Source of the DNA: Phycisphaerae bacterium | GTDB taxonomy: Bacteria; Planctomycetota; Phycisphaerae; JAAYCJ01 | Assembly (NCBI GenBank): GCA_041658725.1 | Contig: JBAZZQ010000008.1 | Location: 18,070-82,069, forward strand | Direction: 5' to 3' | Length of the DNA: 64,000 bases | Shown here: one piece after another, positions 1 to 64,000 of the stretch | How positions within the stretch are numbered: position 1 is the stretch's first letter | Layout: each line of letters begins with the position of its first letter | Translations under genes and position numbers: made by a program | Notes under the pieces: generated by a model | Seen by the model: the letters and a program-made list of their open reading frames with translations, nothing else | Databases searched by the model: none | Told to the model about the DNA's origin: nothing

Positions 1-176
1 GCCAGTAGCGTCTGGTCGACACGGGTGACGGATCGGACGAGCAGGATATCGGCGTCTTTTAAAAGAGCCGAGGTGATCGCCCTGCCGCCGACCAGTTCGA
101 TTTTTCCCAACTGACCGAACGCTTCGCGGACATACGGAATATTTTCATCGGCGACGATTTTTACTGATCCGATCAT
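1..176 (-). CDS. N-terminal part of a D-isomer-specific 2-hydroxyacid dehydrogenase (PdxB/erythronate-4-phosphate dehydrogenase-like). The gene continues beyond the window edge.
   Basis: The reverse-strand translation from the ATG at 174-176 reads MIGSVKIVADENIPYVREAFGQLGKIELVGGRAI... This resembles the PdxB/SerA N-terminus (MKILVDENMPY...). Only about 58 aa are visible. Confidence 0.45.
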   Translation of the reverse strand, partial: MIGSVKIVADENIPYVREAFGQLGKIELVGGRAITSALLKDADILLVRSVTRVDQTLL

Positions 177-187
177 ATTGACCACCT

Positions 188-517
188 TTAACCGCTGCAG
201 ATCACTTCACCGTTTTGGGAATATTCCGCGACCAGGGACCTTTCGCTTTCATATTCGGCGGGGGTCAACGTAATAATATCGAGGGGTATCATAAATTTTT
301 TTATCGTTCTGATTTCAGGTTCCTTAATAAGTGCCACCCGTTTAAAGATATCTTTACCTCGAAAATCATCCGAAATCACGACCATATCAATGTCGCTGTC
401 TACCATAGCGGTTTTATTCGCCTGAGACCCGAAAAGAATAATTTTGGAATGTATCCCTTTTTCTTTGAGGCACTGCTCAAAGTATTTGATTATTTTTCTA
501 ACCTCGCGTTGAGCCAT
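188..517 (-). CDS. Nucleotidyltransferase (MNT-type, antitoxin partner of HEPN)
   Basis: GS-x9-DxD motif (LFGSQANKTAMVDSDIDMVV) typical of minimal nucleotidyltransferases. It overlaps the upstream HEPN gene by 28 bp on the same strand. Confidence 0.75.
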   Translation of the reverse strand: MAQREVRKIIKYFEQCLKEKGIHSKIILFGSQANKTAMVDSDIDMVVISDDFRGKDIFKRVALIKEPEIRTIKKFMIPLDIITLTPAEYESERSLVAEYSQNGEVICSG

Positions 518-876
518 CGTAAAACCTCCTTGCTCTTCTTTAGGACGCGAATTGTCTTTGCCTTATCAAAACTTTTCAATAATTGTTTCAAATCATCCGG
601 GTATCGTGTCGGAACGCTTACTCCATTTAGAGTATACACAAAATCATAAAGATCGTCAGGCAATTTAATTCCGATTTTTTCGACGAGAAAAATCAGATTA
701 TGCGTTTTAGGCGGTGTATCCTTTAACTTTTGGACATACATTCCTTTTAATGCCTTTTCGATGGATAAGTGACACATGAAAACCGAGTAAAAGAATCTAC
801 CGCCATCGAACATGTATTCTGCCGTATCCATATCATATTCTGCTTGCTCCAACCATTCTTTCGGTTTTTTATCCAT
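490..876 (-). CDS. HEPN domain protein (toxin partner of MNT)
   Basis: HEPN-like helix CHLSIEKALKG and an R-containing motif. The size (128 aa) and the operonic overlap with the MNT gene fit the HEPN/MNT TA architecture. Confidence 0.7.
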   Translation of the reverse strand: MDKKPKEWLEQAEYDMDTAEYMFDGGRFFYSVFMCHLSIEKALKGMYVQKLKDTPPKTHNLIFLVEKIGIKLPDDLYDFVYTLNGVSVPTRYPDDLKQLLKSFDKAKTIRVLKKSKEVLRWLNARLEK

Positions 877-892
877 GCTGACATCCTCGATT

Positions 893-3706
893 CTATTCCA
901 ACGTAATCACTTCGTTTACCAGCCGGTTGCCGCGTACTTCGCGGAAACCGACCCGGATGGTTTTTCCGAACATTTGCTTCCAGGGGCCAAGGGAATATTC
1001 CTTGACCGCCGTCTGACCCGGACCCAATCGCCGAATCTGTCGTTCCATCCTCGGCTTATCCGGGCAGATCATAAAGGCGATCAGGTCCGTCCAGGTCGTT
1101 CCGTTATTCAGAACCTCCTGGCAAACCACCAGTTCCTCGCCGCGGAGGAACCACAGCACTCGCATATCGAGATCGCAAGCGCCCAGATACAGAGGCAGGG
1201 TTAAATTTAACGTGATCGGTTTTCTGGCTTCAAGCTCAAATTTTAAATTAATCGATTTTTGACCGACAGATTCATTGCCGGGATATCGAATTTTAGTCGG
1301 TAGCGTAAATTCTTTTCCCGCGGGAAGGGCGAATCGGGTTCCCGATGGGTCAAACTGCCAAAACGCTGGACCTTGCATGCGGACCATACCGCTGATGCCT
1401 TGCGAGAAGGTATTTTTAAAAAGGAGTTTGGCCTGATGGGTTCCGAATTTGCTGGAAATCGTCGAAGGATCGAATTGGATGGCGGCGACGAATTTGGCCA
1501 ACTCGCTGTCAATGCCGTCGATGAAAACGATTGGCCGGTAGGGAATTTCCAAGCCCTTGAGACCCGTTCGGATGGGAAGTTCCCTACCCCACAGATCGTA
1601 GGCTCTGGGTTGCTCACCCAGGCAAACGATACCTTGATAATCCATTTTGCGCCCGTCCGCTAAGACCAAAACTGCCCGTTCGGAAGAGCAAAAGAGCAGT
1701 CCGCTTCGCTCGGCGTCGATCTGCATTTTTCCCAGATAATCGAGTCCGCCCAGGCGATCTACCAAATTCGAGTACGCGACAAAATAGGCATTGGGTTCAT
1801 ACCCGCCCGGAGCGATGGGGCTGGAAGTAGTCCACAAATCCCGTGTCGCCATCAGCCGGACTCGGTTGCATTTTGCTTGAATGAACCGGTTTACAAAATC
1901 TACCATCGCCGGTTGGAGCTGGTATTCATTTAAGTCCTGCCCTCCAAGCACAACCCAAAGATTCTCCCGGACCTGCTGCCAGGGTTTGAAATAATCCTTG
2001 AAACTACCCGGAACAAGCTCCGGAGGAATCTGCATGAAGAAACCGTCTCCCGGCGTGTCTTTGGGGTTGGCAACCAAGCTTGGCCAGGAGGTGATGAGGG
2101 TAAATTGCCCCTGAAACTGGGTGAATTCTTTCTTCAGGTTTTTTAACACGCCGTTGATCCTGCTGTCCGGGGCGTGCCATCCGTCGGAGGGTTTTCCGAA
2201 GACCCAATGATCGATTCGGTCGGCATGGCGTGATAAGACGATGGAAAGTTCCGGCAGCCACCACTGCGATTTTCCGGCAAAAAAATCCCAGATGTTGGGA
2301 TTGATAATATTAGTTCGCTCGACCAGCTCTTCCGGAACGTCCATAAGCGCTCCGATTATGGAAATGCCTTTGTGATTGATAGCCAGGATCATCTGGTCGG
2401 CCGGTGATGGTTCCGCGCTGGTTCGCGAGACGATCAAGTCCTTCCGCCAGATGGGAAGGACAATCCATGCGGGTTTTAGTTTTTCCGCGAAATCCGCGAT
2501 AATCCTGGGTTGCCCGATGGGTAGCTCGGATATATCCAGACCAAAATCGGAGATTTCGGTGACGGTCTTTTTCGGCTGAAGAACGGCGATTTTGACATTT
2601 TTGTCGATAATTATTTCCGAATCAGAAAGAACCTGAAGGGAGACTTTATATAATCCCGGCTGAAGATGCCCCATGTTGTGTGTGACCAGTCGCGGGTCGG
2701 GGGCCTGTCCGCGAAGAATCGCTTCCAGGGGAGGTAAAACCGCGACGGGATGTTCAATGGTTCGGGCCCGGCCGGACGCCAAATCGTCCAGGATGATACG
2801 TGCGGAAAGATCGTCGATTTTGGAATCGGCGACAGCGGCTGCGATGACCATGTCTTCGCTGCTATTGTACAGCGTGGTATTTTTAACCAAGCCGAATCGA
2901 GCCTTTGGCAGGCGAAGGACAGTGATCTGGTCCACCCAGAGGGCGGCGTCGATATCCTTTCGATAGGATTTGACCGGTGAGGAAAAAAGACGCGGTAATT
3001 GATCCTGCTGGACGAGGAAGATTCCTATTCCGATGAATCGGCCTTCGGAGTTGGTATAGGGTAGTTCCATTGTAACGGTCTGCCATTCGGGGTCTCCAGG
3101 ATCAGCCGGAGCGATCAACGCGCTGTAGACGATGGTTTCCGGAAGAAGTTTTCCGAAGCGATCCATGTAAAACGCCTGTAAGTATCCTCGTGCGTGACGA
3201 AGGTTTTGCGTTTTAACGCAGGCCAGGATTTTATGGTCGCTTCCCGGAAACGCGGGGATAAGGCGTTCAGAAAAGACATAGCCGATGTTTCCCCCGTTGA
3301 GCTGAAATTTAAAACTGGGTTTTGGGTTGCCGACCGCGTCGTCTATTTTACCATTGACGTAATGAGGAAAACCGCTTAACGTCACTTTGTCCCAATTCAT
3401 GGGCAAGTCTTCAAGGTTTCCCAGGTGTTTTTCGTCAAAATCAAAGATTTTGACCACCCGCCTGGCAAAGGCGGCTGAAGTGGTGGTCGTCGGACGGGTT
3501 GTCGCCGACAGGCCTGGGATCGGCTCGGCGACCAGTAAAAACAGGATCGACACCACCGCTGCAAACATTTGCGTTATCGGTGGGCGGCATGGCCACGTAA
3601 GAACGAGGCCATGCCACACGGACCGACATATTTTACTTGGAGTAAACATGTAGATTTTATCGGCACTAATTGATATCGGGCTTGACGAAGGAAGATGGTG
3701 TTGCAA
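893..3706 (-). CDS. Large secreted or membrane-anchored hypothetical protein (up to 937 aa; the real start is probably at internal Met codons near 3649 or 3568).
   Basis: Long uninterrupted ORF with coding-like composition. A hydrophobic N-terminal segment MFAAVVSILFLLVAEPIPG is followed by a Thr-rich linker. I recognise no catalytic motif. Confidence 0.6.
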   Translation of the reverse strand: MQHHLPSSSPISISADKIYMFTPSKICRSVWHGLVLTWPCRPPITQMFAAVVSILFLLVAEPIPGLSATTRPTTTTSAAFARRVVKIFDFDEKHLGNLEDLPMNWDKVTLSGFPHYVNGKIDDAVGNPKPSFKFQLNGGNIGYVFSERLIPAFPGSDHKILACVKTQNLRHARGYLQAFYMDRFGKLLPETIVYSALIAPADPGDPEWQTVTMELPYTNSEGRFIGIGIFLVQQDQLPRLFSSPVKSYRKDIDAALWVDQITVLRLPKARFGLVKNTTLYNSSEDMVIAAAVADSKIDDLSARIILDDLASGRARTIEHPVAVLPPLEAILRGQAPDPRLVTHNMGHLQPGLYKVSLQVLSDSEIIIDKNVKIAVLQPKKTVTEISDFGLDISELPIGQPRIIADFAEKLKPAWIVLPIWRKDLIVSRTSAEPSPADQMILAINHKGISIIGALMDVPEELVERTNIINPNIWDFFAGKSQWWLPELSIVLSRHADRIDHWVFGKPSDGWHAPDSRINGVLKNLKKEFTQFQGQFTLITSWPSLVANPKDTPGDGFFMQIPPELVPGSFKDYFKPWQQVRENLWVVLGGQDLNEYQLQPAMVDFVNRFIQAKCNRVRLMATRDLWTTSSPIAPGGYEPNAYFVAYSNLVDRLGGLDYLGKMQIDAERSGLLFCSSERAVLVLADGRKMDYQGIVCLGEQPRAYDLWGRELPIRTGLKGLEIPYRPIVFIDGIDSELAKFVAAIQFDPSTISSKFGTHQAKLLFKNTFSQGISGMVRMQGPAFWQFDPSGTRFALPAGKEFTLPTKIRYPGNESVGQKSINLKFELEARKPITLNLTLPLYLGACDLDMRVLWFLRGEELVVCQEVLNNGTTWTDLIAFMICPDKPRMERQIRRLGPGQTAVKEYSLGPWKQMFGKTIRVGFREVRGNRLVNEVITLE

Positions 3707-4668
3707 TATTAGAAGCTAGTATGATTGAAAAAACGGAAAAAATAGACGAAATCGAACAGCCGGAGGTAAAAAAGTTGGAAATATCTTTATTTACCCGTGT
3801 CAAGTACATGTTCGTGCGCGGCTCGCTGATGCTGGTTGTTAAATTAACCGGATTGAACGGTCTGTACAGGTTCGGTCAGTTTTTTGGGTATTGCGAGTTC
3901 CTCCTGCGATACAAAAAGCGGTTTCGGACCTATCAACGGATGGAAGTGGTCTTTGGGACCCCCTTGCCACTTTCCAGGAAACGAATGATCGTCCGCCGGT
4001 GGATGTGCCGCGTGCGATGCGATAAGATGATCTATACAATCATGGATATGATTGACCGAAAGGTTCTTTTGGACCGGGTGGAAATCTCCGGCAAACAGTA
4101 TATGGATCGGTCGATAGCCAACGGTCAGGGAACGTTTCTTATGTTCAGCCATTTTGGTTCCCATCACCTGGGCGGAATCCTCCTGACTCTTTTGGGGTTT
4201 CCGATTATCGGACTACGAGACCCCAACGAAAGCCCCCTCCGCCTGTATGTGCAGGAGCGGTTTGCGAAAAATTTTCCCGAATTCAGCGATTTGCAAATTA
4301 CCCCAAGCGATAGTTTCGCCCGCACGTTTTTCCATGCTTTTAAGAAAAACTTCATTGTGGCGGCGGCGATGGACGTTTGGAGGGATCGGGACCATGGCAG
4401 AACCGTAGAAGTTACCATTTTCGGAGAGCGGCGGGAATTTTTATCAGGTATGACCCATATCGCCCTAAGATCTCATGCCGCGATTTTAACCGGTATTATC
4501 CTGTCGCTGCCGGGGTATCGGTATCGGCTCATCCTCTATCCCTGGTTCAACGATCCAAATAAGGATCAGGATACCCCCGAAATCGTCCAAAGAGTGATGC
4601 AGCAGTATGCCCAAATGATTGAAGAACAGGCTAAAAAATACCCCTGCCATATCTCAAAGACAAATTAA
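3670..4668 (+). CDS. Lysophospholipid/lipid A acyltransferase (LpxL/HtrB-like LPLAT family)
   Basis: N-terminal TM helix. The FLMFSHFGSHHLGG region resembles the HxxxxD/HLGNWE acyltransferase box. The overall size matches Kdo2-lipid IVA acyltransferases. The start may lie at a downstream Met. Confidence 0.5.
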   Translation: MISGLTKEDGVAILEASMIEKTEKIDEIEQPEVKKLEISLFTRVKYMFVRGSLMLVVKLTGLNGLYRFGQFFGYCEFLLRYKKRFRTYQRMEVVFGTPLPLSRKRMIVRRWMCRVRCDKMIYTIMDMIDRKVLLDRVEISGKQYMDRSIANGQGTFLMFSHFGSHHLGGILLTLLGFPIIGLRDPNESPLRLYVQERFAKNFPEFSDLQITPSDSFARTFFHAFKKNFIVAAAMDVWRDRDHGRTVEVTIFGERREFLSGMTHIALRSHAAILTGIILSLPGYRYRLILYPWFNDPNKDQDTPEIVQRVMQQYAQMIEEQAKKYPCHISKTN

Positions 4669-4783
4669 TCCCCCCAAAATTATTAATAAATTCATATATT
4701 ACACTCCCAAAGCTAAAGAGCGTTTTCCTTCGGCTCGATATAACGCATGTGCGGTAAACTTTTAAGGGTCCAAAGGGAGTGTC

Positions 4784-7700
4784 ATGACATTACGAAAAAA
4801 AACGCTAACGATCATAAGCCTGACCATGCTTTGCTTGATGGTGGTTTTGTTTGCCATTTCCAAGACTATCGTGTTGAACGGTTTCGGTAAAATCGAGCAT
4901 AATAACATAAAGAATGACACGGAGCGGGTGTTAAAGGCTTATGCTGGGACTTTGGCGGAAATAAACTCAAAATCCGCGGACTGGGCCGTGTGGGACGATT
5001 CGTATGCGTTTATTCAGAACGGGAATGCGGATTTTATCAAGTCGAATTTAGGAGACAGCGTTTTTACCGACCTCAGGCTTAATGTCATAATGTTTATCAA
5101 TTCCGCCAATCAAGTTGTTTATGCCAAGGGATTTGATCTGAGGCAGCAAAAAGAAGTCCCCATTTTGGAACGGGTAAAGAAAATTAATTTTCTGGATGAC
5201 GTGCTGGTCCGACATACCCGGTTCGACTATAGTCATTGTGGGCTGGTGTCGCTTCCGGAAGGCCCTTTACTTCTGGCCTCTCGGCCCATATTAACCAGTA
5301 AGCGCACGGGACCAATTCGTGGGACTTTGATTTTCGGCCGTTTCCTGGATGACCTGGAAATCAGACGTTTGGCGGAGTTGACAAAATTTTCCATCCGGTT
5401 TTATCACTATGCGAAACAACCGATTTCGTCCGACCTTAAGGAAATCGTGGCGACCTTGTCAGGTAAACAATCCATCCTGATTAAACCACAAAACGCAAAC
5501 GTAATATCGGGATATGCCCTGCTGAAAGATGTCTATGGCAAGCCATGTCTTTTACTTCGGGTGGATACACCCAGAGACATCTACAATCGCGGACAAGCGA
5601 CAGTGGCTTATTTCAGCATTTTCCTTTTGGCGGCGGGATTAATTTTTGGTTTGGTGACGATTTTTCTTCTGGAGAGATCTGTCTTATCGCGATTGTCTTA
5701 TTTGTGTTCGAGCATGTTGCGTATCGGGATTCAAGGCCGTCTGTCCGAACGCCTCGTGATCAGTGGAAGGGATGAATTATCGGATTTGGCCAGTTCCGCC
5801 AATAAGATGCTTTCCACCCTGGAGCAATCTCAGAATGAGGTCTTGAACACGCAAACCAAGCTTTTAGAAAGCCGGCAGGTGATTTCTACCCTGTTGGGAA
5901 ATTTACCGGGGATCGCGTTTCGGTGTCAACACGATAAATATCGGAACATGGAATATCTCAGCGATGGGTGCTTGAATTTGACGGGATATTCAATTTCGGA
6001 CTTGATCGGCAACTCGAAAATATCCTACGCGGAGCTTATCCATCCGGAGGACCAGGAATATGTGTGGAACGAGGTGCAGCTTGCCATTAAGGAACATCGC
6101 GCCTACCAGGTTGATTACCGGATTCAGACGGCTGGCGGAGAAGTCAAATGGGTTCGCGAGTATGGCAGGGGAATCTATTCTCCCCAGGGTGAATTACTGA
6201 CATTGGAAGGATTCATCGGTGATACCAACGACAGTAAATTGGCGGAAGAAGCCATTATGACTTCGGAGGCTAATTACCGGGCGATTTTTGACGCGTTCAA
6301 TGATGTCATCATCGTTCACGATTTACAGACCGGCCAAATCGTCGACGTGAACCAAAGGGTATCCGAAATGTACGGATACCAGGCAAATGAACTTCGCGGG
6401 GTCAGTCTTGATCAATTGATCCCTCAAGGTAATCCGCCCTATACGATACATTGCGCAATGGAAAAGATACAAAAAGCAGCCCAGGGCGAGCCGCAGTTGT
6501 TTGAATGGAAGGCCATTCAAAAATCCAGGCGACAATTTTGGGTTGAGGTCAGCCTGAAATGCGCGGTGATCGGGGGGAAGGCTCGAGTGCTGGCCGTGGT
6601 ACGGGATATTGACCAGCGAAAACAAGTCGAAGCGGCCTTTCGGGAATCCGAACGCCGGTTCAAGGCAATTCTTGATAATGTCAAATTGGTGGCAGTCATG
6701 GTGGATGATTCCTGTCAGATTACATACGCCAACGACTTTTTGCTCAAATTGACCGACTGGAAGCGGCAAGAGGTGATAGGAAAGAACTGGTTTGATCATT
6801 TTATTCCTTTGGAAATCCGTGATAAAATCAGACATTTGTTCCTGGATAACCTGACAACCGGCGATATTCCATTTCATTACGAAAATGACATTATTACCCG
6901 TAGCGGCCAGACCAAAACGATCTCCTGGAATAATACCCTTTTGCGTAATACGCAGGGGAGCATCATCGGCACCACCTCGATCGGGGAAGATATCACTGAT
7001 CGCAAACGGGCCGAGGAAGCTATGCGCAAAGCCAAAGAGCTCGCGGAATCCGCCAATCAGACCAAGAGCGCCTTTCTGGCCAACATGTCGCATGAAATTC
7101 GCACCCCTATGAACGGGATCATCGGAATGACGGAACTGACGCTGGATACCCAACTTTCGACGGAACAGCGGGAATACCTGGACATGGTCAAAACCTCCGC
7201 CGATTCCCTGCTGACTATTTTGAACGATATCCTGGATTTTTCCAAGATCGAGGCGGGCAAACTCGATTTGATTCCGATAGATTTTAATTTGAAGGACAGT
7301 TTATGTGAGACCTTAAGCACCCTCAGTTTGCGGGCCTGCGCCAAGGGCCTGGAGCTGGTCTGTCATGTTCTGCCCGATGTTCCCGATAGTCTGGTGGGCG
7401 ATCCGGGCCGATTGAGGCAAATCATCGTCAATCTGGTCGGCAACGCGATTAAATTTACCGAACAGGGAGAAATCGTCGTCCGGGCCGAACTGGAATCCCA
7501 AACCGAAAACGATACTCTCCTGCACTTTTCCATCAGGGACACCGGCATCGGTATTTCGCAGGAAAAGCAGGATATTATCTTCGATGCCTTCACTCAGGTC
7601 GATAATTCGTCCACTCGAAAATATGTCGGGACCGGATTGGGATTGGCGATATCGAGACAACTGGTGCAATTAATGGGCGGCCGGATTTGGGTGGAAAGCG

Positions 7701-8632
7701 AGATCGGCGTGGGCAGCACGTTCCACTTCACCGCCCGATACGGTTTCCAGAAAAATCCTTCCATAACACCCATGCCCGTGGATATGGAAAAGCTGAAGGG
7801 TTTACCCATTCTGATTGTGGATGACAACCAAACCAATTGTATGATTTTGGAAGAATTGCTGGAAAAATGGCAGATGAAGCCGACCACGGTCCTTAGCGGT
7901 TCGGAAGCCCTTGCCATTATGAATCAGGCCGGGGAGAAAGGCGATTCTTTCCCGCTGATCCTGCTCGATGCCAATATGCCCGAGATGGATGGATTCGCTT
8001 TGGCCCAGATAATCAAAGACGATCCTGGTCTGAAAGGCACGCTCATAATAATGCTTTCGTCCACCGGTCGGAGAGGAGACGCGGCTCGATGCGAACATCG
8101 TGGCATTGCCGCGTATCTGACCAAGCCGTTCAAGTCCTCGGACCTTCTGGATGCAATTACGGTCACTTTGGATATGTCCATCCTTCCAAAAGAACAAAAT
8201 AAACTTGTGACTCGCCACCTGCTCCGCGAGGCCCGCAGGCATTTACGAATCCTTCTCGTGGAGGATAATCCCGTCAACCAGAAACTCACGACGCGCATGC
8301 TGGAAAAATGGGACCATAGCGTCATCGTCGCCAACAACGGTAAAGAGGCCATCGATCTTTTGGAAAAAGAAAAAGTCGATCTTGTCCTCATGGACGTTCA
8401 AATGCCTGAAATGGGCGGATATGAAGCCACCTCCGTCATTCGGCAGCGGGAAAAAACGACGGGCAGACACGTCCCGATCATCGCCATGACCGCCCACGCC
8501 ATGAATACCGATCGCCAGAAATCCCTCGACGTTGGCATGGACGATTACGTCTCCAAACCCATCCAGAAAGATGTCCTATTCGATATCATCGAAAAGTTGG
8601 TTTCCCAAAACCCCGCCGATTGCGAAGTTTGA
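4784..8632 (+). CDS. Hybrid sensor histidine kinase with a periplasmic sensor, PAS domains, HisKA, HATPase_c and two receiver domains.
   Basis: Two TM helices flank a periplasmic region of about 240 aa. There are multiple PAS repeats. The H-box is SHEIRTPMNGI. The HATPase carries G-boxes (DTGIGI, GTGLGLAI). Two REC domains each have DD...D...K signatures. RBS aagggag. Confidence 0.9.
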   Translation: MTLRKKTLTIISLTMLCLMVVLFAISKTIVLNGFGKIEHNNIKNDTERVLKAYAGTLAEINSKSADWAVWDDSYAFIQNGNADFIKSNLGDSVFTDLRLNVIMFINSANQVVYAKGFDLRQQKEVPILERVKKINFLDDVLVRHTRFDYSHCGLVSLPEGPLLLASRPILTSKRTGPIRGTLIFGRFLDDLEIRRLAELTKFSIRFYHYAKQPISSDLKEIVATLSGKQSILIKPQNANVISGYALLKDVYGKPCLLLRVDTPRDIYNRGQATVAYFSIFLLAAGLIFGLVTIFLLERSVLSRLSYLCSSMLRIGIQGRLSERLVISGRDELSDLASSANKMLSTLEQSQNEVLNTQTKLLESRQVISTLLGNLPGIAFRCQHDKYRNMEYLSDGCLNLTGYSISDLIGNSKISYAELIHPEDQEYVWNEVQLAIKEHRAYQVDYRIQTAGGEVKWVREYGRGIYSPQGELLTLEGFIGDTNDSKLAEEAIMTSEANYRAIFDAFNDVIIVHDLQTGQIVDVNQRVSEMYGYQANELRGVSLDQLIPQGNPPYTIHCAMEKIQKAAQGEPQLFEWKAIQKSRRQFWVEVSLKCAVIGGKARVLAVVRDIDQRKQVEAAFRESERRFKAILDNVKLVAVMVDDSCQITYANDFLLKLTDWKRQEVIGKNWFDHFIPLEIRDKIRHLFLDNLTTGDIPFHYENDIITRSGQTKTISWNNTLLRNTQGSIIGTTSIGEDITDRKRAEEAMRKAKELAESANQTKSAFLANMSHEIRTPMNGIIGMTELTLDTQLSTEQREYLDMVKTSADSLLTILNDILDFSKIEAGKLDLIPIDFNLKDSLCETLSTLSLRACAKGLELVCHVLPDVPDSLVGDPGRLRQIIVNLVGNAIKFTEQGEIVVRAELESQTENDTLLHFSIRDTGIGISQEKQDIIFDAFTQVDNSSTRKYVGTGLGLAISRQLVQLMGGRIWVESEIGVGSTFHFTARYGFQKNPSITPMPVDMEKLKGLPILIVDDNQTNCMILEELLEKWQMKPTTVLSGSEALAIMNQAGEKGDSFPLILLDANMPEMDGFALAQIIKDDPGLKGTLIIMLSSTGRRGDAARCEHRGIAAYLTKPFKSSDLLDAITVTLDMSILPKEQNKLVTRHLLREARRHLRILLVEDNPVNQKLTTRMLEKWDHSVIVANNGKEAIDLLEKEKVDLVLMDVQMPEMGGYEATSVIRQREKTTGRHVPIIAMTAHAMNTDRQKSLDVGMDDYVSKPIQKDVLFDIIEKLVSQNPADCEV

Positions 8633-8650
8633 TACCTTGCCGTACCATCT

Positions 8651-8863
8651 CTATTTTCCCGATCTCTCAAAAGCCTTTGCCGCCAGCTCAGCTTTTGCCG
8701 TGTCCGGCTCATACGAGTATGGACATTCAGGCAAACACCCCTCCCCCGCATCACAAAAGCCTTCGACCAGATTGACGCATTGATACCCATGCTTCGTCCG
8801 AGCCCTGTGCGGACACTGATAATGACCACATATCCCCGTTTGTTTTCTCTTTGTGCAGACCAT
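8651..8863 (-). CDS. Small cysteine-rich protein (70 aa, 7 Cys). It may bind metal.
   Basis: Strong SD (GAGAGGAGGG) 7 nt upstream of the ATG. Cysteine pattern is C-x8-C-x4-C-x11-C-x7-C-x5-C-x3-C. No family could be assigned. Confidence 0.45.
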   Translation of the reverse strand: MVCTKRKQTGICGHYQCPHRARTKHGYQCVNLVEGFCDAGEGCLPECPYSYEPDTAKAELAAKAFERSGK

Positions 8864-9062
8864 TCTTGATCCCTCCTCTCATTTGCCCACATCAGCAGTG
8901 GGTAATTCTAACGTCCCCGAAAAAAAACTTGGTAAAATGAAACAAAGCACCCTTAAATTTCTTCGTCAGATTCGGCAGCAAAAAGATAAAGGTATTTCGT
9001 CCCACTGGAAGCATCCTGTCCAATTATATTATACAATACAAAATACCAGCGATATGACACCT

Positions 9063-9188
9063 GATTAATTAATGCGCTCGGAGGCAAGTCGTCGATGCTC
9101 GTTTATGGTGGGTTGTCATGCTGATTTAGGCTTCAAAGCCGTTATTAACGCGGCGATGGATATTTGTCTCAGAGCGCATTAATTAATC
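9063..9188. repeat. 17-bp perfect inverted repeat (GATTAATTAATGCGCTC / GAGCGCATTAATTAATC) enclosing a 93-nt spacer. This is a candidate structured RNA or regulatory element.
   Basis: The arms at 9063-9079 and 9172-9188 are exact reverse complements. The element lies in the 540-bp divergent intergenic region. Confidence 0.5.
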
Positions 9189-9402
9189 ATGTGTCGTATA
9201 ATACCCGCAGTTCCCGTATTTCCATCACCATCCGGATTGACCGGATGATCCAGATTTGCCTTTTCGGCCACAAATAAAGGAAAAGACGCATGCAACGCGT
9301 CTCTACAAGTGATAAAGCCTGTGGCGAAAGATTGCGGGGGCTTAACACATCTGGAATTTTCCGGTATACTCTTTACCTTTATTACCGGTAAAGGCTCAAA
9401 AA

Positions 9403-9732
9403 ATGAAAACGGTTGTTTTGTTATTGGTTTCGAACGTGTTCATGACGGCGGCGTGGTATGGGCATCTTAAATTCAAAAACTCCGCCTTGTGGAAAGTAGT
9501 CCTGATCAGTTGGCTGATCGCGTTTGTGGAATATTGTTTCCAGGTTCCGGCGAATCGGATTGGGTCTTATCAGTTTAGCACGGCCCAGCTTAAAACGATG
9601 CAGGAAATTATCACGCTGGTCGTCTTTTGCGTTTTTTCCGTGTTGTACCTGAAAGAAGGGCTTCGGTGGAATTATCTGGTCGGATTTGGCTTGATCGCCG
9701 GAGCAGCATTTTTTGTGTTCAAAAAGTGGTAG
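9403..9732 (+). CDS. Small DMT-superfamily membrane protein (DUF486-like, 4 TM)
   Basis: 109 aa with four hydrophobic helices. The N-terminus MKTVVLLLVSNVFMTAAWYGHLKF is typical of the DUF486/DMT family. Confidence 0.55.
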   Translation: MKTVVLLLVSNVFMTAAWYGHLKFKNSALWKVVLISWLIAFVEYCFQVPANRIGSYQFSTAQLKTMQEIITLVVFCVFSVLYLKEGLRWNYLVGFGLIAGAAFFVFKKW

Positions 9733-9931
9733 AGACGCATTGCAAAAATAATTACCCGCTCCCTCACGGTCGCGGCTCGTATATAATTCGCCTCGCCCAA
9801 AAATCTTGGCACACCCCATCGCATGCGTCCTTTTTTTTCTGGGGTGTTGTAATAACAATAGAAATTTGCTATAATGCTTTTGGATGGAAAAATGGGGTTA
9901 AAAGAGCCTGGAGGCATAAAAAGGAAAGAAC

Positions 9932-10357
9932 GTGAAGGAGCATTTTCAGGGAAAGACGCAAGTGTCCGCCGTGTGGAAAGTGAGTCCGGTGGCGGATGTA
10001 ATTATAGGACCTTCCGATAAATTAACTCAAGACTCCCAGCGTCAGTTTTTGCTTTCGGTGGAAAATGCGATGGAAGGATCTTTGATTCGTTATTCCAAGC
10101 GACTGCAATTGATGGACCTGGCGGAAGAATTAAAAATCAACCGGTTTCAAGCCAATCTTTTGATCGCCCAGGTTCAACAGCGGTCGGGCGGTATTCTTCC
10201 TCTTCTGCCGAAAAATCAGGAGCATTCGGTTTTACCCAGGGTAAAAAATAAAGACGAACAAAATGCCTGGCGGGATAGAATTTTCCTGGCCGCCGCCTTG
10301 TTTATTGTTTGTGCCCTGGTGGACCTGGTGTTGGTTAAATTTTTGTTCGGGGGTTAA
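9932..10357 (+). CDS. Hypothetical protein with a single C-terminal TM helix (tail-anchored)
   Basis: ORF with a C-terminal hydrophobic stretch IFLAAALFIVCALVDLVLVKFLF. No recognised domain. Confidence 0.4.
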   Translation: MKEHFQGKTQVSAVWKVSPVADVIIGPSDKLTQDSQRQFLLSVENAMEGSLIRYSKRLQLMDLAEELKINRFQANLLIAQVQQRSGGILPLLPKNQEHSVLPRVKNKDEQNAWRDRIFLAAALFIVCALVDLVLVKFLFGG

Positions 10358-10644
10358 TCGGGTTCGATCGTGACGGTCAGGCGGCAGGAGTGGAATTGTT
10401 CCTGGTACAATTCCGCACGTTCTTTGTGGCAAACCAGCAAAACGGTCAACCCTTTCAAATGGGCCTCCATCATTTTCTCGTAGGCCTGCTCGATGGTAAG
10501 GGGGGTTAATTTGCAGATGATTTCGATCACGTAAGCCATGTCGTTGACTTTGTCGTTATGCAAAATGACCTTATAAGGCGGAGGGGTCCGCGTAACGGTT
10601 CGCGTCTGCTCAAGTACATCTGTTTTCCCCGATTCGTCCGGCAT
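10354..10644 (-). CDS. clpS: ATP-dependent Clp protease adaptor ClpS
   Basis: PPPYKVILHNDKVNDMAYVIEIICKL... matches the ClpS core (YKVILxNDDYTxMEFV). The start was chosen at the internal Met (MPDESGK), which gives 97 aa. Confidence 0.85.
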   Translation of the reverse strand: MPDESGKTDVLEQTRTVTRTPPPYKVILHNDKVNDMAYVIEIICKLTPLTIEQAYEKMMEAHLKGLTVLLVCHKERAELYQEQFHSCRLTVTIEPD

Positions 10645-10720
10645 ATTTTTAAAACCTTTAGGGTATGGAAACCCATTTCTCCTATATATAATACCTGTAG
10701 ATACCATCCGGGACAAGATT

Positions 10721-11086
10721 ATGTTAAAAACGAATCGGAATAAATTTGGACGAACAAGGCGGCTGGCCAAACAGCGGGATTTCGATCACGCATTTTGCAC
10801 CGGTCAGCGATTTAAGATGAAGGGGCTGACATTTTTAAAAGCGTCAAACGAAAGAGATCATCCCCGGCTGGGGATTTCCATAGGGAAAAGTTTCGGAAAC
10901 GCGGTGGAGCGAAACCGGATGAAACGGCGATTGCGGGAGGCTTTTCGGCTTGGGCAGGATAAATGGCCTGCGGTGGATCTGATTTGCGTACCCTATCGCC
11001 TGGCTATGGAGCTTACCGTTGGTGAATTGAAAGAATTACTGGAAAAAGTCTGTGAGCATAGCAAACCCGTTACTGAAAATAAATAA
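10721..11086 (+). CDS. rnpA: Ribonuclease P protein component
   Basis: Basic protein carrying the RNR box (VERNRMKRRLREAFR). The gene order rnpA-yidD is conserved. Confidence 0.8.
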   Translation: MLKTNRNKFGRTRRLAKQRDFDHAFCTGQRFKMKGLTFLKASNERDHPRLGISIGKSFGNAVERNRMKRRLREAFRLGQDKWPAVDLICVPYRLAMELTVGELKELLEKVCEHSKPVTENK

Positions 11087-11297
11087 AGCCATCAGTCGAT
11101 TTTTAATTCTGACCGTTCAGGGATACCAGCGTACACTAGGCCGGGTTCTTGGCGGACGATGCCGATATTTTCCCACGTGCAGCGAGTATTTTATCGGAGC
11201 GGTGGAAAAATACGGGCCGTGGCGGGGAACGCTCAAAGGTCTGTGGCGAATCCTTCGCTGCAATCCGTTCGCAAAGGGCGGTTTTGATCTTTACTAA
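11052..11297 (+). CDS. yidD: Membrane protein insertion efficiency factor YidD
   Basis: YQRTLGRVLGGRCRYFPTCSEYFIGAVEKYG matches the YidD signature (CRFxPSCSxY). It overlaps the rnpA stop. Confidence 0.85.
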   Translation: MSIANPLLKINKAISRFLILTVQGYQRTLGRVLGGRCRYFPTCSEYFIGAVEKYGPWRGTLKGLWRILRCNPFAKGGFDLY

Positions 11298-11339
11298 TAT
11301 GACAGCGTTGCACAATAATGACTTTTACAGGAAAACAAA

Positions 11340-11927
11340 ATGACCAATGAAATGATTTTACCGCAACTGGTAATGCGGCGGGCTCATTTGCGGGATTTAC
11401 CCGCAATCAAGCTGCCCGAAGGGTATTCCTTGCGCTGCTTCCAGCCTGGGGATGAAGCCGCCTGGGAAAAAATCATAGGAGAGACCTTCAGTGCGACGAG
11501 TTACGTGTTTGACAAAGTGATGAAGGCAGCACCCGCATTTTATCCGGAACGGGTGTTCTTTATCACGCACGCCGATGCCCCGGTGGCCACGGCGTCGGCG
11601 TGGCTGGAGAACCGGTTCGGCCCGATTATCGGGTACCTGCACATGGTCGGCGTTCGACCGGGCCACCAGGGCAAGCAATTGGGATTCTGTGTGAGTGTGG
11701 CGGCGTTGCATCGCTTTCTGGAAGAAGGGCGGGCCGAGGCGGTGCTTCAGACCGATGATTTTCGAGAGGCCGCCCTGAAGACGTACCTGCGGATGGGATT
11801 TGAACCCCTGCTCGTAAACGCAAACCAGCGGTCCCGCTGGCGAAATATTTTTGCTAAATTATCCCGAAGCGACCTGGCCGACAAGTTTGCCCCTATCCTT
11901 GACGGGCCTGTGACGAAAGTAGAGTAA
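11340..11927 (+). CDS. GNAT family N-acetyltransferase
   Basis: Acetyl-CoA binding motif around HMVGVRPGHQGKQLGFCV, with a C-terminal YLRMGFEP. It occupies the position usually held by yidC downstream of yidD. Confidence 0.65.
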   Translation: MTNEMILPQLVMRRAHLRDLPAIKLPEGYSLRCFQPGDEAAWEKIIGETFSATSYVFDKVMKAAPAFYPERVFFITHADAPVATASAWLENRFGPIIGYLHMVGVRPGHQGKQLGFCVSVAALHRFLEEGRAEAVLQTDDFREAALKTYLRMGFEPLLVNANQRSRWRNIFAKLSRSDLADKFAPILDGPVTKVE

Positions 11928-12031
11928 TAATAAACCAGTTTGTCTTATAAGCACATTTGATTAATATGGGCCTTTTGTAAAACTTCGGGGAAAATAGCTG
12001 AGGTAGGGACCGCTAAAATGGGGGTGCCTCA

Positions 12032-12204
12032 AGTTATAATCTCAAATTGACCGATGTTGATATTGGAAACAGTATAACTCGTTGCATTCAATCGTATTAC
12101 GCTATTTGTGTCATTCCTTCGCAGGCGTGACCAGTCCTGCTGCAAGCTGCGGACTCCCGTTTTTGCGGGAGTGACAGAAAAAGCCGGTCAATTTGAGTTA
12201 TAAT
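12032..12204. repeat. MITE-like element: ~20-bp terminal inverted repeats (TTATAATCTCAAATTGACCG / CGGTCAATTTGAGTTATAA) flanking a 130-bp core with an internal GC hairpin (ACTCCCG-TTTTTG-CGGGAGT).
   Basis: The arms are reverse complements with a single indel. The internal stem-loop is followed by an A-run. Confidence 0.4.
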
Positions 12205-12751
12205 GATTTAAATGGACTTTCCGATGATGTCGAAGATATCAGCGAATGGAGAGTTTTATTGCAAGATTCTGGAAATTTTGGTATCGTCCCAAAGGTTGGG
12301 GAAACCATGTATCTGTTACTTATCAGCTATCCAGAAAGAGGATCGCGCTTGTCCGAGCCCTCAACGGTCTTTTCCATAACTTCCCAGCGGGCAAAGAGCT
12401 GGATGTCCGCCATCGACCAAAATACACTCATGGGTCGTTTCATGTTCACCTCAACGAGACTCATCTATAAGTGATTGCCAAAACAACATTTAGCAAATGA
12501 TTGACTCCAAGTGGTCTTTCTTTGCCGACAAAGCCAGTTCAACGATGGCCGCCAGCCCTGTCAAATCGCTGACACCGTTTCAGTTTGGGTAAACATCGCC
12601 GGGGATTTACCTGGGTAGCTGGCTCCTCTACAAGGGAACCTTCTGCCGATTCCCTATCCCCAGCTTTTGGGACGATAATGAAATTTTGCAATAGGCTGCT
12701 CATTTAACGAAAGCCATAAGACGGTGCAGTACCGTCAACTAGCAAAGGAGA

Positions 12752-13894
12752 ATGGCTATGAAGCGGAATTTGACCATTATCACTCTGTCGATTCTGTGGT
12801 TTTTATCATATTTTTCACCGTTGGTCTGGGCGGTTTCCGGCTCCGTTTACTCGGTGGGCAATGATACATACGGGCAATTGGGCATCAATCCCAGATTACC
12901 AGTGTCGGCGTCGATCAACGGCGTGGTGGGAATCGCCGCGAGCTACTACCACAGCCTTGCGGTCAAGGGCGACGGGACCGTATGGGCATGGGGATACAAC
13001 GGCTATGGCGAGTTGGGCGACGGGACTACGGTGGATCGCTCGACGCCGGTGCAGGTTTCGGACCTGACGGGCGTGGTGGGAATCGCAGCGGGCGGCTTCT
13101 ACAGCCTTGCGGTCAAGGGCGACGGCACGGTATGGGCATGGGGATACAACGACTCCGGCCAGTTGGGCGACGGGACTACGACGAATCGTTCGACGCCGGT
13201 GCAGGTTTCGGACCTGACGGGCGTGGTGGGAATTACCGCGGGCGGCTTCCACGGCTTGGCAGTCAAGGGCGACGGCACCGTATGGGCATGGGGACAGAAC
13301 GACTTCGGCCAGTTGGGCGACGAGACTACGACGAATCGTTCGACGCCGGTTCAGGTATCGGGCCTGACGGGCGTAGTGAGAATCGCAGCGGGCTACTACC
13401 ACAGCTTGGCGGTCAAGGGCGACGACACCGTCTGGGCATGGGGATACAATGGCTACGGACAGTTGGGCGACGGTACTACGACGGATCGTTCGACTCCGGC
13501 GCAGGTCTTGGGCCTGACGGGCGTGGTGAGAATCGCCACGGGCGGTTTCCACAGCTTGGCGGTCAAGGGCGACGACACCGTATGGTCATGGGGATACAAC
13601 GGCTACGGTCAGTTGGGCGACGGTACTACGACGGATCATTCGATGCCGGTACAGGTATCGGGTCTGACGGGCGTAGTGGGAATCGCCGCGGGCTACTATC
13701 ACGGTCTAGCCATTAAAATTCTCAGCGGCGACTGCGACGACGACGGCAACGTGACGGCGGCGGACCTATTGATCGTGCTCAACAGCATGGATAAATCGAC
13801 GGGCGAGGTGGATTACGACGGCCGTGCGAACCTCGACGGCGATGGATCAATTAGCTCAACCGATCTTGCCATCGTGTTGGATAATATGGAATAG
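12752..13894 (+). CDS. Secreted RCC1-repeat (beta-propeller) protein with a C-terminal type-I dockerin module
   Basis: Signal peptide. Seven ~50-aa RCC1/ATS1 repeats (VWAWGYNGYGQLGDGTT...). The C-terminal DCDDDGNVTAADLLIVLN...DLDGDGSISSTDLAIVLDNM has two dockerin Ca-binding repeats. Confidence 0.8.
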   Translation: MAMKRNLTIITLSILWFLSYFSPLVWAVSGSVYSVGNDTYGQLGINPRLPVSASINGVVGIAASYYHSLAVKGDGTVWAWGYNGYGELGDGTTVDRSTPVQVSDLTGVVGIAAGGFYSLAVKGDGTVWAWGYNDSGQLGDGTTTNRSTPVQVSDLTGVVGITAGGFHGLAVKGDGTVWAWGQNDFGQLGDETTTNRSTPVQVSGLTGVVRIAAGYYHSLAVKGDDTVWAWGYNGYGQLGDGTTTDRSTPAQVLGLTGVVRIATGGFHSLAVKGDDTVWSWGYNGYGQLGDGTTTDHSMPVQVSGLTGVVGIAAGYYHGLAIKILSGDCDDDGNVTAADLLIVLNSMDKSTGEVDYDGRANLDGDGSISSTDLAIVLDNME

Positions 13895-14030
13895 GATAAA
13901 TTCCTGAAACACCTTACATAAAATTTTTCTTCCCCCCCTGAACGGCTACAAATTTTGTTGAAATTATGCAGCCAGATGATTATAATGTTCAGATATATGA
14001 ACGAAATGATCTTTTTGGGTTGTATAACAG

Positions 14031-14786
14031 ATGCGGATTCGTGAGCAGTTAATATTAGCGGAATTACGAAATAAGGGCCGTGTTTCGGTTGAAGACTTGG
14101 CAGGACAGTGCGACTGTTCGGAAGTAACGATTCGCCGGGCACTTCACAAGCTACAAGAAAAAGGTCAGATTGTACGAACATCCGGGGGAGCGATTGCGGT
14201 CGATCACGTTGGTGTGGAAGTTGCTTTTCCGGAACGACTTACGATCAATGCGGACCATAAGCAGCGGATTGCCCATGCGGCGGCCAATATCGTGCAGGAT
14301 AATTCCGTTGTCATGCTGGATAATGGGTCAAGCGTTTATCTGATGGCCGATTTTTTGAATTCCAAGAGCAATTTGACGATTATTACATCCTTTTTGCCCC
14401 TTGTAAATAAATTATCTTCGAAATCGGACTGGCGGATTATCGTAGCGGGCGGCGAACTAAGATCATCGCGATCAGACCTGGTCGGGTCATTAACCGAGGA
14501 ATTCATTTCGCGTTTATATGCAGATTATGTATTTTTAGGGGCTGATGGATTGGATGTCGAGATGGGGATTTCCACGGTCGATGTGGAGACGGCAAGGTTG
14601 ACAAAGGTATTGGCCAAATCGGCGGCCAAGAAAATTCTGCTGGCCGATAGTTCGAAGCTGTCTCGTCGGGCCACCTTTTCCGCGATCGGGTGGACTAGCG
14701 TTGACCGGTGGATAACCGATGCGGGAGTCGATGAGGATCATTTGAAGAAAATTCGCAACCAGGGGGTTACGGTTGATATCGTTTAA
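14031..14786 (+). CDS. DeoR/GlpR family transcriptional regulator
   Basis: N-terminal HTH (RVSVEDLAGQCDCSEVTIRRAL) and a C-terminal DeoR sugar-binding domain. Confidence 0.85.
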   Translation: MRIREQLILAELRNKGRVSVEDLAGQCDCSEVTIRRALHKLQEKGQIVRTSGGAIAVDHVGVEVAFPERLTINADHKQRIAHAAANIVQDNSVVMLDNGSSVYLMADFLNSKSNLTIITSFLPLVNKLSSKSDWRIIVAGGELRSSRSDLVGSLTEEFISRLYADYVFLGADGLDVEMGISTVDVETARLTKVLAKSAAKKILLADSSKLSRRATFSAIGWTSVDRWITDAGVDEDHLKKIRNQGVTVDIV

Positions 14787-14810
14787 TATATTTTTTGGAG
14801 ATTTTTTATT

Positions 14811-16178
14811 ATGAAGGGAACTTATGATCCGAAGCCTTATGACTTGGATTTAACTCGGTGGCCGTCAATTGTCGTTCCTCCGCCTGGACCCAGGAGTAAG
14901 GCGATGCATGACGCGACGTCGAAGATTATGAAAGGTTTATCGGGGCAGGTGAAACTGTTCCCGGTGGTGTTTTCGGAAGGCAAAGGCTGCACGCTGACGG
15001 ATATCGACGGGAATCGGTATATTGATTTTTCCAGCGGAATTTATGTGACCACGTTGGGACATTGCCACCCGAAGATTTCCGAGGCCGTGGCACATTGGGC
15101 GCATACCCTTATGAATGCCCATGATTTTACCACTCCTGTCAAACACGCGTTGCTGGAGAAATTGCTGGCGGTCTTGCCTGGAGATTACGGTGGGGTGCAA
15201 TTATATGATTCGGGAACCACGGCGGTGGAGGCCGCCATTCGAACGGCGCGGGCGGCTACGGGCAAGCCTGAATTTCTTTCCTGTTTTGGCGATTTCCACG
15301 GTAAAAGCGGTTGTTCAGCCTCATTGGCGAGGATGAATAAAATCTATGGTCCGACCCGGATGCCTGGGTTTTACATGCTGCCTCGTCCTGATCCTTACCG
15401 TCCGTGGTGGACACGGCCCGATGGATCACTGGATACGGAAAAGTATCTGGAGTTTTACGATACGTTTATTCTGGAAGGGACGACGAATCAGATCGCGGGG
15501 ATTGTCCTGGAACCCATCCAGGGGTGGGCGGGAAGTATCATGCCGCCGGATGATTTTTTCCCGAAACTTCGTCATTGGTGCACTGATCGAAAAATTCTCC
15601 TGGTCGATGACGAGGTGCTGTGCAGCATGGGTCGAACCGGATATTGGCTGACGGCGGAACATTGGAAGGTGACGCCGGACATTGTGACGCTTGGCAAGGG
15701 TTTTGGAAACGGTTTTCCGGTAACGGCCATGGTTGTTCGGAAGGAATACGCGGAGGCAGTGGATAAAATTTCCGCCTCGACCAGCTATGGTGGAAATCCG
15801 ATGGCCTGCGCGGCGGCGTTGGCGAGTATCGAAGTGATCGAGGAAGAAGGGTTGCTGGAACATGCCAAAGAACTGGAAAAATCATTTAAGAAGAAATTAA
15901 AAACGATGAAGGAAAACCACCCCATTGTCGGTGATGTTCGATGCCTGGGCTGCCTGATGGGAGTGGAACTGGTCAAAGACCGCGGCACAAAGGAACCCTT
16001 CGATGACGCCGGCAAGCGGGTCTACCAGCGTGCGTTTTCGAAAGGTCTGGCGTGGATTCCGGCGGGGCATATTTTGCGGATGAGTCCTCCCATCGTTATG
16101 CCGGAAGACGTCGCGGCCAAGGCGATGGATATTATCGACGAATCAATCGGTGAGGTAGAAAAAGAGCTTGGATACTGA
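14811..16178 (+). CDS. Class-III PLP-dependent aminotransferase (AT-III family)
   Basis: 455 aa with the AT-III fold. The PLP lysine lies in the LGKGFGNGFP region. The DxxxT...TLGK architecture is typical of GabT/ArgD-like enzymes. Confidence 0.8.
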   Translation: MKGTYDPKPYDLDLTRWPSIVVPPPGPRSKAMHDATSKIMKGLSGQVKLFPVVFSEGKGCTLTDIDGNRYIDFSSGIYVTTLGHCHPKISEAVAHWAHTLMNAHDFTTPVKHALLEKLLAVLPGDYGGVQLYDSGTTAVEAAIRTARAATGKPEFLSCFGDFHGKSGCSASLARMNKIYGPTRMPGFYMLPRPDPYRPWWTRPDGSLDTEKYLEFYDTFILEGTTNQIAGIVLEPIQGWAGSIMPPDDFFPKLRHWCTDRKILLVDDEVLCSMGRTGYWLTAEHWKVTPDIVTLGKGFGNGFPVTAMVVRKEYAEAVDKISASTSYGGNPMACAAALASIEVIEEEGLLEHAKELEKSFKKKLKTMKENHPIVGDVRCLGCLMGVELVKDRGTKEPFDDAGKRVYQRAFSKGLAWIPAGHILRMSPPIVMPEDVAAKAMDIIDESIGEVEKELGY

Positions 16179-16181
16179 AAA

Positions 16182-17324
16182 ATGAAAACAATTTCCTTCG
16201 GAATAATCGGTTGTGGTCTGATGGGCCGGGAATTTGCCAGCCTGACGGCAAGATGGTGTCATCTTCTCGATGTGGATTTTCAGCCGCGGATCGCGGCGAT
16301 CTGCGATACCAATGAGTCGCTGTTTGGCTGGTACAAAAACCATTTCCCGTCGATCGAACAATTCACGACGAATTATCGGGACCTGCTGGCCAATCCCCGG
16401 ATAGAAGCGATTTATTGCGCCATTCCTCATCATCTGCACCAACAGGTGTACTGCGACATCGTCCGGGCAGGAAAACATTTGATGGGGGAAAAACCGTTTG
16501 GGATCGACAAACCAGCCAACGACGCGATTTTGTCCTGCCTGAAGGAACATCCGAACGTTTTTGTTCGCTGCAGTTCGGAATTTCCATTTTATCCCGCTGC
16601 CCAGAAAATCTGCGATATGATCGAGAACAAAGCCTTCGGCAAAATCATCGAGGTCAACAGCGGTTATCTTCACTCCAGCGACCTGGACCCGAACAAACCC
16701 ATCAACTGGAAACGGATGGTCGAATTCAACGGTGAATACGGCTGCATGGGCGATTTGGGGATGCACGCCTGTCATATCCCTTTTAAAGCGGGTTGGAAAC
16801 CGGTCAACGTGCGCGCCCTGCTGGCCAAAATCATTACGGAGCGTCCCGATGGAAAAGGGGGGCAGGCTGCCTGCAAAACGTGGGACAACGCCACCCTGTG
16901 TTGCGAGGCCCGTGATCCCGACCGGGGTGAGCTATTTCCGATGATCCTCAAGACCCATCGGATCGATCCTGGCCAGAAGAACACATGGTACATTGAAATC
17001 AAGGGCACGAAGGTTTCGATGCGATTCAGCACCAAATTGCCCAAAACGCTTTTTTGGATGGACTACCAGGGCGGAGAACAAATCTGGCAGCAGATCGACA
17101 TGGGAAACGACACCGCTTTTAAAACCATCACCGGGGGTATTTTTGAAATCGCGTTTTCCGACGTGATCTTCCAGATGTGGGCCGCTTTTTTGTACGAATA
17201 CGTGCATGGAAAACCCCTTAAAAGATTTGCCGCTTGCGTGACTCCTCAGGAAACCGCCTGGACCCATGAGCTGTTTACCGCGGCCTTGGCCTCGCAGCGC
17301 GAAACAAAAACCGTTGAGATTTAA
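16182..17324 (+). CDS. Gfo/Idh/MocA family NAD(P)-dependent oxidoreductase
   Basis: N-terminal Rossmann ISFGIIGCGLMGREFA and a C-terminal alpha/beta domain. Confidence 0.8.
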   Translation: MKTISFGIIGCGLMGREFASLTARWCHLLDVDFQPRIAAICDTNESLFGWYKNHFPSIEQFTTNYRDLLANPRIEAIYCAIPHHLHQQVYCDIVRAGKHLMGEKPFGIDKPANDAILSCLKEHPNVFVRCSSEFPFYPAAQKICDMIENKAFGKIIEVNSGYLHSSDLDPNKPINWKRMVEFNGEYGCMGDLGMHACHIPFKAGWKPVNVRALLAKIITERPDGKGGQAACKTWDNATLCCEARDPDRGELFPMILKTHRIDPGQKNTWYIEIKGTKVSMRFSTKLPKTLFWMDYQGGEQIWQQIDMGNDTAFKTITGGIFEIAFSDVIFQMWAAFLYEYVHGKPLKRFAACVTPQETAWTHELFTAALASQRETKTVEI

Positions 17325-17327
17325 AAT

Positions 17328-18695
17328 ATGTTATTTTGTGGAATTGACATAGGCACATCGAACACCAAGGCGGTTGTCATTGACGCCGAGGGTGAGCTTC
17401 GCGGCCGTATCACTATTCCTCTCGGAGTGGAAAGTCGCAAGGACGAATTTCCTGCCGCCGTGTGGGTAGATCATTTTCAAAAGGCCTTGAACTTTCTGGC
17501 GTCTCAGAGTCGTTCAGACGATCAATCTTTGTGCGTTGGGATTACAGCACAGGGTGGCAGCATGGTTCTTCTGGATGAAGAGTATCAACCCATTTCCACG
17601 GCCATGTCGTGGACGAAATTGGCATCCGATACTATCCTCCGGGAACTCAGGGGAGCAGTTTCGTTTGGGGATTTTTATGAGAAAACCGGGTGGCTGCCCG
17701 ATGGGTGGATGGGGGTATGCAAAGTCATGGAATTATTACGCAATAACCCTAAGCTCAAACAAAAATTAAAATATATCGCCTCGGTCCCTGACTTCGTTGG
17801 GGCCCAGGTATTCGGAACCTTTGTTACGGATGTCACACAGGCCCAAATCACCGGGTTTTATGATTTTACCCAAATGGACTGGATATCTGAAATTCTGAAC
17901 CGAATGGGACTGACCGGTGAGAACTTTGCCGAGGTAAAATCCGCCACGGAAATTCTGCGTGAAAATTTTTCCCTTTATTCCTCTCGGATAACTCTGATGA
18001 GCAGTTCACACGATCAATACGCCGTCATGCGCGCCTGTGGTCTGAATGACGATGGTTTTATGCTGGCAACAGGTAGTGCCTGGGTTGTCAACGGAAAATC
18101 GAAGCGTCCGTTGTATGACGGCGATTGTATGATTCATCCCGGCCGTGATTTGGAGGGTGGATTCGGGTACATTATATCATTTGAGGCCATAGGCAAGCAT
18201 TTTGATGAATTGTTAATCCATTTGGATGTGGATTATGATCTTTTGGCGGCAATGGCGGAGGATATTCAAAAGATAGAGATTCCGGATCAGCCCATTGATA
18301 CAACAACAATAAATTCATGCTCCGCCAAACCCGAAGCGATTCGGCGGTTTATGGAGGCGACCGTGGCTCGGGTACGCTTTGTTCTTGAAAAGAAACAATT
18401 ACTTGCGGGCATAAAAAAACTGCTTATGACCGGAGGATCCGTGGGAAATAATCTTTGGCCACAATTTCTGGCTGATATTTTGAATATCCCCGTGGATGCC
18501 GTCCGGTTCAATGAATTGACGGCCTATGGCGCCGCCCTTTTTTCCAGAACCGGGATGACCGGAGTGACCCCGCCCCACCGCTGGCCGATGGGAATAGCCG
18601 TTACGTTGTACGAGCCTCGGACTGCACGAAAATATGATGACTGGTTTTATGGCAAACAAGTTCCGTTGTTGGAATGGGGAGTTAACCGTGACTGA
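17328..18695 (+). CDS. FGGY-family carbohydrate kinase
   Basis: N-terminal GIDIGTSNTKAVV phosphate-1 motif. The C-terminal GGSVGNNLWPQFLADILNIPV...ELTAYGAAL is the FGGY C-domain signature. Confidence 0.65.
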   Translation: MLFCGIDIGTSNTKAVVIDAEGELRGRITIPLGVESRKDEFPAAVWVDHFQKALNFLASQSRSDDQSLCVGITAQGGSMVLLDEEYQPISTAMSWTKLASDTILRELRGAVSFGDFYEKTGWLPDGWMGVCKVMELLRNNPKLKQKLKYIASVPDFVGAQVFGTFVTDVTQAQITGFYDFTQMDWISEILNRMGLTGENFAEVKSATEILRENFSLYSSRITLMSSSHDQYAVMRACGLNDDGFMLATGSAWVVNGKSKRPLYDGDCMIHPGRDLEGGFGYIISFEAIGKHFDELLIHLDVDYDLLAAMAEDIQKIEIPDQPIDTTTINSCSAKPEAIRRFMEATVARVRFVLEKKQLLAGIKKLLMTGGSVGNNLWPQFLADILNIPVDAVRFNELTAYGAALFSRTGMTGVTPPHRWPMGIAVTLYEPRTARKYDDWFYGKQVPLLEWGVNRD

Positions 18696-20094
18696 TCGTC
18701 AAACAAAAAAATATTCCATCGGTTTTATTCCGGTGATGGCGAAACTCTACAAGAACCTTCTTCCGGATTTGCAGGTCCAACTCCAACAATTTTCCGGTCA
18801 GATTGGCCGGGCGTTATCGGATCGTCAACTGGAAATAAAAACCGGCCAGGTTGCCGTTGAGGATTCGGAAATTCGACGGCAAATCCGTTCGTTCGAAGAG
18901 GCGCATATCGACCTTCTGGTCATTGGGCACGTCAGTTATTGTCCGAGCGGGGAAATTCTTCCCGGATTGCTGAAAACGAAGTTGCCTGTGCTCCTCTGGC
19001 CGGCTCAGCCCATGCTTGAATTAAGCGGCAAGCATTACGATGGGGAGGCTATGATTCACAATCATGGCGTTCACGGAACGCAGGACCTGGCGAATATTTT
19101 GATGCGAAACAATCGCCCCTGTGGTGTTTTGCATGGCCATTACCGCCAACTGTCCTTCAAAAAAGAATTGCTCTCCTGGGTTCGGGCCGGTCGTGCAGTT
19201 ACTTCCATGAAATCATCCCGGCCGCTGGTTCTTGGAGGTCATTTTGAGCAAATGCTTGATCTTCAATTGGGAAAAACAAATTTTCCAAAAACCTTCGGCA
19301 TCCAATCGCGTGAAATATCGCTGAATGAATTTATCCAATCCGTGAAAACCGTTTTGGAAAAAGACATTAAGGCTGGAATTAATCGCTATCGATCCTGTTT
19401 TGAATTGGACAAACACCTGACCCAGACATTTCTTGAAAAAACGGCCCGCCATGACGTTGCCTTGCGAAATCTCATGCGCCAGCGCAAAAGTTCCGCCGTC
19501 GGAATCAATTTTCAGGCTTTATGCAACGATCCCCGAATCGGAGATGCACTGCACGTAGCGGCCAGTCTGCTTATGTCGGACGGGTTGGGTTACGCGGGGG
19601 AAGGCGATTGGGTTACCGCGATGCTCGTTTGTGGGCTAAGGTCGATCTCGCCAAGAGTGACGTTTACGGAAATTTTTTCCGTGGGTTATCGGGATAACCG
19701 CCTGGTGCTCCGCCACTGGGGAGAAGGAAATTTTGACTTGGCCAGAAAAAAACCTCTTCTTAAAATCAGTCAATTCAAAGATAAGCATCCCGCCGAATTC
19801 GCGGTCATGAATTTTGAATTTAAGCCAGGACTGGCGACTCTGGTCAACCTGAACGTTGGAAAGGACGGACATGCGCAAATCCTTTCCATCGCCGGCAGGA
19901 TTGCCCCCGAATCACTTTCCGCGGTGGATGGCCCGCGAGGGATATTCAAGCCAGACCGGAAGCAAATTTCCGAATTATTGAGCGACTACGCGTATCAGGG
20001 CGGCAGCCATCATCTGGTGATGGTTATGGAGCAGGCTGAGAATGTTTTGGACAAAATTTCAAAATTAACCGGCTGGAGGTATGTAAAGGTATAA
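18688..20094 (+). CDS. L-arabinose isomerase family protein (AraA-like sugar isomerase)
   Basis: GYAGEGDWVTAMLV and GGSHHLVMV match the AraA active-site regions (GFAGEGDWKTAAL; GGAHHTV). A GTG start overlaps the upstream stop (GTGA). Confidence 0.55.
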   Translation: MTDRQTKKYSIGFIPVMAKLYKNLLPDLQVQLQQFSGQIGRALSDRQLEIKTGQVAVEDSEIRRQIRSFEEAHIDLLVIGHVSYCPSGEILPGLLKTKLPVLLWPAQPMLELSGKHYDGEAMIHNHGVHGTQDLANILMRNNRPCGVLHGHYRQLSFKKELLSWVRAGRAVTSMKSSRPLVLGGHFEQMLDLQLGKTNFPKTFGIQSREISLNEFIQSVKTVLEKDIKAGINRYRSCFELDKHLTQTFLEKTARHDVALRNLMRQRKSSAVGINFQALCNDPRIGDALHVAASLLMSDGLGYAGEGDWVTAMLVCGLRSISPRVTFTEIFSVGYRDNRLVLRHWGEGNFDLARKKPLLKISQFKDKHPAEFAVMNFEFKPGLATLVNLNVGKDGHAQILSIAGRIAPESLSAVDGPRGIFKPDRKQISELLSDYAYQGGSHHLVMVMEQAENVLDKISKLTGWRYVKV

Positions 20095-20102
20095 CAAAAT
20101 TG

Positions 20103-20219
20103 AATATCCAATATCCGACACTCAACACCCAACATCCAAGTAAAGAAAACAAGAGACGCCGAATCCTTGCCCTTCTCTTCACTTGAGTGTTGGATGTCGA
20201 GTGTTGAATGTTGGATATT
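20103..20219. repeat. Heptamer-periodic hairpin element (ATATCCA/ACAYYCA units). The left arm is repeated at 60139-60176. It probably acts as a terminator or REP-like element.
   Basis: Left arm 20103-20141 and inverted right arm 20181-20219, each built from five 7-nt units. It lies 9 nt after the isomerase stop. Confidence 0.5.
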
Positions 20220-20252
20220 AAATTGAATTTCCTATTTATTGAAGGAGAATTT

Positions 20253-21062
20253 ATGAAAGACAATTTGTTTTTTTCACGGTTTTTTAGCGAGGGTCCTGTT
20301 TTGGTGGTGGCCGTCGATCATGGTTTGTTCGACGGTCCGGTTCCCGGAGTCCACCAGGTAAACAAAATTGCCGAAAATATCCATCCGGACATCGACGCCG
20401 TGCTGGTTTCCCCCGGAATGTTTCGACACCTCAAGGAGGATCTCTTTGGCAAACGTCATTGCCCCCAACCGATCGTTCGGATCAATTGGTCGAGCATCTA
20501 CTGCTTTTCCTGGGACTATCATGCGGGAGATACCGTAACGACTTATCAGCCAATGGACCTCTTGAAAATGGGAGTCCCCGTGGTTTTGATTTCCCTCTCC
20601 TTACGAACCGGATCAGAAGCGAGGGACGCCGAAAACGTAAAAATATTCGCCGACCTGTGCCGGCAGGCTCATGACCTGGGCATGATGGTGATCGGGGAAT
20701 ATTTTCCGGTGAACGATGAAAAACTCAACGTTGACGAGATGCACGAGGAGATCAAAATCGGATGCCGTATTCTTTTCGAATTGGGGGCCGATGTGATTAA
20801 AACCTTTCATACCCGCGACTTTGACAAAGTGGCGCAAGGTTGTCCTATCCCGATTCTGACCCTGGGCGGCAAGCGCGCCCCCTCGGACCTTGCCGCGCTG
20901 GAAATGGCTGAAATCCAGATTAAATCCGGGGCAGCGGGGATCGTCTTCGGGCGAAACGTCTTTCAGTCGCCCAAGCCCATTGCCCTGCAAAAGGCGATCC
21001 TGGACGTTTTAAAAAATAACGTTTCCGCCCGTCAGGCGGCCAAAAAACATGGACTAAAATAA
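20253..21062 (+). CDS. Class I (DhnA/FbaB-type) aldolase, DeoC/LacD superfamily
   Basis: VVAVDHG N-terminal motif. Schiff-base lysine context GADVIKT. Length 270 aa. RBS ggaga. Confidence 0.7.
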   Translation: MKDNLFFSRFFSEGPVLVVAVDHGLFDGPVPGVHQVNKIAENIHPDIDAVLVSPGMFRHLKEDLFGKRHCPQPIVRINWSSIYCFSWDYHAGDTVTTYQPMDLLKMGVPVVLISLSLRTGSEARDAENVKIFADLCRQAHDLGMMVIGEYFPVNDEKLNVDEMHEEIKIGCRILFELGADVIKTFHTRDFDKVAQGCPIPILTLGGKRAPSDLAALEMAEIQIKSGAAGIVFGRNVFQSPKPIALQKAILDVLKNNVSARQAAKKHGLK

Positions 21063-21078
21063 AAAAGGAAATAGAACC

Positions 21079-22329
21079 ATGAACGAAAAACTTATTCGAG
21101 TGGGTGTGCTGGGGGTTGGACGCGGCCGGGGTTTTGCGCTCGGCGCCGGTCCGCATCTTGGTATGCAACTGGTTGCCCTGTGTGATACCTGGGAAGAAAA
21201 ACTTCGCCAGGTCGGTAAGGAATTAAACGTTACAACCTACACCGATTATCAAAAATTCCTGGCCCACGACATGGACGCGGTGATCCTCGCGAATTTTTTT
21301 CACGAGCACGCCCCATTCGCAATCCAGGCACTTGCCGCCGGAAAGCACGTCATGAGCGAAACCGCCGCATGCTTTACACTAGGGGAGGGAGTGGCACTCA
21401 TAGAGGCTGTGGAAAAGTCGGGCAAAACCTACATGTTCGCCGAGAATTATCCGTACATGGTATTCAATCAGGAAATGCGCCGTATCTACCACACCGGAAA
21501 GCTTGGTGAGGTTCAATACGCCGAGGGTGAATACATTCACCCCATGTCCGCAGAGTTTTACAACTCTATCTCCTGTGGTTACAATCACTGGCGAAACTGG
21601 CTTCCCCTTATTTATTACAGCACCCATGCCCTGGCGCCGGTGATGTATGTAACCGACACCTGGCCGACGAAAGTCAACGGATTCATTGTTCCATACGACC
21701 CCGAGGATAAAGAACATTTTCAAAAAACCGTCCGGCGAAGCGACCTGGCCTGGGCTATCATGCTCCACATGGACAACCAATCGCTGGTCCGACTCACCGG
21801 CCTGTCGCAACGGGGGCATGGGAATTGGTACCGCTTCCACTGCCAAAAGGGCTTGATGGAAAATCTGCGATATGGCAATCCTGACATGGTCCGCATCCAT
21901 CGCGAGTCCTATGACCGGAAAAAAGGCGAGCCGGAGGAAATGATTTGTCTTCCCGAATTTCCCGAGTACCACGACCGTGCGACGCAAAGCGGCCACGGCG
22001 GCGGGGATTTTTTCATGAACCTGCATTTCGCCCAGTCCATTCGCACCGGGAAACCCCCATATTTCGATGTCTACCGCGGGGTGGCCATGTCCATTATCGG
22101 GTCGCTAGCCTACCGGTCCGCTCTGAACAACTCCAATACCGTCGAGGTTCCCGATTTTCGAAAACCTGCCCAACGGGTCAAATACAAAAACGATCATTGG
22201 AACCCCGACCCGAAGCGTTACAAAAAAGGTTACCCCAAATCCAGTATTCTCGGCGACATCAAACCCCCGGCCAGCGGGTTCGCCTTCGCCCATAAATGCT
22301 GGAAGAAAGCCGGATACCACGGCGAATAG
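21079..22329 (+). CDS. Gfo/Idh/MocA family oxidoreductase
   Basis: IRVGVLGVGRGRGFA Rossmann start. It carries a long C-terminal extension typical of glycoside-hydrolase-109-like/MocA members. Confidence 0.75.
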   Translation: MNEKLIRVGVLGVGRGRGFALGAGPHLGMQLVALCDTWEEKLRQVGKELNVTTYTDYQKFLAHDMDAVILANFFHEHAPFAIQALAAGKHVMSETAACFTLGEGVALIEAVEKSGKTYMFAENYPYMVFNQEMRRIYHTGKLGEVQYAEGEYIHPMSAEFYNSISCGYNHWRNWLPLIYYSTHALAPVMYVTDTWPTKVNGFIVPYDPEDKEHFQKTVRRSDLAWAIMLHMDNQSLVRLTGLSQRGHGNWYRFHCQKGLMENLRYGNPDMVRIHRESYDRKKGEPEEMICLPEFPEYHDRATQSGHGGGDFFMNLHFAQSIRTGKPPYFDVYRGVAMSIIGSLAYRSALNNSNTVEVPDFRKPAQRVKYKNDHWNPDPKRYKKGYPKSSILGDIKPPASGFAFAHKCWKKAGYHGE

Positions 22330-22342
22330 GGAGGAAACTTCC

Positions 22343-23428
22343 ATGCCGCTATTGTACAAGGATGACTGGGACGAAACCAAAGACCGATACCGCGCCTGGT
22401 GGAACGGCGAGTATATCGGTCGCTGCGGATTGTTCGTTACCGCGCCGCGAGAGGGAATCCCCAACACCCCCCCGCCGACACCGCCCGAAGACCCGGAAGA
22501 ACGCTGGACGGACCTGGACTACATGTGTAAAGCCCAGGACTATGAATTTCGAAGGACGTATTATGGAGCCGAAGCGTTTCCCAATTATTATCCCGGTTAT
22601 CCTGGCCATACGGCCATTCCGGCTTTTTTAGGATGCAAGACGACCCTGGACCATGAAACCGGATGGTGGGAGCCTTTTTTGAGCGGCCCAGAATGGAGAA
22701 TTAAAGACATCGTTCTGAACAAAGAATCGCGATGGTGGAAGTTTGCCATCGAGCAATTAGACCGAATGACAAACGATGCCCTGGGAAAAGCTATTCCCAG
22801 TACCGGCGCGTTCGGAGGATCAGGTGATACTCTGGCAGCCATTCGTGGCACAGACCGACTCCTCATCGACGTGATGGAACGGTCTGATCTTGTTCGCCAA
22901 ACCGAAGAGTACCTGATGGACATGTGGTTTGAGGTTTATGATACATTTTACGACATTGTCAAAGAATCGACCGACGGCGGATCACAAGGATGGTTTCCAT
23001 TATGGGCCCCCGGAAAGTTCTATGGCGCGCAGAATGATTTTTCATACATGATCTCACCGGCCATGTTCCGCGACCTCTTTTTGGCCGTGATTCGCCGGCA
23101 AACTGAATTTTTGGATTATACGATCTACCACGTCGACGGGATCGGCGCCTTCGCCCACGTGCCCGCCTTGTGCGAACTTCCCAAACTCCAAGCCATTCAA
23201 ATTTTACCCGGTGACGGGAAACCCAGCCCGCTGCATTATCCCCAAGTGCTTAAAATCGTACAGCAGGCTGGAAAAAATCTTTGGATCATGATCGAACCAA
23301 ACGAAGTGGAACAGGCCCTCGCCCTGTTGTCAGCCAAAGGGTTGTTTATCCATACAACATGCAAAACGGAATCGCAAGCCCGGCAATTAATCGAAAATGT
23401 CAAAAAATGGTCCCGGAGACGAATATGA
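22343..23428 (+). CDS. Uroporphyrinogen decarboxylase (URO-D)-like family protein of unknown function
   Basis: Strong RBS gggagga. The size and the C-terminal region (HVDGIGAFAHVPALCELPKLQAIQI) resemble URO-D/MtaA-like TIM barrels. The assignment is tentative. Confidence 0.45.
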   Translation: MPLLYKDDWDETKDRYRAWWNGEYIGRCGLFVTAPREGIPNTPPPTPPEDPEERWTDLDYMCKAQDYEFRRTYYGAEAFPNYYPGYPGHTAIPAFLGCKTTLDHETGWWEPFLSGPEWRIKDIVLNKESRWWKFAIEQLDRMTNDALGKAIPSTGAFGGSGDTLAAIRGTDRLLIDVMERSDLVRQTEEYLMDMWFEVYDTFYDIVKESTDGGSQGWFPLWAPGKFYGAQNDFSYMISPAMFRDLFLAVIRRQTEFLDYTIYHVDGIGAFAHVPALCELPKLQAIQILPGDGKPSPLHYPQVLKIVQQAGKNLWIMIEPNEVEQALALLSAKGLFIHTTCKTESQARQLIENVKKWSRRRI

Positions 23429-24555
23429 ATTTAGGCAAGTCCGCAAAATTGGCATGGCAAACGATTCGCCAGGAACCGACGAAGGGAATTCCCTCCTGGA
23501 TGATTCTTGTGATGGAACATTCAATCATCGAGCGTTTTGCAGGCGTAGAACCGGGGGCCTATTGCAACGACCCGGAACCTGTTTACATCAAATTCCAGCA
23601 GTCCGTTGGAACCTGTATGTTGGATCAGTACATTCCAACCAATCCCCTGACTATAGGCAACCACGGTTATGAAAACACCGAAAAAGGCGCCACAACCGGG
23701 GCGGATAAAATTGTCCTCGACGGTCTGTTGATCGATTCCCCGGAAGCCGTCATCGAACATATAGAGACTTTTATTTTCCCGGAAATCTCAAAACAAATCT
23801 CCGCATATGACGAAACCCGTCATGTTCAGCAACTTTTACAGGAAGAAACTGACATTCAGAAAAAGCTTGGCCCAGGTATTTTAAAAGTACCTTATAACGC
23901 CAGTATTCCTTTCCTTCTTTATGGAACGTATGGGTATTCCGAATTCTTTATGGCCTATGCGTTGTACCCGGAAGTGATGGAAAAGTATTTTTCATTATCC
24001 GCGGACCTGGGCCTTATTAAAAATCGGGGGCTCGCCCGTGCCTTTCAGGAGGGAAATCTTCCTCCTCTGCTGCGGGTCGATAGTGATATGGCCGACTCGC
24101 GGGGCACTTTGGTTGATATCAAATCCCTGGATAAAATCTGGTTCCCTCACTTTGCTCGCAGTCTGGAGCCTTTACTCCAAGCCGGCATTAAGATGATCTG
24201 GCACTGTGACGGAAACCTTATGCAGATGGTCCCTCGATTGCTGGATGCCGGGCTGTGTGGGTTCCAGGGTTTCCAATACGAAGACGGAATGGATTATGAA
24301 AAAATCTGTAAAATGAAAGCCCGGAATGGAAACGACCTTATCATTATTGCCGGGGTTTCTGTAACTCGGACGCTCCCCAAAGGAAAACCGGACGATGTTA
24401 AACGTGAATTGAAATGGCTGGTTGAAAAGGGTCCTAAAACCGGATTATTCCTCGGTGGGTCCAGTTCGATTACTCCGGGAGTGAGCTATGAGAATATTAA
24501 AACCCTGGTCGATGGCCTGCTTCATTACCAGGAACATGGCAGGGCCGGCCTATGA
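23424..24555 (+). CDS. URO-D-like (methyltransferase MtaA/CmuA-like) family protein
   Basis: The C-terminal block HCDGNLMQMVPRLLDAGLCGFQGFQYEDGMD is typical of the URO-D superfamily. The start overlaps the upstream stop (ATGA). Confidence 0.5.
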
Positions 24556-25604
24556 AACCGGTGATCCAAATCACTCCTTACGACCGGGCATTTTACGATG
24601 AATTCATTCGGGATTTTCTGCCTCCCGCCGTGATCGATATCCATACTCACGTCTGGCTGGAGCAATTCCGTTCCACAGACCCCAACCCGCGTCCACTGGT
24701 AACATGGCCCGCACGGGTCGCTTCGGAAAATTCCATCGAACATTTGCGGGAAACTTACGAATTGATGTTTCCCGGCAAAATTGTTACCCCGCTTGTTTTT
24801 GCCAATGTCCTATCCCGGAAAGACTGTCTGGAGGCAGGAAATGACTATATCGCCGAGTGCATGAAAACATGGAATCTGCCCGGTTTGATCTGGTCCACTC
24901 CCGACTGGAACGGGCAGGAACTGGAAACGAAGATTCGTGCCGGTAACTTTCGTGGGGCAAAATCCTATCTCGCCCTGGCCCCAGCCCATATCCCCGATTC
25001 GGAAATCACCATCTATGATTTCTTCCCCCCTCCGCAATTGGAAGTGTTAAATCATCATGGATGGATCATGATGCTGCATATCCCCCGTCCGGGACGTTTG
25101 CGCGATCCGGTGAACTTGCGGCAGATGATCGAAATTGAGAAAAAATATCCAAACATCAAACTGATTATCGCCCACGTCGGGCGCGCCTATTGTCCCGAGG
25201 ATATCGGAAACGCCTTCGAGACGCTGGCTGACACTCGATCCCTGATGTTCGACATATCCGCCAATACTAATCGTATCGTCTTTGAAAAACTTATTTCCGA
25301 GGTGGGTTCTGAGCGTATTTTATTTGGAAGCGATCTACCCATCGCCCGAATGCGGATGCGGCGTATCTGCGAAAACGGCAGATATGTCAATCTGGTTCCT
25401 CGTGGATTGTACGGCGACGTTTCGGCCGATCCTAACATGCGTGAAGTGGAAGTTGACGACGCGGAGCAGATGACATTCTTTCTGTATGAAGAAATCAAGG
25501 CCTTTCGTCTTGCCGCCGAGAAGGCCGGACTTAACAAAAACGACATAGAAGATATCTTTTGCCATAATGCCCGTAGACTTATTCAGGACACGATGGAAAC
25601 CTGA
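24552..25604 (+). CDS. Amidohydrolase-2 family metal-dependent hydrolase (TIM barrel)
   Basis: DIHTHVW N-terminal metal-binding motif and an HVGRAY histidine later in the sequence. Translationally coupled to the upstream gene. Confidence 0.65.
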   Translation: MKPVIQITPYDRAFYDEFIRDFLPPAVIDIHTHVWLEQFRSTDPNPRPLVTWPARVASENSIEHLRETYELMFPGKIVTPLVFANVLSRKDCLEAGNDYIAECMKTWNLPGLIWSTPDWNGQELETKIRAGNFRGAKSYLALAPAHIPDSEITIYDFFPPPQLEVLNHHGWIMMLHIPRPGRLRDPVNLRQMIEIEKKYPNIKLIIAHVGRAYCPEDIGNAFETLADTRSLMFDISANTNRIVFEKLISEVGSERILFGSDLPIARMRMRRICENGRYVNLVPRGLYGDVSADPNMREVEVDDAEQMTFFLYEEIKAFRLAAEKAGLNKNDIEDIFCHNARRLIQDTMET

Positions 25605-25788
25605 TGATGTCATCCTGAGCGTCTTCACGAAGGAATGAGATTGCTTCGTCGCTACGCTCCTCGCAATGACAGTGCCTGAACGGGTACAACATTTTTTATT
25701 TATTGCCCTTGACTGCGCCGGGAATGTTCTTTATACTAAACAGTATGTAGTTTAATAAGAACACTCGATTTTGTGGAAAAAGGGACGT

Positions 25789-26343
25789 ATGAAACCGGAA
25801 GAATTCGGAATCCATCTGGAGCGGATGCGGAGCACGATGGGCTTGGGATTGCGCGAATTGGGGCGCAAGGCCGGCATGTCGCCGGGTGCGCTTTCGGCGA
25901 TTGAAAAGGGTCAAAGCAGCCCCACGCTGGCCACGTTGCATAAAATCCTTCGCGCCTTGGGGACCGATTTCGCGGGATTTTTCGCAACCTCTGCCCAAAA
26001 TGGCGCTGATCCGGTATTCGAGGCCAAAACCCACCGGATGGCCCAGGACGCGTATCGTCAATATGTCTTTCTGTTTCCCAAACGCGAGGATATGCGATTT
26101 GAGATGGTATTGGAAACGATTTTGCCGACGGAAAAAAAACCGGAATGGGAGACGCATGATTGTGATCTCGGAGGATATATCATTTCTGGTGGGCCGGTCA
26201 AAGTGGAAATCGAGGGGGTGGGCAAATGGACGCTTAAAAAAGGGGATTCCTTTTACATCAAGTCGGGTCATAAACACCGGGCAACGAATATGGGAAATAA
26301 CCCTTTAAAAATGGTTACGACTTTTGATCCACCACGTTATTAA
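25789..26343 (+). CDS. XRE-family HTH transcriptional regulator with a C-terminal cupin domain
   Basis: HTH LRELGRKAGMSPGALSAIEKGQSSPTLATLHKILRALG. The cupin barrel has GDSFYIKSGHKHRATNMG. Confidence 0.75.
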   Translation: MKPEEFGIHLERMRSTMGLGLRELGRKAGMSPGALSAIEKGQSSPTLATLHKILRALGTDFAGFFATSAQNGADPVFEAKTHRMAQDAYRQYVFLFPKREDMRFEMVLETILPTEKKPEWETHDCDLGGYIISGGPVKVEIEGVGKWTLKKGDSFYIKSGHKHRATNMGNNPLKMVTTFDPPRY

Positions 26344-26358
26344 TTTTGGAGAAAATGA

Positions 26359-27681
26359 ATGAACAAAGAGTGTTTGGCGATGGACGGCGGCAGTAAGGCA
26401 GTGGGAAATCTGGGGCCTTACCCCAGCAAGATCGGTCAGGACGAGTTGCTGGAACTTTTGAGCCTGTGGGAATTTTCCCCGCAAAACGCGGGAAAGATTC
26501 GGGATATTATCGAAGGCGAAAAGAACCTGCGGGGTCCGCACCTGTTTCGCTATTACAACCCCAAACCGAGCAAGGTGGCCGAGGCGGAAGTCGCGATGGC
26601 CAAGCTTATCGGAACCAAGTGTTGTCTGGCCGTCAATTCCTGCACTTCGGCTTTGGTGGCCGCTTACCGGGCGTTGGGGATCGGGGCGGGTGATGAGGTG
26701 ATCGTACCGGCCTATACGTTTTTTGCCACGGCAGCGACGGTCATCGCTTCCAACGCCATTCCCGTGATCGTCGATGTTGACGACACGTTGACATTGGATC
26801 CCAAAGCGATCGAAAAGGCCATCACCCGCCGCACCAAAGCCATCGTCCCTGTTCACATGCGCGGAGCGCCGGCCCAGATGGACGCGATTTTGGATATTGC
26901 CAAACGCAAGGGTATTGCGGTTATCGAGGATGTGGCGCAGGCTTGCGGCGGGAGCTTTAACGGCAAGCGTCTGGGCAGCCTCGGGACGATGGGGTGTTTC
27001 AGCTTTGATTACTACAAAATAATCGTCAGCGGTGAGGGCGGATTTATCACGACCAACGACGAGTGGCTATATACGCGAGCCCAAAGCTGGCACGACACAG
27101 CCGCTTGTTGGCGACCGGACCGGTTTGCCAACGAGCAGAGGAAAGGCGAACTCTTTTGCGGAGAAAACTACCGCATGAGCGAATTGGAAGGCGCGGTGGC
27201 GGTAGCCCAAATCCGAAAAACGGACCAGACGCTCCTGGGATATCGTCAAGCCTGTCAGTGGATCAAAACGGGAATCGATAAATTTCCCGGCCTGTCGTTC
27301 CGCCGACTCACCGACGAAAAGGGTGACGCGGGCATTTGCCTGGTCCTCTACCTGCCCGATGCGGACAAGACGAAACGGGCCATGGAGGCCATGAAGGCCG
27401 AGGGCGTACCGGCGGGAGGAATCTACGATTCCAAAGTCCGCGACTGGCACGTATTCTGTTACTGGGAACATATTCTGGATAAAAAGACGGTGGCCGGCGA
27501 CGGTCTGCCCTGGAGCGCGATACCGGCAGAGGAGCTTCCGAAGTATTCACGCGACATGTGCCCCAAGACGCTGGATTTGCTTGCACGGTCGATCCATATC
27601 GAAATCAATCAGAGCTATACCCAAAAAGATTGCCAGGCAATCTCCGAAGGTATCAATAAAGTATTGAGGAGCGTGCTATGA
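26359..27681 (+). CDS. DegT/DnrJ/EryC1/StrS family PLP-dependent aminotransferase
   Basis: LAVNSCTSALVAAYRALGIGAGDEVIVPAYTFFATA and FSFDYYKII (Lys region) are hallmark DegT motifs. Confidence 0.85.
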   Translation: MNKECLAMDGGSKAVGNLGPYPSKIGQDELLELLSLWEFSPQNAGKIRDIIEGEKNLRGPHLFRYYNPKPSKVAEAEVAMAKLIGTKCCLAVNSCTSALVAAYRALGIGAGDEVIVPAYTFFATAATVIASNAIPVIVDVDDTLTLDPKAIEKAITRRTKAIVPVHMRGAPAQMDAILDIAKRKGIAVIEDVAQACGGSFNGKRLGSLGTMGCFSFDYYKIIVSGEGGFITTNDEWLYTRAQSWHDTAACWRPDRFANEQRKGELFCGENYRMSELEGAVAVAQIRKTDQTLLGYRQACQWIKTGIDKFPGLSFRRLTDEKGDAGICLVLYLPDADKTKRAMEAMKAEGVPAGGIYDSKVRDWHVFCYWEHILDKKTVAGDGLPWSAIPAEELPKYSRDMCPKTLDLLARSIHIEINQSYTQKDCQAISEGINKVLRSVL

Positions 27682-28469
27682 AACTGGGACTGTGTCTGGA
27701 AATGGTCTTTACCAAACTACCATTTGAAAAACGGATAGAGAAGGCGGCGAAACTGGGCTTTAAATTCATTGAGATGTGGTTTACCGATATGACGTATAAG
27801 GGAACTGCCGATGAGTTGGCAAGGATCGCCAAAAAAAATAAGGTGACGATCACCAATACCGTTATCGGCTCTCCCGATGGTTCTATTGGAGGTGGGCTGA
27901 CTAACCCGAAGAATCGAAAACTGTGGCTTGAACGAACCCGATCTACTCTGGATTATACCCGGCGGGCGAATATCCCTGCTACGATCGTCTGCACGGGAAA
28001 CACGGTCGAGGGACTTAGCGAAAAGAAGATGTTCCAATCGGTGGTTGATGGTCTGAAGGCGACGGCGGACCTGGCCGAAAAGGCGGGGATCACTCTCCTT
28101 CTTGAACCCCTGAACACGAAATATGATCACGCCGGCTACTGGTGCGATGGGAGTGACAAGGGAGCAGAAATCTGCCGGGCCGTCGGTTCGAAGCAATTGA
28201 AAATGCTCTTCGACTGCTACCACATGCAGATCATGGAGGGCGACCTGGTCAATCATATCAAGAAGCACATCAGCGTGATCGGGCATTTCCATTCCGCTGG
28301 TGTACCCGGACGCCACGAACTCTTTACCGGCGAAACAAATTATCCGCTGCTGCTCAAAGAGATTGAAAAGGCCGGATATAAGGGCGTCTTCGCGATGGAA
28401 TACGCACCCTCTATGCCGGATGAAAAATCCCTGAAGCTGACGCTGGAGTATTTGAAAAGGAGCAAGTAA
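27678..28469 (+). CDS. Sugar phosphate isomerase/epimerase, xylose-isomerase-like TIM barrel (hydroxypyruvate isomerase Hyi-like)
   Basis: MKLGLCLEMVF...GFKFIEMW and LLEPLN...FDCYHMQIMEGD conserved blocks. Confidence 0.75.
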   Translation: MKLGLCLEMVFTKLPFEKRIEKAAKLGFKFIEMWFTDMTYKGTADELARIAKKNKVTITNTVIGSPDGSIGGGLTNPKNRKLWLERTRSTLDYTRRANIPATIVCTGNTVEGLSEKKMFQSVVDGLKATADLAEKAGITLLLEPLNTKYDHAGYWCDGSDKGAEICRAVGSKQLKMLFDCYHMQIMEGDLVNHIKKHISVIGHFHSAGVPGRHELFTGETNYPLLLKEIEKAGYKGVFAMEYAPSMPDEKSLKLTLEYLKRSK

Positions 28470-29885
28470 ATGAAACTGGAAACCATAAAAATTCTTTCGG
28501 ACCAGGAGATCAAACAGATTCACGAGGCGTCGATGGACATCCTTGTCAACTGTGGAGTCGAGATCGGCAGCCCGAAAATGCTTTCATTTCTGAAAGACAA
28601 GGGGCTGAAAATCGAAGAGGATTCTGTCCATTTTACCCGCGAATGCATCCAGGATGCGTTAAGTAAAATCCCTCCGACGTTCGATGTCTTTGATCGGGAG
28701 GGACGATATGTCTTTACGCTGGGAGATGGTGTGCCGAAAATCGCGGCTGGACATAACGCCGTCTTTTGGGTCGATAGCGAGACAGGCCGGACACGGCCAT
28801 CAAAAGTGTCCGACATAGAACAGTTTGCCCGAATCTGTCAGGATTTGGAATATATCCACATGATTGGAATTCCCGTAATGCCCCAGGATGTGCCTATTCC
28901 CCAAGCCTCCTTGCTGTACGGTGTAAAGGCCGTCATGGAAAACAGCGCCAAACCAATCTACTTTTCGACAGATAACCTGAAAATCAACCACTCGATCATT
29001 GAGATGCTCCAGACTGTCTTTCCTGGGGATTTACGGCATCAGGTGTATGGAATTAGTCAGCTTTCTCCGACCAGTCCCCTGATGTGGGAAGGAGGAGTGC
29101 TTGACGCCATCATGGATACTGTGGGCACGGGCGTACCGTTGGCGATTTTACCGGAACCCAATGCCGGCGTCTCGGCTCCTTTTACCCTCGCGGGACTCCT
29201 GACGATGAACAACGCCGAGTGCCTGTCGGGACTGGTAATGGTTCAGTTGCTTGAACCGGGCGCCAAAGTCATGTACGCCAATTCCTGGACGACGACGGAT
29301 ATGCGAACTGGGGCGGCTCTGGTGGGTTCCACCGAAACCACCATCTGTCGAATAGCGGCGGCTCAATTGGCCAGATTTTACAAAACACCCTCGCACACCA
29401 CCGCCCCAAATTCCGACAATCATGCCCACGATGAGCAAAATGCCTGGGAAAAAACCTTCAGTATGTTCTGCTCGGTGGCGGCGGGACACGATCTGGTCGT
29501 CAACTGCGGAATGTTTGCCGCCGGCTTGACCTGCAGCCATGAGCAATTGATCATGGATGAGGAAATCTCCGCCATGTCGAAGCGCATTGCGGAAGGAGTG
29601 CTTGTAAATCAGGAAACCATTGCCTGTAATCTGATCAAACAGATGGGCCACCAGCCGGAGTATTTAACGAGCGAGCATACCATGCGGTGGCTCCATTCCA
29701 AAGAATATCTATCGCCGCGGGTCTCGGTCCGTGGACCGCGAGCCACCTGGATGACGGCGGGAGGTAAGGATACTTACCAAATGGCGCGAGAGGCGGCCAA
29801 TAAATATAAACATTTTTCAGGTTCCCCGTTATCTTCCGCAAGAGCGGTAAAAATCAAACAGATCATAGAACAATTCGGGCGATAA
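28470..29885 (+). CDS. MttB-superfamily (trimethylamine methyltransferase-like, non-pyrrolysine) protein
   Basis: The N-terminus LSDQEIKQIHEASMDILVNCGVEI, the length (471 aa) and the overall pattern match the COG5598/MttB family. There is no in-frame amber codon. Confidence 0.65.
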   Translation: MKLETIKILSDQEIKQIHEASMDILVNCGVEIGSPKMLSFLKDKGLKIEEDSVHFTRECIQDALSKIPPTFDVFDREGRYVFTLGDGVPKIAAGHNAVFWVDSETGRTRPSKVSDIEQFARICQDLEYIHMIGIPVMPQDVPIPQASLLYGVKAVMENSAKPIYFSTDNLKINHSIIEMLQTVFPGDLRHQVYGISQLSPTSPLMWEGGVLDAIMDTVGTGVPLAILPEPNAGVSAPFTLAGLLTMNNAECLSGLVMVQLLEPGAKVMYANSWTTTDMRTGAALVGSTETTICRIAAAQLARFYKTPSHTTAPNSDNHAHDEQNAWEKTFSMFCSVAAGHDLVVNCGMFAAGLTCSHEQLIMDEEISAMSKRIAEGVLVNQETIACNLIKQMGHQPEYLTSEHTMRWLHSKEYLSPRVSVRGPRATWMTAGGKDTYQMAREAANKYKHFSGSPLSSARAVKIKQIIEQFGR

Positions 29886-30056
29886 ATGGAAAACCTCCAG
29901 ATATGACCGATTCTTTAAGAGGCACGACCGTAAGGGAGTGTTCTTACCTCCGCCCGAAAACCTTGGCACACACAGGTTACGTCATAGTCACTAAAATCGT
30001 TTTCTTTTCCCGACCAAAAGGTTAAAATCATGTTGTTTTTAAGATAAGGATTTTAA

Positions 30057-31379
30057 ATGAATAGGTCAGGTTCGCACGATGCTTCTTTTCAATGGCTTGA
30101 ACAAAATCGATTCGGACTTTTCATACACTGGGGCCTTTATTCCCTGCCCGCTCGGCATGAGTGGATCCAAAAATTAGAAGCAATCTCACCCGAAACATAC
30201 GATCAATACTTCAGGCACTTCGATCCTGACCTTTACGATCCGAACCTTTGGGCAAAATCCGCCGCCGATGCCGGTATGCAATATTTTTGTATCACCGCCA
30301 AGCATCATGAGGGCTTTTGTCTGTGGGATTCTGATTTTACAGACTTTAACGTAACCAAAACACCTTGCGGCAAAGATGTTCTTACGCTGATGGTGAAGGC
30401 CTTTCGCGATCACGGTTTGCGGACCGGGTTGTATTACTCTTTGATCGACTGGCATCACCCGGATTTCGTGATCGACTCGGCGCATCCGCTATCGAATCAT
30501 CCGCAACGGAACCAGATGAATGAAAAAAGAGACCAGAAAAAGTACATTCAATATCTACACGCGCAGGTGCGGGAACTGCTGACCCGATATGCTCCGGTGG
30601 ATATCTTATTTTTTGATTTCAGTTACCCTAAGAAATTTGCCTGGCCACCCAATATGGAAGATACCTGGGTCGGAAAATCCCGAGAAGACTGGGACAGTCT
30701 GAATCTGCTGAAAATGATCCGACAGATTTCCCCCAACACGTTAATCAATGATCGTCTGGACCTTAATGAGATGGAAGGCGGATGGGATTATCGAACGCCG
30801 GAACAATTCGAGCCGCGAAAATGGCTGGAATTCGAAGGCAAACGCGTTCCATGGATCACCTGTTATACATTTAGCGGGTCCTGGGGGTATCATCGCGAGG
30901 AATCCACCTGGAAGTCGGTCGAACAGTTAGTCCAGACATTGATTAACGTCACCAGTAAAGGCGGGAGTTTGCTTTTAAATGTGGGGCCGACTGGGCGGGG
31001 CGAGTTTGACCAGAGGGCTTTGGATCGCCTGAAAGGGATTGGCGAGTGGTTAAAACGTCATGGTCGATCCATCTATGGATGTACCGCCGCCCCGGATGAT
31101 CTTACTCCACCCCCTCAATGCGTATATACATATAACCCCCAAACCAATCGACTCTATGTTCATGTGTACGCCTGGCCCTGCCTCCACCTGCATCTGGCAG
31201 GATTGGGACATCGGGTCGAATATGCCCAACTCTTAAACGATGCCTCCGAAATTCAAATCGGATTAAGTGATTGGTTTGCCGGCCAGACAACCGGGGGCGA
31301 CCTCAATACATTGACCTTAACCCTGCCCATTCAAAAACCGAATGTAGCTGTGCCGGTCATCGAATTGATTTTAAAATAA
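30057..31379 (+). CDS. Alpha-L-fucosidase, glycoside hydrolase family 29
   Basis: FGLFIHWGLYSLPA and the surrounding GH29 catalytic N-domain. Length 440 aa. Confidence 0.85.
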   Translation: MNRSGSHDASFQWLEQNRFGLFIHWGLYSLPARHEWIQKLEAISPETYDQYFRHFDPDLYDPNLWAKSAADAGMQYFCITAKHHEGFCLWDSDFTDFNVTKTPCGKDVLTLMVKAFRDHGLRTGLYYSLIDWHHPDFVIDSAHPLSNHPQRNQMNEKRDQKKYIQYLHAQVRELLTRYAPVDILFFDFSYPKKFAWPPNMEDTWVGKSREDWDSLNLLKMIRQISPNTLINDRLDLNEMEGGWDYRTPEQFEPRKWLEFEGKRVPWITCYTFSGSWGYHREESTWKSVEQLVQTLINVTSKGGSLLLNVGPTGRGEFDQRALDRLKGIGEWLKRHGRSIYGCTAAPDDLTPPPQCVYTYNPQTNRLYVHVYAWPCLHLHLAGLGHRVEYAQLLNDASEIQIGLSDWFAGQTTGGDLNTLTLTLPIQKPNVAVPVIELILK

Positions 31380-31383
31380 TACA

Positions 31384-32034
31384 ATGATGCCACATAAGAA
31401 AAACAAATATTTACAGTGGCGACGGGTCCTGATTTGTTCATTGGGCATAACCGCCGTCGTTCTTTTATCCCTTTGGTCCATAGGTGTGCTGGATAATAAT
31501 TTCCGAATCGTCACTCCCGGCAAATTTTATCGATCAGGACAAATGACCGATCAAGCACTTCGCCGGACCATTAATGCCTACAAAATTCAAACGGTGATCA
31601 ACTTGAAAGGGACCAGCAAGAAACCCTGGTATTTGGCAGAAAAGCAAGCGGCGGAAGATTGCCGCATTCTGTATCTTAGCGTGGAACTCAATCCCTGGAA
31701 ATTGCCTCCTCCCGATAAGCTGGCCATTTTGGTTCATACCTTTCAGAAAGGGCCCTATCCCATGCTGGTGCATTGTAATGCCGGGGCGGATCGGGCCGGA
31801 CTTGCCAGCGTCTTGTATCGCGTCGTGGTGGAACATGCCCCTCTGGAAGTCGCATTGAGCGAACAGTTGACATGGCGGTACGGACATTTTACTCTCGGCA
31901 AGGCCCGTGCTATGGATATTTTTTTTGACCTGTACCGCCAAACCGGCACGGGCAAGGACCTTGTCTCCTGGATTATCGAAGATTATCCTTCGATTTATCA
32001 CCGACACAAGGCAGCGGCCACCCAACCGGCGTAG
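31384..32034 (+). CDS. Membrane-anchored protein tyrosine/dual-specificity phosphatase-like protein
   Basis: CX5R P-loop VHCNAGADRAG. An N-terminal TM helix is present. Confidence 0.6.
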   Translation: MMPHKKNKYLQWRRVLICSLGITAVVLLSLWSIGVLDNNFRIVTPGKFYRSGQMTDQALRRTINAYKIQTVINLKGTSKKPWYLAEKQAAEDCRILYLSVELNPWKLPPPDKLAILVHTFQKGPYPMLVHCNAGADRAGLASVLYRVVVEHAPLEVALSEQLTWRYGHFTLGKARAMDIFFDLYRQTGTGKDLVSWIIEDYPSIYHRHKAAATQPA

Positions 32035-32331
32035 GCCTTAATAATTTAATCGTATAGGAAATTATATTTGGAGAATGATGACGTGGGGTTGGGGCGGAGA
32101 ATTTCGTTTCCACATTCGATGCCGCCGCCGATGAGGGGCAGCGATACCGGTACCAGGTGCTGGAGGCCGTCCAAGGGTCTTCGGTCGGAAAGTCCTGTGG
32201 ATCGTGCTCGGTCGGTTCGGGGTTCCTCGCCGGTCTCCTATCTTTATGTTGCCGGAATAAGACTTGATTGTTTTTTCTCCGGCCATTACCATCAAAGTAC
32301 GTTTTCTCTACCGATCCAGGAGAAATAAAAG

Positions 32332-34038
32332 ATGAATAAAGCCATCAAACTTGGAACTGAAAATCTTCCCAGGGTGAAGAATCCTGTTATTGGCGTTTTC
32401 GCCCCCTGCGATTTTCGCATCGACGAAGATTCGCGGAAGCGCACGCAAAACATCATTCAGATGTCGGCGGATATTATCGCGGAAAATGTCAAGCTCGTCG
32501 ACGGCTGCCCCGTAAAAGTCGTTTACAGCACCGTTTTGATCGATGGTGAAAAACAGGCCGACCTCGTGGCCCGGCAATTCGAGCAGGCGGGGGTCAATAT
32601 CCTGGTTGCCGTTCCCGATACGTGGTCCTTCCCTCAGCCGACGCTGATTTCCTTTATCCAGCAATTTCCGAAAGATACCCCGCTAAACCTTACCTGCGGC
32701 AACAGCGGACCCAAACCCGGAGTCGTTTATGTCCATGCCTGCAGCGGAGCCCTTTCGCAATACGGCAAGCTGGTTCATATCAACGTCGGCTCCTGGCCTG
32801 ATACAGGCTTAAACCCGAAAATGAGTGAAAGCACCGCCAGAAGCCTGATTGATTGGTGTTATGCGGCGGTAACCAGTCAAGCCCTGAAGGGCAGAAGGGT
32901 CGTCATCTTCGGCCATGATTCGATGGGCATGGAAACCGCCCTTGCCCACATTATCCCGACGCGGAACACCTTCGGCCTGGAAATCACACGACTGGATATG
33001 AAGTTACTAGCCGACATGCTGCAGAAAAAATCATACGATCAAAAAGAACTCAGGGACCTGCGAGGCTGGCTCGATGGGTTGGTCGGAAAGCGAATTGAAA
33101 TCAGAAACGGCGAGGACAATGAACGCTTTAATATTTCCCTGGCGATGTACTTGATCACACGCGATCTTCTGAACGACCTGAACGCGGTAGGCGGCGGATT
33201 TATGAGTCAGCTCGAATGGGGTTCCGATCCGCGGGGCATTCCGCTGCCCGTGGCCGACGTCATGGAATCGCTCTTTAATTCCACCTTCGATCATCGAGGA
33301 AAAAAACCGCCCCTGCCCTACGCCACCGAGGCCGACGCACAGGGATTATTGACCATGCTGTTTTTTACGCACCTTACCGGTGGAAATCCTCCGCTCTTTA
33401 TGGACTTCCGAAAGGCCTGGGAACCGTGGGAAATTAAGGCCCTGGCCGCGAAACTGAAAATGAAACTCACGGGAAAAACCCTTTGGGAAAAAATCGGTTT
33501 CGTCGATGGCGACAACTCCGGTTCCGCCTCCTTCGACTGGGCAGCCAAACCCGGCGCGTCTGTTAAAGAGATCATGTCGAAAGTTCGTTTCCCGCTTGCC
33601 GATCCGGGCTATTTCCCCGGCCTGGGAAATTCCGTAACGTTCGTTTCCCCCGGTGGAATCGAAGGGATCGCCGGTCGGATGGCCTACAGCGCCCCCGGCA
33701 ACATCTTCTCGCTCATCTGGGACGAAGCGGCCACCGTGGACCTGCCAGCCAAACTTTCCGATGCCGTCTGCCGAACGTCAAACCACACCTGGCCCCACAC
33801 CTTCGTCATGCCGAAATACGCTACGATGGGTGAATACAAGCAATACCCACCAGCCAACCATTTCCACATGACCTGGGGCCTTTCCCCGGCTCGCTTGGAA
33901 TTCTGGATGGATTTGTCCAACGTCCTCTCAATCACCCCCTGGCAAAACAGGCCGTCGTATCTGGAAGGCATTGATCGTCCGGTCCCGTTGCTGTATTTGA
34001 TGAACGGCGGAGAAGCAGCATATAAAATGGGCAGATAG
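32332..34038 (+). CDS. fucI: L-fucose isomerase
   Basis: Collinear with E. coli FucI. The C-terminal TSNHTWPHTFVMPKY...ANHFHMTWG corresponds to NSTWPTTWFAPR...ANHGVLTIGH. Length 568 aa. Confidence 0.8.
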   Translation: MNKAIKLGTENLPRVKNPVIGVFAPCDFRIDEDSRKRTQNIIQMSADIIAENVKLVDGCPVKVVYSTVLIDGEKQADLVARQFEQAGVNILVAVPDTWSFPQPTLISFIQQFPKDTPLNLTCGNSGPKPGVVYVHACSGALSQYGKLVHINVGSWPDTGLNPKMSESTARSLIDWCYAAVTSQALKGRRVVIFGHDSMGMETALAHIIPTRNTFGLEITRLDMKLLADMLQKKSYDQKELRDLRGWLDGLVGKRIEIRNGEDNERFNISLAMYLITRDLLNDLNAVGGGFMSQLEWGSDPRGIPLPVADVMESLFNSTFDHRGKKPPLPYATEADAQGLLTMLFFTHLTGGNPPLFMDFRKAWEPWEIKALAAKLKMKLTGKTLWEKIGFVDGDNSGSASFDWAAKPGASVKEIMSKVRFPLADPGYFPGLGNSVTFVSPGGIEGIAGRMAYSAPGNIFSLIWDEAATVDLPAKLSDAVCRTSNHTWPHTFVMPKYATMGEYKQYPPANHFHMTWGLSPARLEFWMDLSNVLSITPWQNRPSYLEGIDRPVPLLYLMNGGEAAYKMGR

Positions 34039-34070
34039 GCGATATCGGTGGTGAACAAGGGGCATCCATA

Positions 34071-34940
34071 ATGGAACTCACGGCGACCCAGGTGGATTGG
34101 ATTCTCATTCTGGCGGGGTTGCTCGTCTGGGCCAAACTGTTGACGTTTTATGCCTCTCGCCGGCACTATTTGAAAATCGATCCTCAACCCCAAACCGCCG
34201 CCATTCAATTCGGGGTCGAAGCGATCCTGATCGTCTTCATTTTATTCCTGCTGAGCGGACAACTAATCCAACAATTTCTTGAGAAATTTTTGGTCACGAC
34301 GGGTTTAAATGACCTTTCCCGGCAAATGCTCGCGGATACCGCCGCGAAGCTCGTGGCTGGGACGGGGATTATTTATCTGCTTTCCAGATTCGCAAAGACC
34401 AAAGCCCTTTTCGGTGAACCATCGCCCAGCGATCATTCTTTTTGGACAAATATCCCTCGTTGGGTAAAAGTGATTCTGATCTCGGTGATCGTTTACCTGG
34501 CCATCTATCCACTGGTCAATGTGCTCCTGCTGAGCGCGGGAATTATTTTTTTTCAAAAGGTCCTGCATCTTACAGTGCCGGAGAGCCACCAGGCATTTCA
34601 ACTCCTGAGCGATAAAAACGTCCCACTGTTTGTCAAGGCCGATGGTGTGCTGCTGGCGGCGATTGTTTCTCCGATAATCGAAGAATTGTTTTTCCGGGGC
34701 CTTGTCCAAAATTATCTATACAAACTTTTCTGCCGCCCCATGATCGCGATTATGGTAACGAGTATCTTTTTTATGCTGGTTCACTATCCGTTGTTGCAGC
34801 AGATGCCGGCATTGTGGATGCTGGGGGTCATCCTCGGCTGGAGTTACTATCGCTATCGGACTCTGACCGTTCCGATGCTTATTCATGTTATTTTTAACAG
34901 CGTAAGCCTGGCCCTCTGGTGGCTGGGTGGGATTGGATAA
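34071..34940 (+). CDS. CPBP family intramembrane metalloprotease (CAAX protease/Abi)
   Basis: Motifs EELFFRG, FxxxH (FFMLVHYP) and HxxxN (HVIFNSVS) within a polytopic membrane protein. Confidence 0.75.
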   Translation: MELTATQVDWILILAGLLVWAKLLTFYASRRHYLKIDPQPQTAAIQFGVEAILIVFILFLLSGQLIQQFLEKFLVTTGLNDLSRQMLADTAAKLVAGTGIIYLLSRFAKTKALFGEPSPSDHSFWTNIPRWVKVILISVIVYLAIYPLVNVLLLSAGIIFFQKVLHLTVPESHQAFQLLSDKNVPLFVKADGVLLAAIVSPIIEELFFRGLVQNYLYKLFCRPMIAIMVTSIFFMLVHYPLLQQMPALWMLGVILGWSYYRYRTLTVPMLIHVIFNSVSLALWWLGGIG

Positions 34941-34981
34941 AAATATTTTGTTCCCGTATTGGTGAAAGGCTGGACGTGGGA

Positions 34982-36124
34982 CTATATTCTTTTATCTCCC
35001 TGTGCCAATTTCACCATCGTCTGATAATTCGCCAATGTTTGAGCGGTAATCGTTCTGCCGTAGGGTGAGGCAGACGGCATCAAAACGAATCCTCGGCCCT
35101 TGCCATCGGTCCCTTCGCGCAGAGCCTTTTCAACCTTTTTCTGAAATTCCTCGGTAGCAAGGTTTTCAATATCCGCGATCTCGATATTTCCAAACAGGAC
35201 CATGTCCCGGCCGTATTGTCGGCGAACATCGATCAATTCCATGTCGCCCTGATCCGGCGGCTCGATCGGGTCCAGGCCATCGGGTTTGATGGCGGTGATA
35301 TGCGGCAAAATATTCCGCAACCGTCCGTGCGAATGAAGCCGGGCGTAACCGCCGTGCCGTTGGATCATCTTCACCATCGGTCCGGTGTACGTGACGACAT
35401 ATTCCTCAAACAGGCGGGGAGGCAGATAAGGTTCCGCGGCATATTCCGGCCCGTAGATTCGCCACAGTCGGCCGGGGAACTCCCGAGCTACGATTTCGGT
35501 GGTGCGATGGATATCACGGGCACATTTCCGCAGCATTTGATGAAACAACTCCGGCTCGGTCAAGGCCAGGATCGTATAATCCTCCATTGAAAACTGGCTG
35601 GCCGCTTGGCAGATCGGATCACCGGTATCCACCATAACGATACCAGCCTCACCGAGGTCTTTTTCCAGTTCAAACAGATTCGAGCAATCGACCGTGTGGT
35701 CGAATATCTCATCCGGAAGTTTCAGGTACGCTCGCAGATCGTCCGCACTTTTCAACAAGTGTTCAATCACCCAGACGGTGTCCACCTCCGCATCCCGCCG
35801 AGTCACCTGCGTCAACGTCCGGCCCGCCGCCATCACCTGTGTCCGGGTAAACCGCGATTGTCCCTCCTCCCATGTTTTAAGTGAAAAATATTTTTCTCGG
35901 TATTCCGGATGAGCGAAACGCATAATTGGAGCGCCTGCGCGAATGACGTCGGTGTGGTTTTCCGCCAAGTCCAGCAAAGGCCGCCACGACGGGTCATTAT
36001 AAATATTGTAAGAGTCCGGGTCGTCCGGGTTGTGTTTACGGAAAGTGATCTCGTAGAAATTTACCGCCGGCCGGTCCACCGGCTCTCCTCGCAATGTCGC
36101 CATCAATCGTTCACGTCGTGTCAT
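34982..36124 (-). CDS. Uroporphyrinogen decarboxylase (URO-D) family protein
   Basis: The N-terminus MTRRERLMATLRGEPVDRPAV is the classical URO-D start. Length 380 aa. Confidence 0.7.
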   Translation of the reverse strand: MTRRERLMATLRGEPVDRPAVNFYEITFRKHNPDDPDSYNIYNDPSWRPLLDLAENHTDVIRAGAPIMRFAHPEYREKYFSLKTWEEGQSRFTRTQVMAAGRTLTQVTRRDAEVDTVWVIEHLLKSADDLRAYLKLPDEIFDHTVDCSNLFELEKDLGEAGIVMVDTGDPICQAASQFSMEDYTILALTEPELFHQMLRKCARDIHRTTEIVAREFPGRLWRIYGPEYAAEPYLPPRLFEEYVVTYTGPMVKMIQRHGGYARLHSHGRLRNILPHITAIKPDGLDPIEPPDQGDMELIDVRRQYGRDMVLFGNIEIADIENLATEEFQKKVEKALREGTDGKGRGFVLMPSASPYGRTITAQTLANYQTMVKLAQGDKRI

Positions 36125-36155
36125 TATGTCTCCTTATGTGGATGATCCCGCAATA

Positions 36156-37124
36156 TTAAAACCACCAGGCCTGATCGGTCTTTTCGCGAATGACGACGGT
36201 TCTCAAATAGTTGACCGCTTTCTCGAAACCCTCCTGAGCGCTCATCAGGCCGTCTTCGTGTTCGATGCTGAGCACACCGTCGTATCCTTTGGCTCGGAGC
36301 ATGGAGATGAAGGGTTTCCAGAATTCGTCACCGTGCCCATAACCCACCGTTCGAAAAACCCAGCTTCGTTCGTCGATCCTGCCGTAACTTTTGGTATCGA
36401 GGTTGCCGTTGACTTTCGAGTTCGAGGGATCGATGTAGGTGTCCTTGGCATGAACGTGCCAGAGACACTTGGCGTCACCGAGGGTCCGAACGGATTCGAC
36501 GGGGTCGATCCCCTGCCAGAAAAAATGGCTGGGGTCGAAATTGGCCCCGATTTGTTTGCCGCATTCCTTTCTCAGCCGCAGAAGGGTTTCGGTATTGTAA
36601 ACGCAGAAACCGGGATGGGCTTCAAAGGCCAGCTTGACCCCGTTGTCAGCGGCGAGTTTATTCTGTCGGGTCCAGAACGGAACTAAAACGTCATTCCATT
36701 GGTATTCCAGTATCTTGGCATAATCGTCGGGCCATGGGCAGGTGACCCAGTTGGGTGTCTTGTCGCCTTTTTTCCCCGCTGGGCAACCGCTGAAATTGAT
36801 GACCACATTCGTTCCGAGTTTTGGCGCGAGTTTGACGGCGACTTCGTGCTGCCGGGTATGGAGTTTGGCAATGGCTCCGTCGGGATGCACGGGATTTCCA
36901 TGCACCGCCAGCGCCGAGACGACCAGGCCTCGCTGCTTAATAGCGTCTTTGATCTGACCCTGACGACCGATGTCGGCCAAAATCTCTTCGGGATCGAAAA
37001 AGGGCTGGCCAGGATATGCGCCCACCGGAAGCTCGATGGCCTCCAGACCCAGATGCCGGCAGTAATCCAAGGCTTTATCAAATCCCATCGCACCCAGCCC
37101 GGTCCCCATGACTCCGATTTTCAT
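36156..37124 (-). CDS. Sugar phosphate isomerase/epimerase (xylose-isomerase-like TIM barrel)
   Basis: MKIGVMGTGLG...LGLEAIEL and the conserved E/H/D metal ligands (FEAHPG, WHVHAKD). The start was chosen at the internal ATG 37122-37124. Confidence 0.7.
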   Translation of the reverse strand: MKIGVMGTGLGAMGFDKALDYCRHLGLEAIELPVGAYPGQPFFDPEEILADIGRQGQIKDAIKQRGLVVSALAVHGNPVHPDGAIAKLHTRQHEVAVKLAPKLGTNVVINFSGCPAGKKGDKTPNWVTCPWPDDYAKILEYQWNDVLVPFWTRQNKLAADNGVKLAFEAHPGFCVYNTETLLRLRKECGKQIGANFDPSHFFWQGIDPVESVRTLGDAKCLWHVHAKDTYIDPSNSKVNGNLDTKSYGRIDERSWVFRTVGYGHGDEFWKPFISMLRAKGYDGVLSIEHEDGLMSAQEGFEKAVNYLRTVVIREKTDQAWWF

Positions 37125-37510
37125 TTTTTGTCCTCTTAAAGCTAAACCTGATTTTACACATAGCTTGACGTTTCCCTCAAAATAACAACCCATACGGCAG
37201 TTGGGAAAGAGAAATTTCCCGCCGCCGCTACGTTTCTTTGTAAAATATCCGCTGGAGCAAGTTAGGACTCCAAAAAAAAGCGATAAAGGCAAGCTGTGTA
37301 TCCCACAAATAAGGATTCGTGCACTTATGAATTTAATGGCTGCTTATTTTTCCGAAGGACATCTGAGGACAACATCTACAATTAGGTTTTGACATGAATT
37401 AAGGCCATTGTTATAATTCCGAACATTGAGACCCAAATAACATGGATTTGGGTTGAGTGTACGGAAATGCTTTGAAAAAAATAACCTAAGTTCGTATTGC
37501 ATAATGTGTT

Positions 37511-37584
37511 GGCCGTGTAGCTCAGATGGTTAGAGCATGGGATTCATAAACCCAAGGTCGTCAGTTCGATTCTGACCGCGGCCA
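37511..37584 (+). tRNA. tRNA-Met (anticodon CAU). G1-C72 is paired, so it is elongator Met or tRNA-Ile2(k2CAU). The 3' CCA is not encoded.
   Basis: The cloverleaf was checked by hand. Acceptor GGCCGTG/CGCGGCC. D-arm GCTC/GAGC. Anticodon loop TTCATAA with U33 and A37. T-arm GTCAG-TTCGATT-CTGAC. Confidence 0.85.
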
Positions 37585-37595
37585 TTTGTAAGTTG

Positions 37596-37850
37596 CTAAT
37601 TGTCAATAGGTTCTGACAGAAACACTTCTGTCGGTTGAGTGGCGGAAGGCTCGCGTAACAAATGTGTAACAGAAATGTTTTCCAGGGATTTCCTGGTTGC
37701 CTCACGCGTTCGCTCCAACAGATCATCACTGACGGCAAGATAGAAGGTTCGAGTGGTCTCAAAACTGGCATGACCTGCCATTCGCATGACGTCCAACTCC
37801 CGCAACCCGTGGGAAAGCCAATTGCTGAGGCCTGCTCGACGTTCACTCAC
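37596..37850 (-). pseudogene. Truncated tyrosine recombinase/phage integrase (C-terminal ~84 aa only), adjacent to the tRNA-Met 3' end.
   Basis: It has box II HGLRE (HxLR) and the catalytic Tyr context GHASFETTRTFYLAVSDD. The N-terminal ~250 aa are absent, and upstream frames contain stops. Confidence 0.6.
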
Positions 37851-38026
37851 GTTACGGCCTGCGCACTCGCCAAGTGACTTTGCATCACCCTCTACCCCGG
37901 AGGCTCCAACGACGGGATTACTCCCGACATTGCTCCGATTGCTACCGGCAGGAGCGAAAGTTGCCGGGTGGGACTTGCACCCACTGAAGTTCTACGCCGT
38001 TCCACGGCGCACTGAAAAATACGGGT

Positions 38027-38410
38027 TAAACTATAAATTATAGAAATTTCTCTTCCAGTACGGCCTTCTGCCTCATTCGTAGCTCAAGCAGGCAACGGTG
38101 GGATTTTTTTGAAGCCGGTTTGTCGAAGGTACTTTTCGGTTCGGTGGTGCATTTTTTGGGCGTTTTTTTTAGTATGATCGTCGTAGTGGGTTAAATGCAA
38201 AAGGCCGTGGGTGATATAAAGGGCCAGTTCGGCGGCGGGGTTGGTTTTGAGTTTTCGGGCTTGCTCGCGGGCAAGTTGGGAGTTGGCGATGATCTGGCCA
38301 ATCAATTCGGACCCTGTATCGCTAAGGTCAAAGGCAAAAACATCGGTCCGGTACCGCCGACGCGCATATTTTTCGGCATAGTCGGCCATTCGTTTGTCGC
38401 CCACAATGGC
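38027..38410. repeat. Copy A of a ~384-bp segment (ybeY 3' two-thirds plus 57 bp downstream) duplicated in inverted orientation at 47407-47788
   Basis: Near-identical nucleotide and protein sequence (IVGDKRMADYAEKYARRRYRTDVFAFDLSDTGSELIGQII...) on the opposite strand 9 kb away. Confidence 0.8.
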
Positions 38411-38536
38411 GATGGAAATTTCGGCGTGGGGGATTTTTTCGCCTTTAAGAATAAGAGCGGCCAGGCGCAAAATTTTCTTTTCACCAAGCGGCAAAAGGCG
38501 GACGAATTTTTTTATGGAAATCCGGTATGGTTTCAT
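38084..38536 (-). CDS. ybeY: rRNA maturation endoribonuclease YbeY
   Basis: H3xH5xH zinc motif ITHGLLHLTHYDDH. Length 150 aa. The ybeY-pgpH-phoH neighbourhood is conserved. Confidence 0.85.
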   Translation of the reverse strand: MKPYRISIKKFVRLLPLGEKKILRLAALILKGEKIPHAEISIAIVGDKRMADYAEKYARRRYRTDVFAFDLSDTGSELIGQIIANSQLAREQARKLKTNPAAELALYITHGLLHLTHYDDHTKKNAQKMHHRTEKYLRQTGFKKIPPLPA

Positions 38537-38542
38537 AATTCT

Positions 38543-40819
38543 TCAGATACCGGTAGCCACTTTTGTGGAGGTGATGGTTTCATCGGGAGAGGCGGAGGGC
38601 GTTTGGGAAGGATATGCGATCCGGCTGTGATAGAAGCCGCTGAGACTCTTAGTCAGACTGTCCTCGACGGCGTGCAATTCACGCAGGGTAATGTCGCAAT
38701 TGTCAAACTGTCCGTCTTCGAGGCGTTTTTCGACGATCTGATGGACGATGGTTTCAATACGTCCCATCGTAGGTTCCGCCAGGGATCGTGCGGCGCTTTC
38801 GACCCCGTCGGCAAGCATGACGATGGCGATTTCCTTGCTATATGGTTTTGGGCCCGGATAACGAAAGGCCACATCCAGAGCTTCCTTGTCGCTTTCCGGC
38901 TGCTGGACGGCCTTGTTGTAGAAGTATTCGATCAGGGTCGTGCCATGATGCTCGGCGATAAATCGAGTGATGACGTTAGGCAAACCATATTCCTGGGCAA
39001 GTTCCAAGCCGTCTTTGACATGTCCGATGATGATCAGCATGCTCATGGCGGGCGAGAGACCTTTATGCCGGGTAATGACATTTCCCGGCTGGTTTTCCAC
39101 GAAATATTTTGGTTTGTTGATTTTTCCAATATCGTGATAGTAGGACCCTGCCCGTGCCAGCAGTCCGTTGGCACCAATGGCGTCGGCGGCGGCTTCGGCG
39201 AGCGATCCGATAAGGAGCGAATGACTGAAGGTGCCGGGCGCTTCGAGGGTCAATTTTCGAAGGAGCGGTTTACTGGCGTCGCACCATTCGAGAAGGGTCA
39301 TACTGGTGGCGATCTGGAAAAGTCTTTCGATCACGGGCAAAAGACCCTGAACCACCAACCCCGCCGCCAGGGCCCCCCCTGCCGCGGACATGGCGCTTTT
39401 GAGGATATATTTTACTTCCTGATAATCGGCCAGTTGCGAGGCCCAGACCACGGCAAAGGCCATCAGCGCGGCGGCGGAGGCGATTTCGATGAGTTTGGAC
39501 CGGCTTCGAATCTCTTCGAGGGTCAGAACCACCGTCGCTCCACCGGCAAGCAGGGTAAGGAGCAGACTGACGTTTCCATTCAGGGTAATCATCAACAGGC
39601 AGACCAGGGCGGTCATCACCACGAGGGCAAATCGATGGTCATAAGCAATGCTCATCACCATCGCCAGCAAAACAACCTCAAAAACGGTCCCGTAACTATT
39701 CCATCCACCCAGGTCCATGATACGGGCCATAGCGACCATGGCGAATAAGGATAGAGCGAGCACCGAAGCCCTGGACCAGTTATGGATCGCTTTCCGCTGG
39801 AATCTGGCACAATAAACCCACAAGGAAACACTGATCACTACTACAAGCATAGCAATGCCGGCCTCGGCCAAAAGTTTTTCGCGTGGATTAATCGAATTCC
39901 AGTAGGCCTTGTTTTCCATTTCCAGCAGTTGGACTTCGCGTTTATCGATCTCCTGATCTTGCTTGACAAGCAAACTTCCAGGTTCAAATTTTCGGAAAAC
40001 CCTATTGGCCTCCGAATCGAAACGGGTCTGCCGCTGTTTATCGGTGGCGGCTTTGTCAAAAAGCCAGATGGGTTTGAAATTTTCCTTCAGATACCGCTCG
40101 ACGACGGGCTGAAAACCCAAAGGCAGGACCTGGATAGTTCGGGCAAGAAAGGCATTTACTTTCTCGCTGTCCGTATCGAAGATCCATTGATCGGTTTGCC
40201 GTGGGATTTTAGTTTCCGGATTAACAAGCACAACGGTATTTGCCTTGCGGTATTCTTCGGGAATCACCTCGATGCTGTTTCCGGCGGCGAGGGAAGTTTT
40301 CAGTTTTCGCACGGACTTTTGAAATTCCTCCGGTGATATCTTGGAAATAAATTGTCGAAGGTCGTTAAAATTTTGAGCGTTGATATGCCACGTTTTTTCG
40401 AAGACCAGCTTTTTGGCTGTCGGCAAGTCGCTGTGCTGCTTGATGGCTTTAAGATCGTTGTAAAAAAGGGTCAGGTCCTGATCGACCTGCTCCAGAAACA
40501 CCTTATTCGGAAGATAATAATTCGGGGTGGACTGCCGAGCCTGCTCCTGGGCTTTGGCCGTCGCTTGTTCGTCGAATTCCTGAAACTCGGCACGGACACG
40601 AATATCCTGCCGCGGCTTTTGACCGATCCCCCACGGCATGACCTGTCCGCCGATCACAATCACTCCGCTGGTGATGCACACGAAAATAATTCCGATCACA
40701 ATACCCCAGGGAGAAATGCGATGGCGAATTTTCTCCATGGCGCCCTGCGATCGCAGAGATGGGGTGCGTTTAAGCTCGTTCTTGTTTTTTTTATTAAAAA
40801 ACCACATAATGCTACGCAT
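38543..40819 (-). CDS. 7TM-receptor HD-domain phosphohydrolase (PgpH/YqfF-like, 7TMR-HDED + HD)
   Basis: Extracellular N-domain, 7 TM helices, and a C-terminal HD domain (HDIGKINKPKYF, IAEHHG). Confidence 0.8.
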   Translation of the reverse strand: MRSIMWFFNKKNKNELKRTPSLRSQGAMEKIRHRISPWGIVIGIIFVCITSGVIVIGGQVMPWGIGQKPRQDIRVRAEFQEFDEQATAKAQEQARQSTPNYYLPNKVFLEQVDQDLTLFYNDLKAIKQHSDLPTAKKLVFEKTWHINAQNFNDLRQFISKISPEEFQKSVRKLKTSLAAGNSIEVIPEEYRKANTVVLVNPETKIPRQTDQWIFDTDSEKVNAFLARTIQVLPLGFQPVVERYLKENFKPIWLFDKAATDKQRQTRFDSEANRVFRKFEPGSLLVKQDQEIDKREVQLLEMENKAYWNSINPREKLLAEAGIAMLVVVISVSLWVYCARFQRKAIHNWSRASVLALSLFAMVAMARIMDLGGWNSYGTVFEVVLLAMVMSIAYDHRFALVVMTALVCLLMITLNGNVSLLLTLLAGGATVVLTLEEIRSRSKLIEIASAAALMAFAVVWASQLADYQEVKYILKSAMSAAGGALAAGLVVQGLLPVIERLFQIATSMTLLEWCDASKPLLRKLTLEAPGTFSHSLLIGSLAEAAADAIGANGLLARAGSYYHDIGKINKPKYFVENQPGNVITRHKGLSPAMSMLIIIGHVKDGLELAQEYGLPNVITRFIAEHHGTTLIEYFYNKAVQQPESDKEALDVAFRYPGPKPYSKEIAIVMLADGVESAARSLAEPTMGRIETIVHQIVEKRLEDGQFDNCDITLRELHAVEDSLTKSLSGFYHSRIAYPSQTPSASPDETITSTKVATGI

Positions 40820-40924
40820 AAATGACTAAATCCTAATGACGAATGTCTAATCAATGACTAAGCCCTAATGTCTAAAAGGATTTGGTCATTAGACATTACT
40901 TCGTCATTAGTCATTAGGATTTAG

Positions 40925-41938
40925 TCATTTCCTTTTTCCATTTCCACCGTATGCCTCAACTATAGTTTGGACGAGTCGATGACGAACGATATCCACTCCG
41001 GTGAGGCGAACCACGCCGATGCCCTTGACACCACCGAGTTTCCTGACGGCATCGACCAGTCCGGACTGATCCGGGCGTTCCAGATCGACCTGCGTGTCGT
41101 CTCCGGTGACTACCATCTTAGAATGATGTCCAAGCCGCGTCAAGAACATGAGCATTTGGGAGGCGGTGGTGTTCTGAGCCTCATCCATGATAATCGCGGC
41201 ATTATTCAGGGTTCTTCCTCGCATGTAGGCCAGTGGAATTACCTCGATCAAATCGTTCATCATAAAACGTTTGAGCTGATCGAACCCCATCATTTCTTGC
41301 ATGGCATCGAAGAGAGGCCGCAGATACGGATTCACTTTCGCCTGCAGATCGCCGGGAAGATAACCAAGTTTTTCTCCTGCCTCCACGGCGGGTCTGACCA
41401 GGACAATCCGTTTAATGACTCCTTGTTTAAGCGAGGAAACCGCCATCGCCACAGCGAGATAGGTTTTACCCGTTCCGGCGGGACCCAGACAAAAGACAAG
41501 ATCGTTATTGGCGATGGACCGGATATACTCCGCCTGGCCGGGTGTTTTCGGGATAATTTTGACTCCCCTGGTAAAGACCTCGATCGTTTCTGTAACAATT
41601 TCCCCTTTGCCCTGCGATTTTTCCTCTTCAATTGCAGGTTCCAGGGAGGCCAAGGCTTCGTGAACGTCGGCCACGTCCAACTGGTCGCTATCAAGAAGCA
41701 TCTGCTGCATCCGCTCGATGACGGAGGCGGTCTTGCCCACCGCTTCGGCGCGACCACAGAGTTTTACCGAACTATCTCTCGCCACCACCTGAACGTCGAA
41801 CATTTCCCGCAGGATCCGCAAATTTTTGTCATTGGGTCCAAAAAGGGCTGTTCGATGGGCGTGGGGCTGTAATGTTATCGTTAAATCCAATTCGGACTCT
41901 CCTGCGTTTATAAAATGTATTTTAGCGCCAGATACCAT
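40925..41938 (-). CDS. phoH: PhoH-like ATPase
   Basis: Walker A GPAGTGKTYLAVAMAV and the PhoH core. An N-terminal KH-like region is present. Confidence 0.9.
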   Translation of the reverse strand: MVSGAKIHFINAGESELDLTITLQPHAHRTALFGPNDKNLRILREMFDVQVVARDSSVKLCGRAEAVGKTASVIERMQQMLLDSDQLDVADVHEALASLEPAIEEEKSQGKGEIVTETIEVFTRGVKIIPKTPGQAEYIRSIANNDLVFCLGPAGTGKTYLAVAMAVSSLKQGVIKRIVLVRPAVEAGEKLGYLPGDLQAKVNPYLRPLFDAMQEMMGFDQLKRFMMNDLIEVIPLAYMRGRTLNNAAIIMDEAQNTTASQMLMFLTRLGHHSKMVVTGDDTQVDLERPDQSGLVDAVRKLGGVKGIGVVRLTGVDIVRHRLVQTIVEAYGGNGKRK

Positions 41939-42798
41939 ACAAATCCAGTCGGCAGGAGCGAATCGACCAGATCGAGCACTCCTCCGAACTCTGGAAGAAG
42001 ACGGGCGGAATCTTTAACTTGGGCGTCGCGTTTAAGGAGCGATTCGGTCAAATCGCCGAGATGACCGATCACCGCGAACCCGATTCCGATTAAAATGAAA
42101 TGAAAAACGCTCAAACCTGCCAGAACTGAATGGTCTCGGAACAGAGGCGAAAGTCCCAGCCCGGTGGTGACCAGACTGGAAAAAATAATCGCGCCCAAAA
42201 GTCCCTCGACGGTTTTGCCCGGCGAGAGCCAGGGAATGAGCTTGTGTTTTCCCAAGGCCATTCCGGTGAAGTAGGCCCCGATGTCGGAACATTTGACCGC
42301 CGCGATCAGAAGGATAACGGGTCCTGGGCCGAACTGGGTACGAAGGGCGACAAAGTAAGACAGGAACAAACCCATGTAGATGAGAGCGAACAAAGACCAA
42401 GCCAGATTAGCGCCCGCCCCTTCGGTTTGCCGTCGCAGCATCTGACCGATGACAAAGAAGAAAAAGAAGGCGGCGATAAGAATTAATTCGTTCGGAGCGG
42501 CTTGCCAAACACTCAGGTAGGGTTGAATGGTCAACATGACCGATCCGACGATAATGAGTGGGGTCAGGGGTTTGGCCCCGGTTTGACGGGCCAGATAAAT
42601 CGTCTCCAGGCTCCCAGCCAGTCCGAGCAGGGCGGCCAGAACCGTGACGATCAGGCCGTACCCAAGAAAAACCGTGGCCGTGGAGGGACTCCGCAGCATA
42701 CGATAAAAAAAGAAAAAATCCAACGCCATCAGACCCGCCAGGATCAGGATCATCAGGCCGCCGAAGAGAACTCTCGTTTTTACGGATTTTTGTGCCAT
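41908..42798 (-). CDS. cdsA: Phosphatidate cytidylyltransferase (CDP-diglyceride synthase) family
   Basis: Polytopic membrane protein with a divergent C-terminal CTP-transferase signature (SLLKRDAQVKDSARLLPEFGGVLDLVDS; the canonical form is GHGGxxDRxDS). It lies next to uppS. The start is at the internal ATG 42796-42798. Confidence 0.65.
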   Translation of the reverse strand: MAQKSVKTRVLFGGLMILILAGLMALDFFFFYRMLRSPSTATVFLGYGLIVTVLAALLGLAGSLETIYLARQTGAKPLTPLIIVGSVMLTIQPYLSVWQAAPNELILIAAFFFFFVIGQMLRRQTEGAGANLAWSLFALIYMGLFLSYFVALRTQFGPGPVILLIAAVKCSDIGAYFTGMALGKHKLIPWLSPGKTVEGLLGAIIFSSLVTTGLGLSPLFRDHSVLAGLSVFHFILIGIGFAVIGHLGDLTESLLKRDAQVKDSARLLPEFGGVLDLVDSLLPTGFVWYLALKYIL

Positions 42799-42888
42799 GA
42801 TTGTTTTATCGGGAACTATTTTACTCGTTTGCGATTGGAAATTAAAGACCTTAGTGGTTATATATACATTTTTAAAAAGGAACGTTCT

Positions 42889-44043
42889 ATGACTAATCGA
42901 CAACGAGCCATGGCGATTCTTCGGTATCAGGCTTACGACCGTCTTGCGATCGTCAATTTTGGATATTGGCGAGAGACGCTGCAGAAATGGGCTGCCGAGG
43001 GACATTTGAGCGACGCGGAGGCCCTCTCGTGGGCTGACGGTAATCCGACAGATGCAGCCATTTCCCAGAAACTGGGTTTTGATTTCAACTGGTATAGCAC
43101 CTTTACTCCCTGCATCAGTTTGAACCCGATTTTCGAATCCAGGGTGATTAAAGAATTTCCCGACGGTTCGCAGCATGTGCTTAATGGTGAGGGGGTGATC
43201 GTTCTTTCCAAACCGGGCGCGGGCTCGATCCCGGCGGAAATCCAACACACCCTGGTAGATCGTGCCTCTTGGGAAGAACATTATAAATGGCGATTTCAAT
43301 TTTCCCCACAGCGGATCACAACCGCTTTGGTTCGCATCGGCGATACCATGATCCCCTTCGATCAGGGCGGACTAAAATTTCTTCAAACCGACGAGCGGGA
43401 TTATCCCTACGGCCTCTTTTGCGGCAGCCTTTACGGCCAGATTCGTAATATTCTCGGGGTGGAAGGGTCGTGTTATTTGATGATGGACGACGAAGACCTA
43501 TTCGATGAAATCATTAGAACGGTCGGGGAGTTGAGCTATCAGGTGGCTAAATTCGTTCTGGAATCAGGAGCGAAGTTCGATTTCGCTCATTTCTGGGAAG
43601 ATATCTGCTTTAAAAACGGACCCCTGATCACACCGGGGGTTTTTGATGAAAAGGTCGGTCCGCACTACAAACGCATTACCGATCTTTTGAAAACCTACGG
43701 AATTGATATTGTTTCCCTGGACTGCGACGGCAAAATCGACGCCTTGATTCCCACCTGGTTCAACAACGGAGTGAACACCATGTTCCCGATCGAGGTCGGG
43801 ACGTGGAACGCGAGCATCAAACCGTGGCGAGACCTGTACGGCAAGAATCTACGCGGGGTCGGTGGTATGAATAAAACGGTGTTTGCCCGTGACCGGTCCA
43901 CCGTCGATGAAGAAATTGAACGATTAAAACTCCTGGTCGAGCTGGGTGGTTTTATACCCTGCCCCGATCATCGAATCGCCCCCGACGCGAAATGGGATTT
44001 GGTTCGATATTATTGCGACCGGATGAGGAAGGTCTGCTGCTAA
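42889..44043 (+). CDS. URO-D-like family protein
   Basis: The N-terminus MTNRQRAMAILRYQAYDRLAI is URO-D-like. RBS aaaaagga. The longer listed ORF is an upstream read-through that overlaps cdsA. Confidence 0.6.
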   Translation: MTNRQRAMAILRYQAYDRLAIVNFGYWRETLQKWAAEGHLSDAEALSWADGNPTDAAISQKLGFDFNWYSTFTPCISLNPIFESRVIKEFPDGSQHVLNGEGVIVLSKPGAGSIPAEIQHTLVDRASWEEHYKWRFQFSPQRITTALVRIGDTMIPFDQGGLKFLQTDERDYPYGLFCGSLYGQIRNILGVEGSCYLMMDDEDLFDEIIRTVGELSYQVAKFVLESGAKFDFAHFWEDICFKNGPLITPGVFDEKVGPHYKRITDLLKTYGIDIVSLDCDGKIDALIPTWFNNGVNTMFPIEVGTWNASIKPWRDLYGKNLRGVGGMNKTVFARDRSTVDEEIERLKLLVELGGFIPCPDHRIAPDAKWDLVRYYCDRMRKVCC

Positions 44044-44070
44044 TACGCCAAAAACGCACACAATGTGTCT

Positions 44071-44829
44071 CTATAGCTTAGTGCTGATGGCGCCGAATTT
44101 TCTTTCCCGCTGGACGTAGTCCTGGATGGCACGGTGAAGATGGTCTTCGGAAAAATCGGGCCAGCAGTCTTTTTCCACGTAGAACTCCGTGTAGGCCAAC
44201 TGCCAGAGAAGGAAATTGCTCAATCGCCGCTCCCCGGCGGTGCGGATAATCAAATCCGGATCGGGCATGCCGGCTGTGTAGAGATGATCGCCGATCAACG
44301 TCTCGGTTACTTCTTCGCCCGAAAGTTCCTTTCGAGCGATTTTTTGGGCAATGACCTGCATTGCATCGGTGATTTCGACGCGGGAAGAATAATTTAACGC
44401 CAGGGAAAGGATCAGGCCTTTATTCCCGGCAGTGGCGGCCATGGTCTCGGTCAGCCGCTGCTGAACGGATTCGGGCAATCCGGTCATTCGGCCCAGGTGC
44501 CGAAGTTTGACCTCAAGGGACATCATTTCCGGCAATTCATGTGCCAGATATTCGGCGCAGAGCTGCATGAGAAATTCCACTTCCTCCCGCGGACGTTTCC
44601 AGTTTTCCATGCTAAAGGAATAGAGCGTGAGGTATCCGATTCCGAGTTTGGAGCATTCGGTGACCATCTTGCGCACGACTTTAGCGCCCTGCCGATGGCC
44701 TTCGATGCGAGGCAGATTTTTCCACTGGGCCCATCGGCCGTTACCGTCCATGATCATGGCGATATGTTTCGGCAACTGCTGAGGTTTTAACCCCAAAAGA
44801 CTTTCGATGTCATGTAATATTACGGGCAT
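44071..44829 (-). CDS. uppS: Isoprenyl transferase (undecaprenyl pyrophosphate synthase)
   Basis: IAMIMDGNGRWA, plus the RTAGERRLSNFLLWQ...YTEFY hallmarks of cis-prenyltransferases. Confidence 0.9.
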   Translation of the reverse strand: MPVILHDIESLLGLKPQQLPKHIAMIMDGNGRWAQWKNLPRIEGHRQGAKVVRKMVTECSKLGIGYLTLYSFSMENWKRPREEVEFLMQLCAEYLAHELPEMMSLEVKLRHLGRMTGLPESVQQRLTETMAATAGNKGLILSLALNYSSRVEITDAMQVIAQKIARKELSGEEVTETLIGDHLYTAGMPDPDLIIRTAGERRLSNFLLWQLAYTEFYVEKDCWPDFSEDHLHRAIQDYVQRERKFGAISTKL

Positions 44830-44848
44830 TTTTGCTTTCCATTTTTTG

Positions 44849-45361
44849 AACCACAGAGATCACAGAGATCACAGAGAAAATCATAAGACATCTATACATA
44901 AATCATTCCGGCTTAATCCCCTTTATGTTAGAATAATCCGTTTGATTCCATCGACGAGCATTGGGACGTTAAAGTTAATCAATAGCCCAAGTTGTTTTCC
45001 CGTGGCTTTGAGATAGGAAAGCACTTGAGCGGAATGAATAGGGGCAAGTTCCTTTGTTGCCTTTATTTCAAGGATAAGAGCATCTTCGATTAAAAAATCC
45101 AACCGATGCTCTCCGACACATTCGTTTTTGTAATGGATTTTCACCGGTGCCTGACGGATAAAAGAAATTTCTTTCAATCGAAGTTCCACACATAGCGATT
45201 CTTCGTAAATGGTCTCTAAAAATCCCGGCCCAATTACTCGATGCACCTCAATAGCAGTGCTAATGACAGAATGAGAAAGGCTATTGAGACCATTACTGAA
45301 GGTATTTTGCCTATTATTCATAAACATTTCTTTCTCTGTGTTCTCTGCGATCTCTGTGGTT
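44849..45361. mobile_element. TIR-flanked cassette of ~513 bp carrying a GxxExxY gene. The 30-bp terminal inverted repeats are built from CACAGAGAT tandem units.
   Basis: Left end 44849-44880 aaccacagagatcacagagatcacagagaaaa. The reverse complement of the right end (45331-45361) is aaccacagagatcgcagagaacacagagaaa. Confidence 0.45.
44923..45327 (-). CDS. GxxExxY family protein (PD-(D/E)XK nuclease superfamily)
   Basis: GPGFLETIYEESL contains the G-x-x-E-x-x-Y signature, with a downstream D...E.K (LIEDALILEIKA). Confidence 0.75.
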   Translation of the reverse strand: MFMNNRQNTFSNGLNSLSHSVISTAIEVHRVIGPGFLETIYEESLCVELRLKEISFIRQAPVKIHYKNECVGEHRLDFLIEDALILEIKATKELAPIHSAQVLSYLKATGKQLGLLINFNVPMLVDGIKRIILT

Positions 45362-45374
45362 TAAACCTCTTTTA

Positions 45375-46727
45375 TTATATTTTTATCGCTACCGTTTGGT
45401 CGCGTTCCGGGCCTACGCTGGCCAATTTGATCGGGCAATTCAGCAGTTCCTGAAGCCGGCGCAGATATTTGACCGCGCCGGTCGGTAATTGATTTTGCTC
45501 TTTGGCGGCGGTGATATCCTCGGTCCAGCCCGGAATCTCCTCATAGACAATCTCAACTTTTTCAAGAATATGGCTATCGGTGGGGAAAAAATCGAGGGGT
45601 TTTCCGTCCACTTTATATTGGACCGCGATCTTGATCGGGTCCAGTCCGCTTAATACGTCCAAAAGCATAACCGCCAGGGAATTGATTCCGCCGATCATGA
45701 TGGAATATTTTACAGCCACGGCGTCGAACCAGCCGGTGCGTCTCGGTCGGCCGGTCGTCGTGCCGTATTCCTTGCCCCTAACGCGAATGCCTTCGCCGAT
45801 GTCATTTTTCAATTCAGTGGGGAAAGGACCGGCTCCCACGCGGGTGGTGTAGGCTTTGATGATCCCGAGGTAGCTGTGGACCAGAGCGGCAGGTACGCCC
45901 GTGCCCGCTGAAAGTCCGCAGGGGCCGGAGTTGGAGCTGGTTACGTAAGGATAGGTCCCGTGATCGAGGTCCAAGAGCGCGCCCTGGGCGCCTTCAAACA
46001 TGATCCGCTTGCCCTGGTGAAGATTGCGGTGGAGCAGTTCCGCCGTATCACAGACGTAGGGTTTAAGTTCGTCGGCGTAATTACAAAACTGGTCGTAAAT
46101 TTCCTTCCAGTTCAGTTCGGCCGCGCCATAGAGGGCTTGGAAAATTTTGTTTTTATCGGCAACGATCCGCTGGAGTTTTTCCGCGAAATGCTTTTTATCG
46201 TAAAGCTCGCCCAGCCGGATACCGTAACTGCGATAAGCCTTATCGGCGTAGCAGGGACCGATTCCCCGGCAGGTGGTTCCGAGTGAATTTCCGGCGAGTT
46301 GTTTTTCACTGAGCTGGTCCTGGAGTTTATGGTAAGGGAATACCACGTGAGCCTTGCTGGAGATTTTCAGGTTCTCCGCCACTTTGACGTTACGGCTTTT
46401 TAAGGTTTTAATTTCCTCCAGGACGACCTGCGGATCGAGGACGACCCCGTTGGCGATGACCGCGGTGGCCGTAGGGGAGAGGATGCCCGAAGGGACCAGG
46501 TGCATGGCGAATTTTTCCTTGCCGATGACCACGGAATGACCCGCGTTGGCCCCTCCGCTGTACCGGACAACCAGGTCGAATAATCCCGCCGGTCCGCCCG
46601 GATCGGTCAGGAGGTTGACAATTTTACCCTTGCCCTCGTCGCCCCATTGAAGCCCGACCACACATACATTTCCCGGCAAATCTATTTTCATTACTTGTTG
46701 TCCCTGCGTTTTTAACATAGCGAACAT
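45375..46727 (-). CDS. purA: Adenylosuccinate synthetase
   Basis: P-loop GLQWGDEGKGKIVNLL and TTCRGIGP. The GTP/IMP binding motifs are collinear with PurA. The start may be the internal Met at 46691. Confidence 0.9.
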   Translation of the reverse strand: MFAMLKTQGQQVMKIDLPGNVCVVGLQWGDEGKGKIVNLLTDPGGPAGLFDLVVRYSGGANAGHSVVIGKEKFAMHLVPSGILSPTATAVIANGVVLDPQVVLEEIKTLKSRNVKVAENLKISSKAHVVFPYHKLQDQLSEKQLAGNSLGTTCRGIGPCYADKAYRSYGIRLGELYDKKHFAEKLQRIVADKNKIFQALYGAAELNWKEIYDQFCNYADELKPYVCDTAELLHRNLHQGKRIMFEGAQGALLDLDHGTYPYVTSSNSGPCGLSAGTGVPAALVHSYLGIIKAYTTRVGAGPFPTELKNDIGEGIRVRGKEYGTTTGRPRRTGWFDAVAVKYSIMIGGINSLAVMLLDVLSGLDPIKIAVQYKVDGKPLDFFPTDSHILEKVEIVYEEIPGWTEDITAAKEQNQLPTGAVKYLRRLQELLNCPIKLASVGPERDQTVAIKI

Positions 46728-46733
46728 AGAAAA

Positions 46734-46760
46734 AGTCAGCCCTTCGGCTGACTAGGAACC
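46734..46760. other. Perfect 7-bp-stem hairpin (GTCAGCC-CTTC-GGCTGAC) immediately upstream of purA
   Basis: Seen directly in the sequence. The tetraloop is CTTC. Confidence 0.4.
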
Positions 46761-47151
46761 AGAATTACCAACAGGATATCCTAGCTTGTTTCTCGGACTA
46801 ATTCAAGTCTTTCGCCAAATCAAAAGAGGGCCGCCTCCTGCGGGTGTCTGACTAATTTTTCTGGCCACCCCTCCCCTGTCATCGTCCGGCTTGACCGGAC
46901 GATCCAGTATTCTTCTCTGTTCGTAAACTTTTCCCGTATATTTCATAAATGGAAAACCCCTGGATTCCCGCCTGCGCGGGAATGACAGCCTGTTTTGGCC
47001 TTGCCGGGATTTTTAGTCACACGCGGGATTACAAGACAAAGTAACCCCTCAGTTTTTCATGGGCTGGAAAAATGTCTGATTTTTCATAAATTGCTGTTTT
47101 TTTCTTCTTCCCTGTGGTAAAGAGGTAACGAACGACACAGGGACGTAAAAG

Positions 47152-47676
47152 ATGGCGTGCATGGAATGCTACAAACGACAGCTTCGGATCAATGAGCTTG
47201 AGGATGAATTGTCTCAGGCCAAGGCGAAGCTGCGGTATCAGGAACGGACGGCCAAGGAAGGGCCGTTCAAGAGTTCCACGCCCAGCTCAAAGATTCCGAT
47301 CAAGCTCAACACCTTGTCGGAACGTCAGGCGAAAAAAGGCGGGGGCAAACTCGGGCATAAAGGTTATGGCCGCTCCGCCATGTCGCCGGACCAAGCGGAT
47401 CGAGACGAGATCGTGGGCGACAAACGAATGGCCGACTATGCTGAAAAATATGCGCGTCGGCGGTACCGGACCGATGTTTTTGCCTTTGACCTTAGCGATA
47501 CAGGGTCCGAATTGATTGGCCAGATCATCGTCAACTCCCAACTTGCCCGCGAGCAAGCCCGAAAACTCAAAACCAACCCCGCCGCCGAACTGGCCCTTTA
47601 TATCACCCACGGCCTTTTGCATTTAACCCACTACGACAATCATACTAAAAAAAACGCCCAAAAAATGCACCACTGA
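47152..47676 (+). pseudogene. Chimeric pseudogene. An IS66-family transposase N-terminal fragment (~86 aa) is fused to an inverted duplicate of the ybeY C-terminal two-thirds, with a premature stop.
   Basis: The N-terminal part LRYQERTAKEGPFKSSTPSSK...KKGGGKLGHKGYGRS matches the IS66 TnpC motifs (RxQxFGxSSEK; PGGQPGHKGHGR). The remainder is 95% identical to YbeY residues 44-130. A CGA-to-TGA change creates the stop. Confidence 0.55.
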
Positions 47677-47788
47677 ACCGAAAAGTACCTTCGACAAACC
47701 GGCTTCAAAAAAATCCCACCGTTGCCTGCTTGAGCTACGAATGAGGCAGAAGGCCGTACTGGAAGAGAAATTTCTATAATTTATAGTT
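47407..47788. repeat. Copy B (inverted) of the ybeY-3' duplicated segment
   Basis: Reverse complement of 38027-38410 with a few substitutions. Identity ends at TTTAA / cccgt versus agtat. Confidence 0.8.
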
Positions 47789-47910
47789 TAAAGTATTTTT
47801 CTCATCCGTTTATCTGCCATGTTAAAAAACAAACCTCAAAAATTCATATAACCTCTTGCATAATGACTAAAAGGGATGTATACTATAGTTAGCAATAAGG
47901 AGCTGGTTTT

Positions 47911-48772
47911 CATGACATTTACATTCGATGAAATAAAAAAATGCTTAGGGAAGCCTTTTTATGAGACAACAGATTGTATGATCTTTTGTGCCGAATGTTT
48001 GGAAATGATGGCGAAATTAACATGTCCCTTAATTGATTTGACGGTTACAAGCCCTCCTTATAACATCGGCAAAGAATATGAAAAACAAATGCCAATAGAG
48101 GAATATATCGAATGGTGTATGTCTTGGATAATGGAAATACATCGTGTCACAAAACCAAACGGATCATTATGGGTGAATGTGGGATATCTTGAGATTCCCG
48201 GAAAGGCAAAAGCGTTGCCTATTCCTTATTTGCTATGGGACAAAACCCCGTTTTATTTAATTCAGGAGATCGTTTGGAATTATGGGGCGGGCGTGGCAGG
48301 CAAAAAATTTTTTTCGCCTCGAAATGAAAAGTTTTTGTGGTATGTGAAAGATAGCTTTAACTTTACCTATAATCTGGACGAGATCAGAGATAAAAACGTT
48401 AAATATCCCCATCAAAAAAAGAACGGGAAACTGAAATGCAATCCTCTCGGAAAAAACCCGACCGATGTATGGTATATTCCCAAGGTGACCTCGGGAAAAA
48501 ATCGAAGTTCCAGGGAAAGAACGGCCCATCCCGCGCAATTTCCTTTTGCCCTCATCGAGCGAGTTGTCAAAGCTTCAAGTAATAAAAATGATTTAATTCT
48601 GGATCCTTTTTTAGGTTCAGGGACCGCGGCGGTTGTCGCTCTAGCCAACGAAAGAAAATTTATTGGGTTTGAAATTCAAGAACGGTATTGTGAAATAGCG
48701 GCCAAAAGGATTACAAAATATATGGAAAAGGTAAACGAGCCTACCTTATTCAGCTTGGTACAGAACGTCTAA
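47911..48772 (+). CDS. Beta-class DNA methyltransferase of a Type II R-M system. It is probably N4-cytosine (SPPY), possibly N6-adenine.
   Basis: Motif IV DLTVTSPPYN comes before motif I DPFLGSGTAAVVA, which gives the beta-class order. An in-frame upstream Met at 47876 is possible. Confidence 0.8.
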
Positions 48773-49339
48773 TTTGTAATTCTCAACATTACCGCTTAAT
48801 CTTGCCTGCTGTCCCGTAGGTGCTTTCTGTCCCAGCCAATCTTCAGAATCCAGCCATCCAAATTTAATTTTAACTATTTTAGGTTTTGGCCGATTTTCTT
48901 CACATTTTTCAAAGTTCACGGTAAGGTAATAACCAGATTTGCTTTTTCTACCTTTTGCTGTTTCTTGAGCATAACTTCGATTGCCAAAAATACTTTTTGG
49001 ATTAGAGGAGGTTTTGATTTCGATGGAAAATTTATCATCAGGAATAAAAATTAGGTCTTTATCTTTCGCGGAGTTTTCTTTCCTCCATTGTTTCGGATAT
49101 CTTCGCACAAATTCAAGAGGTATGATTTCATGAAGAAAGAATCCCAAAATCTGAGGTTTGGGCAAGATATCCTTTCCAATTAAATACGGCTTGCTACCAA
49201 TTTTGGAATGGAAAATTTCTTCCCACGACCATAATACCACCTCTTTGATTTCTTCGGGAGAAAGAAAATGTTCGGATATCAATCTTTGTGTAATTCCGAA
49301 CCATTTATCGACAGGTTTATTCTGATAAGGAGAAACCAT
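48746..49339 (-). CDS. Putative Type II restriction endonuclease (PD-(D/E)XK)
   Basis: IFIPDDKFSIEIKTS is a candidate PD...ExK catalytic core. The gene is convergent with, and overlaps, the methyltransferase. It sits directly downstream of a C-protein gene. Confidence 0.55.
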   Translation of the reverse strand: MVSPYQNKPVDKWFGITQRLISEHFLSPEEIKEVVLWSWEEIFHSKIGSKPYLIGKDILPKPQILGFFLHEIIPLEFVRRYPKQWRKENSAKDKDLIFIPDDKFSIEIKTSSNPKSIFGNRSYAQETAKGRKSKSGYYLTVNFEKCEENRPKPKIVKIKFGWLDSEDWLGQKAPTGQQARLSGNVENYKLDVLYQAE

Positions 49340-49561
49340 TTAATTATCCAAGAGGTCACAAATTTTCACGTTGAGTGCCTTTGCAATTTTCTCGATGTTT
49401 TCCAAGGTTATATTTTTTTCCGCTCTTTCAATCATCCCGATATAAGTACGGTGAACACCCGCTCTTGCCGCAAACTCCTCTTGAGAGAGATTTAATCTGT
49501 TGCGTTCATTCCGCACCCTTTGTCCAAATTTAAGTAAAATAGCTTTCGCCATAATCCACAC
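49340..49561 (-). CDS. Controller (C) protein of the R-M system, XRE-family HTH
   Basis: LSQEEFAARAGVHRTYIGMIERAEKNITLENIEKIAKALNV closely resembles C.PvuII-type C proteins. Its stop abuts the REase start. Confidence 0.65.
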   Translation of the reverse strand: MWIMAKAILLKFGQRVRNERNRLNLSQEEFAARAGVHRTYIGMIERAEKNITLENIEKIAKALNVKICDLLDN

Positions 49562-49828
49562 TTTCGTAACAGCAAACTATAACTATTTGAAAACTTTAAT
49601 TCTACATACTAAAGGTAGCAAATTGGGGTTGATTTACATTAGCGAAGACAACGTCATTTGGGGTTCATTCCTCGATTCGAGGCTAAATTGTCCACGGTAC
49701 ACTGTTGGCCAAACGGTTACTCAATTTCATTAAAGAACATGAATAAGGAACGATTTATAACTGTTTTAGCCCAAAGATTGCGGATAAAATGCTCTTGCGT
49801 TAAGACGATTCATTTTTATATTAAGGGC

Positions 49829-50647
49829 ATGAAGATGACGCCAGGGAGTCAGGAAAGAAGCTTTGCCGGTTTGATCATCGGTATTATGGTCGGCATTTTA
49901 GGTATCAATGCCCACGCCGATGCCCTGGTTATTGTTATTACCGCTGAAGACATCCATTTAAGCAGTGATTTGTTGGGTAACCCTTTGGAGTTTCCAGGCT
50001 GGCCTCCTTCACAGGGGCGATCCTGGCAAACGACCTTCAACCTTCCTTTCTCGCCGACAGGGAATTCATCTCTAACCATGGATCTTTACGATGTTGATCT
50101 GGCTACAGACATCTTCTATCTGAACGATTTCTTCGCTTACCTTCCTACTTGTCCAGAGCCATTTTATACATGGTATACGAGGGCCTTTACGATTCCATCC
50201 GTTGCTCTCAGGCAAGGGGAAAACGCGTTTCTTATTCAAACCGCTTCAAATGGCACTTCTTATGAACATATCCGGTTCCGCAACGTTGTTTTGAGTGTTG
50301 ACTTACCCGGCGACGTTGATAAAGATGGCCAAGTGGATGCGACAGATCTGGATATTGGGGTAGTTAATCTGGATAAATCATCCGGCGATAGCGGCTGGGA
50401 TAGTCGAGCCGATCTGGACAGCGATGGCGAAGTGACCAGCACGGACCTGTCAATTGTGTTGGCGAATATGCCTTTACCCGGCGACGTTAATAAGGATGGC
50501 AAGGTGGACGAGGCCGACTTGTCGATCATCCTGTCGGTGATGGACTCTACGCCTGCTGATTCGAACTGGGATGCTCGAGCGGATTTGGACACCGATGACG
50601 AAGTTACCTCCACGGATATCTCGATGGTGTTGGATAATATGAATTGA
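49829..50647 (+). CDS. Secreted protein with a tandem double dockerin module at the C-terminus
   Basis: The signal/TM is MKMTPGSQERSFAGLIIGIMVGILGINAHA. The C-terminus has four dockerin repeats (DVDKDGQVDATDL...DLDSDGEVTSTDLSIVL...DVNKDGKVDEADLSIIL...DLDTDDEVTSTDISMVLDNM). The start could also be at 49685. Confidence 0.65.
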   Translation: MKMTPGSQERSFAGLIIGIMVGILGINAHADALVIVITAEDIHLSSDLLGNPLEFPGWPPSQGRSWQTTFNLPFSPTGNSSLTMDLYDVDLATDIFYLNDFFAYLPTCPEPFYTWYTRAFTIPSVALRQGENAFLIQTASNGTSYEHIRFRNVVLSVDLPGDVDKDGQVDATDLDIGVVNLDKSSGDSGWDSRADLDSDGEVTSTDLSIVLANMPLPGDVNKDGKVDEADLSIILSVMDSTPADSNWDARADLDTDDEVTSTDISMVLDNMN

Positions 50648-50683
50648 GAAAAGCTATCAGCGGTCAGCCGACAAAACTGAAAT

Positions 50684-51235
50684 TTGGTCAAGTCTTACTA
50701 TTTAAAGACCGATAATCATGTAAACGGGCTTATTTTGCCCGATGTTTTTTTTGCGCTTGGAAACCTAGAAATGACCGATGCCGATACGTTAGCTGAATTG
50801 GAAAACGCGGTGGAAACGTCTGACCCGACCCAGATGCCGGCGGATGCCGTTTCTCCCCAGGCACAGGAACCTACACCGAGCGTCGAATCGGCGCATCCGC
50901 ATTTTCCGGTTACCCATATCAATCCGGCACTGGTGGAGCCGGCGTCTAAGGATCTGAAATTACCGGATACCCCCCAAATGCGAAGAATTCGGCAAGTGGA
51001 AGTCCCGATTATCGTACGATTGGCTCATAAGATTATGCCGCTGGGGGAAATTATGCAGTTGGCCCCTGGGGCGATTATTGAATTCAATAAAGTGGTTGGG
51101 GACAATTTGGATTTAATGATCAACAATAAAGGGATCGGCGGCGGTCAGGCGGTGAAGGTTGGGGAAAAGTTCGGCTTGCGGGTAACGAATCTGACGACGC
51201 TGGATCAAATGATTTTGGCCATGGCGGGGAAATAA
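50684..51235 (+). CDS. FliN/YscQ-like SpoA-domain protein (flagellar motor switch / T3SS C-ring family). The start is uncertain and may be at Met 50770.
   Basis: The C-terminal VEVPIIVRLAHKIMPLGEIMQLAPGAIIEFNKVVGDNLDLMINNKGIGGGQAVKVGEKFGLRVTNL matches the FliN SpoA domain. Confidence 0.55.
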   Translation: MVKSYYLKTDNHVNGLILPDVFFALGNLEMTDADTLAELENAVETSDPTQMPADAVSPQAQEPTPSVESAHPHFPVTHINPALVEPASKDLKLPDTPQMRRIRQVEVPIIVRLAHKIMPLGEIMQLAPGAIIEFNKVVGDNLDLMINNKGIGGGQAVKVGEKFGLRVTNLTTLDQMILAMAGK

Positions 51236-51272
51236 GAGTGTGGAACCGCAGATAAACGCCGATGGACACGGA

Positions 51273-52568
51273 TTAAATCAATTTCTTTGCCATCGCTAGC
51301 GCCTCTTCTTTTGTTTGGATTAATTCATTTAATTGGGCGTCGTACACTTCGTCCAGGATTCGCTGATAGGCGGGTCCGGGGGTTAATGCTAGTTGGGTGG
51401 TCAGGTCCTGGCCGCCGAGAAGAGGGGGGTGTTCGAGGGAAGCGGGAGAAATTTTACCGGCCTGGCTCAAGAGGTGGTCGAGATTTTGTTGCGGTTCCAA
51501 ACCTGCTTTGACGCGGGCTTGATAGAGATTGACGAGACCCTCGTATCGTTCGTAGATCATCAGGCGTTTGATATGAGCCAGGGACAATTGATCGGCTTGG
51601 CCTAAGAGAGGCAATAACTGGACCAGCCAGACAGTTCGCATCCGCTCCTGGTTGCTGCAAGTGAGTTGGCGGCAGACCTGGTCGGCGGTTTTAGCGGAGG
51701 CGGTGTAATGTGACAGACTCATCCGGGATCGAATTTGAATATTTCCGGTTGGCCTAGCCCACCCTACGAGATGTAATAATCCAGCCAGGACGGTTTCAAA
51801 CTGGGTTTCATCCGGTAAATGATTTACCACTTCAAGCGTCTGGGTAAATGCGTCGGTTGGGAGGGTGTGGACCTGGGGCAGGATATATTTTAGCAAGCCG
51901 AGTTCGTCGGCCAGTTTTAATCCGATCGCGCGGCGCGGAGAGGAAAAGAGTTTTTTAAATTCTTCGAGAATGCGCTCGGCGCTGATTTTGACGATTTCTC
52001 CAGCCAGTTGGCGAATGGCTTGGGCGGTGGCGGTTTCGATTTGAAAATCGTTTAGCTGGCCGGCGAAGCGGATTGCCCTGAGCATTCGCAGGTGATCCTC
52101 TCGGAATCGGGCCTCCGGCTGACCGATGGCACGGATGACGCGTTTTTCGATATCCGCCTGGCCGCCGACCAGGTCGATGATTTTTTCCTCGATCGGATCG
52201 TAGTACATTCCGTTGATGGTAAAATCCCGCCGTTCGGCGTCTTCCTGCATCGATCCGATACGGACGCTGTCCGGATGCCGGCCGTCGGAGTAACTCTGGT
52301 CGGATCGGAAACTGGCCACTTCGATCCAGTGGCCGCCCAATCCCACCAGCACCACGCCGAACTTCGCACCCACCAGCAGCGTTCTGGGAAATAGCTTGAT
52401 GACCTCCTGGGTTCGGGCGGAGGTGGTAACGTCGTGTTCTTCTTTGGGATTCTTTCTGCCCAGCAGCATGTCCCGCACGCATCCGCCCACCAGGTACGCT
52501 TGATGTCCCTGCGAACGAAGCTTTTGAATGATTTCAATCGCCGCCGTTTTGTTGTCCACTTTTTTCAT
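51273..52568 (-). CDS. cca: CCA-adding tRNA nucleotidyltransferase (PolyA_pol head + HD-less tail)
   Basis: GHQAYLVGGCVRDMLLGR...HDVTT...RDFTINGM motifs of class-II CCA enzymes. Confidence 0.85.
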   Translation of the reverse strand: MKKVDNKTAAIEIIQKLRSQGHQAYLVGGCVRDMLLGRKNPKEEHDVTTSARTQEVIKLFPRTLLVGAKFGVVLVGLGGHWIEVASFRSDQSYSDGRHPDSVRIGSMQEDAERRDFTINGMYYDPIEEKIIDLVGGQADIEKRVIRAIGQPEARFREDHLRMLRAIRFAGQLNDFQIETATAQAIRQLAGEIVKISAERILEEFKKLFSSPRRAIGLKLADELGLLKYILPQVHTLPTDAFTQTLEVVNHLPDETQFETVLAGLLHLVGWARPTGNIQIRSRMSLSHYTASAKTADQVCRQLTCSNQERMRTVWLVQLLPLLGQADQLSLAHIKRLMIYERYEGLVNLYQARVKAGLEPQQNLDHLLSQAGKISPASLEHPPLLGGQDLTTQLALTPGPAYQRILDEVYDAQLNELIQTKEEALAMAKKLI

Positions 52569-52616
52569 ACAATTTAATATTATAGTAATTCTCTAAACTA
52601 TGGAAGGAGAGAAAAA

Positions 52617-53843
52617 TTGAAAGCGGCAATTGTTTCGACCGGCGATGAATTGATTATCGGGAAAACGCTCGACACCAATAGCCATTGGCTGATCAACCAA
52701 CTTACGGATTTGGATGTCGAGACGATCTGCTGTCTGACCGTGGGGGATGACAAGTCTCGGATCATCTGGGCGTTGCGTCAGGCGATTGAGCAGGCGTCTT
52801 TGGTCATCCTGACCGGTGGGCTTGGTCCGACCGATGACGACCTGACGCGGTTCGCCCTGGCGGAACTGGCGGGTGTGGAACTATTTGAGCATAAAGAATC
52901 CCTCCGGAAGATTGAGGATTTTTTCAAATCCCGAAATCGGCCTATGAACGAGCGCAATCGTATTCAGGCCATGATGCCAGAAGGGACCGAGGTTCTCGCT
53001 AATCCCGGAGGAACAGCTCCGGGGATAAAAATGGCCATCGGGCAAACTACGGTTTTTGCGATTCCGGGCGTGCCGCGGGAAATGAAGCAGATGCACGAGT
53101 TTTACATTCAACCCTGGTTGAAAAATCAGGTTCGTCAGAAAATTTCCCGCCGGCGATTGCATTGCGTCGGGATCGGCGAATCCGATTTGGTGCATCGGAT
53201 TGACGACTTGGTGGTTGCCCAGCCTGAAGTGACCTTCGGAACCACCGCCAACGAGGGAATCATATCCATCGGCCTGGCGTGCAAAAATCAAAACGCGATG
53301 GACAGCTTGGAACAATCCATTCGGCAGCGACTCGGGTGGGCGATTTTCGGTTCCGATAACGACAGCCTGCCCGGCGTGGTGGGTCAATTGCTTAAAGAGC
53401 GAAATGAAAAACTGATCACTGCCGAATCCTGCACCGGGGGTTTGATCGGAAAAATGATTACGGACGTTTCCGGCAGCAGCGATTATTACCTTGGTGGGTT
53501 TATCACTTACAGCAACGAAGTAAAGCATCGGGAACTTTCGGTTCCTGCGGAATTATTAAAAGTCTACGGTGCGGTAAGTTCGCCGGTTGCGGAAGCGATG
53601 GCCAAAGGTGCCTTGGAAAAAACCCAGGTCGACTGGTCTATCTCCGTTACCGGCATCGCCGGTCCCGCCGGAGGCAGCGAAACAAAACCTGTCGGACTTG
53701 TTTACATCGGTCTGGCCAATCGCCGGGGATTTTGCGAGGTCAAAGAATTTCGCTACGGCAATCCTGGCCGTGAGGCGGTTCGGATTCGTTCCGCCCTTTC
53801 CGCCTTGGATATGCTTCGTCTGACTTTATTAGCGAAAGCGTAA
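52617..53843 (+). CDS. cinA: Competence/damage-inducible protein CinA (MocF-binding N-domain + PncC-like NMN deamidase C-domain)
   Basis: MKAAIVSTGDELIIGKTLDTNSHWL... The C-terminal ITAESCTGGLIG..YIGLA CinA domain is present. Confidence 0.9.
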   Translation: MKAAIVSTGDELIIGKTLDTNSHWLINQLTDLDVETICCLTVGDDKSRIIWALRQAIEQASLVILTGGLGPTDDDLTRFALAELAGVELFEHKESLRKIEDFFKSRNRPMNERNRIQAMMPEGTEVLANPGGTAPGIKMAIGQTTVFAIPGVPREMKQMHEFYIQPWLKNQVRQKISRRRLHCVGIGESDLVHRIDDLVVAQPEVTFGTTANEGIISIGLACKNQNAMDSLEQSIRQRLGWAIFGSDNDSLPGVVGQLLKERNEKLITAESCTGGLIGKMITDVSGSSDYYLGGFITYSNEVKHRELSVPAELLKVYGAVSSPVAEAMAKGALEKTQVDWSISVTGIAGPAGGSETKPVGLVYIGLANRRGFCEVKEFRYGNPGREAVRIRSALSALDMLRLTLLAKA

Positions 53844-53866
53844 AAAAGATGACTGTTCAGACCACC

Positions 53867-53937
53867 CATTGTGCCACGGTCGGCTTGTCCGACCGTGCTC
53901 TGAAGACACGGCTGGACAAGCCAGCCGTGGCACAATG
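53867..53937. terminator. 71-bp double palindrome: two 31-nt arms, each containing its own inner hairpin. It may act as a terminator or REP-like element after cinA.
   Basis: Arms are CATTGTGCCACGGTCGGCTTGTCCGACCGTG and CACGGCTGGACAAGCCAGCCGTGGCACAATG. Compensatory changes preserve the inner stems. No U-tract follows. Confidence 0.4.
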
Positions 53938-53983
53938 TCGGAAGGTTCTGGGCGATTACAAAAAATATTGCTGATTATTTCGA

Positions 53984-54012
53984 TTGACAATATCGCAAAA
54001 GAGGTGTAATAT
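53984..54012 (+). promoter_or_regulatory. Canonical sigma70-type promoter (TTGACA-17 nt-TAATAT) upstream of metY
   Basis: Exact -35 and near-exact -10 hexamers with 17-nt spacing. It lies 97 nt upstream of the metY ATG in an AT-rich leader. Confidence 0.45.
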
Positions 54013-54093
54013 ATGGAAGAGAAGAATTTATTTTTATATTTTTTGGCAGAAAACAAAAAACTGTCGTAAAATAAAAAGCCTTATCAAAGTTGA

Positions 54094-55404
<1,311 letters not shown>

Positions 55405-55585
55405 AATGATTGGACGCTCTTTGCTAAATATCGTAGTTTATAATTCTTAGTGCACAGCATTTTGGAAGTACGGTTACATATTCCGGGGTGGCATGGGCAA
55501 TCCTTATTGCCCATGCCACCCCAGCAGTGGGACTTTACTGTACTAGAATTATGAACTACGAACCATTTTTGGAGGACGCAAAAAA

Positions 55586-56512
55586 GTGAAAATCGCAAAC
55601 GACATCACGCAGTTGATCGGTAACACTCCACTGGTCTGGCTGAACCATCTGACTGATGGTCTGCCTGCTAAAATCGCCGCCAAACTTGAATTTTTCAATC
55701 CCGTCTCCAGCGTCAAGGACCGGGTCGGACTGGCCATGATCGAGTCCGCCGAAAAACAGGGGCTGATCAATCACGACACCATCATTCTGGAACCTACATC
55801 CGGAAACACCGGCGTCGCCCTCGCCTTCGTCTGCGCCGCCAAGGGGTACAAGCTCGTCCTGACCATGCCTGAATCCATGTCCCAGGAACGGCGGAAAATC
55901 CTCACCGCCTTCGGAGCCAAAATCATTCTCACCCCCGCCGCGGAAGGAATGACCGGAGCCATCAACCATGCCAAAAAACTCGCTAGTGAAAACCCCCGGT
56001 ACTTTATCCCCCAGCAGTTTGAAAATCCCGCTAATCCTGAAATTCACCGCAAAACCACTGCCTTGGAAATCTGGCGTGACACCGACGGCCAAGCTGACTT
56101 CGTCGTCGCCGGGGTCGGGACCGGCGGAACGATCACCGGGATCGCTGAAGTCATCAAACAGAAAAAACCGTCCTTCAAAGCTATCGCCGTCGAACCTACC
56201 GACTCTCCTGTCCTATCCGGCGGAAAGCCCGGTCCCCACAAAATTCAGGGGATCGGCGCGGGATTTGTTCCTCGCGTCCTCAACCGGGACATTCTTGACG
56301 AAATTATACAAATCGATACCACCGAAGCCTTCCAAGCCACACGCGACTTGGCCAGAAAAGAAGGAATCTTCGCCGGAATTTCCTCCGGGGCCGCTCTTGC
56401 CGCGGCGGTAAAAGTCGCGCAACGACCCGAAAACACCGGAAAATTAATCGTCGTCATTCTCCCTGACACCGGAGAACGATATTTGTCCACACCTCTCTTC
56501 GACGAACCATAA
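55586..56512 (+). CDS. cysK: Cysteine synthase A (O-acetylserine sulfhydrylase)
   Basis: IGNTPLV, SVKDR and TSGNTG PLP-binding motifs. GTG start with RBS ggagga. Confidence 0.9.
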
Positions 56513-56604
56513 GGCCATTTTGACAATGAATCATTGACAGAATTCGCCTGGTGGTCTAAGATCAATCCAGGTTGGAATTTTTGTGAAATTAGGAAGAAGC
56601 TGCC

Positions 56605-59600
56605 GTGAGTCAATCGTTCGTTCATCTTCATGTCCATACGCATTATTCATTGCTGGATGGGGCTTGCCGGCTTGAGGATTTGTTTTCCCGGTGCAAACAG
56701 CTTGGGATGAATACGCTGGCGATTACCGATCATGGTAATATGTTTGGGGCGATTGAATTTTATACCAAAGCACAGGCGGCGGGGATCAAGCCGATAATCG
56801 GGTATGAGGCGTACATCGCGCCGGGGGATCGGCGGGAAAAAGAGGCTAAGGGGATCGACGAGGCGTCTTACCATTTGCTGCTGCTGGCTCAGAATTTTAC
56901 CGGGTATAAAAATCTTTTGAAACTGGCGACTACCGCTTATCTGGATGGTTTTTATTACAAACCTCGGATCGATAAAGCTGTTTTGAAAGAACTTAACGAA
57001 GGTTTGATCTGTACCAGCGCGTGTCTGGCGGGAGAAATTTCCGATAAGATCATGCGTCAGGATTTGGCTGGGGCGACGATGGTCGCGGAGGAATACGCGG
57101 CCATGTTCGGCGAAAAGCGATTTTTCATCGAACTGATGGATCACGGGATTCCGGAGCAGAAATTCGTCAACGAGCAGTTGGTGGATATCGCCGATAAGCT
57201 GGGCCTGGGCCTGCTTGCCACCAACGATGTGCATTACCTGAATCAGGAAGACGCCCGTGCCCATGAAATTCTGATGTGCGTCAATACCGGTAAAAAGCTT
57301 ACCGATGAAAAACGTCTGACGTTTGGGTCGGACAAATTTTATCTGCGCAGCGGCCAGGAAATGGCGGAGGTTTTTAAGGCCTATCCCCAGGCTCTTAGCA
57401 ATACGGTCCAACTGGCTCATCACTGCAATCTTGAACTGGATTTTAAAAAACGTTACGCCCCGGTTTACCATCCGCCGGAGAAAAAAAAGCCTGACGATTA
57501 CCTGCGGGAGCTGGTATACGAACAGGCAGAAAAACTCTACGGCGCGATTACCGACGATATCCGCAAGCGGATCGATTACGAGCTTCAAGTGATCTGTTCG
57601 AAGGGTTTTTCCAGTTATTTTCTCATCGTCTGGGATTTTGTCAACTTTGCCCGCCAAAATGGGATTCCCTGCGGTGCCAGGGGCAGCGCATGCGGAACGG
57701 TCGTCGGGTATTGCCTGGAACTGAGTAACGTCGATCCGTTGAAATATGAATTGTATTTTGAGCGTTTCATGGACCCCGAGCGAAACGATATGCCCGATAT
57801 CGATATGGACATGTGCCAGACAAATCGTCCGCGAGTTATCGATTATGTCCGCCGGAAATACGGGCATGTCGCGCAGATTGTAACGTTTAATACGATGGCG
57901 GCTCGGGCGGCGATCCGGGACGTCGGGCGAGTGATGGATATTCCTTTGTCCCAGGTGGACCAGATTGCCAAGAAGGTTCCCTTTGGCGCGAAGGTTACGC
58001 TTCAGGACGCGCTGGACACCGAACCTGATTTAAAGAAGCTCGTCGCGGAAAATCCTCAGATTAAAGATTTGATGGACGTGGCCCTTCGGCTGGAAGGGCT
58101 GGCGAGAAATTCCAGCGTTCACGCCGCCGGCGTCGTGATTGCCGATGTCGCACTGGAGGAACTGGTTCCACTTTGCAAAAGCGGGGACGATATTCTGACC
58201 CAGTACGAAGGGACGATTGTTGAAAAAGTCGGCTTGCTCAAGATGGATTTTTTGGGTCTGCGGACCCTTAGCACATTGCAGCGGACGGTGGACCTTATCG
58301 AGCAGCAGTGCGGGAAGAAAATCGATTTTGAGAATGTTCCTCTGGAGGATCCGAAGGTATTTGAGATTTTCTATAGTGGGCGAACCAAGGGGATATTCCA
58401 GTTTGAATCGGACGGGATGCGCGATTTGCTGATGCGGATGAAACCGGACCGGTTGGCCGATTTGATCGCCGCCAATGCGCTGTATCGGCCGGGACCGATG
58501 GTTCTGATCGACGATTATATTCAGCGAAAACACGGAACGACCTGGCAAGCTCCACACGAAATCGTCAAGGAAGTCCTCAAAGACACGCATGGCATTATGG
58601 TCTACCAGGAACAGGTCATGCGGCTGTGCAATCAGTTGGGCAATATTCCGATGGGCCGGTCGTATAAGCTCATCAAGGCAATCGGCAAGAAGAACGAGGA
58701 GATCATTTCCGCCGAGCGCGACGCATTCCTGGCAGGATGCCGGGAAAACGGGGTGGCGAAGGACAAAGCGGAAGAACTGTTTGATTTGATCAAGCGGTTC
58801 GCCGGGTACGGTTTTAATAAATCGCATTCCACCCGCTACGCTATGATTGCCTATGAAACGGCGTATTTAAAGGCGTATTATCCGCTGCAATTTATGGCCG
58901 CGTTGCTGACGTTTGAAATGGGCGATACCGATAAAATTGTCGAATACATCGATGAAGCCCGGAAGATGGGTATCGACGTTCAGGCACCGGATATCAATGC
59001 CTCCGGAGTGGATTTTACCGTGGTGTACGAAAAGGACAAGGGATTGATTCGGTTCGGTCTGGCCGCCGTCAAGGGGGTGGGATCCAAGGCGGTGGAAGCG
59101 ATCGTGCAGGCCCGCCAGGCCGGTGGACCGTTTAAATCGCTCTTTGATTTTTGCAGGCGGGTGGACCTGAAAAATTTGAATCGTGGGACAATCGAATCGC
59201 TGATCAAGTGCGGGGCGTTTGATTCGACCGGCGCGAAGCGAAAAGCCATGGTCGATGGATTGGATCGTGCCCTGGAATTTGCCTCCGGATTGCAGCGTGA
59301 CGCCAATGCCGGACAGATGAGCTTTTTTGACAATTTTGAAAAGCAGGCCGATGTGGTCGATGAAAAGCTCGGTAGCGAGGAATGGCCGGAGTCCGATCTT
59401 TTGAGCTTTGAAAAGCAAACGCTGGGTTTTTACGTAACGTCGCATCCGCTGGCCCAGCAGGCGGCGCTGCTTTCGAGTTACGCGACGGCCGACACCCGCA
59501 AACTCGGCGAGCTGGACGACGGGCATGAAATCGTGATCGGCGGATTGATCGAAAAAGTCCGCACCGTCGTGGTCAAAGGCAGAAACGGCAACGGACCGGC

Positions 59601-60129
59601 CAAGATGGCCATCGCCACGCTGGAAGATCTGAAAGGAAAAACGGAAATCGTGATTTTCCCTGATCAGTATGGGCAAGTGCAGGACCTGATTCAGCCGGAC
59701 CGATTGGTGTTTGTCCGGGGCAGAGTGGACCGTCGGCGCGAGGTGCCTTCGGTTCGGGCGTCGGAAGTCTACGCGATGGAAAAAGGTCCGCAGCATTTGA
59801 CGAGCGATTGTGAAATTAAACTCACCGCCATTGGCTTGGGCACTGATACGATGGACAAATTTCATGCGATCTGTAAAAAGTATCCGGGTCAAAGCAAGAT
59901 TCTCTTTAACATCCGCACGAGCGAAGGCCATATCGTCGTCGTCCGGGCCGGAGATCACATCCGCATTTCGCCGAGCGGGGAATTTTTATCCGATGTGGAA
60001 ATTCTCCTTGGGCCGGGTCACATACACCTCCTCGCTGGTTCCTTAACCAACGGGGGCAAACCGAGCAATGGGGGCCAGCGATTCTGGCGGGCGAAGAACG
60101 GCCAAACGGCCGACGGCGCGGCGAGGTAA
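56605..60129 (+). CDS. dnaE: DNA polymerase III alpha subunit
   Basis: PHP domain (HLHVHTHYSLLDG), followed by the polymerase core, OB fold and C-terminal regions. Length 1174 aa. GTG start with RBS aggaag. Confidence 0.95.
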   Translation: MSQSFVHLHVHTHYSLLDGACRLEDLFSRCKQLGMNTLAITDHGNMFGAIEFYTKAQAAGIKPIIGYEAYIAPGDRREKEAKGIDEASYHLLLLAQNFTGYKNLLKLATTAYLDGFYYKPRIDKAVLKELNEGLICTSACLAGEISDKIMRQDLAGATMVAEEYAAMFGEKRFFIELMDHGIPEQKFVNEQLVDIADKLGLGLLATNDVHYLNQEDARAHEILMCVNTGKKLTDEKRLTFGSDKFYLRSGQEMAEVFKAYPQALSNTVQLAHHCNLELDFKKRYAPVYHPPEKKKPDDYLRELVYEQAEKLYGAITDDIRKRIDYELQVICSKGFSSYFLIVWDFVNFARQNGIPCGARGSACGTVVGYCLELSNVDPLKYELYFERFMDPERNDMPDIDMDMCQTNRPRVIDYVRRKYGHVAQIVTFNTMAARAAIRDVGRVMDIPLSQVDQIAKKVPFGAKVTLQDALDTEPDLKKLVAENPQIKDLMDVALRLEGLARNSSVHAAGVVIADVALEELVPLCKSGDDILTQYEGTIVEKVGLLKMDFLGLRTLSTLQRTVDLIEQQCGKKIDFENVPLEDPKVFEIFYSGRTKGIFQFESDGMRDLLMRMKPDRLADLIAANALYRPGPMVLIDDYIQRKHGTTWQAPHEIVKEVLKDTHGIMVYQEQVMRLCNQLGNIPMGRSYKLIKAIGKKNEEIISAERDAFLAGCRENGVAKDKAEELFDLIKRFAGYGFNKSHSTRYAMIAYETAYLKAYYPLQFMAALLTFEMGDTDKIVEYIDEARKMGIDVQAPDINASGVDFTVVYEKDKGLIRFGLAAVKGVGSKAVEAIVQARQAGGPFKSLFDFCRRVDLKNLNRGTIESLIKCGAFDSTGAKRKAMVDGLDRALEFASGLQRDANAGQMSFFDNFEKQADVVDEKLGSEEWPESDLLSFEKQTLGFYVTSHPLAQQAALLSSYATADTRKLGELDDGHEIVIGGLIEKVRTVVVKGRNGNGPAKMAIATLEDLKGKTEIVIFPDQYGQVQDLIQPDRLVFVRGRVDRRREVPSVRASEVYAMEKGPQHLTSDCEIKLTAIGLGTDTMDKFHAICKKYPGQSKILFNIRTSEGHIVVVRAGDHIRISPSGEFLSDVEILLGPGHIHLLAGSLTNGGKPSNGGQRFWRAKNGQTADGAAR

Positions 60130-60138
60130 GAGAATTAA

Positions 60139-60176
60139 ATATCCAATATCCGACACTCAACACCCAACATCCAAGA
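60139..60176. repeat. Second copy of the 37-38-nt heptamer-repeat element (identical to 20103-20140), 9 nt after the dnaE stop
   Basis: Exact match AATATCCAATATCCGACACTCAACACCCAACATCCAAG. It is followed by a degenerate octamer-repeat tract (TACTCGTC/TACTAGTC). Confidence 0.5.
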
Positions 60177-60221
60177 AAAAAATGTCGGACTCCGAAACTA
60201 CTCGTCTACTCGACTACTAGT

Positions 60222-61541
60222 CTACTTCTTAAACGTCGGCAGGTAATCCTTATTCTTTTTAAACATGGCGTCTACCATTTTTTTGATCTCGGCCAGGGAC
60301 AGGACGGCGGCGGTCAACGGGTCGTAGGCGATGGCCTGGAAGACAAGTTGTTTGTCGCCGGTGAGGCACCCTTCGACGGCCATTTCTTCGACGGCGACGC
60401 TGATGTTATTCAGGGCGGCGCACTGCGGGGGCAAGGCGCCGACGTAAATGGGGTTAAACCCGCTTTTATCCGCATAAACCGGGACTTCGACACAGGCTCC
60501 GTACGGGAGATTTGTGATCAGGTTGGTGTTGGGGACGTTGCCGTTGAATTTAAACGGCTGACCGCCGAGCCAGGCGTTGATGATGGATGCGGCGTATTCG
60601 TGTCCTCGTTTCAGGTCCAGCGGTTCGGTGCTTGTGATCCACTTTTCTGCCTCCTTACGCCAGGTTTTTTTTCTGTCTTCATAATATTTGACGATGTAGG
60701 CGTATTCGCCCGGGTTCCAGCCGGTGCCGGTGATGCAGTATTTCTTGATCAGGTCCGGTCGTTTGCGGAACCACCAGTTGTATTCGGAATTGTGGCCGCT
60801 GGATTCGGTGACGTAGTAGCCGAGGTGCAGGAACATTTCGTTTCGGACCTGCTCTCCGTTATAGATTTTTTTATTGGTTTCGACGGCCTTTCGGATTAGG
60901 GGAATAGCGTCTTTGCGATTCCGGTCGTATTTGATATACCAGGCTTGGTGGTTAATTCCAGCACAGACGTAATCGATTTCTTCCATGGGGGCCCCGATCC
61001 ATGTGGCAAGCATTTCCGCGGTGCCCTGGACGCTGTGACACAGGCCGGTGACGCGGACGTTGTTTTTTTGCTGCATGGCTCGGCAGAGCATGGCCATAGG
61101 ATTGGTATAGTTCAGCAAAATCGCGTTGGGGGCGTATTTTTCAATGTCGCGGCAGATATCGAGCATGACGGGGATCGTCCGCAAGGCTCGGAAGATGCCG
61201 GAGGGTCCGCGGGTATCGCCGACGCAGGTATCGACCCCGAATTGTTTGGGAATCAGAATATCATGCCGCCAGACATCCACGTCGCCGGCGAGGATGGTGC
61301 ACAAAACGGCATCAGCCCCTTTGAGAGCTTCCTTGCGGTCCTTGGTAACGATGATTTTGGCCGGATAGTTTCCTTCCCGGACGATTCGTTCCACGGATCG
61401 TTTGGCAAAATTGAGTCGTTCATCGTTAATATCCATCAACGTGAGAGTGGATCCTTCGAGCGAGGGAAACGTCAGCAGGTCCTTGACCAGCGTTCGGGTA
61501 AATCCGAAGCTACCTGCACCGATGAACGTAATTTTCGGCAT
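60222..61541 (-). CDS. Glycoside hydrolase family 4 (NAD+/Mn2+-dependent alpha-glucosidase/alpha-galactosidase)
   Basis: [16 protein letters not shown] Rossmann start and the conserved GH4 Cys/His region (GLCHSVQG). Confidence 0.85.
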
Positions 61542-61631
61542 ATTTTTTCCTTTCCTGACAACGTTACATTTAAACGTTGGTAAATATCCTTACCAGATGT
61601 TTATATAGGTCAAAAATGATATCATATCGTT

Positions 61632-63101
61632 TTGGAATTGAAAAGGAAAATTGCGATTATGAGGATCAATAGATATCTAACTGGACGTTGGCGGGAGGAA
61701 GGCGGTTATCACGAGGTGCTCGTGATAGCCCTTCCGCTGATTTTAAGCACAGGGTCGTGGTCCGTTCAGCATTTTGTGGACCGGATGTTTTTGACGTGGT
61801 ATTCACCGGAGGCGATTGCGGCTTCGATGCCGGCGGGGCTGCTGAATTTTACCGTGATGAGTCTGTTTATCGGGACGGCGAGTTATGTCGGCACGTTTGT
61901 CGCGCAATACTACGGGGCCCGGCGGTATGAAAAAGTCGGTCCGGCGATCTGGCAGGGCATTTATGTTGCGATGCTGGGAGCGGTGGTGGCGGCGGCGTGT
62001 ATTCCGTTCGCGGGTGTTTTTTTTCGATGGATCGGTCACGGGGGCCTGGTTGAGGAATACGAGACGATTTTTTTCCAGGTGCTTTGCCTGGGGGCGGGTC
62101 CGGTGATTGCGTCGTCGGCCATGTCGGGATTTTTTTCAGGGTTGGGAAAAACGTGGGTAGTGATGTGGGTAAATATTTTTGCCACGCTGGTCACCCTGGT
62201 CGGAGATTATCTGCTGGTGTTCGGTCACGGAGGGTTTCCGCGGCTGGGAATTATGGGTGCCGGGATCGCCACGGTACTATCGGCATTTTTTTCTTTTTCC
62301 GTTTACCTGATTTTATTTTACCGCCGATCGTACAACGAAAAGTATCATCTTTTGAAGGGCTGGCGGTTTGATCGGGCAATGTTCGGTCGGCTTTTATATT
62401 TCGGATTTCCCAACGGAGTCCAATTTTTCCTGGACGTTGCCGGGTTTACAGCGTTTCTCTTTTTTATCGGCCGGTTGGGAACGACCAGTCTGGCCGCGAC
62501 CAACATCGCCTTTAATATCAATACGCTGGCGTTTATGCCCATGTTGGGGTTTGGGATCGCGACGTCCATACTGGTCGGTCAAAACCTGGGGGCCAATCGA
62601 CCGGGGGTAGCGGAAAAAAGCGTTTATTCCTGTTTTCATATCACGTTTGCATATATGGCGATGGTGGCCCTTTTGTTTGCCGTGGTTCCTGATCTTTTCA
62701 TTGACCCTTTTGCCGCGCAGGCCCAGGCCAAGGATTTCGCTCAGATTCGCCAGACCACGATAGTGTTGCTTCGGTTTGTAGCCGTTTATTCGATTTTCGA
62801 TACCTTGAACATTATTTTTGCCTCAGCGTTACGCGGCGCGGGCGATACGCGATATGTCATGATCATGATTGTATTTATTTCCTCGCTGGTGCTGGTGGCG
62901 CCGAGTTACATTGCGATGATCGTTTTGAAGAAGGGCATTTATACCGGCTGGACGATTGCCTCGGCGTATGTGATCATCCTGGGATTTTCGTTTCTGTTTC
63001 GTTTTCTGGGCGGGAAATGGAAGTCGATGCGGGTCATTGAGGAATCGGCGCCATCTTTCCCCTCGACCATCCCGGAAACTCCGACGATGGAGATTCATTA
63101 G
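61632..63101 (+). CDS. MATE family efflux transporter
   Basis: 12 predicted TM helices with the characteristic MATE repeat. The start may be the Met at 61662. Confidence 0.8.
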   Translation: MELKRKIAIMRINRYLTGRWREEGGYHEVLVIALPLILSTGSWSVQHFVDRMFLTWYSPEAIAASMPAGLLNFTVMSLFIGTASYVGTFVAQYYGARRYEKVGPAIWQGIYVAMLGAVVAAACIPFAGVFFRWIGHGGLVEEYETIFFQVLCLGAGPVIASSAMSGFFSGLGKTWVVMWVNIFATLVTLVGDYLLVFGHGGFPRLGIMGAGIATVLSAFFSFSVYLILFYRRSYNEKYHLLKGWRFDRAMFGRLLYFGFPNGVQFFLDVAGFTAFLFFIGRLGTTSLAATNIAFNINTLAFMPMLGFGIATSILVGQNLGANRPGVAEKSVYSCFHITFAYMAMVALLFAVVPDLFIDPFAAQAQAKDFAQIRQTTIVLLRFVAVYSIFDTLNIIFASALRGAGDTRYVMIMIVFISSLVLVAPSYIAMIVLKKGIYTGWTIASAYVIILGFSFLFRFLGGKWKSMRVIEESAPSFPSTIPETPTMEIH

Positions 63102-63628
63102 GGACAAATAAGGCAAACGAGTTCGTCGAGGGTTCGCGGGGCGGGAGTGCCGATCAGATTGGCCGATTGAAGGATTTTGGCGTGCTGGAGGAAATACTCC
63201 ATGACCTGGGGGCCATGCTCGGTTTCCTCTTCGATAGGGGACAGGTTTAATTCTTTCAACCATCGCTCGATCCGGGATTCAAAGAGGGAGCATGATCTTA
63301 TGGCCACGCCGTGAGATAATTCAAAGCTTTCCAAATCGGCAAGGTTTGCCATGATCGTAACGGGAGGATGTTTGACCTCGGCCAACCTGGAAAGATTTAG
63401 AAACGCATTACGGGCATCGGCGCAATTTTTATACCAGAGGATCATGCCGTCCCGGCTGTTTAACCGAGGAAGGTCGAGTAACGTCAACTCTCCGGAGGAA
63501 CATCGTTCGTAGGCTTGAATTTTACAGGCCTGGGAAAAAGAATCATTTTCCACCATCAGGCGAAGCTCTTCCGGGTTAAGAGAAAATTCCTGATGGGTGG
63601 ATGTTTTTAAAAGAAAGTCACGAGTCAT
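63098..63628 (-). CDS. Hypothetical protein
   Basis: 176-aa ORF, translationally coupled to the downstream ORF. No recognised motif. Confidence 0.4.
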   Translation of the reverse strand: MTRDFLLKTSTHQEFSLNPEELRLMVENDSFSQACKIQAYERCSSGELTLLDLPRLNSRDGMILWYKNCADARNAFLNLSRLAEVKHPPVTIMANLADLESFELSHGVAIRSCSLFESRIERWLKELNLSPIEEETEHGPQVMEYFLQHAKILQSANLIGTPAPRTLDELVCLICP

Positions 63629-64000
63629 CCTGGTTCTCTTCGCCGCTCCTGGATGTTCCCGCCCGCGAAAGTCAGCAGGAAGAGCAGTCCGACGGCGGGA
63701 ATTGAACAGGGGATACCTAACAGTCCCGATATCGTCTTGGTGATAGTGGCTCCCTGGGGCGGCACGGTTTGATTATCCTCCGTTTGGGTTGCGGCCAGGT
63801 CGAGGGGAAAATCGATTTTGACATTTTCATTTTCAATCGTAACGTCCGCGGTAACTTCCGGCAGATCGGATTGAATGATTTTTAAGGTATAGTTTCCGGA
63901 CGACGCGGCCACGGGAATGGCAAAACCTCCGGAGCTGGAAGTTACCGCGTAATATTCCCCGTGATCGGGCATAACCGCGACCCCCGCCAGACCTTCGCCC
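63625..64000 (-). CDS. Hypothetical protein with a CarboxypepD_reg-like segment and a C-terminal TM anchor. Partial, continuing beyond the window.
   Basis: YYAVTSSSGGFAIPVAASSGNYTLKI resembles the carboxypeptidase regulatory-like beta-sandwich. The C-terminus AVGLLFLLTFAGG is hydrophobic. Confidence 0.35.
   Translation of the reverse strand, partial: GEGLAGVAVMPDHGEYYAVTSSSGGFAIPVAASSGNYTLKIIQSDLPEVTADVTIENENVKIDFPLDLAATQTEDNQTVPPQGATITKTISGLLGIPCSIPAVGLLFLLTFAGGNIQERRREPG

Follow-up and report, generated by a model that had tools for sequence, protein, structure and literature searches.

A GxxExxY nuclease gene enclosed by inverted tandem-heptamer arms between purA and uppS of a Phycisphaerae bacterium, a design resembling that of rRNA intervening sequences

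No function is known for the GxxExxY proteins, a very large family (18,828 clusters at 50% identity, E ≤ 1e-3) noted chiefly for genes that are scattered and multicopy. In the 64,000-nt stretch of Phycisphaerae bacterium DNA analysed here (the window), one such gene lies between purA and uppS and is flanked on both sides by inverted repeats. This locus raises the question of whether gene and repeats together make up a bounded unit and, if they do, what kind of unit it is and how it came to lie between two housekeeping genes. The first-pass annotation had offered two possibilities, a miniature non-autonomous element or a recombination cassette, and had considered that a defined unit of this gene with terminal inverted repeats was, to its knowledge, not a described mobile element.

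The bounded unit itself is real. An inverted-repeat search pairs 44845-44879 with 45331-45365 (35 nt, 32/35 complementary or 91%, 451 nt apart), and the cassette is roughly 520 bp long (44845-45365), its arms reaching 4 nt beyond the 44849-45361 first proposed on each side. The left arm contains three CACAGAGAT units without a mismatch (44852-44878), in agreement with the initial description of a 3-unit tandem of a 9-mer, and the right arm is the complement of these units with 2 substitutions. All features of the locus are on the minus strand. Read in the sense of the gene, the 5' arm (45331..45365) is TTTAAAC-CACAGAG-AT-CGCAGAG-AA-CACAGAG-AAA, that is, a terminal TAAAC pentamer and then three heptamers of period 9, with a gap of 3 nt to the ATG; terminal pentamer and unit consensus were derived from 116 arms (see below). 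The intact gene (44923..45327, 134 aa plus stop) is followed by a 43-nt spacer (44880..44922), which cannot be aligned with the orthologous cassette of a relative (L001), and by the 3' arm (44845..44879), TTT-CTCTGTG-AT-CTCTGTG-AT-CTCTGTG-GTTCAAA, which complements the 5' arm. The cassette is separated from the purA stop codon (45375-45377) by 9 nt that include AAGAGG (45366..45374), and from the uppS ATG by 15 nt (AAATGGAAAGCAAAA, 44830..44844) that include GGAAAG. uppS may use the latter as its ribosome-binding site; in L001 the matching position reads GGGAAG.

The location between uppS and purA holds up as well, with Pfam matches for the upstream neighbour, purA (adenylosuccinate synthetase, 45375..46727; PF00709, 4e-168), and for the downstream neighbour, uppS (undecaprenyl diphosphate synthase, 44071..44829; PF01255, 2e-83), whose product is 100% identical to a protein (P0121) named by NCBI ‘MAG: isoprenyl transferase [Phycisphaerae bacterium]’. 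Both genes, and cdsA after them, have the same orientation as the cassette gene. Within the window the arms are distinctive. The 17-mer CACAGAGATCACAGAGA (two units, up to 3 mismatches) has 4 matches in the 64 kb, all within the two arms, against 0.04 expected from shuffled sequence; CACAGAGA is likewise confined to the two arms, and the cassette repeat is one of only 3 inverted repeats of at least 35 nt within 3 kb. Neither a second GxxExxY copy (tblastn) nor a further hairpin with these arms was found in the 64-kb window, which thus gives no sign of activity in this genome. Target-site duplications just outside the cassette, which the first-pass annotation had suggested looking for, are not visible; no such duplication or direct repeat lies outside the arms in either the window or L001.

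The product of the cassette gene matches TIGR04256 (GxxExxY protein) with 140 bits against a curated cut-off of 35 (E 4e-41) and PF13366 (PDDEXK_3), its sole Pfam match, with 136.7 bits against a cut-off of 22 (E 6e-40), which bears out its initial assignment as a 134-aa GxxExxY protein of the PD-(D/E)XK type. G35, E38, Y41, D77, E87, K89, Q101 and Y105 are intact, so both the GxxExxY motif and the PD-(D/E)XK catalytic residues are present, as is the Q101-x-x-x-Y105 motif. In RecB and Cas4 nucleases, the combination of PD-(D/E)XK residues with a Q-x-x-x-Y motif points to a DNA-end or single-strand nuclease. The GxxExxY product is a minimal Cas4/RecB-like PD-(D/E)XK nuclease, with activity and substrate inferred. 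It differs from the Cas4 chains that it matched in length (134 aa for this minimal domain, 202-215 residues for the chains) and from Cas4 systems in that its window has no CRISPR context. PADLOC gave only a weak Cas4b match, and searches of PDB sequences and of PHROGs with the protein gave no match.

Is the cassette an insertion, or an old part of the purA-uppS spacer? The junctions of relatives, retrieved via UppS homologues, are informative here. The purA stop codon and the uppS ATG are separated by only 9-12 nt in four lineages (L226/227, L229/230, L231 and L233/234), whose UppS is 68-77% identical to that of the window; examples of such empty spacers are TAG-AGGATTTCC-ATG and TAA-AAGGATTTTAA-ATG. 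L001 (UppS 78%, GxxExxY 77% identical) carries the orthologous cassette, L228 (UppS 74%) has an ORF-less hairpin of CACCAAG/CACAAAG units at the junction, and L232 has an unrelated 77-nt spacer there. The window, L001 and L228 each retain, immediately beyond the left end, an AAGGA-like purine tract of the old spacer, and the AAGAGG at 45366..45374 resembles the AAGGA/AGGA of the relatives' empty spacers. As these junctions show, the cassette is an insertion into a spacer of otherwise 9-12 nt, and the outcome that would have refuted a cassette, its sequence lying without boundaries in the orthologous spacers of relatives, is not what those spacers contain. The star-like shape of the UppS tree leaves a single gain with later losses indistinguishable from several gains. 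The empty junctions also amount to a presence/absence polymorphism at a conserved site, which is one criterion for a homing gene. The closest GxxExxY homologue (P0001) is 90% identical.

The same packaging is widespread. We examined 80 metagenomic loci encoding relatives 50-66% identical to the protein, which with the window and L001 make 82. A flanking inverted repeat scoring at least 14 was present at 66 of them; as background, the median score was 7 and the 95th percentile 10 among 2,897 further ORFs (80-260 aa) from the whole of the fetched DNA, and scores of 17 or more were almost exclusive to GxxExxY ORFs. With a strict regular expression, arms of CRCNRAG units were recognised on both sides at 47/80 loci and in the opposite polarity at 6/80, and the median cassette size was about 534 bp. 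The arms take the form of a TGAAC-like pentamer followed by two to four CRCNRAG units in tandem with a period of 8-9 nt. The unit met most often is CGCCAAG; further variants are CACAGAG, CGCAGAG, CACCAAG and CGCAAAG, and CRCNRAG is the general form. The regular expression did not impose the terminal pentamer, which over 116 arms is T in 69%, G in 57%, A in 84%, A in 85% and C in 89%, and exactly TGAAC in 49. In addition, the major unit type of the left arm matches that of the right in 41/48 cassettes, whereas 10,000 permutations gave 19 matches on average and never more than 29. Visual inspection of the ends of the 48 two-armed cassettes showed no TTAA-type or other target duplication.

More distant members of the family (35-45% identity) in named organisms are packaged alike, namely in Bacteroides finegoldii (in the order radA, GxxExxY, FAD-dependent protein gene), Bernardetia and Sphingomonas (fabD, GxxExxY, fabG). 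A Treponema copy has an inverted repeat of 11 nt only, and a Fusobacteria copy has direct repeats in place of inverted ones. By these repeat scores and arm patterns, the packaging holds for most of the sampled relatives and for several distant Bacteroidota and Alphaproteobacteria, and the possibility that other GxxExxY loci would lack shared termini can be set aside. Orientation relative to neighbouring genes is mixed across loci, so co-transcription is no universal requirement. The arm unit type tracks the protein phylogeny only weakly; cassettes of the CACAGAG type, for instance, form no protein clade (mean identity 0.62 within the type, 0.61 between types). Co-evolution of protein and arms, which we considered, is statistically detectable but weak, and this weak tracking argues against a tight co-specificity of protein and arm at the variable unit positions.

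The arms are also where cassettes are exchanged. At the orthologous loci L144 and L181 the flanks are 95-100% identical while the cassette interior is only 65-70% identical, the left break coming directly after TTGAACCGCCAAGACGCC and the right break at the 3' arm. The alignment is that of a cassette replacement, and an interior more divergent than its flanks is a second criterion of homing genes that is met. In the pair L157 and L159 the interior aligns forward and both flanks align in reverse, so that the cassette is inverted between the same flanks. A third pair, L130 and L132, was considered as one cassette in two contexts and proved to be the same locus with differing arm copy numbers. A bounded cassette with arms as recombination ends is therefore supported by the replacement and inversion, although the way in which it moves is inferred. 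Between the two possibilities raised at the outset, ‘recombination cassette’ is the best-fitting reading, because replacement and inversion, observed at other orthologous loci, break in the arms, whereas ‘miniature non-autonomous element’ suits only ORF-less hairpin relatives (below) and not the gene-bearing copy of the window.

The inversion at L157/L159, where the two orientations occur between the same flanks, together with the mixed neighbour orientation across loci, could also be taken as the mark of an invertible switch in which the arms flip the nuclease gene relative to operon transcription for ON/OFF phase variation. The cassettes of the window and L001, the latter with an extra inner arm, nevertheless share one orientation across deep divergence, and no recombinase gene was noted beside the cassettes, the annotated neighbours seen being ordinary housekeeping genes. 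A single inversion over about 20% divergence is compatible with rare homologous recombination, and we find a dedicated switch very hard to credit.

The arms occur far more widely without the gene. The pattern CACAGAGNNCRCRGAGNNCACAGAG, standing for (CACAGAGNN)x3, is present at no fewer than 120 genome loci, for a chance expectation of about one match estimated from database size, and the hosts among the matches listed include Planctomycetota, Acidobacteriota, Chloroflexota, Cyanobacteria, Bacteroidota, Proteobacteria, Verrucomicrobia, Gemmatimonadetes and others. None of the 120 CACAGAG loci listed has an intact GxxExxY gene. Most of them are hairpins made of an arm, 20-200 nt and a second arm, with ends like those of the cassette. 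Arms of the CGCCAAG type were likewise found as ORF-less hairpins, at 24 loci on viral contigs. ORF-less hairpins occupy operon spacers, for example at L029, at L228 and in the window itself (40820-40930), and at L219 one hairpin is nested in the loop of another. Could the hairpins be decayed GxxExxY genes? By tblastn, an internally deleted GxxExxY remnant is present inside the hairpin of L076 and at no other of the 120 loci listed, and we rejected this as a general explanation. Other cargo was also looked for; long-range arm pairs mostly belong to two different hairpins with ordinary genes in between, and only L075 has an ORF (411 aa, without a Pfam or PADLOC match) in the proper polarity between its arms. 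No Rfam family matches the cassette (44700-45500, E ≤ 1), and 18 hairpin loci had no Rfam match at the gathering score; sub-threshold miRNA-precursor matches on L240 and L246 were dismissed as generic hairpin matches.

A population of short relatives around a gene-bearing unit invites comparison with a classical cut-and-paste transposon, in which GxxExxY would be the transposase and the ORF-less hairpins its MITEs. The cassette has the required terminal inverted repeats, with multiple subterminal units like many transposase binding sites, it shows presence/absence polymorphism, and L076 is an internally deleted copy. The second requirement, a target-site duplication, is not met, and the 134-aa single-domain nuclease has no recognisable strand-transfer domain. 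Furthermore, the copies of a classical MITE are alike, whereas hairpins on one contig have common arms and unrelated loops; hairpins whose loops are unrelated within a genome are not copies of one deleted master. Interiors swap and arms stay. We consider such a transposon improbable, more so than the arrangement discussed next.

Alternatively, the hairpins could be the main entity. Like the cassette, REP/REPIN-RAYT systems place a single gene between inverted copies of a repeat that is also dispersed as intergenic hairpin doublets, and GxxExxY could be a domesticated or semi-domesticated enzyme for maintenance or dispersal of REPIN-like hairpins. The hairpins far outnumber the genes, as the lack of an intact GxxExxY gene among the 120 CACAGAG loci listed illustrates, and the protein is under purifying selection (see below). 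The criterion of flanking repeats is satisfied, with the dispersed hairpins lying in other genomes; the window itself has no solo hairpin of the same type. The defining enzyme is another matter, since a RAYT is an HUH/Y1 transposase of the IS200/IS605 type and the cassette encodes a PD-(D/E)XK nuclease with a Cas4-like fold, for which PF13366 is the only Pfam match. REPs are lineage-specific; the GxxExxY arms, by contrast, are common to many phyla, and their unit type follows the protein phylogeny weakly. We therefore regard a REP/RAYT-like system as unlikely too.

If the cassette is a recombination unit, how is it tolerated between purA and uppS? We recognised no sigma-70-like promoter and no minus-strand intrinsic terminator within the cassette, which is therefore probably read within the purA-uppS-cdsA transcript. 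In the predicted fold of a 551-nt segment of RNA, the arms form a 30-bp closing stem in both the MFE and centroid structures (z = -5.3), and the AUG lies 4 nt inside this stem, so that the stem would contain any ribosome-binding site, in the purine-rich terminal part of the 5' arm. A wobble signature of pairing in the sense RNA was not found, arm mismatches being 46 G.U and 69 A.C; without a G.U excess, nothing specifically supports selection on sense-RNA pairing. Pairing of the arms in RNA is thus plausible, without specific support from the sequence statistics.

Selection on the cassette itself is evident from comparison of the window with L001. Although synonymous sites are saturated (dS about 2.4), dN/dS is 0.06 for GxxExxY and 0.08 for uppS, and in the 3' arm the heptamer positions are identical at 21/21 whereas the two-base spacer positions between units are identical at only 1/4. 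Both the gene and the heptamer words are, on these substitution patterns, functionally constrained by purifying selection. Once fixed, a purely selfish homing nuclease would not usually be constrained as uppS is at a locus occupied for so long, which hints that GxxExxY has a function at the level of the host or an addictive one.

These results bear on the main rival to our reading, a purely RNA-level element. Here the arms would exist for the stem that they form in the operon transcript, where it would serve RNase III processing, insulation or stabilisation of the mRNA, or translational silencing; the GxxExxY protein would be a nuclease serving the host in repair or defence, with no part in moving the cassette, and ordinary homologous recombination between similar arms would bring about gains, swaps and inversions incidentally. 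The position of the stem, which encloses the ORF and stops just short of the start codon, the want of a promoter or terminator, and ORF-less hairpins in operon spacers (L029, L228, window 40820-40930) all agree with this, as does RNase III excision among the precedents set by intervening sequences (PMC4990558). A host function of this sort is favoured by the strength of purifying selection and by the long time that the cassette has stayed at one locus. Against it, the sense orientation shows no G.U excess, and gene orientation relative to neighbours is mixed. Moreover, RNase III acts on a stem independently of its sequence, which leaves the conservation of TGAAC and CRCNRAG across phyla unaccounted for, and patchy presence at one junction among close relatives requires a route of insertion. 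An explanation at the RNA level alone thus seems to us doubtful, though it deserves to be taken seriously.

The design of the cassette, a gene within stem-forming arms of tandem heptamers, has so far been described only for the intervening sequences (IVS) of rRNA genes. The IVS of the Coxiella 23S rRNA gene was described as a selfish element with inverted repeats and an S23p ORF; its 5' region contains three tandem GACAGAT heptamers, and RNase III excises it (PMC4990558). Like the cassette, the 23S rRNA IVS of Leptospira and Coxiella burnetii have a small promoterless ORF within stem-forming inverted repeats, a 5' arm of tandem heptamers, short ORF-less versions, a size of 0.4-0.75 kb and a sporadic distribution suggesting transfer (PMC4990558). 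The criterion of a long stem from inverted repeats enclosing the insert is met by the 35-nt arms and 30-bp stem; that of a position inside the 23S rRNA gene, at helix 25 or 45, is not, the cassette being located in the spacer of a protein-coding operon. The cargo differs as well (S23p in the IVS, a PD-(D/E)XK nuclease here), and excision by RNase III has been shown for the IVS and is only inferred for the GxxExxY cassette.

S23p genes are themselves not restricted to rRNA. We searched plasmids with an S23p-like sequence as probe, which is validated by the annotation of its matches as ‘four helix bundle protein’ or ‘S23 ribosomal protein’. All eight S23p loci that were read have inverted arms of tandem 7-8-nt units, and their settings include the cas6-cas4 and nrdB-nrdA intervals and others of that kind. 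The units are diverse (TTAGCTG, TAGGGAG, TAGGGTG, GGACAGA, GGGCAGGA and others), so that S23p arms vary by locus, whereas GxxExxY arms keep TGAAC and CRCNRAG across phyla. Among these loci, one on a plasmid of Azospirillum lipoferum is embedded in an LSU rRNA gene (RF02541, 716 bits), which makes it a true IVS; the units of its 5' arm are GGACAGA/GGACGGA.

Other known systems fit less well. I-Ssp6803I is a PD-(D/E)XK homing endonuclease, and homing endonucleases of its type share with the cassette a small PD-(D/E)XK nuclease inside an element that it could propagate, as well as presence/absence polymorphism; the divergent interior between near-identical flanks at L144/L181 adds to the likeness. 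The cassette, however, has no intron or intein and occurs at many unrelated sites, for which the hairpin arms are the only shared candidate target. Integron attC cassettes resemble it in having a promoterless single ORF and an imperfect palindrome with conserved ends and a variable centre. The attC site, however, lies downstream of its ORF, has RYYYAAC/GTTRRRY cores and belongs to arrays beside intI, whereas the GxxExxY arms enclose the ORF, end in TGAAC-C... and ...G-GTTCA, and have purA and uppS as neighbours here. The element thus lacks what defines integron cassettes, RAYT systems and transposons that make target-site duplications. In the literature we found no description of GxxExxY cassettes or of these arms, and only passing mentions of ‘GxxExxY’ and ‘PDDEXK_3’; coverage was incomplete and this is absence of evidence only. 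The exact arm sequences had a single bacterial match, a B. fragilis PCR primer that contains CTCTGTGTTCTCTGTGG by chance. The view that this is not a described mobile element consequently stands for the GxxExxY cassette as such and has to be qualified for its design, which has a precedent in the S23p-bearing 23S IVS (PMC4990558).

We propose, at what we judge to be even chances of being right, that the unit between purA and uppS is an IVS-like hairpin cassette, spread by a homing-like conversion that its nuclease triggers and rendered harmless by an RNA stem; the roles of both the nuclease and RNase III are inferred. At the DNA level, the arms would be the recognition and homology sites through which the cassette enters, is swapped and is flipped. 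The Cas4-like nuclease would probably make the initiating cut, cleavage of an unoccupied target being an inference, and homing-like gene conversion into hairpins with matching arms could follow. The inserted cassette would then probably be transcribed within the purA-uppS-cdsA transcript, where the arms are predicted to close the ORF with a 30-bp stem ending 4 nt before the start codon. This stem would be a likely substrate of RNase III, as in the IVS of rRNA, although its cleavage too is inferred. Together, stem and RNase III would hold expression of the nuclease low and make an insertion in an essential operon tolerable.

A wider and more tentative proposal, which we rate as possible but not probable, is that GxxExxY cassettes, S23p cassettes, the 23S IVS and the ORF-less hairpins are one unrecognised class of mobile element, in which hairpins with arms built of repeats act as landing pads, small genes are copied into the loops by gene conversion upon a nuclease trigger and the RNA stem neutralises the insertion. 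The GxxExxY gene would here encode a Cas4-like nuclease recognising TGAAC-(CRCNRAG)n. The conserved ends of the cassettes already offer TGAAC-(CRCNRAG)n as a concrete and testable nuclease substrate.

The cassette of the window is, as far as we can tell, a local instance of a broad and apparently undescribed pattern. Its arms belong to a family of intergenic hairpins that crosses phyla and has been ignored by annotation pipelines, and hairpins inside essential operons (purA-uppS, fabD-fabG, nrdB-nrdA) may affect the expression of those operons. In this way, the 30-year-old puzzle of where rRNA IVS come from becomes connected with elements that are far more numerous and reside in ordinary operons. 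If the proposal of a single class were true, it would explain both the origin of rRNA IVS and the function of two large protein families now called ‘unknown’.

The GxxExxY cassette is not the only inverted repeat in the window. An ORF-less hairpin at 40820-40930, with arms of 42 nt (86% complementary) around a 27-nt loop, takes up all of the space separating ORF 38543-40819 (-) from ORF 40925-41938 (-). Its arm words are TAATGAC/TAATGTC-like; the design principle is that of the GxxExxY cassette arms, the unit sequence a different one. A second inverted repeat (12273-12302 / 12657-12686; 30 nt, 83% complementary) encloses 354 nt in which only short ORFs, of 74 aa (+) and 54 aa (-), are found; the repeat is positioned just upstream of an RCC1-repeat-like gene at 12752. 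This repeat and its interior could represent another small bounded unit. There are two more long hairpins, one at 9052-9087 / 9164-9199 (36-nt arms containing TTAATTAATGCGCTC, loop of 76 nt) and one at 53867-53937 (GC-rich 31-nt arms, loop of 9 nt); tandem-unit structure is absent from both.

The CACAGAG type of arm can be traced to a well-studied strain. A published PCR primer, the reverse one for the BF2782 amplicon in Bacteroides fragilis NCTC 9343 (PMC3090145), contains AACTCTGTGTTCTCTGTGGTG, and this sequence is a CACAGAG-type hairpin arm with its GGTG end. CACAGAG-type hairpins are therefore present in NCTC 9343.

Arms of this type were also seen, in proper polarity, around a 411-aa ORF in a Pirellulales MAG (L075, 80-1580), for which neither Pfam nor PADLOC returned a match; it is the sole cargo other than GxxExxY that we have seen within CACAGAG-type arms. 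At another locus (L157, ~2400-2500), CATCACGTCACG-like tandem units form a run adjoining a GxxExxY cassette and a minus-strand ORF; a further small cassette, built on arms of another kind, may be present here.

GxxExxY genes themselves vary in their surroundings and in domain number. On a plasmid of Fusobacteria bacterium ZRK30 (L248), the gene is flanked by repeats of about 50 nt (~440-520 and 900-960) that contain AATCCGTGT and are direct rather than inverted. The short inverted repeat of a Treponema copy (L247) is ACACGGATTCG. Packaging of GxxExxY genes in these phyla may differ. Many family members, 250-295 aa in length, carry two tandem GxxExxY domains, seen as two matched stretches in the protein-representative search (e.g. 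P0241-P0244).

The layout of the arms is itself variable. The orthologous purA-uppS cassette (L001, 18-95) has an extra inner arm, which gives its outer 5' arm two possible partners: a local one, across an 11-nt loop, and the 3' arm far away. The same arm-arm'-gene-arm' layout is found in the S23p cassette of a Pseudanabaena galeata plasmid (L236), inserted between cas6 and cas4; on a Nostoc edaphicum plasmid (L237), an S23p cassette lies antisense between the two ribonucleotide reductase subunit genes. Finally, in a locus from a viral-contig collection (L219, 4390-4526), a CGCAGAG-armed hairpin with TTAAC ends sits inside the loop of a CGCCAAG-armed hairpin, and this nesting suggests that hairpin loops are insertion sites.

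Follow-up and report, generated by a model that had tools for sequence, protein, structure and literature searches.

The locus at 47876-49561 of the window, the whole 64,000-nucleotide stretch of Phycisphaerae DNA analyzed here, is very probably an intact and complete ScaI-family Type IIP restriction-modification (R-M) cassette under the direction of a controller protein and of horizontal origin, with activity, specificity and regulation that we infer from the sequence and its relatives. Cassettes of this kind are already well known, and the Phycisphaerae locus adds one member to them.

Three uninterrupted open reading frames (ORFs) make up the cassette: one for a methyltransferase (M, 47876-48772, plus strand, 298 amino acids), one for an endonuclease (R, 48746-49339, minus strand, 197 amino acids) and one for a helix-turn-helix (HTH) controller protein (C, 49340-49561, minus strand, 73 amino acids when read from a GTG). 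An earlier note on this DNA had placed all three genes at these coordinates, where each was found intact; the ORF bounds it gave stand, whereas the likely start codons of M and C lie 36 nt and 9 nt further downstream, respectively. As that note had also described, the 3′ end of M overlaps the convergent endonuclease gene, with 27 bp shared (48746-48772), and the HTH gene precedes the endonuclease gene on the same strand, such that TAA, the stop codon of C (49342-49340), adjoins the R start codon ATG (49339), both on the minus strand. This layout is widespread: among 80 related genome loci, collected using R as the query and spanning many phyla, nearly all retain the order C, R and convergent M. 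A convergent M is located no more than 2.5 kb from R in 78 of the 80 loci where R was found, overlapping the 3′ end of R in most of them, and C immediately precedes R on the same strand in about 63 of the 80.

The endonuclease (48746-49339, minus strand, 197 amino acids) belongs to a named family of Type II restriction enzymes, RE_ScaI (PF09569), whose Pfam profile it matches with an E-value of 1.6e-69 and a score of 233.9 bits (cut-off 25) over profile positions 1-190 of 192. The PADLOC model REase_II gives a match of 3.1e-69, and an NCBI entry 100% identical to R already bears the name “ScaI family restriction endonuclease”, with 1306 homologues. Residues D95, E107 and K109 do not vary across 20 diverse homologues and form a D95...E107-x-K109 pattern that marks the putative catalytic residues (49055-49057, 49019-49021 and 49013-49015, respectively, minus strand). 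Family membership and this invariant pattern are in keeping with the earlier proposal of a PD-(D/E)XK-like endonuclease, and R is predicted to be a small nuclease of that class. In an AlphaFold2 model of R (pLDDT 79), the three residues are placed on strands 96-98 and 106-111, and the best fold matches in the Protein Data Bank (PDB) are the blunt-cutting Type II enzymes EcoRV, NaeI, 3ndh and PvuII, all of these matches being weak (E of at least 0.018, TM about 0.4); a search of R against PDB sequences produced no match, even at an E-value of 1. About 65 columns of the R alignment are invariant across phyla, and the window R possesses all of these residues because it was itself included when the invariant columns were counted.

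Because R belongs to the RE_ScaI family, its specificity, which the earlier note had called unknown, becomes predictable: judging by sequence, R would most likely target unmodified AGTACT and cut it to leave blunt ends. M matches N6_N4_Mtase (PF01555) at 7.6e-63 in a Pfam profile search and Type II methyltransferase models at 5.5e-66 in a defense-system profile search. In the 298-amino-acid reading, SPPY (motif IV) occupies residues 59-62 (48050-48061) and DPFLGSG (motif I) residues 243-249 (48602-48622); motif IV therefore lies ahead of motif I, as in beta-class enzymes, and profile match and motif positions together uphold the previous identification of a beta-class SPPY methyltransferase. 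The M gene is likely to start at ATG 47912 (47912-48772, plus strand, 286 amino acids), the codon selected by an independent gene call and preceded by AAGGAG at 47897-47902; the alternative ATG 47876, which yields the 298-amino-acid protein, falls within the candidate M promoter described below. Of 79 M homologues in the family, 76 have the SPPY motif, and M.ScaI (UniProt O52692) is listed among the cytosine-N4 methyltransferases (PMC8557920). The product of M would most likely be N4-methylcytosine in AGTACT.

A different, improbable reading accepts that the cassette is a working R-M system with the ScaI fold and under C control but holds that its site is not AGTACT, or that M makes N6-methyladenine. 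Adenine methylation comes into consideration because the best match of M among solved structures is the N6-adenine enzyme M.RsrI (1.5e-33 in a PDB sequence search, compared with 7e-18 for M.PvuII); it is opposed by the occurrence of SPPY, rather than DPPY, in those 76 of 79 proteins and by the m4C listing of the name-giving M.ScaI. As to another site, R is just 49-72% identical to the relatives found, and the avoidance of AGTACT, when pooled over the related loci (43 sites observed vs 56-83 expected, ratio 0.52-0.78), takes ranks between 1st and 39th among 64 palindromes as the background model is varied. Against this, the R family is unusually uniform, with its approximately 65 invariant columns across phyla, and M aligns with a homologue from an Escherichia coli plasmid at 64% identity without gaps, the variable region included; the uniform R columns and the gapless M alignment therefore argue for one specificity throughout the family. 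AGTACT is also absent from the window (0 sites vs 2.1-2.6 expected), which is, though, too small for avoidance to be weighed. We retain AGTACT and N4-methylcytosine as the preferred prediction.

The third gene encodes an XRE HTH protein that was earlier described as controller-like and does resemble controllers of solved structure. C matches the Pfam domain HTH_3 at 2.8e-18 and the PADLOC control-protein model at 2.2e-24, and a PDB sequence search retrieves C.AhdI (1.8e-12), C.BclI (2.8e-12) and C.Esp1396I (3.4e-6). The likely start is ATG 49552, as in the gene call (49340-49552, minus strand, 70 amino acids); the alternative GTG 49561 gives 73 amino acids. We considered and rejected an antitoxin or phage repressor, as NCBIfam matches to such families were all far below the cut-offs, and a controller accounts alike for the matches to control-protein models, the location ahead of R and the C-boxes. 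A literature search for a ScaI controller protein or a ScaI-family C-box yielded nothing relevant, and ScaI is absent from the main text of a systematic C-box survey (PMC2632904), the part of that source considered here.

A search for a C-box in 49562-49640, suggested in the earlier note, led to a double C-box operator at 49589-49619 (minus strand), detected in aligned upstream regions and conserved in relatives, which reads GCTACCTTTAGT-ATGT-AGAATTAAAGTTTTC and consists of a left box (OL), a central TGT and a right box (OR) at the C/R promoter. The pattern CTANNNNTAGTNTGTAGA, with at most 2 mismatches allowed, precedes C in 56 of 63 relatives, where its spacing from that gene is constant (median 32 nt), and has 64 matches in the 1.15 million positions of all loci; the single match in the 64-kb window, at 49601-49618, has 0 mismatches. 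The common form of the operator, ATGCTACTTATAGTCTGTAGACTCATAGTCATCAT, shares its arrangement with the published consensus GACT(N3)AGTC(N4)GACT(N3)AGTC (PMC3488213). Operator type co-varies with the C-protein subgroup: C proteins that match the window C at E-values of 1e-24 to 1e-32 are paired with GCTAACTATAGTATGTAGA, and more distant ones (1e-13 to 1e-18) with GCTACTTATAGTCTGTAGA. The window OL is ACCTTTAGT, compared with AACTATAGT in the subgroup consensus, and its OR ends in GTTTTC, compared with GTTAGC in the subgroup.

A single C-box (OM), GCTAACTATAGTAT, is located at 47880-47893 (minus strand), overlapping the -10 element of the candidate M promoter and the region where transcription would start. 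Its 12-mer GCTAACTATAGT recurs, letter for letter, as the left C/R operator box of the closest relatives, and an OL-like box is found at the M start, in the same place and orientation, in 24 of the 80 related loci, often in the form TTGACA-N17-TACTATAAGTAGCAT-ATG. By analogy, OM is predicted to be the site where C represses M. The earlier note had missed this second C operator.

The candidate M promoter (47856-47884, plus strand) comprises a -35 element TTGCAT (47856-47861), a 17-nt spacer and a -10 element TATACT (47879-47884). Members of the close subgroup have TTGCA or TTGTA followed by TATACT in this region, and those of the common group have TTGACA-N17-TACTAT directly ahead of the M start. 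For C/R, reading of the sequence and analogy with relatives point to a putative -10 element TATAGT (49576-49581, minus strand) and a weak putative -35 element TAGAAT (49599-49604, minus strand) inside the right C-box. Predicted transcription starts fall at about 49569 for C/R and about 47891 for M. Because a generic consensus promoter scan, which found fewer sites here than in shuffled sequences, flagged neither promoter, both are assigned solely on comparative conservation.

The predicted circuit matches, by analogy, the paradigm of Esp1396I, AhdI and PvuII; convergent C/R and M genes with the three operators OL, OR and OM have been described (PMC3488213). Upon entry into a new cell, M would be transcribed from its own constitutive promoter, and the C/R operon would be initiated from a weak one. 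Accumulating C would bind the distal box OL of the 49589-49619 operator and activate C and R in a delayed positive feedback; at a higher level, C would also fill the proximal box OR and switch the C/R operon off. C bound to the single box at 47880-47893, over the -10 element of M, would turn M down.

Composition, the phylogeny of the relatives and flanking fragments agree in supporting horizontal acquisition of the cassette, as the earlier note had proposed from base composition and flanking insertion sequence (IS) and duplication debris. GC content is 0.35-0.40 over approximately 47750-49750, compared with about 0.52 (roughly 0.50-0.55) on both sides, which confirms the low-GC island. The nearest relatives come from metagenome-assembled genomes (MAGs) of Patescibacteria, not Planctomycetota. 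In the left flank, the 5′ part of a transposase gene of the IS66 family occupies 47152-47409 (plus strand) and is joined in frame to a piece of ybeY immediately after it. The peptide encoded by this IS fragment has 41 homologues at E<=1e-3, among them proteins with PF13005 (zf-IS66) and proteins annotated as “transposase” or “IS66 family transposase, partial [Phycisphaerae bacterium]”; the link to IS66 came from this large protein search alone, with Pfam, NCBIfam and plasmid tblastn all negative for the fragment. The adjacent segment, 47410-47804 (plus strand), is a 395-nt inverted copy, 97% identical, of 38013-38407, recognized from the inverted repeat, its alignment and a Pfam match, and comprises the 3′ part of ybeY with about 130 nt of downstream DNA. 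The intact ybeY gene is at 38084-38536 (minus strand); the YbeY match in the duplicate covers only the C-terminal part, and the duplicate carries an internal stop and ends about 50 nt ahead of the M promoter. A group II intron fragment is also present in the neighborhood of the cassette. A search around the cassette for a target-site duplication or terminal inverted repeats found none, and exact-protein look-ups for an empty site with the flanking PurA and dockerin returned nothing, or one and the same 6.4-kb Logan contig.

A still less probable alternative is that the cassette is a decaying remnant, with open reading frames but silent restriction, for instance due to a diverged C/R operator or promoter, and with the locus acting only as a methylase or not at all; its OL and OR do depart from the subgroup consensus at several positions, neither promoter meets the generic sigma-70 consensus, and the neighborhood with its IS66 fragment, interrupted ybeY duplicate and group II intron fragment is rearranged, but we judge this highly improbable given that all three ORFs are full length, R retains every family-invariant residue, OM preserves its 12-mer perfectly, the double-box core pattern is matched with 0 mismatches, and weakness in the absence of the activator is to be expected of a C-dependent promoter (PMC3488213).

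We favor, accordingly, an intact system, with modest consequences. The locus is a clean instance of R-M cassette transfer across distant phyla, and a probable specificity (AGTACT, m4C) along with a regulatory map for a Phycisphaerae R-M system could aid methylome interpretation and the design of transformation experiments; outside annotation, its significance is small. Studies of R-M regulation could make modest use of a whole restriction endonuclease family with an Esp1396I-like arrangement and many natural variants of operator and C protein. Rather unlikely, in our estimation, is the further-reaching proposal that a hitherto undescribed three-operator switch of the Esp1396I type operates family-wide in ScaI-family cassettes of many bacterial and archaeal phyla, with the -10 element of M embedded in a C operator, M often leaderless and, in the subgroup of the window, a third box over the C/R -10 element, and that, as a separate matter, the 395-nt inverted ybeY duplication enclosing a 9-kb housekeeping block may have arisen when the cassette inserted.

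The prototype for comparison is the ScaI system of Streptomyces caespitosus, in which R.ScaI cleaves AGT^ACT and which was cloned by Xu et al. in 1998 (cited in PMC2890505). The window cassette is similarly compact, its R is a full-length match to the Pfam family named after R.ScaI, and its M is an SPPY amino-methyltransferase, comparable to M.ScaI (O52692) with its m4C entry (PMC8557920); unlike the prototype, it resides in a Phycisphaerae MAG, that is, in another phylum, and the likeness between the two runs via the family profile. With Esp1396I (PMC3488213; PDB 3CLC), the window shares convergent C/R and M transcription units, a 35-bp OL and OR double operator with a central TGT upstream of C, a single OM overlapping the M promoter and a homologous controller (C.Esp1396I, 3.4e-6). 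Esp1396I has, in contrast, an endonuclease and a methylase from unrelated families and an unrelated recognition site, the boxes differ (AC-CTTTA-GT and AAC-TATA-GTT in the window vs GACT-TATA-GTC), and regulation in the window is a prediction. C.AhdI and C.BclI (PDB 1Y7Y and 2B5A) are the best solved relatives of the window C, over about 60 residues, and have the same size and HTH layout, but the R-M systems they serve differ in enzymes and specificity.

Small E. coli plasmids (NZ_CP104531.1 and NZ_CP063352.1) carry the same gene order, an HTH gene followed by a ScaI-family R and a convergent M. These cassettes differ from the window in being plasmid-borne. A small extra ORF lies ahead of the plasmid M, and in about 300 nt upstream of this gene, read by eye, no OL-like single box was seen. 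The plasmid cassette and the window are 49% identical in R, 64% in M (gapless) and 44% in C, and the plasmid, like the window, has a double C-box, ACTCATAGTCTGTAGACCCAAAGTC, upstream of C.

A compact Type II restriction-modification (R-M) system with a controller protein had been proposed at 47876-49561 of the window, and this reading stands: the methyltransferase (M), the endonuclease (R) and the small XRE HTH controller (C) are intact, belong to named families and are accompanied by a double C-box. A mechanical list of open reading frames (ORFs) contains all three, uninterrupted, where the earlier note had placed them: on the plus strand M (298 aa, 47876..48772), and on the minus strand R (197 aa, 48746..49339) and C (73 aa from a GTG, 49340..49561). 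M and R are indeed convergent with overlapping 3' ends, sharing 27 bp, and the C stop codon, TAA (49342-49340), directly abuts the R ATG. The cassette belongs to a well-known kind of system, and NCBI already annotates it by family.

The description of R as an endonuclease is borne out by its membership in a named Type II family. R matches Pfam RE_ScaI (PF09569) over positions 1-190 of the 192-position profile (233.9 bits, E 1.6e-69) and, among the defence-system profile models of PADLOC, the Type II REase model (3.1e-69). A large protein collection holds an identical protein, named by NCBI 'MAG: ScaI family restriction endonuclease [Phycisphaerae bacterium]', along with more than 1300 further homologues. 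When 20 diverse homologues are aligned, about 65 columns are invariant, among them D95 and E107-x-K109, which appear to form the standard PD-(D/E)XK signature and are predicted to lie on adjoining strands in an AlphaFold2 model (mean pLDDT 79, pTM 0.80). The best PDB fold matches of this model, EcoRV, NaeI, 3ndh and PvuII, all blunt-cutting Type II enzymes, are weak in score (E of at least 0.018, TM near 0.4), consistent with a PD-(D/E)XK nuclease and not decisive.

M had been assigned to the beta-class methyltransferases with an SPPY motif, and the profile searches agree: the 298-aa protein matches Pfam N6_N4_Mtase (7.6e-63) and the PADLOC Type II methyltransferase models (5.5e-66), and its solved relatives are beta-class amino-methyltransferases, namely M.RsrI (1.5e-33), M.MboIIA, M.PvuII and CcrM. 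SPPY occupies residues 59-62 and DPFLGSG residues 243-249; therefore, motif IV precedes motif I, as claimed. We take the M start to be ATG 47912, because ATG 47876 falls within the inferred M promoter, AAGGAG (47897-47902) precedes ATG 47912, and an independent gene call begins there (286 aa). For C, the likely start is ATG 49552, giving 70 aa, so that both start codons move slightly relative to the earlier note. The C-type controller assignment is sustained by matches to HTH_3 (2.8e-18), to the PADLOC 'control protein' model (2.2e-24) and, as best solved structures, to C.AhdI (1.8e-12), C.BclI (2.8e-12) and C.Esp1396I (3.4e-6). An identity as an antitoxin or phage repressor was rejected, NCBIfam matches to such families all falling far under the cut-offs.

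Horizontal acquisition, also part of the original reading, is favored by base composition, by the relationships of R and by a scarred left flank. GC content is 0.35-0.40 over about 47750-49750 vs 0.50-0.55 on either side. The closest R proteins (65-72% identity) come from Patescibacteria, Dehalococcoidia and other MAGs, and homologues from Planctomycetota, including Phycisphaerae, are just 49-59% identical, so that R appears phylogenetically incongruent with its host. The flanking IS and duplication debris could be specified. An IS66-family transposase is represented at 47152-47409 (+) by an N-terminal fragment, whose homologues are annotated as IS66 family transposases or carry PF13005; a few do the latter, and most are truncated at contig ends. 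The peptide itself had no match in Pfam, in NCBIfam or among plasmids. A chimeric 174-aa ORF joins this fragment in frame to a partial ybeY duplicate at 47410-47804, an inverted copy of 38013-38407 (395 nt, 97% identity) that takes in the 3' 270 nt of ybeY and the DNA downstream of it and has a new stop codon. Between the two repeat copies lies a 9-kb housekeeping block (ybeY 5' end, HD-domain membrane protein, phoH, cdsA, uppS, purA), which recombination could invert. Around the cassette, neither a target-site duplication nor terminal repeats were found, and exact-protein look-ups with the flanking PurA and dockerin proteins revealed no empty site.

Several other features were observed in the window. 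A group II intron is represented by a D1-D4 fragment (Rfam RF02003, 100 bits; 37847-37986, minus strand) some 27 nt away from where the first ybeY repeat copy ends; the intron looks truncated because no reverse-transcriptase ORF is evident, and it adjoins a tRNA-Met gene (37510-37585, plus strand). A second low-GC patch (0.40-0.43) at 44750-45500, containing a GxxExxY/PDDEXK_3 family gene (44923..45327, minus strand), may be another small insertion. A tandem array at 12920-13819 (150-nt period, at least 5 overlapping 300-nt copies, 62-89% identity) is probably a repeat-domain coding region, and a dispersed 56-nt direct repeat (91% identity; TAACAAAATTGAATATCCAATATCCGACACTCAACACCCAACATCCAAG...) occurs 40 kb apart at 20092-20147 and 60127-60182.

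The earlier note called the specificity unknown; membership in the RE_ScaI family makes it predictable as ScaI-type. ScaI cuts AGT^ACT. SPPY is retained in 76 of 79 M proteins of ScaI-family cassettes, which, with the high uniformity of R and M across phyla, would fit a single specificity with m4C modification. The family's namesake is cited in PMC2890505, and PMC8557920 catalogues M.ScaI (O52692) as a cytosine-N4 methyltransferase. AGTACT is absent from the window (2.1-2.6 sites expected) and occurs 43 times in the pooled related loci (56-83 expected); its avoidance rank among 64 palindromes varies with the model, from 1st (order-4) through 7th to 15th (per-locus order-3 and order-2) to 39th (first-order), compatible with AGTACT specificity and not decisive. 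Several other 6-bp palindromes are far rarer in the window than an order-4 Markov model predicts: CAGCTG (0 vs 6.7 expected), CCCGGG (1 vs 17.2), CATATG (1 vs 8.8), GAGCTC (1 vs 7.7) and CGCGCG (1 vs 8.3). Such depletion points to further R-M systems, present or past, that target those sites in the host.

A scan with the R alignment, covering a single genome for each species, yielded 80 loci, from Patescibacteria, Chloroflexota, Planctomycetota, Acidobacteriota, Cyanobacteria, Proteobacteria, Bacteroidota, Firmicutes and even archaea, whose six-frame ORFs were searched with the window's M, R and C proteins. Of these, 78 have a convergent homologue of M no more than 2.5 kb from R, overlapping the R 3' end in most, and in about 63 a C homologue immediately precedes R, in the same orientation; therefore, C->R<-M is the standard cassette of the ScaI family. 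What the analysis shows is the parts list and its conservation. The complete cassette is also present on two small plasmids of E. coli, 4.5 and 7.75 kb in size (at 1029-2674 in NZ_CP104531.1, locus L082), where a canonical double C-box precedes the HTH gene; identity to the window's proteins is 49% for R, 64% (gapless) for M and 44% for C.

Alignment of the 110-nt stretches that precede the C starts revealed a strongly conserved element, ATGCTACTTATAGTCTGTAGACTCATAGTCATCAT in most loci, that has the classical double C-box layout, GACT(N3)AGTC(N4)GACT(N3)AGTC with central TGT, described for AhdI, PvuII and Esp1396I (PMC3488213). A variant, GCTAACTATAGTATGTAGAACCAAAGTTAGCA, occurs in loci with C proteins nearest the window's (E 1e-24 to 1e-32), and the common form goes with more distant ones (1e-13 to 1e-18), co-variation as expected of a real protein-operator pair. 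The window's double C-box is GCTACCTTTAGTATGTAGAATTAAAGTTTTC (49619-49589, minus strand). The pattern derived from the relatives, CTANNNNTAGTNTGTAGA with up to 2 mismatches, precedes C in 56 of 63 loci (median 32 nt to the start codon), with just 64 matches in 1.15 million positions across all loci. It matches the 64-kb window once, at 49601-49618 with 0 mismatches, thus confirming the C-box predicted within 49562-49640. The window's subgroup (L001-L007, L017) has a third box-like element, GTATACTAYAGTTAKCAA, downstream of the double C-box at the C/R promoter, nearly identical to an element at the M promoter -10; window 49570-49583 is a degenerate version, AGTTATAGTTTGCT.

In many relatives, the sequence leading directly into M reads TTGACA, 17 nt, TACTATAAGTAGCAT and ATG, apparently a good promoter whose -10 lies within a left C-box in reverse complement. 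The putative counterpart in the window is TTGCAT (47856-47861), a 17-nt spacer and TATACT (47879-47884), with a single box, OM, at 47880-47893 (minus strand; GCTAACTATAGTAT), whose 12-mer GCTAACTATAGT exactly matches the left box in the C/R operators of the closest relatives. A box like the left one occurs at the same position and orientation in 24 of the 80 loci. OM is a predicted second C operator, absent from the earlier note. The candidate C/R promoter has a -10 of TATAGT (49576-49581) and a poor -35, TAGAAT, inside the right box; a generic promoter scan flagged neither this promoter nor that of M.

Following the published paradigm, from which binding, activation, repression and promoters are inferred, M would be driven by its own promoter upon entry into a naive cell, protecting the chromosome while the C/R operon is nearly silent. 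Rising C would bind the left box, OL, activating C and R; higher levels would fill the right box, OR, repressing both, and C would also bind OM and lower M.

The analysis refines the earlier note in the predicted ScaI-type specificity, the shifted M and C starts and the predicted second operator at the M promoter. Only the Esp1396I-like arrangement of operators across the family is mildly new; the searchable literature yielded no description of it for the ScaI family. In Esp1396I, the units are convergent and C binds a single operator, OM, at the M promoter, repressing M (PMC3488213); the window matches this arrangement in its convergent units and single box at the M promoter, and repression is predicted here.
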